A stretch of 63,960 bases of DNA, filler included, from Guillardia theta CCMP2712 (Eukaryota; Protista; Cryptophyta), in assembly GCF_000315625.1 (NCBI RefSeq). It is 5 parts of 5 records of this genome, joined end to end, with 100 filler letters (N's around TTAATTAATTAA, not from the genome) between each part and the next. Parts side by side here need not be neighbours in the genome. Positions count along the whole stretch, not along the records: positions 1 to 28,657 come from NW_005434538.1; 4 more parts are not named here. The stretch is one strand, 5' to 3'. The notes beneath the pieces were generated by a model, which had not been told where the DNA came from, did not search any database, and saw only the letters and a list, made by a program, of their open reading frames with translations. Each line of letters begins with the position of its first letter. Positions within the stretch are counted from its first letter, which is position 1. This document shows positions 1-63,960 of the stretch, piece by piece. The position numbers and the translations under genes were made by a program.

Positions 1-2475
1 GACATGCGACTTGGCGCGCGTAATGGCGACGTTGAGCCGGCGGTCGTCAGACAAGAAGCCAACCTGGAGGAGGGATGGAGGGAAGGTAGCAAGGGAGGGA
101 GAGAGGAAGGAGGAGGAGAGAGTGGTGGAGGTGAGAGTGGACGAGGAGGAGGACAGTACACAGGATGGGAGGGCGAAAGGAAGAGGAGCAGGAGAGAAGG
201 AGCATCATAAAGGAGGCGAAGGGAGAAGGAAAGGGATGGGGAGGGAGGAGAAACGCAGAGGTCAGTCCCACACCACTCAAGGCTACCTCTCACCTCTCTC
301 CTCGTGTTGCTCCTAACCAGCGACAGCAGCAGCGCGTCTTTCTCTCTCCCCTGGAACCCGTCCACAGTCCCGATCTCTACCCCCCGATACTTCTCCTTCA
401 GCCTGTCCCGCAGGACCGCCACCTGCCCGTTGTAGGGCGCCAGGACCCCTATGCTCTCCTCCTGCACCCCAGCAGCCAACAGCCTCTCGAGATGCTCCTG
501 TACCACCAGTGCCTCCCCTTCGTTCCTCGACGAGCCCTTCTCGTCCTGCTCCTCCTCCATCCCGCATCCGTCAGTGTCGATGACAACGAGGACGGAGGAA
601 GTCTCAGCCGTCTCCTTAACCCCCGGCAGCTCCAGCAGCGTCCTCCTCCTCACCCCATCTGCCGGCACCAGCCTTCCCCCGTACATGGCCCCCGAGCTCC
701 AGTCTGAGATGTCCTCGTGCATGCGGTACTGCACAGTCAACATCCTCATCACTTCCTCCCCGTGTTCCTCTCGCACCCTCTGGAACAGCGTCCTCCCGAG
801 CCCCTTGTCCGCCGCCTCCTTGCTGATGATGGTGGGGGCGAGCTGGCAGTCGTCCCCAGCTAGGACGAGCCTCTTGCTGCGGAGGATAGGGATCCAGCAG
901 GAAACTTCGACGGCCATGGCAGCCTCGTCGATGACGCAGAGGTCGAAGGCGTCGAGGGAGTTGAGGACGGAATCCGACGCTCCTGTGTTGGTGCAGAGAA
1001 CGACTTGTGCGCCCTTGATGATCTGGAANNNNNNNNNNNNNNNNNNNNNNNNNNNNNNNNNNNNNNNNNNNNNNNNNNNNNNNNNNNNNNNNNNNNNNNN
1101 NNNNNNNNNNNNNNNNNNNNNNNNNNNNNNNNNNNNNNNNNNNNNNNNNNNNNNNNNNNNNNNNNNNNNNNNNNNNNNNNNNNNNNNNNNNNNNNNNNNN
1201 NNNNNNNNNNNNNNNNNNNNNNNNNNNNNNNNNNNNNNNNNNNNNNNNNNNNNNNNNNNNNNNNNNNNNNNNNNNNNNNNNNNNNNNNNNNNNNNNNNNN
1301 NNNNNNNNNNNNNNNNNNNNNNNNNNNNNNNNNNNNNNNNNNNNNNNNNNNNNNNNNNNNNNNNNNNNNNNNNNNNNNNNNNNNNNNNNNNNNNNNNNNN
1401 NNNNNNNNNNNNNNNNNNNNNNNNNNNNNNNNNNNNNNNNNNNNNNNNNNNNNNNNNNNNNNNNNNNNNNNNNNNNNNNNNNNNNNNNNNNNNNNNNNNN
1501 NNNNNNNNNNNNNNNNNNNNNNNNNNNNNNNNNNNNNNNNNNNNNNNNNNNNNNNNNNNNNNNNNNNNNNNNNNNNNNNNNNNNNNNNNNNNNNNNNNNN
1601 NNNNNNNNNNNNNNNNNNNNNNNNNNNNNNNNNNNNNNNNNNNNNNNNNNNNNNNNNNNNNNNNNNNNNNNNNNNNNNNNNNNNNNNNNNNNNNNNNNNN
1701 NNNNNNNNNNNNNNNNNNNNNNNNNNNNNNNNNNNNNNNNNNNNNNNNNNNNNNNNNNNNNNNNNNNNNNNNNNNNNNNNNNNNNNNNNNNNNNNNNNNN
1801 NNNNNNNNNNNNNNNNNNNNNNNNNNNNNNNNNNNNNNNNNNNNNNNNNNNNNNNNNNNNNNNNNNNNNNNNNNNNNNNNNNNNNNNNNNNNNNNNNNNN
1901 NNNNNNNNNNNNNNNNNNNNNNNNNNNNNNNNNNNNNNNNNNNNNNNNNNNNNNNNNNNNNNNNNNNNNNNNNNNNNNNNNNNNNNNNNNNCGAATGAGG
2001 CCAGCACCGACAGGGCGAGCAGACCAAGGCAAAGCCGGCGTGGAAAATTTCATGGGTGAGAAGTGGGAATGCGGGACACGATGCGGTGATCAGCGTAGCC
2101 GAGAAGCAGACACGCGCCCGTCGGGCTGAGCGGTTGAATAGTTTGTAGGAGTGGTGCCGACAAGCATAGGCCGGGGCGGGAGCTTGCCAGCGAGGGACGC
2201 AGTTGTCCTAGCGCTGAGGTTGCAGGCGGGCAGAGCCCCCGCTGGAGCATCGGCCTCTCCCTCCCTCTCTCCCTCTCCCTCTCTCTCCCTCACTTTCCCT
2301 CCCTCCTTCTCTATCCTCTTCCTCCCTCTCCCTCACTTTCCCTCCCTCCTTCTCTATCCTCTTCCTCCCGATCCTGCTCCTGCTCCTGCTGAGTTCCTGC
2401 TCCTTCTTCACGCTACTTGCTTTTCGCTTCCCTCAACCTCCCTACTTCTTCTAACCGATTCATCATCATTATCCT

Positions 2476-2520
<45 letters not shown>

Positions 2521-2956
2521 TCATAGGGATCATGGTATCACCGGAGTCTAGGGCGACGACGATCTTATTCTCCATCACGCGATAGACCAGCCCGCGCAGC
2601 TCCTGCTCCTTGGAGGACGAGGAAGGCACGTGCGCCACGTTCGCCTTGCGCAGGGCGACGATATCCCCTCCTCCGAAGCAGTGAGCAGGAAGGAGCGGCT
2701 CCGAGCCGCTGCTCTCTGTCTTGCCCTTATCGTTCTTCTTCCCTCCTAGCGCCTTGCTGCGGCACAGGGTGACCAGGGTCCGCCCTCCCAGGCCATGCTT
2801 CCGTTCCGTCAGGACCAGGGAACCGATCACCACCCCCCTCTCCTCCAGCTGCTTCAGGCTCAGAGTCTCCTGCTCGTCTGCGGTCTGCGCCTCCTCTGCC
2901 ATGCGCTCCATGTCCACCAGCTCGAGCTGCTTCTGCGTCCATGCTTCCAGGTCCAT
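1..2956 (-). CDS. IGHMBP2: UPF1-like SF1 helicase, IGHMBP2/SMUBP-2/Hcs1 family (spliced, interrupted by gap, runs off left edge)
   Basis: N-terminus MDLEAWTQKQLELVDMER...KHGLGGRTLVTL...GDIVAL resembles IGHMBP2. Exon ~293-1028 reads FDLCVIDEAA, LAGDDCQLAP, LTVQYRMH, VLAPYNGQV, TVDGFQGREKD. Exon 1-63 reads VGFLSDDRRLNVAITRAK. Confidence 0.93.
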
Positions 2957-3890
2957 GGTGGGAACAACTGTAGGCGTCAGCCCTCCAATGCCAGCCTTCG
3001 TCGCCTCGACCCCGAGCGCGAAGAGCAGAGCGAGCAGCAGCAAGGACCTGATGCTGGTTGAGATAAGAAACAGCCGGATCGTCGTTCAGTTCTCCTCCTG
3101 ATGTTCGTGCTAGCGCTGTTCCCTGCCTCCTACTTGAAGATCCAAGTCACACTTGCCCTGCAGAACCCAAGAGCTCCTTCTCGTTGCTATCGTGCATCCA
3201 GTCAGTTAGGTTGCTCCTCCTTCACTCTCCTCCTCCTGATCCTCCTGATCCCCTACCTTCTCCTGCTCCTCTTGCTCCTGCTCCTGCTCCTGATCCTCCT
3301 GCTCCCCTACCTTCTCCTTCTCCTGCTCCTGCTCCTCCTGCTGATGTTCCTGCTCCTGCTGCTGCTGCTCCTCCTCCTCCTGCTGCTGCTGCTGCTCCTC
3401 CTTCTCTCCCTGCTCCTCTTCCTCCTGCTTCTATTCTTTCCTCCCCACCTCCCGACAGATTGTCAGCCAAGTGGAGGAAGGACTACCCCTACCCCTCGCT
3501 AGACGACATGTACCCCTCTATTATCTCACTTTGAGACTTGATTAAGGGGGTACTGTGCAATATAACCCCACCCCACCTGGGGTACAGGGGTGTGGCCGTA
3601 TCGTGGGAAATCCTATGGAGGAGACCAAGCGTGCGTGTAGGAGATGAGATACGAAAAGGAGTGAAGAGAGGTAGAGAGGAGGGAAGAGAGGAGAGGAGAG
3701 GAGAGGAGAAGAGAGGAGTGGAGAGGAGAAGAGAGGAGAGGAGAGGAGAGCAGAGGAGAGGAGAGGAGAGGAGAGGAGAGGAGTGGAGTGGAGTGGAGAG
3801 GAGAGGAGAGGAGAGGAGAGGAGAGGAGAGGAGAGGAGAGGAGTGCATAGAGGTGGATAGGAGCTCAGCTGAGGCATCGTTTTGTACGTG

Positions 3891-5030
3891 ATGCTCAAGG
3901 GATGGAGACTAGCATCACTGGTACAGCGCATTGATGTATCTTCAGCCCCTCGTCTTCGACTGATGCATACCTATCCTCGCACTTCACTCTCTCAACAGCA
4001 GATGAGGAGCATTTCTTCAGAGCGACACGTCGAGATGAGCTTGAGCGAGATCCACAATCTCACTCGCTCCGTCTTGATCCGGGAAGGCGCCAGCCCGGAG
4101 CATGCGGACAGTGTTGCTGACTGCGTCAGGAATGCTGAGAGGGACGGAGCCAGTTCCCATGGGATGTACCGAGTTCCAGGATACATCAGGTCCCTCCGAA
4201 GCGGAAAAGTCCGCGGAGATGCGGACCCGTCGCTGACCCGAGTCAACGATACGGTGATGAGGTGTGAGGGAGATCGCTCCTTCGTCTCTCTCGTTCACCG
4301 TCGATACCTCGAGCAAGTCATCCAGGTAGCTCGCCAGCACGGGGTTTGCATCTTCGCCGCCCGGAGGATCGCGCATTGGGCGGCGCTATGGCCGGAAACG
4401 GAGGCCATTGCGGATGCGGGGCTGGTAGCCTTTGCGTGCACGTCCTACCTGCCGACCGTCGCGCCCCATGGCACTCGCCATGCGTTCTTCGGGACGAACC
4501 CTGTCTCTTTCGCGTGGCCTCGACCCCTCCGGCCTCCTCTGGTGTTCGACATGGCGACTTCATCCTCCTCCCTCGGCGACTTGTCCTTGAAAGCGCGCAT
4601 GGGGGAGGAGGTGCCAGAAGGGACGGGGTTGGATGGGGAGGGAAAGGTGAGCAAGGATCCGTCGGAGATTCTCAAGGGTTGCCTCCTCCCCTTCGGAGGA
4701 TACAAGGGATCGCACCTCGCCATGGCAGTGGAGCTCCTGGCAGGGCCTCTGATCGGGGAGACCACGAGCTACGAGACGGCCAGGGAAGACAACCAGGACG
4801 GAGGTCCTCCCCTCGGAGGCGAGCTGATTGTTGCCATGTCGTTGGATATCATCTCAGGATCCAAGGAGAGTGCGGAGGCCGCGGAAAGATTTCTGAAGCA
4901 CCTTGAGGAGATGGAGAGTTTTGGAATGCCCGGGCAACGAAGGCACCAACGGAGGTTAGACCTGGGGAAGCGGAAAATCGATGCAGTCACGATGGCAGAG
5001 ATCGAAAAGTTGCTCGAATCATCGAAGTGA
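3891..5030 (+). CDS. Ldh_2 family NAD(P)-dependent oxidoreductase (DpkA/LhpD/ComC/AllD-like), intronless, possible mitochondrial presequence
   Basis: Motifs SHGMYRVPGY, HWAALWPE, FGTNPVSFAWP, PLVFDMATS, LLPFGGYKGSHLAMAVELLAG and MPGQRR. About 45-aa Arg/Ser/Leu-rich N-terminal extension. Confidence 0.92.
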   Translation: MLKGWRLASLVQRIDVSSAPRLRLMHTYPRTSLSQQQMRSISSERHVEMSLSEIHNLTRSVLIREGASPEHADSVADCVRNAERDGASSHGMYRVPGYIRSLRSGKVRGDADPSLTRVNDTVMRCEGDRSFVSLVHRRYLEQVIQVARQHGVCIFAARRIAHWAALWPETEAIADAGLVAFACTSYLPTVAPHGTRHAFFGTNPVSFAWPRPLRPPLVFDMATSSSSLGDLSLKARMGEEVPEGTGLDGEGKVSKDPSEILKGCLLPFGGYKGSHLAMAVELLAGPLIGETTSYETAREDNQDGGPPLGGELIVAMSLDIISGSKESAEAAERFLKHLEEMESFGMPGQRRHQRRLDLGKRKIDAVTMAEIEKLLESSK

Positions 5031-5157
5031 TAGCTGCGAGCTATTGGGAGAACGAAAGAGGATTTGTGTTTTGTAACAAACATGGTTTCGAGTGATTGAG
5101 AATGTGAGTAGTTTATTGTGAATCGAGGCGAGGGAAAAACCTAAAACTAGCAAAAGA

Positions 5158-5964
5158 TCATCTGGATTTACATACTTTACACGACTGCGCAGCCTCTTGA
5201 GTCAGTTCTGTCTCATATCCAAAGTCCTCTTCATCGCAGCTCTGCGAATCGATCATCTCCTCATCCGAAATGCAAAGTTCGGTATCTGGGCTCTCAATCT
5301 TGGATGCCCTCTCCTGGACTGGGCCAAAACTTGGCAGCTCACAGTCCGTCGGAAACATCAGCACCTCCAAACGATTCTGATCGCCCTCGGTAATCTTTTG
5401 AAGGACAACAATGAGCGATTCCTGCTTCCCTGGCCGGGGTAGTGTGAGGAGCACCTTGTCTGCGGTCCGCTGAGCCATGATAGCAGCTTCATGCAGAATC
5501 TTGCGTCCATCACCCTCCCATTCGATCGTTCTGAGCATGCGTCCTGTGATGCCAGAGGACGTTCTGTTCAAGAGCGCAGACGCCAGTCCGTCGATGCTGA
5601 TGATGAAGAAAGGCTCGGCTGACTCGATGACCAGCCGTCCTCGCTTCTCCACAAGATGGCTTGGCAGCAACTTGGCGATGTTCACCCTCCTCGAGGTATT
5701 CTCCCCTTTCAAGATGGAAAAAAGATTCTGAATCATCCATTTCGGACCTCCTAGGCGCCTCTTGCAGGCAGCGCAGCTTCTGCTGGCGCGATAGCCCCTT
5801 GCAGCAGCTTTGTCGCCAGAGCGCGAATTTACATCCTCTGAATGAGCATGTTTGTTGTTTGTGTTCATGGGCTCCATGCCAGCATGCACAGCATCGTCCT
5901 GGCCAATAGAAAGCTTCTTGTTGTACATCTCCGATATATCCTCTACTTCGCGCATGTTCGCCAT
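5158..5964 (-). CDS. Hypothetical protein, possible degenerate PAS-like domain
   Basis: Clean 268-aa ORF from ATG 5964. Segment IESAEPFFIISID...LLNRTSSGITGRMLRTI loosely resembles a PAS N-terminal half. Acidic tail. Confidence 0.55.
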   Translation of the reverse strand: MANMREVEDISEMYNKKLSIGQDDAVHAGMEPMNTNNKHAHSEDVNSRSGDKAAARGYRASRSCAACKRRLGGPKWMIQNLFSILKGENTSRRVNIAKLLPSHLVEKRGRLVIESAEPFFIISIDGLASALLNRTSSGITGRMLRTIEWEGDGRKILHEAAIMAQRTADKVLLTLPRPGKQESLIVVLQKITEGDQNRLEVLMFPTDCELPSFGPVQERASKIESPDTELCISDEEMIDSQSCDEEDFGYETELTQEAAQSCKVCKSR

Positions 5965-7539
5965 AATATGCAGTTGCTGCTTACTCTCTCGTCGACACAA
6001 CACTTTCAGCAAGGGAATTATCAAAAGTTCCTTCTGTCTTGTATCTTTCTGTCTTGTGTTTGTTCTTGCGCTCTCAAGTCCTTTGCGATGTTCGGGCTTG
6101 TCGACCTTCCTGTTAAATAACAACAATGTTTACTACACCCCGCTCGCCCCCCCCCCCACGCCCTCTCTCACTCCCGCTCGCGCTCGCACTACACTCTACT
6201 CTACTCTACTCTACTCGTACCNNNNNNNNNNNNNNNNNNNNNNNNNNNNNNNNNNNNNNNNNNNNNNNNNNNNNNNNNNNNNNNNNNNNNNNNNNNNNNN
6301 NNNNNNNNNNNNNNNNNNNNNCCCCCCCCCCCCCCCCCCCTTACAGTATCCAGATACTCACGCCACCCACCCCACCCATGAATCATTTTTGATTTCCACC
6401 AAATCGATCCTCGAAGCCTCTTGCCTACGGGTCAGGTACTTTTCCAAGAGGAGGCTCAATAGAATCTGCTTATACACCCGTGCGAGAAATGCGGACGCTA
6501 ACCAAGGCACACAGATTCCACCCCCTACCCCCAATTTGACATTGAGTGAAACTATCGAGAAAATCCTGTTTTCGTTCAACTGGAGTGATTTATCGAAAAA
6601 AGTCCTTTTCATAACTGCTTTTGGTATCCTAACCGGTATCCGTTGAAGGGTTGTCTTTCTGGGCTCTCTCGAATGTTTATCTGCATCCCAGGCTGTACCA
6701 AAGAAGAACATGACCAGCCTTGCTGACCAACGTATCTGCCTGCTGACTGGAACATGGTCACTATCTCCCCCGGGGTTGGCTGAGAGTACCCCCTAAATAT
6801 CATATGTGCTCGAGACCCACCCACCCTCAGCTTTGATTGTTTTTACCCCCGCCAGCCTCATTTGTTGAAAGAGACCATTGAACCAATGAAGTTCTATAGC
6901 ATAGATCATATGTAAAAGGGGGTAGTGCTGGTACATGCTGGATTTAGGTCTTTGATTTCGATCTGCCCCCTTCATCTCTACTAGACTACCCCACCCTCAT
7001 TGCGCCAACTAAGAAGAGAATGGCAAGTCTAAGCTCAAGTCACGCCAGCCCTATCTTGAGGTCGGGAGGTCCCGCGCCACCGGGGATGAGGTCTCACGGT
7101 CAGCATCACCAGCTCACAGACTTCTTCGGCGATGGGGTCCGGGTCTCTTGACCCCCGTATCGCCATAACTGAAAGGGTGGGGTGGAGCCTTACAGCCCTG
7201 CTGTAAAAGTCGCAATGGCACCCGTCGCTGGGGGTGGGTTGTGGGAGATCTTTGGACGGGTGGGTCGCATGAGCAATTGAGAGGTCCACGGATTGTCTGG
7301 ATAAAAGGGGTAGCCTTGTGATGACTAGGGACAAACCAGGGTAGGGTCATATCATTACCCGTGATTCTCAAATCAATAGAGGGGGTACTGATCGTGTACA
7401 AATATTAGATCCAAGGCCTGCACAGAATAGGGAGGGGTGGGGTGGGCGGTCATGTGAGGTGTGTGCCGTGAGTGGATGACGGCGACGCCGGGGTAAGTTC
7501 CGAGGAGATCCTTACAGGCAGAACAGTCAAAGGGCTGGA

Positions 7540-8010
7540 TGATCGGACCGTCGGGTGATGCCGTGACCGCGCCGCTGTCCGTCAGCACGCCGCTGAGTTC
7601 CGACTCTTCGCTTGAAGCCTCCCTGGTCCCCGGGGGCCCCCGGGTCCGGCACCGCGTGTAAGAGTACGGTCGGCGTGACTCACCGTGGCACTGGCACGAT
7701 CGGATCGGATCATCGGATCGGACGACCGGCCGGGCCGGCGGCGGCCGCCGGGTCCGGCCCGCCACTGGGCCATGATTATCCGGCCCGGGCGGCTGAGTCC
7801 CGGACCCGACGCGCCGCGCCGCCGTGCGGCGCTCAGCGACGGCGGGGCCCGGCTTCTCCTCCCTCTTTCACTTTCTCTTCTGTACAAGCCTAACAAACTT
7901 GGCACAGCGCTCACTCCGTCACTAAGTTCGGCCGGGCCGGGCCCCGACTCCCCGGGGCCCGGGGTTCGAGTCAGCGGCCGCGGGCCGCCGTGCGGCCTGA
8001 GGATCCATTC
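7540..8010. other. CpG/CCGG-rich island upstream of PIG-U
   Basis: Abrupt shift to very high GC with many CCGG, CGGATC and GACTC/GAGTC words, unlike the rest of the window. Confidence 0.75.
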
Positions 8011-8064
8011 AACTGTATCCGTGATTATCCGCAAGTATCCGTGAGAAGTCAAGGGCACACTGCC

Positions 8065-10131
8065 ATGGGCAAGGGTGTGGTGTTGTTATGGTTGAGTGCG
8101 GCAGCGATGCGCATGGCGCTGCTCCTCTTTCCTTCCTCCTCCTACTCATCATCTCGCATTTCAGCTCCATCCTCACCTTCCACTCACACTCGATCGTCCT
8201 CCTCCTCCTCCTCTTCCTCATCCTCGCCACTCTCCTGTTCAACCTTGGGAATGAGCTGTTTATGGGCCGAACTGCAGTCCCCATCACCCTCATATCTCAC
8301 AGAAGAGCTCTCCTCACGTCCAGAGATCGTCACAGCTCTCACATCAACATCCTCAGTGAAGGAAGGGATCTTCCTCTGGGAGCGTGGAGCATCTCCATAT
8401 GAAGGAGATATCCTACATGCCCCACCTTTGCTGCTGCTCCTCCTTTATCCGATAGAGGGCTCCTCTGGGACTAGGTTGCTTCGAGCGCTGTTCTGGACCA
8501 TGATTCAGGTCCTCGTTGCTGTCATCATGCGGATGGTGGTTGTGGAGTACGAGCGCTCGCCCGAGGTCTCGAAAGATTGCTGCCACCTTGGCCTAGCACT
8601 TGGCGACGAGGACGAGGAGGATGACATTCCGAAGCTGATCGAAGAAGAGAACAAGGTGTGCGTTCATGACCATCTTGTGCATGTAGTGATGATCAAATCT
8701 CATCAGAAACACCAAGTCCAACTCGATGCAGCCTGGATCAACGAGCTCGTGCCGCTTGCGTACATGTTGCACCCATACTCGGTGTTGTGTTGTGGTGTTT
8801 TGATTTCGGTAGGAAACTTAACAAGGCTTTGCAGATACTCACATGCATTGGCACATCGACAATCTCCGTAGATCATCTGTTCGTGATGGCTTCGGTGCTT
8901 TGTGCTCTCAGAGTAAAATCTCACTGCTCTCTTATTTCCACATGACCGACGACTGTGGCAGGGGAGGACGATTCAAACCTCGGTCGCCATCTCCACAGCA
9001 ACTTACATCTCTCCCTATTACATTGTCCTCTTACCGCCTCTCGCACTCCTGCTCAGGAGGAAGCAAGAGGGAGCCTTCTCCTCATACTTTAGCTTGTACA
9101 ATCACTTGCCTTGCCCCATGTGAGGATTTTCTGACATTCTCCTTGCTACAGTGTTGGGGCTTGCTGTGCGGTGATGGGAGCGTTGATGTATACATCATAC
9201 GCGATCATGGGGAGCTGGGACTTTGTGAATGGTGAGCTCGTGAATGGGCAGGAAAAGCTTGATCTAAGCTGTTGTAACAGCGGTGTACTACTTCACCTTT
9301 ACTGTCCCCGATCTCTCGCCCAACGTCGGCTTGTGCGTTGGATTGCAGGTTGTCTCTCGGGGCTCAAGGGTTTTGCAGGTTCTGGTACTTCTTCATCGAG
9401 ATCTTCGATCAGTTTCGAAACTTTTTCCTCTTCCTGTTTCAATATCACATGCTTGTATGGCTGATGTGCTGGTATTTACAACTGTGACTGTGAGAGCAGG
9501 TCTACCCCATCCCCTTGGCTATGCGAGTGTCTCATCGCCCGCTCTTTCTCTTTGCATTCTCACTCGGTATGATTCGTTTGGTTGGGGTCTGGCGTTTTGA
9601 CTGATTGGTCTTCAGGTTATATCGCCATCTTCAAATCTTATCCATCGATAGGCGACGCAGCGTTCTACATGCCATTGCTGATCATGTTATACCTCCTGCA
9701 TGCTGTTTGGTCGCCATGACCGAGTTACGCAGTTTTCACCGCCAGCTGATCGAAATGAGAAACTTGTTCATCTTAGTACAGATCCTCCTCTTCGTTACCG
9801 GTAGCCCCCCCCCCCCCTGTTCTTCTCGGCCTGATGCGACCTCTCGTGCTCGTGCACCAGTGCTCTCGCCGATCTTCTGGCACTTGTGGATAGTGACGGG
9901 AGCGGGAAACTCGAACTTCTATTACGGTCTCACTCTCGCTTACTCCGCAGCACAGGTAGGTCTGCGTGTGACGTTGGTTGTGTTGACTTGTTGAATGCAG
10001 GTCCTGATTATCTCTGAATCGATGCTGGCGGTATCATTACGAATGAATACATCTCATGCCTGAATGTCTCGTTGTTACAGGTGCTGAAGCAAGACAAGAA
10101 ACAAAGGCTCCTTTCGAAGAAAAGAGATTAG
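8065..10131 (+). CDS. PIGU: GPI transamidase subunit PIG-U (GAB1/CDC91), multi-exon
   Basis: RPEIVTALTS..EGIFLW..SPYEGDILHAPPLLL; PDLSPNVGL-WYFFIEIFDQFRNFF; LSPIFWHLWIVTGAGNSNFYY. Last exon 10081-10131 ends KKRD*, an ER-retrieval KKxx motif. Confidence 0.93.
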
Positions 10132-10597
10132 ATGAACGAGATCAGCTCTGGTCGAACTACATTCTTCTCTTCTTTAGTTCGCAGCCATGTTTCATGCCTC
10201 ATCATTCCCTGCTACTTGATGTTGATCCTCCCCTGCTTCTCTTTTCTTACTTCTTGTCTCCTACGCTTCTTGTCTCCTTCATGTCATTTCTCGCCCTGTT
10301 TGCTCTTTTCTTTTTAAATTTTACAGACTTTTTTTACTGCCTTGAAGTCCCTACCCCATTCCGTGCTACCACCTGGTTTGGTCCACCCTACCCCTCACTT
10401 TCTAGTATTCGTTCTGAGGGCACCTCAACCCCCTCATTTTCTCGGTCCCCTCAACTTCCATTCTCGTTACCCTTCTTACTATGACCATCGATCTTGCACA
10501 GCACCCCTTCTTATTTACACCCACCCCTTCCATTGTCCACCCCTACCCCCTCCATTGTTTGGGGAATGTTCCGTAGTCTCTATTTCTGTTCTCCGTC

Positions 10598-11222
10598 ATG
10601 CGCTGCGACTACCAGGCGGTGGCGCCACAAGCAGGTCGGCTCTGCTCCTCCTCGCGCTCCTCCTCTCCTGATCTCCCCAAGACATCGTCATCCCGTGCCC
10701 TGGCCCTCCTCCTCTCCTCCTCTCTCGCTCTCCTCCTCGTCATAGCTGTGGTCCTGATGCTTGACGAGCCGTCGACTTCATTGGAGCAACAGCAGGCAAA
10801 CAGGTACGAGCGCGTTTGTCGGTCATGCGAGTATATGTGGTATACGTGTTTTTCTCTCTCATGAGTACCTCTGATCTCTCCCTCTCCTCTCCTTAACCCC
10901 ATCTGACTGCTCTCATTGCAGCCCCCTTCTGAATCGGATGGAAGGGATGCGGACAAATCCCTACGTGAACGACGAGGCGTCGGGCTCGGAGCACTGGGGA
11001 GGAGTAGGCAGTGAAGGTTATGGAACTCCTGCATGGGACGGGACGGGATGGAACGCAAACTACCACCCTAGAGATCGGGCAAGCATGGACTCGGAGTCGA
11101 TGGAGCCGTGGTACTGGAGGAAGGGCCCTAGAGTGAACGACGAGTACACTGGGCATGTGGCGGACGGGGATCCTCTCTTCTCTCCTCCTGATGGCTGGGA
11201 GCCACCCTATGAGCTGAAGTAG
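10598..11222 (+). CDS. Small single-pass (type II) membrane protein with Trp/Gly/Asp-rich C-terminal domain
   Basis: Exons 10598-10803 and 10922-11222 join in frame across a GT-AG intron. Hydrophobic anchor ALALLLSSSLALLLVIAVVLML. Confidence 0.7.
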
Positions 11223-11659
11223 AGCAGGAGCGGGGCTGGAGGAGAGCTGGAGTGTTGAGCAGCGGAAGGTTTTCAGATGGAGGGCCGTTGAAGTGTAGAT
11301 GTAGCAGGCGGTGGAGGAGTGCGCGGGTAGATGTCAGCTGGGTATGAAGGTGGTCTTGGGCAGAGATGAAGTAGACAAGGTTGTAGATCTCGAGGTCGTA
11401 GGTCTGGCCACAGGGATGTCTTGGAAGTAAAGAGTTTGTGCGATGCGGTATGGAATGGACAGAAGAAAATCAACTCTTTCTTCCCGCTATTAGCAGGGTT
11501 AACAGGTAGAGGATGGGAGGGTGAGAAAGAGGGCTGGAGGAGGAGGAGGGAGGGAGGGAGGGAGGGAGGGAGCAGGGAGGTCGGGGAGGGGGGCCGGGAG
11601 ACGAGCAACAGGACGAGGACAAGGAGGACGAGGACCAGGAGGAGAAGGTTATGTGTTGG

Positions 11660-14303
11660 AGCTCTCCTTGATATCAATCCGAACCTCTTGGGTCTCGTGC
11701 GCTGCAGTGAAAAGGCTCAGGGGACAGAAGGAGAAGCGCAAGGCAGGGCGAGGACCTTGATCCGCCTTCTCCTCCTCCTGCTGCTGCTGCAGGAGAGGCT
11801 TCATCTCGACGTTGTCCTTGCTCCTTCCCCGCCGTCTCACAGTCTGGCTGTTTGCATCGCCAATCATCACTCTATGTTCCGTCCTTGGACCCAAAGGTGC
11901 TCTCAGCAGCGGGAGAGGTTGCAGGCGAAGAGCGGCAGGTTCTTACCTCTCCTCCTCCTCCGCCAGCCTCGTGTACCTCTGCGGCCTCCTCGTTTCCGCG
12001 CTCGGCTTCCGTTGTCGGCTGCTCCTCGATTTGTCCGGAGAGCATCCGCAGGACTGTCAGGGGAAGCGGCGTGAGGCGCTGAGGGAGGAAGAGGGGGGGA
12101 GAAGGTTGGAGATGACAGGGGAGGGAGGGAGGGAAGGAGGAAGGGAGGGAGGGAAGGAGGAAGGGAGGGAGGAGGAGGGAGAGGGAGGAAGAGCGGAGCG
12201 GGGAGGGTTCGAACCAGGGCGATCAGGGCGACGCTGGCAGGGAGGATGATGATTCCCCCGAGGGCCATCATAACGATGCTTTCAAGGAAGTTCTGATGAG
12301 GAGTCGGGCCGAAGGTGAACTGGCCGTTGGAGAGCTTTGAAGCTGAGAGGAATGGATCCTCCTTGTACCGCAGGGCAAACTACAACTCGCTCATCATCCT
12401 CCTCCTCTCAGGGCGCTGACTGACCTGGACCACGAAGGGGGAGGAGAAGTTGCCGCGGGTGGGGCTGAGATCTTGGGACGAGAGCCTCCGGTTGGAGTTG
12501 GGCAGCCGCCGGGAGAATTCCTTGGCATACACTGAGTTCTCCTATCAGTGACATGGGAGGATCGATTCCTGCCTCACCCAAGGGCCCATCCTTGCTACAT
12601 CCGCATTGCGACACTTGCCTCGCCGGCAGCACCCACTGCTGCTCGTTCCCAGCTTCCTTGAGCTCGAGCGTCAGGCAGACGCTCGTCAGTCTCCGCAGGC
12701 TCCAGCAGCTCCCTCGCTCCCAGACGCCATGACTCTGCACCCGACACATCTTCTGGTTGACCCCGACAGTGATCCACTCCCACAGCTGCAAGCTCGTCAG
12801 CTGGACGCAGGAGGGAGGACGGAAAGGAAAGAAGGGAGGGAAGGAGGGAGGAGGGAGGGATCAGAGGGATCGGAGAGAAGGGAGGAGGGAGCGGCACGGA
12901 GGAGGGAGGGAGGAGGAAGGCAACAGACAGAAAGGAGGGAGGCAGCAGGGAGGCAGCAGGGAGGCAGCAGGGAGAGACCTTGAGGTCGTCGATACTGAAG
13001 GAGCTCGCCGACGATCCCTCTACCTGCACGTTGAAGCTGACAGATAGAGGAGGAGGAAGGGCGCGTTGAGCAGCTCGGACTACCTCACCGTCAGCACACA
13101 CAAGGAAGGAGGAGGAGGAGGAGGAGGAGGAGGAGGAGGAGGAGGAGGAGGAGGAGGAGGAGGAGGAGGAGGAGGAGGAGGAGGAGGAGGAGGAGGAGGG
13201 AGGGACCTTGATGGACTTGCTGACGTCTTGAGGGATGGAAAATTGGTGGGAAAACCTGGAGGAGGAGTGAGCAGCAAGAAAGCGACGCAGAGAGTTATGA
13301 CCTAACTTGTGTGAAGTTTATGATATCGCCCTGTAAAGAGATGTCAAGCTTGCGCAGTTGAGATGAGGAAAAGGAAGAAGAAGAGGAAGAGGAAGAGGAA
13401 GAGGAAGAAGAAGAGGAAGAGAAAGAAGAGGAGGAGGAGGAGGAGGAGGAGGAGGTGGTGGTGGTGGAGGAGGAGCGGAAGAAGGAGGAGGCGGGAAAGT
13501 CAACCAGAGCGAATTCCGTCTGCCACTTCTTGGGGAATTCGGAAGTGTTGTCCTGAAACCAGAACGTGTGAACATGTTTCAAACTGCTTCACATGCAGCA
13601 CAATCTGAACAAGCAAGCAAAGACAAAGAGCCATCTCCTCTTCCTACCATTGACATACTGCTGCTAGTGCCGTTGATCGTGATGCTCGCAGTGCTGCAAC
13701 CTGTTACTTTCTTCTCCCGTCCAGTCTACTTTTTCACCTCTTCTTCATGACAGGCTCGAATTTTTTCGTCCAATTTCCCAGGGCCCAGTTGAATTCCTTC
13801 ACAACGAAAGAGCCTGTACAGAGACAACACAATCATCACCACAAACTCTTCTCCCCTCCTGCTTTCCTCCTCTCTTCCTACCCTATCGCCGCCGAAACCA
13901 CCATGGTCTCCTGCTCTTGCCCTGCCCAATCTACTGCTCCCCTCCCCTCTGATCCCGAACCGCTTCCGCCACTAACACATTTCCTCTTCCTCCTCCTCTC
14001 ACGTGTATCAATGTAGGACTGGAACCACACGTGGACGCCATACACAACCATGCTGAACCCCTGGGACGATCATCAGCATCATCGGTAGATCGGAGGAGTG
14101 GGCGACTAACGATCATCAGCATAAAGATGAGACACGCGGTGTTGGGCGACTCCTCGTCGTAGGGATGCGACCGGTAGAGTCCCTGCAGAGGGTGAGGGCA
14201 GGACAGCATAGAGGGCATTGAAAACCTTCCAGTCGTCCACAGCGCGGAGGGCTGAGAGCCTCTTGTTTCGTGCATTCACGCTCGCAGCGGCAGCGGCGGC
14301 CAT
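11660..14303 (-). CDS. Hypothetical multi-exon membrane protein, two predicted TM segments around a large loop
   Basis: Spliced reading MAAAAAASV...WK-GLYRSHPYDEESPNTACLIFMLMI-GFSMVVYGVHVWFQ (TM1), later FLESIVMMALGGIIILPASVALIALV (TM2) and a charged tail. 3' end approximate. Confidence 0.6.
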
Positions 14304-14820
14304 GGGAGCTCAGCAGATTGAAGGAAGAAAGGAAGGAGAGGGGAGAGGAAGGGGAGAGGAGGAAGCGAAGCGTCGAGGCAAGGGAGATGGGAGAAGTTGA
14401 CAATGGAGGGCCAGTCAAGTCAGACTGCTCTCTTCCTCTCTCAACCTCGTCCTCCGATGCTCCTCCTACCCTCCTCTTGTCGTCGTTGTCGTCTCTCCTC
14501 CTCCTCCTGCTCTTCTCCCACTCCTCTGCTCTCCTCCTCTACCTCGCTCCCTCCCTCCTCCTCTCAAGCTCCGCCATCGCGTTCGGCTGAAGCACACAAT
14601 TGGAATGGCAGTAAAGCCAGCAATAAAATATTGTGTTTTCCAATAAAACTCCCATAAAAGTGCCAAGGTTGCAAGGTTCAAACTTTTTTACACGCCAGTG
14701 GGCCAGCCAGTAGTCAGGGAGGGGGGGGAGGGAGGAGGCGCTAGGAGGATGGACAGGTCAGATGATGGAGGGCGAGGAAGACGACGCGAGGATGTTGAGA
14801 CTAGCAAGTGAAGGACGAGC

Positions 14821-17800
14821 ATGACGATGTCGACATCGCCGCCTCTCTCCCTCTTCCTCTTCCCCTTCCTCCTCGCTGCCTCCGTCCTCGCAGATGTTAC
14901 GATCGTCCACCCTGCAAACTTGACGCTCTACCGGAGAGGAGAAGCTGTAAACCTGACGGTGATGGCTTGCCTGCCCGAGCACGAGGACGCGGTTGTCGAG
15001 GTTTACTTCGACCACCAGCGCATCGGGGAGTTTGGAACCAGTGCGGCAGTGTTTCAGCAAGAGGAAGAACGGCTGCAGCAGGAGCTGCGGGTGTCAAGGG
15101 TTGCCTCCTGCCTCTCCTCGCTTCCTCGCGGACTCGTTCTCAGCATCGGATCTGTGGAGGACGGGCAGCACACGATCGCGGCTCGTCTCAAGGGGAGGGA
15201 AGGAGGAGGGTCGTCGGAGGTGAAGATACATGTAGGCGAGGGTTCGCTCAGCATCCTAGTGGGCGATGAGCGGGAGGAGGAGCAGAACGTTGTGCGACTG
15301 AACGCATGGGGTTGTCTCTTGATAGGAGCTAACCTGAGAGGTCCTTGTTCCCTGTCTTCCCCGCGCGTTCCTGCCTACCACTGATGTTGCTGGTTCTGTT
15401 GCTGCTCCCTCCCTCATCCTTGTTTTCTGTCCGTTCTCCCACTCTTTCATTTCATGAGCCTTTTCTCTGTTCCTCCGGTTTTCTTCCTTCCTTTTCCCCT
15501 GTCTTCTTCTTGCATCATTTACACCACCGCCACCACCACCGCCACCACCACCACTGCCCCCACTTCTTCCTCTTCTCCTCCTCCTCCTCCTCTTCCACCA
15601 CCACCACCACTACCACCACCACCACATCCTCCTCCTTTTCGGCCTGCCGCGGTCTCCCACTTTCTATGCTCCTGATCCTGAGTACCGTCAGGTTACCCAA
15701 CAATCTCCCCCAGGAATCCTTTGCACGTGTACGTGAACGGCAGACACTACAGGACAGGTTGAGCTCTCCTTGTATTCTTCTCTCTTGTCTCTCAAAGTCT
15801 TCAGATGACGCATTCATCGTCATACCTGTACAACCAGGAACCTGTCATGTGCGAGAACAAGACGGCCATCAACCTTCCTCCTTGACATGCTCGTAGATTC
15901 GGGTCGCCATCACCGATGCCTTCGGCGACATCGTCATGGAGAGCAACGCCAACGTCACTGTCCTCCCTCCCCCACCTGCTCGTCGCCTGCAGGGCGATCT
16001 TGACTCGAGCACTTGCAACGGTCGCTGACCCTGCGCGAGCAGGTCAAACTTCTGTCCTCGACCTGCTGGCTGCCGCTAGCGATGGGGACGTTCTCATCTC
16101 CTGCCTTCACCCCACCAGGGGACGGCCTGAGGTAGCCGCTGCCTGCTGCTCCATCGCTCTGACCTGCCTCACAAGGACGCGATCGCCGTCAGGTCCCACT
16201 GGCTGGCTCTTGCCCGTCATCCAATGAGGGTGGGCTGAGGATGAGCTGGGGATCTGCAGCTGACCCCGCAAACTTGTGCAGGTTGAGTGGGTTTTTGCGG
16301 TAGACAGCGACGATGTTGAAGCTCTTGAGGTCTGTAGGGAGGAGGGGAAGGAGGGGAGGGAGGGAGGAAGCAGAAAAACGAGAGAGAGGGTGGAAAGTGG
16401 AGGGAAGGGGAGACAGCTCGGGGAACTGAGGAGAGGAACAGGGTCTGGTGTCAACGTTCAGGGACGAGGAGAACACGCGTGTAGTCTGCGTTCCCATCGA
16501 CTGCTTGTTCTACCCCGAAGGTTTCGTTCGATCGTCTTGCTCGACTCTAGCTGAGCTGGCAGCAGGGACATGTGTTGCTGGATGGAACTTTGCAGCCCTA
16601 GCTGGTGAGCCGGGAGGGCTAGTGAGTTCGTCCTCATGACTAGCTGGACCCCAGCTAGGGGGCACGTCCTGCTTTCCGTTGCCGACGACTTCTTTCCTCC
16701 TGCTGGGTGAGGAGCGAACTTTGACTTTGACAACTTTGACAGTTGCAGGTGGGATGAGCTCGTCATGTCTAGGACTCCTCTCTTCGACCCTGCCGTGCTG
16801 ATGGTCGGGCTTGTATCCCCAGCTACCTCCCCACCTGAGCTCCAGTGCTGTCGACCGCGTCTCATCCTCTGCACCTCCTGCTCCAACGCCGCTCCCCCTC
16901 CTCCTTACCCACCCCTCCTCCTTCCTCCTCTTCTCCTGCTCCTCTCCCTCTCCTCTCCCTCTCCTCTCCCTCTCTTCTCCCTCTCATCCTTGTTTCACGT
17001 TTCTCTCAAACAGGTCTCCGATGGGATCTCCTCTTGCCGGCATGCTGTCCCTGTCCTCCGTCCCTCCTCTGCCTCCTGCTCTGGCGACGCTTGTATGCTC
17101 GAGCAGCTGCCGTCTCCTCCTCCCGCATCATCCTACGGTGTACTTCAAAGCCACCCCATCTTGAACAGAGCTCGCTACCTGCAGGTGCTTGGAGGGAGAT
17201 CGAGGGGAGGGCAGGGGAGGGGAGGGAAGGGGAGAGGAGAGGGAAAGCAGGGCAGGGGAGGGAGGATCTCGACAGGATTCCTTCAATTAAAGTTTTTGAT
17301 CTCTCCTGCTGCAGACTGGTTTTGTTCTCTTCCCTGAATTCAAGAGTGTGTATTGTGATGACGACTTCACTCTGTCGGCGAAATTGGATGGGGTACCTTC
17401 TCCTTCCTTCTCCTCTCTCTCTCCCTCCCTCCCTCCCTCCCTCCCTCCCTCCCTCCCTCCCTCCTACTTCCTCTCTCCTCATCCTCCTTCCTGCTGACTC
17501 GCTGCTCCTCTGACGAGCTGGCACAGGTTGAGGTGGACGGGCTGGACATTGCTTTCGAGCATCGACATTCAGTGCATGGTAGGCAGGAGGCAAGACGGGA
17601 GATGCACAACACAACCATCAGGAACAACCTCCCCGAGCGCTACCATCACGGTGAGATGACTTTGTTGCTCTTTCTCGCGGTGTTGCATGCTAGAATCAAG
17701 CTCGTTGTCTTGTTGTCCGCTGGTTGTCCTCGCTTTCCCCGATCACTGTCTTGCTCTTGTTTTCTTTGTCTCTCAGTTCACTCCTCTTCTCCTGCATTTC

Positions 17801-18960
17801 TTTCTTGTCTCCTCACGCTGATAGTCAGGCAAGAAGTTGTTTGAGATTCGTTCGATCGGACGGCAGGCGTTGTCTCGTCATATTTTCTCCTTCCCCTCCC
17901 ATCACAAAGACAACAGGAACAAACCTCCTCCTCCTCCTCCTCCTCCCCATCTTTCCTCTCCTATCCAGTCTCTCCTCCGTTTCTTGCTACCTTCACTTCC
18001 TCTTCAGTCTGGTCAGGCAGCATCTCAACAGACAACGCTCCTCTCCCTCCTCCTTTTGCTCGATTTCTGTATCGTCTCTCCACAAGCATCTCGAGCTCCT
18101 CAAACTGGGATCCCCTTCGTCCAAGACTTGTTCCAGCTCGACCTGTCCTCAGCTTTCTGCCAACACCCTATGACCAGCAAGTTCAACGGCGAGGAAGATG
18201 GAGGGAGAGCAGGAGGAGCAGGAGGAGCAGGAGGAGCAGGAGGGGCAGGAGGAAGAAACTGGTGCGATCTGAGGGTAGAGATCGTCATGGCCTGCAAGAC
18301 GATGGAGCTGGTGGATGAGTCACAGGGGGAGGGGGTGAGAAATCCGCAAACTCTGCAGCTGGGAGAGGGGGAGCTAAGAAACTCGCTCCTCGACGCCGCG
18401 GAGGGTCTGTTTGTGATGTGGGTGAGGGAGGAGGAGGGAGTGAACGCTTCCTATTGGTTGAAGTCTGCGGTTGACTTTGCTGCTGAAGGTACCGATGATA
18501 AGTTCCGCTTCTCCCCTATCCCTGTCCCCCCACTCCTCTCTCCTCCCCTGACTCCCGTCCCCTGCCCTCCCTTCCTTTCTTCACTCGCCCTCCTCTTCCC
18601 TCTGCTATCCTTGTCCTTCTGTTTCTTCATCTGCTCCTTCTTCCCCCACTGCTCACGTCACCTCGCTTGGCTAGCCTGACTCTGTTCCTGTCTTGAAGAC
18701 TTTATGAAGATGAAATCTGCTTCAAGTTCTCTGCTGGAGATCTTCAAGTCCTCGAGAGCCATAAGTTGACGAGGTTGACAAGTGAAAGTTGGTTGATGTG
18801 ATTGACAGGATGCGAGGAGAATTTGTTTGGACCGATGCTGAAACACGTTGCCCACATTATCCGATTTAGAGAAGAAAAAGATTCGAGTACGTGCATGATG
18901 ACGAAAAACCAAAAGCCAAAAGGGTGTGATGATGATGATGGTGGTGATGATGGTGATGGC

Positions 18961-19012
<52 letters not shown>

Positions 19013-22000
19013 ATAGCGATAGCAGCAACGATGGAGATGACAATAGCGATGATTACCATGTCTGAGATTTTTTCGATGATTCAACCTGCAGGTAATGTGG
19101 ATGCAGACTTTTTCCGTCGTATCTGTCGATTACTCTCAACATCTTCCACCTGTGAAGTTTCCTCCTCCTCCTCCTCCTCCTCCTCCAGCGACTTCAGTCT
19201 TGTCTGGTCTTCTCCTTTGAGGACCTCAAGAAGCGCTGAGCCCTACTGCACGTGCGGGGGAGGAAGCGCAAGAGAGTCGATAGACCACGAGCTCCTGTGG
19301 TCAACGGAGGAGGAGGCGAGGAGGACGAGGAAGTTCTTGTTCGCTGCCGGAGGCCTTGGGGATCGCCGGGGGGAGGAGGGAGGAGGGAGGAGGGAGGAAG
19401 CGAGGTCAGACGGCAGCATCTTGCTCGTCGACGACCTGCTGCCTCGTAGGGTCTGGTCGGAGATTTTGTTTCCCCGCCATGGCTCCCAGATGCTCTTCGA
19501 TGCCTTTGAGAAGGTTTCCTTCACTGTGAGTGATGTGTTTGCTTCCCATGATTCGTCTCCTCCTCCTCCTTTCCCTCCTCCCTTCTTGGCTTCCACTGAC
19601 CCACTCCCTCTCTCCTCCTCTTCTACTTTGGTTTCTCGTCTCTTCTTTCCCTCCTCCTCTCCTCTTGCCTTGTCCTCTAACATCGTCAACCTGCATTAGA
19701 TTCGTGCTGTTGTTTACAACCTTGCAATGGGCCCCGACGCTTCCTATGCCTGCGTCTTTGTGGACGGGCAAGAGAAGGTTTCACTACTACCACCACCAAC
19801 TCCTCCTCCTCCACCACCACCACCATCACCGCCACCACCACAACCACCTCCCCCTCCTCCTCCTCTCCTCCTCCTCCACCACCACCATCACCATCACCAC
19901 ATCCTCCTTCATCTCCTCCATCTCCTCTCCTCCCCTCCTCCTCCTCCTCCTCCTCCTCCCCCTCGTCTCCCAGCCCCTTAACAATAGCATTAGGGATGCT
20001 CGCACGAGCCCGAGCTCGAGCTCAGCATGGATGATCCTGGTCTCGACCACTCATGGCATGTGATGGAGCTCAGGCTGTACGACAACATGAGCCAAGTCAG
20101 AAACTCCCTTCCTCCTTCTTTTTCCTCCTCCTTCTCTTCCCTGGTTCTCTTGTCGTTCTTTTGTCTTCTTGACTTTTTCTTGTCTTGTTTCTCAACCACC
20201 CCCACCGCCTCTTGCTTCTCCATTCTTCTTTATCTCATCGCATTCGCTAGGCTCTTCATTCCTCCTCTTCATTCTCTGAGTTCCGCACGGGCGTGAAACC
20301 ATGCTCGCAGCCGCTCCTGTCCTTCGTCGCAGAAGCCTTCCTGCAGAAGGAGGAGGAGGAGGAGGAGGAGGAGGAGGAGAAGGGGAGGGGGATGAAGGGC
20401 AAGGGGAAGGAGGAGCATCTACAATGCTTGTCTCACATTGCTGAGGGGCCGTTCCCTCTTGTTGTCAGCAGGGAGGAGGAGGAGGAGGAGTTTGTGTGCG
20501 TTTATGAGACTTCTTGGGCGTCTGTGGAGAGCAGCAGTGCTGTCAGTCTGATCCCTAATTACCGGCGATGGATGATGGTGAGGAGGAGAGGGAAAGGAAA
20601 TAAGGAGAGCAGGAGGGAGGGGAGGAAAGGGCAGGGCAAAGACAGGAGCAAGGAGGGAAAGAAGAGCAGGGCAGGGCAGTGAAGGACAGAGCAGAGCAGA
20701 GCAGAGCAGAGCAGAGCAGAGCAGAGCAGAGCAGAGCAGAGCAGAGCAGAGCAGAGCAGAGCAGAGCAGTTGGAGGAGGGAGCAGAGCAGTTGGAGGAGG
20801 GGAGGTCTGAACGAGTGACGATGTTCGAACAGGAAGGGAGCATGGCAAGTGGGCTGGTCCCGGCAATGCCAGCAGGGCTGGGATACCTTCTCCTTCCTCC
20901 CTCAACCGTCTTCTACCCAGGGCTGGTGCTGACCACCAGCTCCAACTCAAGCAGGCGCCTCCTCTACCAGCTGCAAGGAGCTTGCGACGACCGCAACCTC
21001 CGACCTCCCTTCTCCCGCGAGCAGCTGGGAGAGGAGAGGAGGGGAAGGAGGAGCAACCAGACCCTGGGGACCCTCCTCGTCCTGTCGCAGATCTGGGGTG
21101 AAAACTTCTACCACTGGATGGTAGAATGTCTCCCGCGCGTCTCCTTCCTCCCCTCCCACCTGCTTCTCTCGCCTGACCTCGTCATCGCCGTCCCAGCTCT
21201 CAACCCCTTCGTTGTGGCAACTTTGCGGCTACTGGGGGTGGAAAAGGAGAAGCTCCTGCCTTTCGCTCACCAGCACGTGTACCATGCCCGCGCCGTCCTC
21301 CTTCCCAGCTCGGGAGTCTGCGGGATCGGACCTCCTCCTCGCATCCTCCGCCGCACGTCAAGAGCTCTGCGTAAGGGACTGGACGCCATCGAAGCAGCGA
21401 GAGAAGCAGGAGAAGCAGCAGGAGCAGGAAGGGCCTGTGTGCTTGTGCAACGATCGGCGAATAACGGGAGAAACATTCTCAATCATGATGAAGTTCTCCT
21501 TGCTTTGAAAAGGACGTTCAAAGATGTACCCTCCTCCTCCTCCTCCTCGACCACCACCACTATCACCACCACATCCTTCTCCATCTCCTCCTTCGCCTCT
21601 TCCTCCTCCATTCTTCCTTCTTCTCCTCTTCCTCTATCTTCTTCATGGTTCGAGATTGTTTTCTCTCCCTCAAATTTGCCCACATCTCTCTTCTCTCCTC
21701 TCTAAACTTCCTCCTCTCCCCTTCTCTCACCTTCTCTCCTCCTCTCCGTGATAACTTGTTGCAGGTCTGCGACTGGAGGGTCATGAAGCCACTCTGGTAC
21801 CTCCTCCTCCTCCTCCTCCCATCATCCTCCTCCTCCCCCCCCTCCATGACGCCTATCTTTTTCTGCTCACCTATAGATCAGGGGAGGAGACAAGGAGCTG
21901 GGCATGCTTGCAGCAGCTTCTCTCTTCCGCCATGCGTCGCTCATCGTCGCTCCTCACGGCGGCTCACTCGCCAACCTCATGGTCAGGCTCCTCCTCCCCA

Positions 22001-22330
22001 CAGTTCCTTATCACATCCCTTTCTCTCTTCCACCTCCTCCTGCTCCTGCTCCTCTTTTCCCCTCCTTCCCTCCCTCTCTTCCTCCTTCCCTGCTTTCTGC
22101 TCATCTCTACTGTTTTTGGGCTTGTAACTTCCCTCACAGTTTGCAAGCCCACACGCTTGTCTTGTTGAGATCCTGCCAGCGTTCCGCCCTAACTTGTGCT
22201 ACGAGCGGTCTGAATGTTTCAACCTCGATCTTCTACTTGCTTGCCCTCCCCGTGCTTCTCGTATTATCTTCCTCCTCTTCCGCCGCAACAACCAACACTT
22301 CCCCTCTACCTTCTCTTCTTCTCCTCTTCC

Positions 22331-22368
<38 letters not shown>

Positions 22369-22566
22369 CCCTCCTGCTCCTGCTCCTGCTCTTCTATTTT
22401 CCTCGTCCTCCTGCTCGTCTCCTAACGCTCCCTCAGCCTTTCTCGGGCCCTGGGCTTGCGCTACTTCGGGCTGGTGGTTCCCGGCAGCTTCTCGCAGCTT
22501 CCGATGCAAGTCGACCTCCTCCTCCTTCTCCGTACAGTCGCGTCAGCCCTGGAAGGAGCGAGGTAA
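14821..22566 (+). CDS. Large secreted multi-domain protein ending in a glycosyltransferase family 61 (DUF563) domain; may be more than one gene
   Basis: Signal peptide [16 protein letters not shown]. Exon ~20833-21525 has [15 protein letters not shown] and RNILNHDEV. Later [20 protein letters not shown] and ALGLRYFGL. Stop at 22564-22566. Confidence 0.75.
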
Positions 22567-22923
22567 GGATGAGCAGAAACGACACATGGAAAGAATGAGG
22601 AGTAGCAGTGTGAGGAAGAGAGTTGTGTCGGTGCAGAATGGAGAGCTGGGGGGAGGGCGTGAGCTAGTGCGATCAAGAACATGAGGAGGAGGAGGAGTAC
22701 GGGGAGGACAGGAATGAAGAGTTCTTAACAGTTTCCAATCGACAAGGTGATTGGAAGCTCGTCATTTGATGTTGGAATAGAAAGGCAGCACAGTTACGTA
22801 ACCACAGAAACAGCAACATTGTATTATCACATACCAACAACAACTCTATTTTCCTCCTGCTCCTCCTCCTTTATCTCCTGCTCCATCTCCTCTTGTTATC
22901 ATCGACGTCCCTTTTTTTCCTCC

Positions 22924-24774
22924 TTACATGTACTTGGAATTCGACCCGAGGGTCCCGATCTTATTCTCAACATCCTCATCAGTTCCAGTGAAGATTTTCT
23001 TATCATCGCGGGGGAAGGAGTAGAAGTGGAAATCCGTCACGTGATCAGCAAGAGTCCTATCCCTTGTTGCCCCCACGAGTTGCCGCTCCCCCTCCTCCTG
23101 CCCCACCACTCTGTCCCGCAGCCCGTCTCTCCTGAGCTCCTTCCAGTACTTCCCGTTCACGATCCGCTGGTTCTCCTCCGACTCAGGCTCCAGCGCTCCC
23201 AAGTGATCCTCTACCATGCTTGCCTCCTCCTGCTTCGCCTTGGGCACAGGAACCTCCTCGTCCTCCCCTCCGATCTGATCATCTCCCAGTTCCTTGGTCG
23301 GGTAGTAGTCCTGGTAGAACTCCGTACCTGCCTTCTCCTGCGCCTCCTTCACCTCCTCTGCAGTGATCCTCCTCCCCTTCCCTTCGGGGTGGATCGGATG
23401 TCCGACCATGTTCGCCTCCACCTGGTGGTACCAGGGCCCGTACATGATCTTCTGGTTGGCGATGGAGTTGGGGGCAAGGTGGCCAAAGTGATCGACGCGG
23501 GGAGCGCTGGACGTAAGAAGGTCGTGCATCTCAGCATCGTCAGAGCTGACGTAGTCATCCAACGAGTTCATCAGTTGAGCATCCTCCAACCCCTCCTCCT
23601 CTCCCGTCCCCGTCGACTTGACCTCACCAGACTCGTCCTCCTTCTCCTCATCCTTGGCATAGCGGTTGTGTCTACCGGCCATGTACGAGTCATCCCCTTG
23701 GTAAACGAACTTGCCATGGTTGCAAGCTCCGGGAAAAGAGCAAGGTCCTCCCTTGTACTGGAGCCCAGCCGTCCACGTCTCCTCCCCATCCTTCGCCTGG
23801 CTGTCAAAGTTGTAGTCCTTCAAAGACTTCTGATGCCCTCGGACCACAGTCGAGTGATCACGAGACCCGTCGGAGAGGAAGCGGTTTAGAGCCTCGTCGA
23901 AGCGGATCCTTTCCTGGGACTCGCCTTTCCCGCTCCTCGACTTGGCCTTCACCAGTCTCATCGACTGCGTCTTCGGTGCCGCTCGCTCCTCCTCTTCGCG
24001 CGGGTCCTCGTTGTGGTGCCAGGAGTATCGCATCACGCCCGGGAAGTCGCTGGTGGGGATGAAGCTGATGTCAGTTCCCATCCCTTCCTGCCACGGCAGC
24101 CCTCGCATTCCCTCCAGTCCTGAGCTGCTTCTGCCCGCGGCCTCCTGCTCCTCGGAGAGCTCGTTGTTGTGCCAGGAGCCCTTCATGACCTCCGGGTAGT
24201 CGCTGGTGGGGACGAAGCTGATGTCAGTCCCCATGAGAGGGTGCCAGGGCAGACCCGTCGCCTCTCTCGCCTCTGCCTCCGACACCCGGGCAGAGGCAGC
24301 AGACGTGCTGGTGCTCGAGGCCTCCTTGGCAGAGGAGATGGCTCGCTGCACCTCGTTTCTCTCCTTCTCGACTTCCTTCTCGAGCGACTTGAGCCTCGCC
24401 TGCGTCTCCGCCAGCTTCCTGTCCTTGTTCTCCATCCTCTTCACCTCTGAGACTTGTCCAGGGATAGAGGCGAGAGCCGAGGTACCATCAGCGCGATACA
24501 TGGGCATGTTCGACCTGCATGCGGATCAGAGCACGACGATCACGAAGAGGCTCTGCTACATGACGGGAAACCACTGCAGGAGCTGCTCGTTGCTGCTCGT
24601 TGAGACCAGGAGCGCACAAGCAAGCAGCATGACTGACCCCACCTATGTAGCCCCGTCAGTTCACCATCCTCCCTCTCTGATTCTTCAATTTACCCCAACA
24701 ACCAGTCCAGTCGAGGTGCGATGACGAGGAGAGAAAGAATACGTCATGCTCGACGCGGAGCCGTAACTTGGCAT
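22924..24774 (-). CDS. Type II membrane protein with coiled coil and duplicated ~32-aa motif, unknown function
   Basis: Spliced start MPSYGSAS...TGLVVG-VGSVMLLACALLVS...QW, joined to a long exon 22924-24514. Confidence 0.75.
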
Positions 24775-26292
24775 GCCTGCCAACCGTCAAGTCACATGAA
24801 TCTTGGAACAGGATCCATCCTCGCCCCTCAGCCTCGTTCCCTTCCTCTCGTTCTTCATTCAAGAATTTGTGTTCACATTTCAAATTGAACTCCTCCATCT
24901 CCCACCAATGCTCTCTCGTTTAAGAGCGGGAAGTCTCCTAAACACTCTTGTAACCATCTCTCTTGACAGCTCTACTGGCTCATCCTGGGACTATAAAACT
25001 CGTCTTCGCTCTCTTTCTTCGCACCAACCCTTCTCCTACCTCTTCCTGTCTTCTCCTCCCTGTCTCTGTTCTCTCCTCCCTGTCTCTGTTCTCTCCTCCC
25101 TGTGCTCCTTCTCTCCTCCATTTTCTTCTCCCTGCCATGGCGACTCTTCAGCTAGTCGTTAGAACGGTTACAGTTCTACAAGTCTGTTGACGTTACAAAC
25201 CGTTGGAAATCTACCCTGCACCTTCTTGCCTTCGAACCACCCTACCCCTCTCAGCAATCGAGGATTCCACCCACCCCTAGTATGAAAAATAAAATGTGCC
25301 CCTCAAGTTCGATCAAGTACCCCTTCTTTAGATATCAAAAGTGAGGGTGATATGGGTAATCTGGATAGGTCAGCTGAAGGAGGGGTACAGCGGAAGGATT
25401 GGTGATGGTGGGTAGAACAACAGTTGTTACAAGGGGTGTAGGATTTTCATCAAAAGGGTAGGGTACGCGGGGATGGGGGCTGGGGACTTGGTGGGTACTT
25501 TATTGCTAATAAGTAGGGGTACATTGGATATTGCATGGGTACTTCGGGGGGGTGAGGAAACTAAAGGGGGCCGGTCATCAGGTGGGTCATTTTGATGCAC
25601 TTTGGAGGGGTGGGGCTAGTCTTTTGATGGGGAGGGTGTAAGAAATAGAGTCTGGATGGGGTAGTGCTGGTCGGGGGGCGAAGGAAAGAGCTCAGACGGA
25701 ACATGGCGAGCGAGGAGAGGAGAGGAAGAGGGGAGGATAGAACAAGGAGGTCAGATGATTAGTAGGATGATGAAATAGAGATGAATGCCGATGGCAAAAT
25801 GATTGCTGGAAATGAGCTGAAACTCAATCAGAGAGGAAGATGAGCAGCATTTGTTTGATTGCGATGAAATGGTTCTGAATCGAAATAGATCGGGGATATC
25901 TTGATCATGAGCTTTTGTGATACCTCAAGCCGATTCTTTCCTTATTGAACTACTAGGTCAAGCATGCCTTTGATATTTCAAACTTGAACTGTTGGAATGA
26001 TTGTGAAAAGTGAACAATGGTTGATTTGATTGGTTGATATTCCCATGGGCTTGGAGGGATCCTGTCAATGCTCTCGAGCTCCCTGTGTGCTCGCATGTCT
26101 GACTTCAACCTTGTTCATCACTGAATCACTTCGACAGGCCGGAGCATGAATCTTTGAATCCTTGTTTCAATTGTTGATATATTTGGCGTTGTTTGTTGCG
26201 TGGCTGCCCAAGAACGTTTGTGTTGGGTTTTGTTACCCACAAACTTGATGACAATGGTCATGCAAAGTGTTAAGTTTCCCCCTAGCTCCAGC

Positions 26293-28486
26293 ATGCAGAG
26301 GAGCGTGAGCAGATGTATGGACAGCAGGATTCTTCTCTCCCTCCTCCTCTTCTCAGCCCTGGCTGTAAAGACGTCAGGGGAATTCAAAGCTCTACGCGGA
26401 GGATCGTCAGCAACAATGACGGTTCGCTCCTCGTAACCCCTTTGTCTTTCCTCTCCTCCTAAACCCTAAACCCTTTTCCCTCCTCCTTGCTCCCTCCCTG
26501 TCTTCTTGTCAACTTGCTTCCTCCTCTCTCCTTCGCTCACGTCCTGGCATCGTTTGCTTTCCTTTCCTCTTCACCTCCTCCTCCTATCTCTCCCTCCTCG
26601 TCTTGCTCTTTGATACCTCTCACTCTCTTTGCGCTTCCCCTTCAGTTCCGCCCTGAGCTCAGAAAGACGTACTCGAGCACCATTCAGAAGCAGGACGCAG
26701 AGGACCTGGAGCGGCACAAGGCTCTTCTCCGCGTCCCTTCTCGCCCTTCCGTCCTGGGACAGGCAGATCGAGTCTCCTCCTCCTCGGAGAAGCCGAGGAG
26801 GCTGCAGCTCATCCGACCCGACATGGAGTCAAACGAGAATTGCGAGGGGAAAGTGCGGGAGATTGAGGACACCAAGAAGTTCAAGGCGTTCCAGGGTACT
26901 GGGCATGTGATGCTGTCACCCGAGGAGGTGAAAACACCAGATCTCTCTTGTGATGGATGAGTCGAGGAGGATGTGGGACGGGACGGGGGAGGGGGGCGAG
27001 AGGGAGGAGGAGAGTTGACATCTCTGATGGCGTTTGTGCGCAGGTGAAGTCTGCTTCTTCCACTGAAATGCACAAGTTGGCGATTGCGAGGCTTGCCAGG
27101 ATGCAGGTAAGGAGGAAGAGGAAGAGGAGGAGAAGGAGGAAGAGGAGGGTCAGGAGGAGGAGGAGGAGGAGGAGGAGGAGGAGGAGGAGGAGAGTGAGCA
27201 GTATGTGATTTCCGACTACAGATCAAGATCACTGGAGGCTCCAACTTGACAGTGTCCAAGGTTTGCATTCTTTTCGTGTTCACAGCACTTGTCCTTTTTT
27301 TTCAAATCTTTTCCTTTCTCTCACACATGGCTCAAGCTCCAAACCCTCTCCTCCGGCCCACTCCTCCTTAACTCCTCCTCTCCTGTTGGCTCCCCTTCCC
27401 GCACGTCCTCCACCTCTCCTCCCACCCTGATCCGTTCCGCCAGGACTCGGAGCTCATACGAGAGGAGGAAGCTCGCTTCAAGAGAACGTGAGGACGAGAT
27501 GGCTGCAGGAAGGGCCTGACGTGTCAACAGGCATATGACGGCTGTCAAATCTGTCAACGTGCAGCCCCCAGCAGAGCAGGTGACGGCTGGATGGTCTGAT
27601 AGCTTTCTCCTCCTTGCTGACTAGAGGGGGCAGCTGGAAGACGTCAAGGAGGCGATGGAGCAGACGGCCCGGCAGACGATCTCTGGAGAGAAGGAGGGGG
27701 TGGACGAGCACGGGAACACGTGGAAGGAGATCTGGTGAGACTGAGAGGGGGGGAGGGGGGGGGATGCAGACGAGGGGAAAGAGGTAGGAAGAAGCATAAG
27801 GAAGAGAGGGATGAGATGATCTGCATGGAGATGAAGGAGCAAGGACAGGAAGGAGAGTAGCAAGGAGGTTTTCTTTTCAATTGCTCTGTTGTCTGTTTCC
27901 TTGTCCCTCGCTAACATGACGCCAGGGGAGTTGATGAAGCCACAGGAAAGCGATTTGGATCCAAGGTGGAGAGAGAGGAGGAAGGAGCGAGGAAGGGGAG
28001 GAAAGAGGGAGGAACGAGAGGGGGAGAGAGAAATGAGGCAGGGGGAGAAGGAAGGAAGAGAACGTAAAGATGAGGAAGGAGACGGTCAAGTCTGTGCTGC
28101 TGAAGATGAGGCAGGTTGGGTACGACGGGCAGGGCGAGTGGCATGAGGAATGGACTCTGAGCAAGGATGGTCAGTTCGAGCTCACCGGAGGAAACACTCA
28201 GGTAAGAGGAGGAGGAGGACGAGGAGGACGAGGAGGACGAGGAGGACGAGGAGGAGGAGGAGGACGAGAGGTGGGGGGAGGGATGTTGAAGGGATATGAA
28301 GAGGGGGAGGACAGAAGAGGAGAGGAAGGGGAAGTTAAGGTTTTGTTTGAGGGAGGGGATGGAGGCCTAGGGGATGAGGAAGTTGAGAATTGCTGTCGTA
28401 AGAAACTCATGCAGGGGCATCGCTGGGGTCAGAGCTACGGAATCTTTGAGAATGGGACTAGTTGGAGAGAAAAATGGCTCGAGAAG
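26293..28486 (+). CDS. Signal-peptide protein with Trp-rich WxExW repeats, ESV1/LESV-like (3' end lost in gap)
   Basis: N-terminus MDSRILLSLLLFSALAVKTSGEFKALRGG. Exons 27625-27734, 27926-27965, 28115-28201 and 28415-28486 splice to GEKEGVDEHGNTWKEIWGVDEATGKRFGSKVGYDGQGEWHEEWTLSKDGQFELTGGNTQGHRWGQSYGIFENGTSWREKWLEK. Confidence 0.65.
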
Positions 28487-28657
28487 GTGCAGACTCCTCC
28501 TCCTCCTCCTCCTCCTCCTCCTCCTCCTCCCTCCTCCTCCTCCTCCCTCCTCCTCCTCCCTCCTCCTCCTCCTCCCTCCTTCTCCTCCTCCTCCCCCTCC
28601 TCCCTCCTTCTCCTCCTCCTACTCCTCCTCCTCCTCTCGTTCCCTCCTCCTCCCACT

Positions 28658-28758
28658 NNNNNNNNNNNNNNNNNNNNNNNNNNNNNNNNNNNNNNNNNNN
28701 NTTAATTAATTAANNNNNNNNNNNNNNNNNNNNNNNNNNNNNNNNNNNNNNNNNNNNT
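28658..28758. other. Assembly gap with TTAATTAATTAA linker (also near 44927, 52296 and 59561)
   Basis: Identical six-frame-stop 12-mer centred in N runs. Confidence 0.97.
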
Positions 28759-28759
28759 T

Positions 28760-44880
<16,121 letters not shown>

Positions 44881-45157
44881 GTNNNNNNNNNNNNNNNNNN
44901 NNNNNNNNNNNNNNNNNNNNNNNNNNTTAATTAATTAANNNNNNNNNNNNNNNNNNNNNNNNNNNNNNNNNNNNNNNNNNNNCCTCCCTCCTTCTTCTCA
45001 CTCCTCTCCTCCTCTCCTCCCCTTCCTTCGACCACCCCCCACCTCCTCCCCTCGCTCCCCTCCTCACTTCCGCTTCCCCTCCTCCTCTCCTCTCCTCCTC
45101 CTCTCCTCTCCTCCTTCTCTCCTCTCCTCTCCTCTCCTCTCCCATTTGCCACCCCTC

Positions 45158-47474
45158 ACCGAGTACAACGTCCCAAGTTTCTTCTGGGCAGCAACGAGTT
45201 TCTTGGAGACGTCTTGGATCTTCTTGACCCTCGCAGGCGTCTTTGGAAGCTCCTCCATCCTCTCCCTCTCTCTGATGTACTTGTTCAGCTCGGTCCTCGC
45301 GGCCTGAGACACTTCAACTCTACATGATGTTCACCCATCCTGCCTCCTGTCACCTGTCTCTGTTCATCCAGCTTCACCATCCCAGATTGAATCTTTGCGT
45401 TCTTGGATGTCTCGTATTCCCTTCTCAGATGTATCACTTCCTTGCTCTCACAAGAACCACTTGTCTCACTTGTACAAGCCGTCAACAACCGGCGTCAACC
45501 GTGCTATGGTTTCTTCCAGTCCAGTTGTCTAGACGACACATCTCAACACAGAGACTGACTTGATCGTTGTTGTACCCTTGACATCAACTCCTGGGACTGC
45601 ACCATACCGTCCTTCGCTGCCTGCTGCTGTCGCTGGATGTACATTTTCTTGAGAGCAGAACAAAGTCAGCGAGCAGATGCGAGCTCTCTTCACAAGATGT
45701 GACAAGACGTGGCAGGAGCGAAGGAGATCAGAGGAGATCAGAGCAGCATGTCAACAACAACGTTGGAGTTCGGATCACAAACATCTCCAGCATCTCAAAC
45801 CTGGCGGGCGATCTCTTCCTCGTCATCTTTCTCCGCGCGGATCGTCTGACCTCCTCAGTCAGCGGCACGAGACAACAACTACTACAGTTCACTTCTTGCA
45901 GCTGGACCGAGGCCTGTAGAACAAGATGAAGTCGTCAGAGATCGATCGTATCCCATGAGAAGACTTCACGGTCTGTTCACCTGCCTTGCCAGCTTGGAGA
46001 AGCGATCGCTCTGCTGGAGGGCGACTCCCTGAGATCGAGAACTTTGAGAATCTGCAGGCATGTGGAGAAACGATGTGGCACCTGCTTCTTCTCTGCGCTG
46101 AGAATCTTCTGGCGCATACCTAGAATGAAATCCATCACCGCCGTCCCCACAATGATTATCATCGTCTCCATCACTTCCAACATCATCTTCTCCATCGTCG
46201 TCGTCATCATCTTCATCGTCATCTCACCATCACCATCACCATCACCATCACGACCATCCGATATCTAGATTATCACCACTTGACATCGGAACTTCAAACT
46301 TACCCGGCATGTTGTCCTTTTCTCGCCGTCCGAGAACTTTCAGCTGAGAAGGACTCACATGTCAGAGCAAGGGGAAGGCGCGCAACCATGCACATGAACT
46401 ATCGAGACACCTGGGCAAGACGTTTGTCAATCTCTTGTCTACTGTTGACAATCCCGTTGAGCTCCTCCTGCACAAGTTGTCAACGATTGCAAGAACAACG
46501 GCAGCCGCTCAACAACCTTGTCTTGATCCATCCTTTTCTTCCATGACAGATATTGCTGATTCTCTGCATCATATGCTGCCTGTGTGACAGGTGGCAATCA
46601 GCACAAGTTGACACTACTTCCGAGACAGGAATTGTGAATCATTTCCCTCATGAAAATCATCAATCATCTTGTACACGAGTGCATCCTTCAAAGCACCACG
46701 AGGTCCATCACATCGCCAAACATCAAAACAGTAGAGAAAGGAAGCTGCATGACCTGACGCTGATTCACAGCCTGTTGCAACGGAACAAGGTTGTTCTCGG
46801 CAACCTGTAAGACATGTGAAGTCAAGGGCAAGTCAAACATCCCTCTCAAGCAGTACCGTCACTCGCTCTCGCTGGAACGCAACGTTGGTCTGCTGCTGCT
46901 CCGCTCGTTGGATGTAGTTGCGCACCTGGACCAACGCTCAACCTCCGCCACGTCATCACCTTCAAGTCAACACCTCAGGTGAGTCGGTCGGCCTGACAGT
47001 CAGCAGCTCCTGCACTTCCTTCTTCTCCTCCTCCCTTCTCTGTATCGACAAGTTTCACAAGCCCTCCTCCTCCCTCCTCCCTCCTTCATCGCCTCCATCC
47101 TCAGTTTCCTTCCTCCTCTCCTATCCCTCCTCTCTCATCCCACTTCCCTCCTCCCTCTTCTTCATCTTTCCTGCATCTTCTCCAATCTCTTCTTTGCAGC
47201 CTCCGCTTGCGCCTGATTTCACAACATCGTCACGCTGTGCTGGTTCAGCCTCGGCTTCACCTCCTTTCTCTTGTTCATGATGGCCTCTTGCTGCTCTGTC
47301 AGGCCTCCCTGCTTCGCCTCCGCGGCACTTGAGCTAGCGGCAGCCTTTCCGTTGGGCTGACAACGAACCGGCCAGCAGGTCAGCAGGTTGACGGCTGGTA
47401 AATCGCAGCTCTCACCGTTGCCGTTGTCGACGGTGCTGAAGGAGCTGCTGGAGGCAAACGGTGAGCAGAGAATC

Positions 47475-47527
<53 letters not shown>

Positions 47528-48219
47528 AAAGAGGACGAGGATGAGTGTGAGGAAGAGGAGGAGATGAGGAGGAAGGAGAGGAGGAGGTCAATGTACACCT
47601 GCTCTCTTGACAGTGAACTTGTTGAGTGCGGACTTGGCGTGATGCATCGCGAGGGGAGGGCTCTTCTGCTTCAAGGAAGGAATCATCGCAAGAACCAACT
47701 CCCTCTCCTGACCTTGGCAGGTTGTGAGAGCCCGAAGATGAGGAAGAGGCACAAGGCGAGGACAGCAGCAAGAGCAACTAGGAGCACACTCCAGTGGACC
47801 TATAGGAATGTGTCAGCGTGAGCTCATGGAAGGACGACTGAAGTACGGGTAGTCTCTGAAAGAAAGAGAAGAGACCGGAGAAACGACCGTGCGATTGTTT
47901 GCCGTACTCTTGTCGGATCTTGAGACAAGGAAACGTCAGTTAGCACGATAAAGAACACCTCCTCTGCAAGGATCGCGTCATGACTACCTTGGACCACTCG
48001 TCGTCGCCGTTGTCATCCCTAACGGAACTAGTGCAAAAACCGTCAATGAACCTCCACCATGGCCCGCCTGCCAACCTCTGAGTCTCGTTAGCCATGGCGT
48101 CGTCGCTGCAACACATGCACGTCAGACAGCTCATGGCACAGCACTCAACTCCGTCACCTCGTCCTCCCGTCCTTCTTGAAGGTGCCGTACGCGTTCCCGC
48201 TAGCGTCTGGCGCTGCCAT
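45158..48219 (-). CDS. Hypothetical multi-exon coiled-coil protein (separate gene, or 5' part of the giant gene)
   Basis: Exons MAAPDASGNAYGTFKKDGRTS-DDAMANETQRLAGGPWWRF... through VSQAARTELNKYIRERERMEEL...KKLGTLYS. Short GT-AG introns. Start uncertain. Confidence 0.55.
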
Positions 48220-49377
48220 GAACCGTCAGGCGCGATCCGCGAGCTGTCTGAGCAGCCTCAGACGGGCATGTGACACCTGGCAGGGTGCTCATCTCCTCGC
48301 TGATTCCCTGAGGGTCTGCCATGTCGTCGACTTGCAGGAACGAGTCTACTCGTCGGATGGCATCGACTGGACAGAGGAAACAATTTCAGAGGGGAGGAGC
48401 AGCATGAGAAGACATTAGGAGTGAGGGCAGTGCTGATGACTGAGATGATCAGACTACACCGTTGCCTTTGTGCTCCTGGCCTTCCGACACTATTGGTATC
48501 CTACGAATCATTGTTCAGGGTTGTCTTCGTGACTTGTTCCTTTTACTAAGACGCATCTCATCTCATGCCAACTTTCTCTGTCTGTCTTCCTCGCCCTACT
48601 CGTCCTCTACTCCTCCTTCTCCTCTCTCTTCTTGTCCCTGCTCTTCCCCTCCTCCTCCTTCACTTCTCCTCTTCCTCCTTCGCTCTGCCTCTTCCCCTGC
48701 ATGTGGGACGTGGCGCCATTAGCATTCACACCACCCCCCATCGGGGTTTTACTACCCTACCCTCACCCCATCTTGAAACTTTTACCCTATAACACATATG
48801 ACTCACCCCCTCCATGTTTGCAATGTTTCAAAAGTACCGGTACTATATACTACGAATCCCTGGGATGGTAACGGGGTAATTTTCATCTGAGCTGTTATTT
48901 GTGTACCCTACCCTGCCAATCCGGCACAGTTTCGGTCACCCACCCTTCTGAAGGATAGCCTACCCCTTGTTCAGCACAATTTTGGCAGGTATCGGGGAGA
49001 AGGAATGGGACGGGTGGGGTATTTTGTGCCATTTCACGTACGGGGTATATTTAATGAAAATATCAGGTCATAAGGGGGGTAGGTGAAGGATTGACAGGGT
49101 GGTAAATGCGGCGGGTGGTTCAGGATCTTGCAAGATGGTTGTGGAGCGATGCGGGGGAGAGCGGAGAGGGAACAGGAGGAGGAGAAGAAGAGAGAGCAGG
49201 GGATGAGAGCACGACGAAGACAGGGATGAGGACGAGCACGTAGGTGCAGCACCCTTCAGCTCCAGCCACAACGACAAGCACACCAAGTCCGACTTGTCTC
49301 ACGTTTCTGGCGCAACGATTCTGCACTTGTGACATTTTGACGTTTCAGAGGAAGAAGCTTGAGATCGGAATGCATAA

Positions 49378-52085
49378 ATGATCCTCTTGCGAACATCCTT
49401 TCTCCTCCTCCTCTGCTTGCTGGGAGCGATCAGGTGAGATTCGATGCGGTTCAGGGGACTCAGAGCATGTGCTGAGCGAAATCTGCAGCTTAGAGTCTGA
49501 CCAGGAGGGAGGAGGGGCGACGTCGACTTCATGGAGCACGGACGAGTGGGATGGGAGCATGATGGATGAAAGGACGTGGAGGTCGTCTGTTGATTACCTT
49601 GTCCGGCAGGGCAAAGTAACAGATGCAATTCGGCTCGTGAAGGCGCTGCTGAAGATATCTCCCGCTGCTCGGCCGCTCCAGGTGCAGCTTGCAGTACTGC
49701 AAGTTGAGGAGGATGCAGGAGGGGTGATCTCGGCCCTGAGGAATCTGAGGAGGCTGGACCCTTCTGGCTCGCAACTCCTGCTCGAAGCCGGTGAGCTGGT
49801 TTACCAAGGGGCAACGGGTGCGATACAGGAGCTCTTAGACGAGGAGGATCGGGTCAGCCCGGAACGTGTCCTGAGGGCTCGGAGGAGGATGAAAGCAGCG
49901 GAAGTGCTGTACCGTGCTGCTGTGTGGCAGTCGCCCGGGCATGCTCGTTGCTCCCTTGTGCTGTCGAGGCTGTTGCTGTGGAGGGGGAGGAGGGAGGAAA
50001 GCATCGTGGTGTTGGCCCGGGCCCTCAGGTTCCTCCCGCAGGACAAGCAGATGCTCCTTGACTTCGGGTCTGTGAATCATCCTCTTCTCTCTTCCTCTCT
50101 CCTGCTCCCGTCCCCTGCATCTTTCCATAACTCTCCCTCTACCTCTACCTCTACCTCTACCTCTACCTCTCCCTCTACCTCTCCCTCTCCCTCTCCCTCT
50201 CCCTCTCCCTCTCCCTCTACCTCTACCTCTACCTCTACCTCTACCTCTCCCTCTCCCTCTCCCTCCCTCCCTTGATTCATTCCTCGCTCCTCGACCTCCA
50301 CTGCCCCTCTCCTCTTCTTTTCCTCTCTTTCTCCCTCGCTCCCCGTCTTTCACCTGACATGTGTGCAAGGATTGCTCTAGATCGAGTTGGAATGAGGGAT
50401 GAATCATTGAATGTCATGACTATGGTGTGCAAACTTCACCCCAATTGCTGTCAAGATCGCAAGCAAGACAAGAGGGTCAGGAGTCTCCAAGACTTGAACT
50501 TGTCCTGCGGCATTCAGCAAGTCGTTGAACCATCACTGGGAGAGATCATGGAGTTTGTTGAGGAGAGATTCTACAACAAGAGCGATTTGAAGAGTCTGAG
50601 AGGAGTGCTGGAGATGGGAGGAGACAGGAAGGAGAATGACTGTAAGCTGAGCGTCCTCCAAGAGAAGATCGGCATCGACGACATGACAAGGGCGGCATCG
50701 GACGGGGCCCCGTGCTCCCCTCAGCTGCTTGCAGCTGACAAGTCGATCAGGAGGCTGGTGAGATGTGGCAGTTGGGAGGTAGAATTCCTTGTGTGATCGA
50801 AACTGATCAGGTGCAGCGATGTGGAGGAGAGGAATGGGCGAGGAGAAAGCTTCGAGGTGAAGTGCTGGGGAGAGGAGGAGGAGGGCTGACGGGTCCTCTC
50901 GCAGAGCAGGAAACCCGGGTCAAGCTGCTGCTGCTCGCGTGCAAGGGCAGGGAGGGGGCGGCGGAGGCGAAGGAGGCGGAGCAACTGCGAGATCGGGCGC
51001 TGGTGCTGCAGACGCAAGGGAAGCTGGAGGAGGCGATGAAGATCTTTCAAGTTCGCCCTCCTCCTGCTGCTGCTGGGATTCCGTCTGATGAAGTGTGCTG
51101 ATCGACAGGAGGCAGTGCGCTTGTATCCTGCCGATGCTGAAAGCCACAACGCGTTTGCTGTGATGTTTTCTGAGGTTGAGGGGGGAGGGAACTGAGGAGA
51201 GAGTCAAGGTCGCGTGCTGGAAAGGAGGATATCTTGACCTCGCTGCTCGGCATAGTGAGATCGCAACGAGGCTCAAGTAAGAGGAGGAGGGAGAGGAGAA
51301 GGGGAGGGAGCAGGAGGAGTAGGGGGAGAAGGGGAAGCAGGGAAGGAGGTGGGGAGGGTGGCGGGGCAAGGGGGGGAGGAGGGAGGCTCCTGTTGGAGAG
51401 TTGGGACTGAGCAAGGTTCTGTTTGAATCTCAACAGGCCTGACTCTCGCTTCTATGTCAACCTTGGCGCTGCGCTGTATGAGATGAGAAAGTTTGCGGTG
51501 GGGACATTTAGAAAGATTTCCTTGTCTCGTTTCTCCATCATGATTGACGATTGTTGCAGGAGAGCATTGAAGCATTTCAATCTGCGCTGAGACTGAAGGA
51601 AGACGATGATATTTCAAGGCAACTAGATGGAACTTGTGTTTTTCGTTGTTCTTTCTGTCTTTCATCTTCTCCTGTCACATTGATTTTGAGCACTGAAGTT
51701 TTCGTCGTCAGGTTCAACCTCGCCAACGCTCTCACTGAAGTCCACATGTTCAAGGAGTCGATAAGGCATTTCAGGAGGGTGATCGAGATCAATCCAACTT
51801 TCTTGCAAGCTCAGTGAGTCTTGTCGGTCATCGTTGACATCTCGTGATGACGAGCTCCAAGGTTCAACATGATTCGCAACATGGAAACGATCTGTGACTG
51901 GGGAAGGCGCGACGAAAGATTCTTGAGAGCGGAGAGGATTCTCCGCAAACAGCTGCTACAGGGTGAAGTCTCAATGGTGAGGGAGATTGAGATCGAGATG
52001 TTCTTGCTGAGAACAAGGTCAGGTCAGGCCCTGGCATTCTCTTTCCTACCCCTTCCCGCCTGAACTTCTTCTCGCTATCTCCCGG
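49378..52085 (+). CDS. TPR protein, O-GlcNAc transferase (GT41)-like, with signal peptide; truncated by gap
   Basis: Exon 1 (49378-49433) MILLRTSFLLLLCLLGAIS is in frame with the exon from 49489. TPRs YVNLGAALYEM and FNLANALTEVHMFKESIRHFRRVIEINPTF, then METICDWGRRDERF, which resembles the OGT CDW junction. Confidence 0.72.
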
Positions 52086-52898
52086 TGAGGTTTGAAGTTG
52101 ATTTCTTCACGTCTGGTCCTTTCTTGACTCTGTCAGATGATTGTGGATGTCCCGTGTGTTCTCAGCCTGTTTGAGTTGATTCCTATTGTTTGTTTTCCTG
52201 CTCCTCCTAATTCCTCTGTCTCCTCCTCCTCCTCCTCCTCCTCCTCCTCCGNNNNNNNNNNNNNNNNNNNNNNNNNNNNNNNNNNNNNNNNNNNNTTAAT
52301 TAATTAANNNNNNNNNNNNNNNNNNNNNNNNNNNNNNNNNNNNNNNNNNNNTCTCGCCTCTCGAGGACTCCCTGCTCTGACTAGCTTTCGACCGTTCCCC
52401 CCTTCCTCATTGATATGGGTCGGCCGCTGCGCTTTTTTTTGCCCCTTCGTTTCTTCAACCTCCCGGCTTACTTTTACTTTCTGCCTTCCCGCATTGCGTT
52501 GGGAAGTGTCGCCACTTTTTCTTGCTCTTCGCGCACGTTGAGTTTCTAATTTCGACCTGCCGCCTTTGTGCCTCCCTATAGACGCATTCACTTATATGTT
52601 TGCGCGGGGAACACAGGAGGGAAAAGGAGAGGAGAGGAGAGGAGGGAGGAGCAGAGCAGATCAGAGCAGAGCAGAGCAGAAGGCAGGAGGAGAGCGGAGG
52701 GAAAAGGAGAGGAGAGGAAAGGAGAGATGAGGGGAGGGGAGGGGAGAGGAGGGGAAAGGAGAGATGAGGGGAGGGGAGGGGAGGAGAGGAGGGGGGAGGA
52801 GAGGAGAGGAGAGGAGAGGAGAGGAGAGGAGAGGAGAGGAGAGGAGAGGAGAGGAGAGGAGAGGAGAGGAGGAAAGAGAACGTGAGGGAGGAGAAGGA

Positions 52899-54721
52899 CC
52901 GCGGGAGCTCGATGATGGGAACGCCGATGCAGAAGATCATGACGAGTAGGCGGAGATGCGTGACGTAGACCCAAGGAAGAGGCTAAGCATGGTTGTCAGG
53001 AGTTGGAAGAGGAGAGGAAGAGGAGAAGGAGAGGAGAAAGGCAGAAGCAGGAGAGGAGAGAAGGAGAGGAGACGGAGAGGAGACGGAGAGGAGGAAATGC
53101 GATCAACGAGACAAGCAAGATAAAGCAAAGAGTTGGTGAGTGAGGCATGTATAAAGTGAGAGGAGGTCAATGTATAAGGTGAGGAGGTCATGATAAAGAT
53201 TGAAACGGAGACAAGGAAGAAGGAATAGGAAGATTGGGAGGAAAGAGGAAACCAAAAGGAGAGGGAGTAGTGGTAGTGGTAGTGGTAGTAGTAGCAGCAG
53301 CAGTAGCAGGAGCAGGAGCAATAGCAGTAGCAGTAGGAGGAGAATGAGGAAGAGGAGAAGGAGGAGGAGGAGGAGGAGGAGAAGGAGGAGGAGAAGGAGG
53401 AGGAGGAGAAGGAGGAGGAGGAAGCGGTGATGGTTGTGGTTGTGGCTGGAAACTTTTGCATTTCCTTACCGTGTTGTTGATTCTCTCCATTCCCCCCATG
53501 GCCCCGTACAGGCTCGTGACCTCGTTGGAGATCACCTGGTACGTCATGGCAGCCATCACGTCCCCCCTTCCCGTCCTGCAGCTCAGCTGATACGCGGCCG
53601 ATCGCATCTTGCTCAGGCAATACAGGGGCTGATGCTTTGCCTCCATCATTCCCCTTATCTGATTGGCACGTTAGCAGGAGCCCGGAGGAGCAGGGTCGAG
53701 AAGTAGATACAAGGCGGTGAGCAAAAGGGAAGAGAAGGAGGTGGTGGAAGGGAAGCGAGGACAAGAGGAGGGAGAGAAGGAGGAGGAGGAGGAGGAGGAG
53801 GAGGAGGAGGAGGAGGAGGAGGAGGAAGAGGAGGTGGTGGAGGAGGAGGAGGAAGAGGAGGTGGAGGAGGTGGAGGAGGAGAAAGAGGAGGAGGAGGAGG
53901 AGCAAAAGCAGCAAGAAGGCAAGGGGAGGATGGACCTGTGCATGGTCAAGAATTCCCAGCAGCTCTCTCTCATTCCCCTCCTCCCCCCTAAGGTAGTTCT
54001 TAACCGAGACAGGATACGCCATGATCCACCGCAGGAACTCATCCCTCCCTTCCTCCTCCTCCTCCTCCTCCCCGTAGTAGGTCACGCAGTGGGTAGCCAG
54101 CGATCGGCACAGCTCCACGAGCTTGCCGGCGAAGGCGCGGGACTCGTAGTAGCGGACTGCCGCACGGTTGAGACGGAAGGTAAGAAGGAAAGTCATGCAG
54201 ATCTGAACCCAGGTAAGACTGTTCTCAAGCGATGTCAGGCCCTCTTGTTGTGCGACGTCCTGGGGGGGGAGGAAGTTGAGCAGCTCTAGGATCTTGATGA
54301 GCGACGTCCATGCGATGGTCAAGGCAGTGGTGGCCATCCTTGTAGCATGTCAGCAGGGAAGGAGCGAGGGACAAGGAGGGAAGTTGGAAGTCCCCAGGGA
54401 GTTTGGAGAGAAAAATTAGGATGAAGAAAAGGAGGTGAGTAATCTTAAGCCCGCAGGAATGAGCTTGAAGGCGAAGTGTAGGAGGAGGCGTGTAGAGGTG
54501 GAGGAGAGGAGAAGAGGAGAGGAGAGGAGACAGTCATCGAAGAGGAACAAGTAGCACCATGGTATCGCAATGATTTCATACTGATGCGCTCTCAGTGCTA
54601 GCTGAGGCTTCATGGCGTCAAAGAAGTTCGAAGGGTCGTAAGTCACTGGCCCTTCCCATGCCCCCCTGAGAGCAGCCACCCTCTCCTTGTGGGTATCCAG
54701 TAGCCGAGTGACAAAGTTCAT
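52899..54721 (-). CDS. Bestrophin-family anion channel (UPF0187/YneE/VCCN type), 3' end unresolved
   Basis: FLLTFRLNRAAVRYYESR, KNYLRG, HQPLYCL and GGMERINNT-PLPWVYVTHLR match the family pattern. Confidence 0.88.
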
Positions 54722-55902
54722 GGCGGGAAGGGAGGAGAGAAAGATCTCCTTCCTCCGATGTTGCGAATGTTCCTCACCTCGCACACAGCCCAACACCCTA
54801 CAAACAACCTCCTGTTGTGCTCCTCCCACCTCCGTTAGAGGACGATGACGCGTTTGCTCTCGTTGAGGCCCTCCCGCGATCTCACAGAATCCAGTTCTTG
54901 CACTCGCATTTCCCTCCCTCTGAAATTCCTACCTCTTCTAACACCATCGTTCTCACCGCAAACCTCTGGATCCTTGGTCCTGCTTGGTCCTGATCCTCAC
55001 CTATACCCTTCTCCTCTTCTCGTTCAATCCATCCTCCTCTCCTCCTCTCCTCTCCTCTCTTCTCCTCTCTTCTCCTCTCCTCTCCTCTCACTCTCTTTCT
55101 CCTCCTCTCCTCCTCTTTTCCTCTCCTCCTCTCTCTTTCCCCCTCTTCCTGCTCTTCCCCCCACCCGACCTCCTTTTGCTGCCCCCAGAACCCCGAATTG
55201 AAACACTCAGTACGGTATGTAGTACATCTTTGCTGCCCTTATATTTGATATCATTTTACTCAAGTCTGCTACTCGTAAACTCAAGAAAAAAAAAGAAGCA
55301 AAATCCAAAACAAAAAAAAAAAAAGCGACCCCAAAAAGATCCTTGAAAAAAAAGAGCCGGATGCCTCACAAAGGCGAAGAGAGAGCGGGAGGAGGAGGGG
55401 CGGGAGGATGACGAGGACGAGGACGAGGACGTGGACGTGGAGGACATGGAGGACGTTGAGGACGTTGAGGACGTGGAGGACGTGGAGGGCGACGTAAACG
55501 AAGACGAGAGGAAAACACTGGCAAGGGGCAAAGCAACATGCACACGATGGGCTATAATTCGTTGGTTCAACTCACAAAAAGTAAGTTCAACAAGTGGTAA
55601 GGACTTGTAACCACAAGCGGAGAGCACGGAAACATCTCCTCCAGGAGGGGATCAGCGTCAAACGATCTTCATTGTATCATAATTCGTCGTGGCGGAGTAT
55701 CCATGTCGTGTGGGAGCATGTGGTTCGGAGAACGTGTCACAGTTTGGAAGCAGACAGGGAGATAATAGCAATGCATTTCAAAGCATGTAAACCACAATGA
55801 TCAGGGCTGAACAGTATGAGAAGTGTCTTGATTCGAAATCAAACATCGCTTGCACCTCTGCCGACCGTCGATCGTTTGTCCTACTCTTGCCGGTACATCT
55901 CC

Positions 55903-56358
55903 TTACTTCCTCTCAGGAGCCATTCGAATTGCTTCCGCATCATTCATCATGCTTCTTGCTGCACTGCCTTCACTGCCCAGCACCATCTTGCTATCATTAT
56001 TCATGCCATAGTTCCTTCTCCTCGACTCAGCCGCTTCTTCCTCTCTGTTCATGCACTCTTCCTGAGGCCAACTCCACGTCCTCAACATTTGAATAGTATC
56101 CAGTCAGGCGAACAAGCTTTGATGAAGGAAGTTCTGAGTGTACGTTGTCTGTTATGTTGTCGGTTCTGTCAACGATGTCTCTTCCCCTGCCTCCTTGTTG
56201 TCGCCGCACCTGACCAACACGTCGCTATCTGCCGCCATTTCCCTCCCCTCCTTCCGCACTTTCACGTTGACGCATGTCTCTGGCCTGCTAAACACGTCTG
56301 CAGGCAGAAAGTCACGTGGAGTAAAGCGATGCGAGTCTTTCACGTGTCGTGCTGACAT
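55903..56358 (-). CDS. Possible small spliced hypothetical gene
   Basis: ATG 56358 MSARHVKDSHRFTPRDFLP... with plausible short introns. No recognisable motif, and the end is uncertain. Confidence 0.3.
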
Positions 56359-56579
56359 AAAATGGTTTTAGCCTGTCAGCACACTTTCTTTTTAGTCCTA
56401 AAAAGAGTCTTTTCGGTCGATGGTGACAGTCACTGCGAGCACGGAGCGTTGCTAAACGAAGGGTTTGGTAATGTACCCCTCTTTCCCTATGGAAATTCAG
56501 ATGACCCCCCTTCACATTTGCCTGTTACGATTACAATTCCTTCTCTAGCTCCTCGCCTTTTCCTCTCCTCGCTCCCCTG

Positions 56580-56745
56580 CTCCTTACCGCCATTATTATC
56601 GTAACAGTCTCTCCTTACCGCTATTATTATCGTAACAGTCTCTCCTTACCGCTATTATTATCGTAACAGTCTCTCCTTACCGCTATTATTATCGTAACAG
56701 TCTCTCCTTACCGCCATTATAATCGTAACAGTCTCTCCTTACCGC
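56580..56745. repeat. 31-bp tandem repeat, 5 full copies plus a partial
   Basis: Unit CTCCTTACCGCTATTATTATCGTAACAGTCT read directly from the sequence. Confidence 0.97.
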
Positions 56746-57160
56746 TGACGCCTGCCTCTACTCCCCTCGCCCCCATCGCTAGAGCTCCCTGCATGCCTCA
56801 GCGGCTCTCTACCCTTGCTCGACCTGCCTCGTGCCTGTGTTGTGCCATGCTCCTCTCGTGGACGCCTGTTAGGCGCCCCGCATGCTGCATGGCCCCTCTC
56901 ACATCGCCCTTCCAGCATCGCCCACTCCGCACCCTCCTATAGAGCTCATCTTTGCAACCCGAATCCCCCTCCTATCCTTCAACGGTGTCGCTCTAATTCT
57001 TCTGCCTCTCCCTCCCCTTCTTCCAGCTCTGATAACGCTGATGCTAGTTATTTCACAGATCATAGCGTGCGACAACCGGACTAGGAACGAGAAAGAAGAA
57101 AGATACTAGCGCAGTGATCCTCTTCGGAGAGGAATACTAGAAGAGCCAAGAAGTCACCTG

Positions 57161-57736
57161 ATGCCGGCCGTTTCACAAGTAAAGATCTATCCTCGGCGGA
57201 AGAAAGGACAGAAAGAGAGGGGGCAGCCTGTCCTGCTCTCCCGCTCCTACGTCCTCAAACTGTTCGACATCAAGCAGGAAATTGCGGCAAACCAACTGGT
57301 ACTTTCCTCTCCTCCTCCCTCCCTACTGACCTCCTGGTTCTTCCAGGGCATCTCACTGACTGCGCTGCGCAAGGCATGCAGGAAGCTCGGGCTGCCCAAG
57401 TGGCCGTACATTCGTGGGAGGGGAGAGGAGGGAGATGGTCAGATGAAGGAAGATGCGGGCGAGCCATCGAACGATGCTGAGGACGGATCATCTTCGGAGG
57501 TGGAGGAGGAGGAGAAGGAAGGAGAGAAGGAGGAGGAGATCAACACTGGGCTGTCAGCACGTAGCAGGGACGAACCAATGGGGTCTGACGAGGACGGGAG
57601 AATGGACAGCAGAGGCTGCCGGGCTTGGGGGGAAGGGGAGACGTTTCCTATCTCGAAGACTTTCATCGAATGGTTCCTGAAAGTGTCGAACCCTTGTGAA
57701 GTGTCCCGAGACGAGAGAATAAAGGCGTGTCTCTGA
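57161..57736 (+). CDS. RWP-RK domain transcription factor
   Basis: LFDIKQEIAANQL|GISLTALRKACRKLGLPKWPY after removing the intron 57299-57346. Confidence 0.92.
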   Translation: MPAVSQVKIYPRRKKGQKERGQPVLLSRSYVLKLFDIKQEIAANQLVLSSPPPSLLTSWFFQGISLTALRKACRKLGLPKWPYIRGRGEEGDGQMKEDAGEPSNDAEDGSSSEVEEEEKEGEKEEEINTGLSARSRDEPMGSDEDGRMDSRGCRAWGEGETFPISKTFIEWFLKVSNPCEVSRDERIKACL

Positions 57737-58237
57737 TAGAACAGCCAAAAAACTTCTCGGAAAACTTCAAATTTTGTTCTCCTTGAATTGAAAACCTTGT
57801 AAATTGTATCCTTGACGACCACAGTGATCGATAATTTTTGTGCGATAGCTATGCGAACACTGACACGCCCTAAGTTTCTCCTCAGTAAATGCAAGTTTTC
57901 ATGATTTGTCGTTGAAGTGTTGCGAGTGAGAACGACAAGTGAATTGGACCAGAGGTAAGAGTTTGAGAGCGAGAGAGTATGTTCAGACTCAATGTCAAGT
58001 TGAGCAGAGCACAGGGCGTATAACGAAGTGTAGAGATCAAGGTAGTTTGACAGATTTCTCTATTGGAAGCTACTTTGAACATAAGTTAGGATAGTCAGAG
58101 TCGACGGTGAAAGACAGTGCAAGGGCAGTGGGGAGGGACTGGTAACGAGAGCAGACGCATGAAGAGGTTGGAAACGGTGGTGACTGCAGTAGAGAGGAGG
58201 AAAGAGCGAGTCAAGAGGAGGAGACGGAGGGGAAGAC

Positions 58238-58693
58238 TTAAATAACACTCTGAGGCATACTTCCTGCCGGCCAGACTTCCTGATTGCTGTTGACTGATTG
58301 CGGATCAGAAGAGGAGTAGATAGTGAAAAGAAGAGAGGGAGGGGGGAGGAGGGGCGAGAAAAAGAGCAAAACACACCAAGGAACGGCTAAGGACCACTGG
58401 TCCCCAGAGGAGGAGGAGGAGGAGGAGGAGGAGGAGGAGGAGGAGGAGGAGGAGGAGGAGGACGTAGAGACGAAGAGAGAAGAACGGAGGGGCNNNNNNN
58501 NNNNNNNNNNNNNNNNNNNNNNNNNNNNNNNNNNNNNNNNNNNNNNNNNNNNNNNNNNNNNNNNNNNNNNNNNNNNNNNNNNNNNNNNNNNNNTAGCAGC
58601 AGTAGTAATAATAACAGCTGCAGCAGCAGCAGCAGCGGCAGCGGCAGCAGCAGCAGCGGCAGCGGCAGCAGCAGCAGCAGCAGCAGCAGCAGC

Positions 58694-58745
<52 letters not shown>

Positions 58746-59367
58746 CTCACGGCTGGTCTGCGGATTGTAGGGATAGTCCTGGTCAATCTTGAAACCTTCC
58801 TCCTCCAGCAGCCTTCGGACTTGCAGGTGAAGAGACGAGGAGTGCGTCCCAACCTGTACACGCCGAACTCGCTGGCGGAGAATTTCCCTCGCTCCTCCTC
58901 CTGAGAGAAGGTCGAGCTCTGAGCTCTGAACGTCGATGTCGAGGTAGTCGACGACCTGCCTGCGAGGTCAGAGGCAGAGACAAGGATGGCTGACGGGGAG
59001 GGAGAGAAGGAAGGGGAAGGATAATGGAAAGGGAAGAAAGGAAGAAGAGGAGAGTGAGCGAAAGGGTAGAAAGAGCGGGTGGAAGCAAGGAGAGGAAGAA
59101 GAGGGAAACGGAGAAACGCAGGCAGACACAGGAAAGACAGAAAGAGGGAAGGGAGGAGGAGGGAGGAGGGGTTGGAGGTAGGAGGAAGTAGGAGCGACTA
59201 CCGGGTAGTCAGAGGCACGGAAGAGATCGGAGAGCGACAGAACCTCCACCCCTGACGTCTGGATGTCTCACTACCTACAAACGCCTAGGAGAAAGTCAGC
59301 AGCTGATGGAGGTAGGCGAACAGAAAGGAGGAGAAGAAGAAGAGCGACGAGGACGAGGACGAGGACA

Positions 59368-59445
<78 letters not shown>

Positions 59446-59457
59446 GAGGAGGAGGAG

Positions 59458-59499
<42 letters not shown>

Positions 59500-59780
59500 G
59501 AGGACGAGGGGACGGANNNNNNNNNNNNNNNNNNNNNNNNNNNNNNNNNNNNNNNNNNNNTTAATTAATTAANNNNNNNNNNNNNNNNNNNNNNNNNNNN
59601 NNNNNNNNNNNNNNNNCCTCTTTGTCGTCCCCGTCCTCTCCTCCAGCCCTCACTGTCAACAGCCCTGGCCCGGCTCTCCACCTGAACGACCTCCTTCAGT
59701 CCTTCCGCCGCGCCGCTGCCCAGCAACCTGGGCAGCGGAACAACAAGATCAGCAGCAGCAGCAGCAGGGGGAGGAACGTT
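58238..59780 (-). CDS. FkbM-like SAM-dependent methyltransferase (fragmented by gaps, limits approximate)
   Basis: Exon ~58751-58956 reads VVDYLDIDVQSSELDLL...ILRQRVRRVQVGTHS, preceded by VEVLSLSDLF. Confidence 0.65.
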
Positions 59781-60261
59781 TGACCGTGAGGAGACGGTCT
59801 TTCAACCGCCCCCTCAACCATGATTCAAGCGAAGAGCTTTAAGTAACAGATGAATTTTTCAAGTAAACATTGAATATCAATCATGAACTCGGAACTTCAA
59901 GTTCCATCAGAGTCTACTGAACTTATGATAAGCCAGGTGGATTGCCACTAATAATGACTGCTGTCCTCAGATAAGAATAGAAAATTGCTCCGAGGGGGGC
60001 TCGTTTGATTCTTCAAAAAGCGATTACGTTCCAATAATAATGCTTTGGAAGTTGAGAGAGGGCGAGGGAGATGGCGCGAATGAGAGGTAGAAGGAGGGAG
60101 AGGAGGTGAGAAGGAGAGAGAGAGGGAGAGAGGGAGAGGGAGAGAAGAAGGAGGGAGGAGAGGAGAGGAGAGGAGAGGAGAGGAGAGGAGAGGAGAAAAG
60201 AGGGGAAGGAAGAGGAGAGGAAGGGGAGGAGAGTGCAGGATTAGAGTATAAGACAGGTGCC

Positions 60262-63200
60262 ATGGAGTCGGAAGAGCAACAAGCTGCCTCTGCTCCGAAG
60301 GAGGTACCCAAGAAGAAGGAGAAGGTAAAGCCTGCAGGCAAAGCCAAGGCAGATGGCAAGGAGGAGAAGAAAGCGAAGCCAGCTAAGAAGGAGAAGGCGC
60401 CCAAGGTGAAGAAGGCGAAGCAGGAGAAGCCGCACCCTTCCTCCAAGGCTGGCCCAGGGTTCACGGTCAAGCTGAACGACGAAGATCCTCCTCGAGTGGT
60501 GATCGCGACGGTGAACAAGAAGGGGTATGCTGGGATGAAGCTGGGCCTGAAAGAGGGAGACGTGATCGTCCGAATAGACAACCTGAGCACCGACGGCGCC
60601 AACATGAACGTGGTGAAGTCAAAGCTGATTGGCAAGAGCGGGGACTCGATACGGCTGGGGGTCGAGCGGGTGAACGAAGTGACCAAGGAGAAAGAGACTG
60701 TCGTCCTCGAGCTTATCCTTGACTTCTCGCCCCTGGTCAAGTCCATGAAGGCAGGAAAGCTTGATCAAAGAGGTCTGCCTCCCCTCCCCTCCCCTCCTTC
60801 TCTCTCTCCTCCCCTCCCCTCCCCCTCCATCCTCTTCCTCTTCCTCCTCCTCCTCCTCCTCTTCCTCCTCCTCCTCTTACAGTACCTATGCTTTCTCAAC
60901 TACCTCTCTCACCTCTGCTCTGTCATCTCCTCTCACCACTTCTCGCACCTCCTTTTCCTCCTCCTCCCTCCTCCTCCAGTATCTCCCTATCTCATCTCAC
61001 CACTTCTTTCCTCCTCTTCCCCTCCTCCTCGCTCCTCCATCCCCCCTCCTTCCCGCCATCTGTCCTCTCACTCCCTACGACGGCAGGAAAGTCCACGGCT
61101 CTATCTCTCCACATGGTGGACACTCAAATGAAGCGCGAGCTCTTCTACCTGGCAGGCGCGATGCAGCCCCTCTGCAAGCTGCTGACCGACGGCAAGGCTG
61201 CAGCCCAGCTCGACGTAGCCATCCGCTCCCTTCAGAACATGATGAAAGTCGCCATGTGGGACGACCTCTCTGTAGCGCTAACGGCGCTCGGGAAGCCTCT
61301 GGTGCAGCTGGTGGAGAGGGGGGGGCTGGCGAAGAGGATGATGGCGATGGACCTTCTGGTCAAGATCGCTCTGTTCGCTCCTACCCATGACGCCCTCGTA
61401 GCCTCTGGGCTGATAGAGGTCATCTGCCTCCAGCCCAAGGGCGTTATACCCGCCGGTGCGATCAAGAGGAGCCTGTGTAGCTGCTTGCTCTCCTGCTCTC
61501 CTGCTCTCCTGCTCTCCTGCTCTCCTCTTGCTCCTCCCTTCTTGTTGCTTCACCTGTTTCTCCCCCTCATTCTTCTTTCCGCGAGCAAGGGGACAAATCC
61601 TCCTCCCTCCTCCCTCCTCCCTCCTCCCTCCTCCCTCCTCCCTCAAGCTTCCACGTCTCACCTCTTCCTCTCATCTCTTCTCTTCCTCCTACTCACTCGA
61701 TCGCTCTAGTTCTGCCCAAGGAGACGCCCAAGGGATGGAAGGCAGGCAAGAAGCCTAACGGGTTGGAGGGAAAGGCCGCAGGCGTCCTGAGCTGTCTGGC
61801 GAGGATGGAGGACGGAACGAGGAGGAGGATAAACGACGTGAACAACAAGGGAGTGCACCTGTTAGTGAGGATGATGAAAAGGACGAGGGAGGCAGCGGGA
61901 AAGCTCAACGCTATAGGACCTGACGCAGCTGCGAATGCGACGGATGCTTTGCAGGTGGGAGGGAGAAGCAGGGAGGGAGGGGCAGGGAGCAGGGAGCAGG
62001 AGTGGCAAAGGAGGGAGACAGGAGTCGAGGGAGGATGGCTTGATTGGAGCAAAGAGTAGGAATGAAGATCTAGCGCAAAATAGTGAGAGGCGGAGAGAGG
62101 AGGAGGAGAGATTTGGTTGAGCTGTTGTCTTGCAGTACATGGCGCTGAACAGCAGCTGTCGACATGACATGCACAGGTAAGAGAAGGCCCCTGCTCGAGC
62201 ATCTTGTGCTGTTTGCAGTGCTGACGTGATGGTGACTTTGATGTTGTCAGCCTCGGCGCACTGGAGACATTGATTGATATACTGAACGAGTTTGTGGAGG
62301 TGGGGGATAGGAGGAGTTGGATGGAGGAGAGGAGAGAAAGGAGAGGGACGGGAAGGGAAGAAAAGAGGAAGAGAAGAGCAAGAGAGGAGATGGGAAGGGA
62401 GGAGCGCGGTAGAGACAAGAAGCAAGAAGGGGAGGAGATGAAGGGAGGAGAGAGAAGCTGACGAAGGGAGCAGGAGGCGGGTCAGACGGAAGACGAGGTC
62501 CACAAGGAGCTGGAGAAGTATGCGTCGAACAACATGCGGAGGTTGACAGCACCAGAGTTTGAGAGCTGGTACGCCAACAGCGGGAGAGGGGACGCGCGGA
62601 AGGTGAGGAAGAGGAGGAAGAGGAAGAGGAGGAGGGGAAAAGGAGAGCATGTTCAGAGAGAAGAGGACCGATGGAGGGAGAGAGGAAAGGAGGGGAACGA
62701 TTGTAGTGTTGTACTGAGATGCGAGAGGGAGAGAAGGAGGAGAGGGAGAGGGAGAGGAAGAGGAAGAGGAAGAGGAAGAGGAAGAGGGAGAGGGAGAGGG
62801 AGAGGGAGAGGGAGAGGAAGAGGAAGAGGAAGAGGGAAGAGAGGGATAGTGAAGGTGAGTGAGGAGAGTCCTGACACAAAGATCTGCAGGCGAAGGCAAC
62901 ATTTCGCACCCTTGACATTAGAGGAGAGGTAAGATCGTGGGGGGGGGCGCGGGAGGAAGGGGGGGGCTGGACATGGGAGGACAAGGGGGGATGAAGGGGA
63001 CGAGGATAGTCAATGAGGAAAAGGAGGGAACAAGATCAAGCTGGGGGGGGGGGGAGGGTTGGAGGTGAATGAGAATGACAGGGTACGGCTCTGTTCAACG
63101 ACATTGTCAAGTTCGTACTGGACCCTCCTCCTCAGGCTAAGTTTGACCTGTTCGCGATGATGTGTATCCGGAACGTGGCAGTCGAAGGAGCGCTGAGGGA

Positions 63201-63960
63201 AAAGTTGATTAGTCTGGGGGCCGTGGAGGCGATAGCGGGGAGGAGGCTGGCGACGAAGAGAAAGGAGAAGCGTGCTGCGGCAGTCCTGGCTCTGCTCAAC
63301 CTGTCTTTCTCCCGAGAATGTCATGTAAGCATGCAGGGTTGTGCTGTGTTGTTGTGTTGTTGCGGATGTGCCTTCCTTATGATTGTGCTGGACGTGTTGT
63401 TGTGTGTTGTTGCTGCTGCAAGTGACGCTGTTTGCAAACAGCACAGACTGTTGGCTGTCGGGATAGAAGACAAGCTCGTCTCGCTGCTGGGCAACAGTGA
63501 GGAAGGATGCGCGACGGCCATGATGATGCGGCAGCTGGCGAGCACGAAGACAATGCAGAAGAAGCTGATCGCTGCGGGAGTGATGAAACCTTTGATAGAC
63601 ATGATGAAGGTGATGGAGTGATGTGCGGGTGAATGCGTGCGTGAGAGCTGGAGGATGAACGATGGAGATGATGAAGATGAAGATGAAAATGATGGTGATG
63701 GTGATGGTGATGGTGATGGTGATAGTGTTGGTGTTGGTGATGGTGATGGTGATGGTGATGGTGATATAGATTATGATATAGATGATGATGATGATGGGGA
63801 TGATGGAAAAAATCTCCATTATCATGGAGATAATGGAGATAATGGAGGTAATGGAGATGATGATGACGATGATGATGTCAACGATGACGACGACTGTTAT
63901 GATGGGAGTTTGATTATATTTGTGTAAACTGTACTCTTTGACCTCACTCTTGCAGGGGGA
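60262..63960 (+). CDS. Lys-rich N-terminus + PDZ domain + armadillo repeats; probably continues past the right edge
   Basis: PDZ: GPGFTV..VVIATV..GLKEGDVIVRIDN..KLIGKSGDSIRLGVER. ARM-like: GAMQPLCKLL, LVASGLIE, LISLGAVEAI, AAAVLALLNLS, LIAAGVMKPLIDMM. Confidence 0.8.

Follow-up and report, generated by a model that had tools for sequence, protein, structure and literature searches.

The locus at 26136-28657 of a 63,960-nt stretch of Guillardia theta DNA (the window, meaning the whole stretch that was analysed) raises the question of whether a cryptophyte gene broken up by many introns encodes a starch-organizing protein of the LESV/ESV1 family, and in which compartment its product would act. 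Cryptophytes build semicrystalline starch in the remnant cytoplasm of a red-algal endosymbiont. According to a bioRxiv preprint of October 2026, this starch is located in the periplast only, and isoamylase, pullulanase and the indirect debranching enzyme are all reported missing from cryptophytes (10.64898/2026.09.25.754361). Because no known debranching enzyme is present, ESV/LESV and a host-derived phosphorylase are put forward there as the only candidates for starch crystallinity in cryptophytes, a LESV-type glucan aligner thus being one of two candidates for the insoluble polymer of the periplast (10.64898/2026.09.25.754361). The preprint also names ESV/LESV as a periplast starch "chaperone" of cryptophytes, Guillardia theta among them, and suggests that these proteins are of green-algal origin (10.64898/2026.09.25.754361).

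Plant ESV1 and LESV bind starch, and Liu et al. proposed in 2023 that their sheet is a template on which amylopectin double helices are aligned (PMC10219597). In Arabidopsis both proteins have a 16-strand antiparallel sheet about 70 Å long, with aromatic strips 14 Å apart and acidic residues between them (PMC10219597). The two differ outside the sheet: the N-terminus of ESV1 is disordered and poorly conserved and its C-terminal region rich in proline, whereas LESV has N-terminal helices (PMC10219597). Starch glucan is the sole known ligand of the family (PMC10219597).

Here, we describe the structure of this gene, its full-length product and cryptophyte orthologues, a predicted fold for its Trp-rich domain, and a leader that looks like a bipartite targeting sequence.

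Gene structure and the full-length product

The plus strand from 26136 to 28657 is an intron-rich eukaryotic gene region. Transcript contigs from three runs (X1, X2 and X3, under two organism labels) were aligned to positions 25000-28657, and one long contig per run omits seven intervals, 26422-26645, 26928-27043, 27261-27443, 27488-27530, 27580-27633, 27735-27925 and 27966-28114, every one of which has GT..AG borders. The JGI transcript contig L001, which aligns to the window in ten blocks at 100 % identity, confirms two further junctions, 27106/27222 and 28201/28415, that were dropped in the X1-X3 alignment because of purine-rich triplet repeats in both introns. The window holds ten exons of this gene (26248-28486) separated by nine introns of 43-224 nt, each of them GT..AG. 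When joined, the exons form a single 317-codon open frame identical to residues 1-317 of the 676-aa protein P0008; the remaining 359 codons are known only from the transcript contig (L001:1060-2139). Sampling of raw RNA run X13 at 6 % yielded no more than 3 reads, and expression strand and level therefore come from the contigs and the GT..AG orientation only. The locus is the 5′ half of an expressed nuclear cryptophyte gene whose 676-aa product is assigned below to the LESV/ESV1 family.

All features are on the plus strand. Transcript contigs start at 26136-26148, placing the 5′ UTR at 26136..26247, and a three-codon upstream ORF (ATG AAT CTT TGA, 26146-26157) precedes the in-frame ATG at 26248. 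Exon 1 (26248..26421), defined like its successors by the transcripts, encodes residues 1-58. Its ATG at 26248 is the first in frame in the transcript; the start proposed in the original prediction, at 26293, is in frame but is codon 16, 15 codons downstream of the first, and another in-frame ATG is codon 24. Exon 2 (26646..26927, residues 59-152) contains the blocks L-x-x-H-K-A-L-L-R, K-P-x-x-L-x-L-(V/I)-x-P and K-K-F-K-A-F-Q-G, and is spliced at a donor lying 31 nt beyond the first GT that could have served as one (26896). Exon 3 (27044..27106, residues 153-173) carries a conserved, predicted S-x-M-H-K-L-A-x-A-R-L-A-R helix and is followed by exon 4 (27222..27260, 39 nt, residues 174-186). 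Next come two micro-exons, exon 5 (27444..27487, 44 nt, residues 187-201) and exon 6 (27531..27579, 49 nt, residues 201-217), the latter set between two introns that are very short (43 and 54 nt); neither was included in the exon model proposed from the DNA.

The Trp-rich sheet begins in exon 7 (27634..27734, residues 218-251) with the first motif, GVDEHGNTWKEIW (residues 239-251), whose last Trp codon is divided by the intron that follows. Exon 8 (27926..27965, 40 nt, residues 251-264) encodes the predicted partner strand of the first hairpin, exon 9 (28115..28201, residues 265-293) the second motif, GYDGQGEWHEEW (residues 266-277), and exon 10 (28415..28486, residues 294-317) the third, GIFENGTSWREKW (residues 302-314). 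Intron 10 opens at 28487 with a GT donor followed by a (CTC)n tract (28494-28653), and the piece ends inside it (28487..28657). The four small exons of the original prediction are exact and correspond to exons 7-10 (27634-28486), but the piece contains ten; the three repeat peptides it named were all found in the product. The RNA evidence, which had been named as a test of the reading frame, yields the predicted frame, and the cDNA beyond the gap at 28658 was recovered through L001 and full-length P0008.

Family assignment and the predicted sheet domain

Matches to Pfam 38.1 model PF28232 are on record at E <= 1e-5 for four sequences, P0008 itself (PF28232.1), P0010, P0012 and P0033. These are precomputed database annotations, and the family name, 'LESV', comes from the ESM-Atlas output (Pfam 38.1). 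P0010 is a relative that is 75 % identical across the C-terminal region searched, P0033 is a Teleaulax-type orthologue, and two of the matched sequences besides P0008 are full-length orthologues. By language-model features, the three nearest ESM-Atlas clusters to P0008 are all LESV, from green algae and land plants (0.89, 186/256 features), as are all ten of its best ten named matches. Residues 236-500 alone also fall nearest to LESV clusters (0.83, a lead only), and residues 55-235 fall nearest to clusters of full-length LESV, weakly (0.77). A scan with a copy of Pfam that does not contain the PF28232 model gave no match for the exon peptides, P0006 and P0003 at E <= 10, nor for P0008 and P0009 at E <= 1; the MORN repeat (PF02493), named beforehand as a family that might fit the repeat better, was likewise without a match at these respective thresholds. 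A word-seeded search with the C-terminal region recovered a close relative only and no plant LESV. Homology of P0008 to LESV/ESV1 is supported.

Orthologue clusters come from Teleaulax amphioxeia in EukProt and from Baffinella frigidus, also labelled Cryptophyta sp. CCMP2293, in NCBI, and the family as found is therefore cryptophyte, in keeping with the lineage first suggested for it. Representative sequences searched with exon 2 returned N-terminal fragments of orthologues only, at 39-48 % identity, and a metagenome scan returned no more than eight loci of cryptophyte type. Among the sequences searched, the N-terminal conserved blocks were found solely in those of cryptophyte type.

The protein has three parts: an N-terminal leader, a lineage-specific region of about 180 residues, and a beta-hairpin repeat domain of about 415 residues. 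Trp is absent from residues 1-235 (0 %) and makes up 8.4 % of residues 236-650, which also contain 20.5 % Asp+Glu (Glu 14.2 %, Asp 6.3 %), 14.9 % Gly and 14 % basic residues. The strict motif W-x-[DE]-x-W occurs 12 times in residues 236-650, against about 0.6 expected from composition; three of the 12 lie within the 82 residues of the domain that the window encodes. Residues 236-650 also resemble themselves internally, one half aligning to the other with 25-28 % identity and E values as low as 4e-13. At the C-terminus, residues 651-676 include 3 Pro and no ESV1-type proline-rich region, and the orthologues stop directly after the sheet (...W-H-x-R-A-W).

AlphaFold2, run on residues 236-676 with an alignment of six cryptophyte sequences, predicts an almost purely beta hairpin meander of about 27 long antiparallel strands (mean pLDDT 83). 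Each of the 12 W-x-[DE]-x-W motifs falls within a predicted strand, and no hairpin has more than one, so that in the model each hairpin repeat of the domain bears W-x-(E/D)-x-W on one strand. The model has the all-beta, antiparallel character that had been anticipated, with Trp/acid motifs on its strands. In a beta-strand, residues i, i+2 and i+4 share one face, and i and i+4 are about 13.6 Å apart; with the motif in a strand, the Trp row spacing would therefore be about 14 Å, giving two rows of Trp with an acidic row between them. Such rows would match the aromatic strips described for Arabidopsis ESV1 and LESV (PMC10219597).

Comparisons of the model with other structures gave shapes rather than names. 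In the Atlas its closest shape belongs to a cluster without a name (TM 0.57); the nearest shapes there include a LESV cluster of streptophytes, whose TM of 0.40 is below 0.5, with 224 residues aligned (model residues 113-369). A sequence search of the PDB gave no match, and structure searches of solved chains (Foldseek, VIA-align) returned generic beta-meanders only, with low TM or high rmsd: outer-membrane barrels (Z 10-15, rmsd 8-11 Å), OspA, the CPAP G-box and Rhs/teneurin shells. Composition ruled out a beta-barrel membrane protein, the domain being 20 % acidic and 14 % basic.

The conserved N-terminal region and a putative bipartite leader

An alignment of nine cryptophyte sequences shows conserved islands before the sheet. 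The first is a hydrophobic segment and the second the RGGS motif; further islands are L-x-x-H-K-A-x-L-K...R-P-x-L-L and K-P-x-x-L-S-L-V-x-P, together with a 40-residue island, K-K-F-K-A-F-Q-G-x-G-x-V-x-L-S...M-H-x-L-A-x-A-R-L-A-R. AlphaFold2 predicts helices at residues 69-86, 150-177, 188-202 and 215-229 in the N-terminal half, which makes up most of what the window encodes and is otherwise modelled as disordered (mean pLDDT 56). Because the N-terminal half is predicted to bear helices as in LESV and there is no ESV1-type proline-rich tail, the protein leans 'LESV-like' within LESV/ESV1.

The putative signal-peptide hydrophobic core, ILLSLLLFSALAV (residues 28-40, 26329..26367), has an 11-residue Kyte-Doolittle mean of 2.75, and a core of this kind (2.3-3.0) is present in all seven N-termini that reach the region. 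If translation begins at 26248, the n-region is 27 residues, which is long. Small residues occupy -3/-1 of candidate cleavage sites (e.g. ALA|VK). Downstream lies ALRGGS (residues 48-53, 26389..26406), whose RGGS core is present in 7/7 sequences reaching the region; both this motif and the hydrophobic N-terminus had been pointed out in the original prediction. The stretch between core and RGGS is 15-53 residues long in the same seven sequences and rich in Ser, Thr, Ala, Pro and Arg, with 2-6 Lys+Arg and 0-2 Asp+Glu; that of G. theta has just 15 residues and one Glu. From sequence, this layout resembles that of a bipartite leader.

At plausible +1 positions, Phe and other aromatic residues are absent from most orthologues. 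In the window protein, Phe is at +2 of one candidate cleavage site (TSG|EF), and in P0002 the candidate cut SLA|FE would leave an aromatic +1. A transcript of the closest relative (L010/P0012) has no signal peptide and an in-frame stop upstream, which may be a 5′ assembly fault. In work of Gould et al. from 2006, a missing aromatic residue at +1 is said to mark periplastid proteins. For import into the stroma of cryptophytes and diatoms, a transit peptide must carry an aromatic residue at +1 (PMC3017844). These features are consistent with periplastid targeting of the LESV-like protein.

Around RGGS, sequences of Teleaulax type read VLR(I/M)RGG|S, two that are more distant, of which one is from Baffinella, read (H)(L/I)RGGS, and the window protein reads ALRGGS. 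In several orthologues the motif that closes the transit-like stretch is almost a copy of the ubiquitin tail, LVLRLRGG. No paper linking an 'LRGG' motif to periplastid import was found.

Proposed role and comparison with known systems

The reading that we favour, and consider probable, is that of a LESV/ESV1-family protein acting on starch in the periplastid compartment. The hydrophobic leader would carry the precursor to the ER lumen surrounding the complex plastid, and the transit-peptide-like stretch, which is basic, hydroxylated and poor in acidic residues, with no clear aromatic +1, would mediate crossing of the periplastid membrane. The protein would stay in the periplastid compartment, the site of cryptophyte starch synthesis, and its antiparallel sheet would display rows of Trp spaced at about 14 Å (i to i+4) and separated by acidic residues. 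Adjacent amylopectin double helices may dock on these rows and be aligned by them, and such alignment would promote or stabilize the conversion of soluble glucan into semicrystalline starch, the action proposed for plant LESV/ESV1. For this LESV-like protein we infer both glucan binding and periplastid localization.

A role closer to that of ESV1, in which the protein binds crystalline granules and shields them from glucan-water dikinase and amylases, would make it a factor in the control of degradation and not in seeding. The sheet domain is common to ESV1 and LESV, their roles are inseparable by sequence alone (PMC10219597), and the cryptophyte clade is called only 'ESV-LESV' in the preprint (10.64898/2026.09.25.754361). 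We nevertheless think such a role unlikely, since the tail at 651-676, with its 3 Pro, is no ESV1-type proline-rich C-terminus, and the conserved N-terminal region and predicted helices are in the fashion of LESV, with LESV clusters nearest, if weakly (0.77). The reported absence of debranching enzymes is, moreover, the condition in which LESV-type seeding counts most (PMC10219597; 10.64898/2026.09.25.754361). It is quite unlikely that a true LESV/ESV1 protein acts here at another site, either in the plastid stroma or, bound to another glycan, in the secretory pathway or at the cell surface. Cryptophyte starch is located in no place but the periplast (10.64898/2026.09.25.754361), the sole known ligand of the family is starch glucan (PMC10219597), and import into the stroma needs the aromatic +1 (PMC3017844) that most orthologues lack at plausible positions; the shortness of the G. 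theta transit-peptide-like stretch, the Phe near candidate cleavage sites here and in P0002, and the leaderless transcript of one relative (L010/P0012) speak for such a site.

The remaining alternative is that Trp-rich repeats arose by convergence in a protein unrelated to ESV1/LESV, for example a MORN-like protein or a beta-barrel membrane protein. The solved chains retrieved by structure are generic beta-meanders only, and the scan with the Pfam copy that has no PF28232 model was blank, both as such convergence would have it. PF28232 is nevertheless matched by four family members, three of them full-length orthologues; no MORN match appeared even at E <= 10, and a domain of 20 % acidic and 14 % basic residues does not fit a membrane barrel. 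Convergence is therefore improbable in the extreme. The proposal of an ESV1/LESV homologue or analogue, with which the analysis began, holds in its stronger form, homology being supported by the PF28232 matches, the Atlas clusters and the predicted fold.

The inference as first put forward, supported for family and lineage and plausible for compartment and function, is correct yet had already been made by others, and is a rediscovery, not a discovery: the LESV/ESV1 family in cryptophytes is already published in the preprint (10.64898/2026.09.25.754361), and Pfam 38.1 already matches P0008. Two features may be undescribed: the sheet, predicted to be about 1.7 times as long as in plants, and the RGGS motif with its likeness to the tail of ubiquitin. 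In the preprint, sheet length and an RGGS motif are not discussed in the ESV/LESV passages, and the terms 'signal peptide' and 'bipartite' are absent from its main text (10.64898/2026.09.25.754361). Read jointly, these features would mean that a sheet about 1.7x as long aligns more double helices at once and that RGGS is a deubiquitinase-like processing site, a combination that we hold to be unlikely. If true, the longer sheet (about 27 strands against 16) might explain how starch crystallizes without a known debranching enzyme, RGGS might be cut by a deubiquitinase-like protease of the ERAD-derived periplastid import machinery, and its cleavage might be a maturation signal for periplastid-resident proteins. 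With a gene model, full-length product, orthologues, leader and structural model in hand, the candidate is open to direct tests of localization, starch binding and activity.

The predicted sheet has architectural counterparts outside the family in OspA and the CPAP/TCP10 G-box, which share a long beta-hairpin meander without a conventional hydrophobic core; they are unrelated to it in sequence (3-11 % identity), superpose with low TM or high rmsd and lack the Trp/acid stripes, and the likeness is one of architectural analogy only. With plant ESV1 the cryptophyte protein has in common the Trp-rich sheet domain and a presumed glucan-binding surface, but its N-terminal region is conserved and its tail is not rich in Pro.

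LESV of plants and green algae (PF28232) is closer. Like it, the cryptophyte protein has the profile match, a Trp/acid-rich domain predicted to form a free-standing antiparallel beta-sheet, and W-x-(E/D)-x-W on modelled strands, which would space aromatic rows at about 14 Å and set acids between them; ahead of the sheet are islands of conservation and predicted helices, the leader is putatively organelle-targeting, and the organism makes starch. In contrast, the cryptophyte sheet region has about 415 residues and about 27 predicted long strands, compared to 16 strands and about 70 Å in Arabidopsis. Its leader is a putative signal peptide plus transit-like stretch where plant LESV has a chloroplast transit peptide, and it is expected to reside in the periplastid space instead of the stroma. 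The cryptophyte clade is termed 'more distantly related' in the preprint (10.64898/2026.09.25.754361). The cryptophyte ESV/LESV of that preprint almost certainly form one gene family with P0008, and the Guillardia theta member is very probably the same gene (10.64898/2026.09.25.754361). The proposed roles coincide as well: each would act as a chaperone of polysaccharide in the periplast, in algae lacking debranching enzymes.

Exon structure and intron tracts of the LESV-like gene

Four introns of the LESV-like gene contain long purine-rich or pyrimidine-rich tracts (window positions 27110-27192, 27968-28060, 28206-28268 and 28494-28653), composed mostly of triplet repeats, including (AGG)n with about 28 copies, (GAG)n with about 21 and (CTC)n with about 52; the tract at 27968-28060 is an 11-nt purine-rich repeat. 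Some of these tracts continue the reading frame of the exons on either side and so generate false long open reading frames, such as that at 28070-28705. Two introns are very short – 43 nt (27488-27530) and 54 nt (27580-27633) – and lie either side of a 49-nt exon, with further exons of 39, 40 and 44 nt close by. Most ab initio gene finders would fail on this stretch of micro-exons and short introns around 27488-27633.

Neighboring genes and transcription

Other transcript contigs end or are located just upstream of the LESV-like gene at 25000-25081 and 25684-25957, with word depths of 269 (RNA run X1, record 1) and about 7, respectively; these indicate a separate transcription unit upstream of the gene, and possibly a low-level intergenic transcript. 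Downstream, beyond the end of the piece at 28657, a gene coding for a 656-residue Na+/Ca2+ exchanger family protein (PF01699; L001:2246-4216, minus strand) is convergent with the LESV-like gene and is located about 100 nt past its stop codon. Both are united in a single assembled transcript contig, L001, and their 3′ ends therefore probably overlap or abut.

Elsewhere in the window, a single open frame of 382 codons (3882-5030, plus strand) has a strong Pfam match to the malate/L-lactate dehydrogenase family Ldh_2 (E 2e-83). Two exon-sized open reading frames are pieces of neighboring multi-exon genes: one at 20770-21705 (plus strand) matches Glycosyltransferase 61 (E 3e-8), the other at 2408-3043 (minus strand) matches the 1B domain of SMUBP-2/HCS1 helicases (E 8e-21). 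An unbroken 527-codon frame (22924-24507, minus strand) encodes a Lys/Glu-rich, acidic product that has internal repeats, among them GLPW...GTDISF(V/I)PTSD(Y/F)P, which occurs twice, and that has no Pfam match. Runs of N within the piece at approximately 1030-1990 and 6220-6330 are assembly gaps, and give rise to long artificial X-filled reading frames.

A conserved RGGS motif in the leader

The leader of the LESV-like protein contains ALRGGS (26389-26406). Among the window protein and the six orthologue N-termini reaching this region (P0029, P0017, P0002, P0007, P0005 and P0001), the surrounding leader is variable and disordered and the short motif itself is conserved; its spacing from the hydrophobic core varies from 15 to 53 residues, and it is never absent. 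The closest relative, P0012, has RLNSS in place of RGGS; its transcript (L010:1-330) begins MELGAGTRLNSS..., preceded by a stop codon in frame, and codes for no signal peptide, reflecting either an assembly error at the 5′ end or a leaderless isoform or species. The conserved RGGS leader motif, on which we found no literature, could serve for processing or recognition. Four orthologues have (V)LR(I/M)RGGS(A/T)(A/Y) and two have H(L/I)RGGSAAV, and the P0007 version, LVLRIRGG, shares seven of eight residues with the C-terminal tail of ubiquitin.
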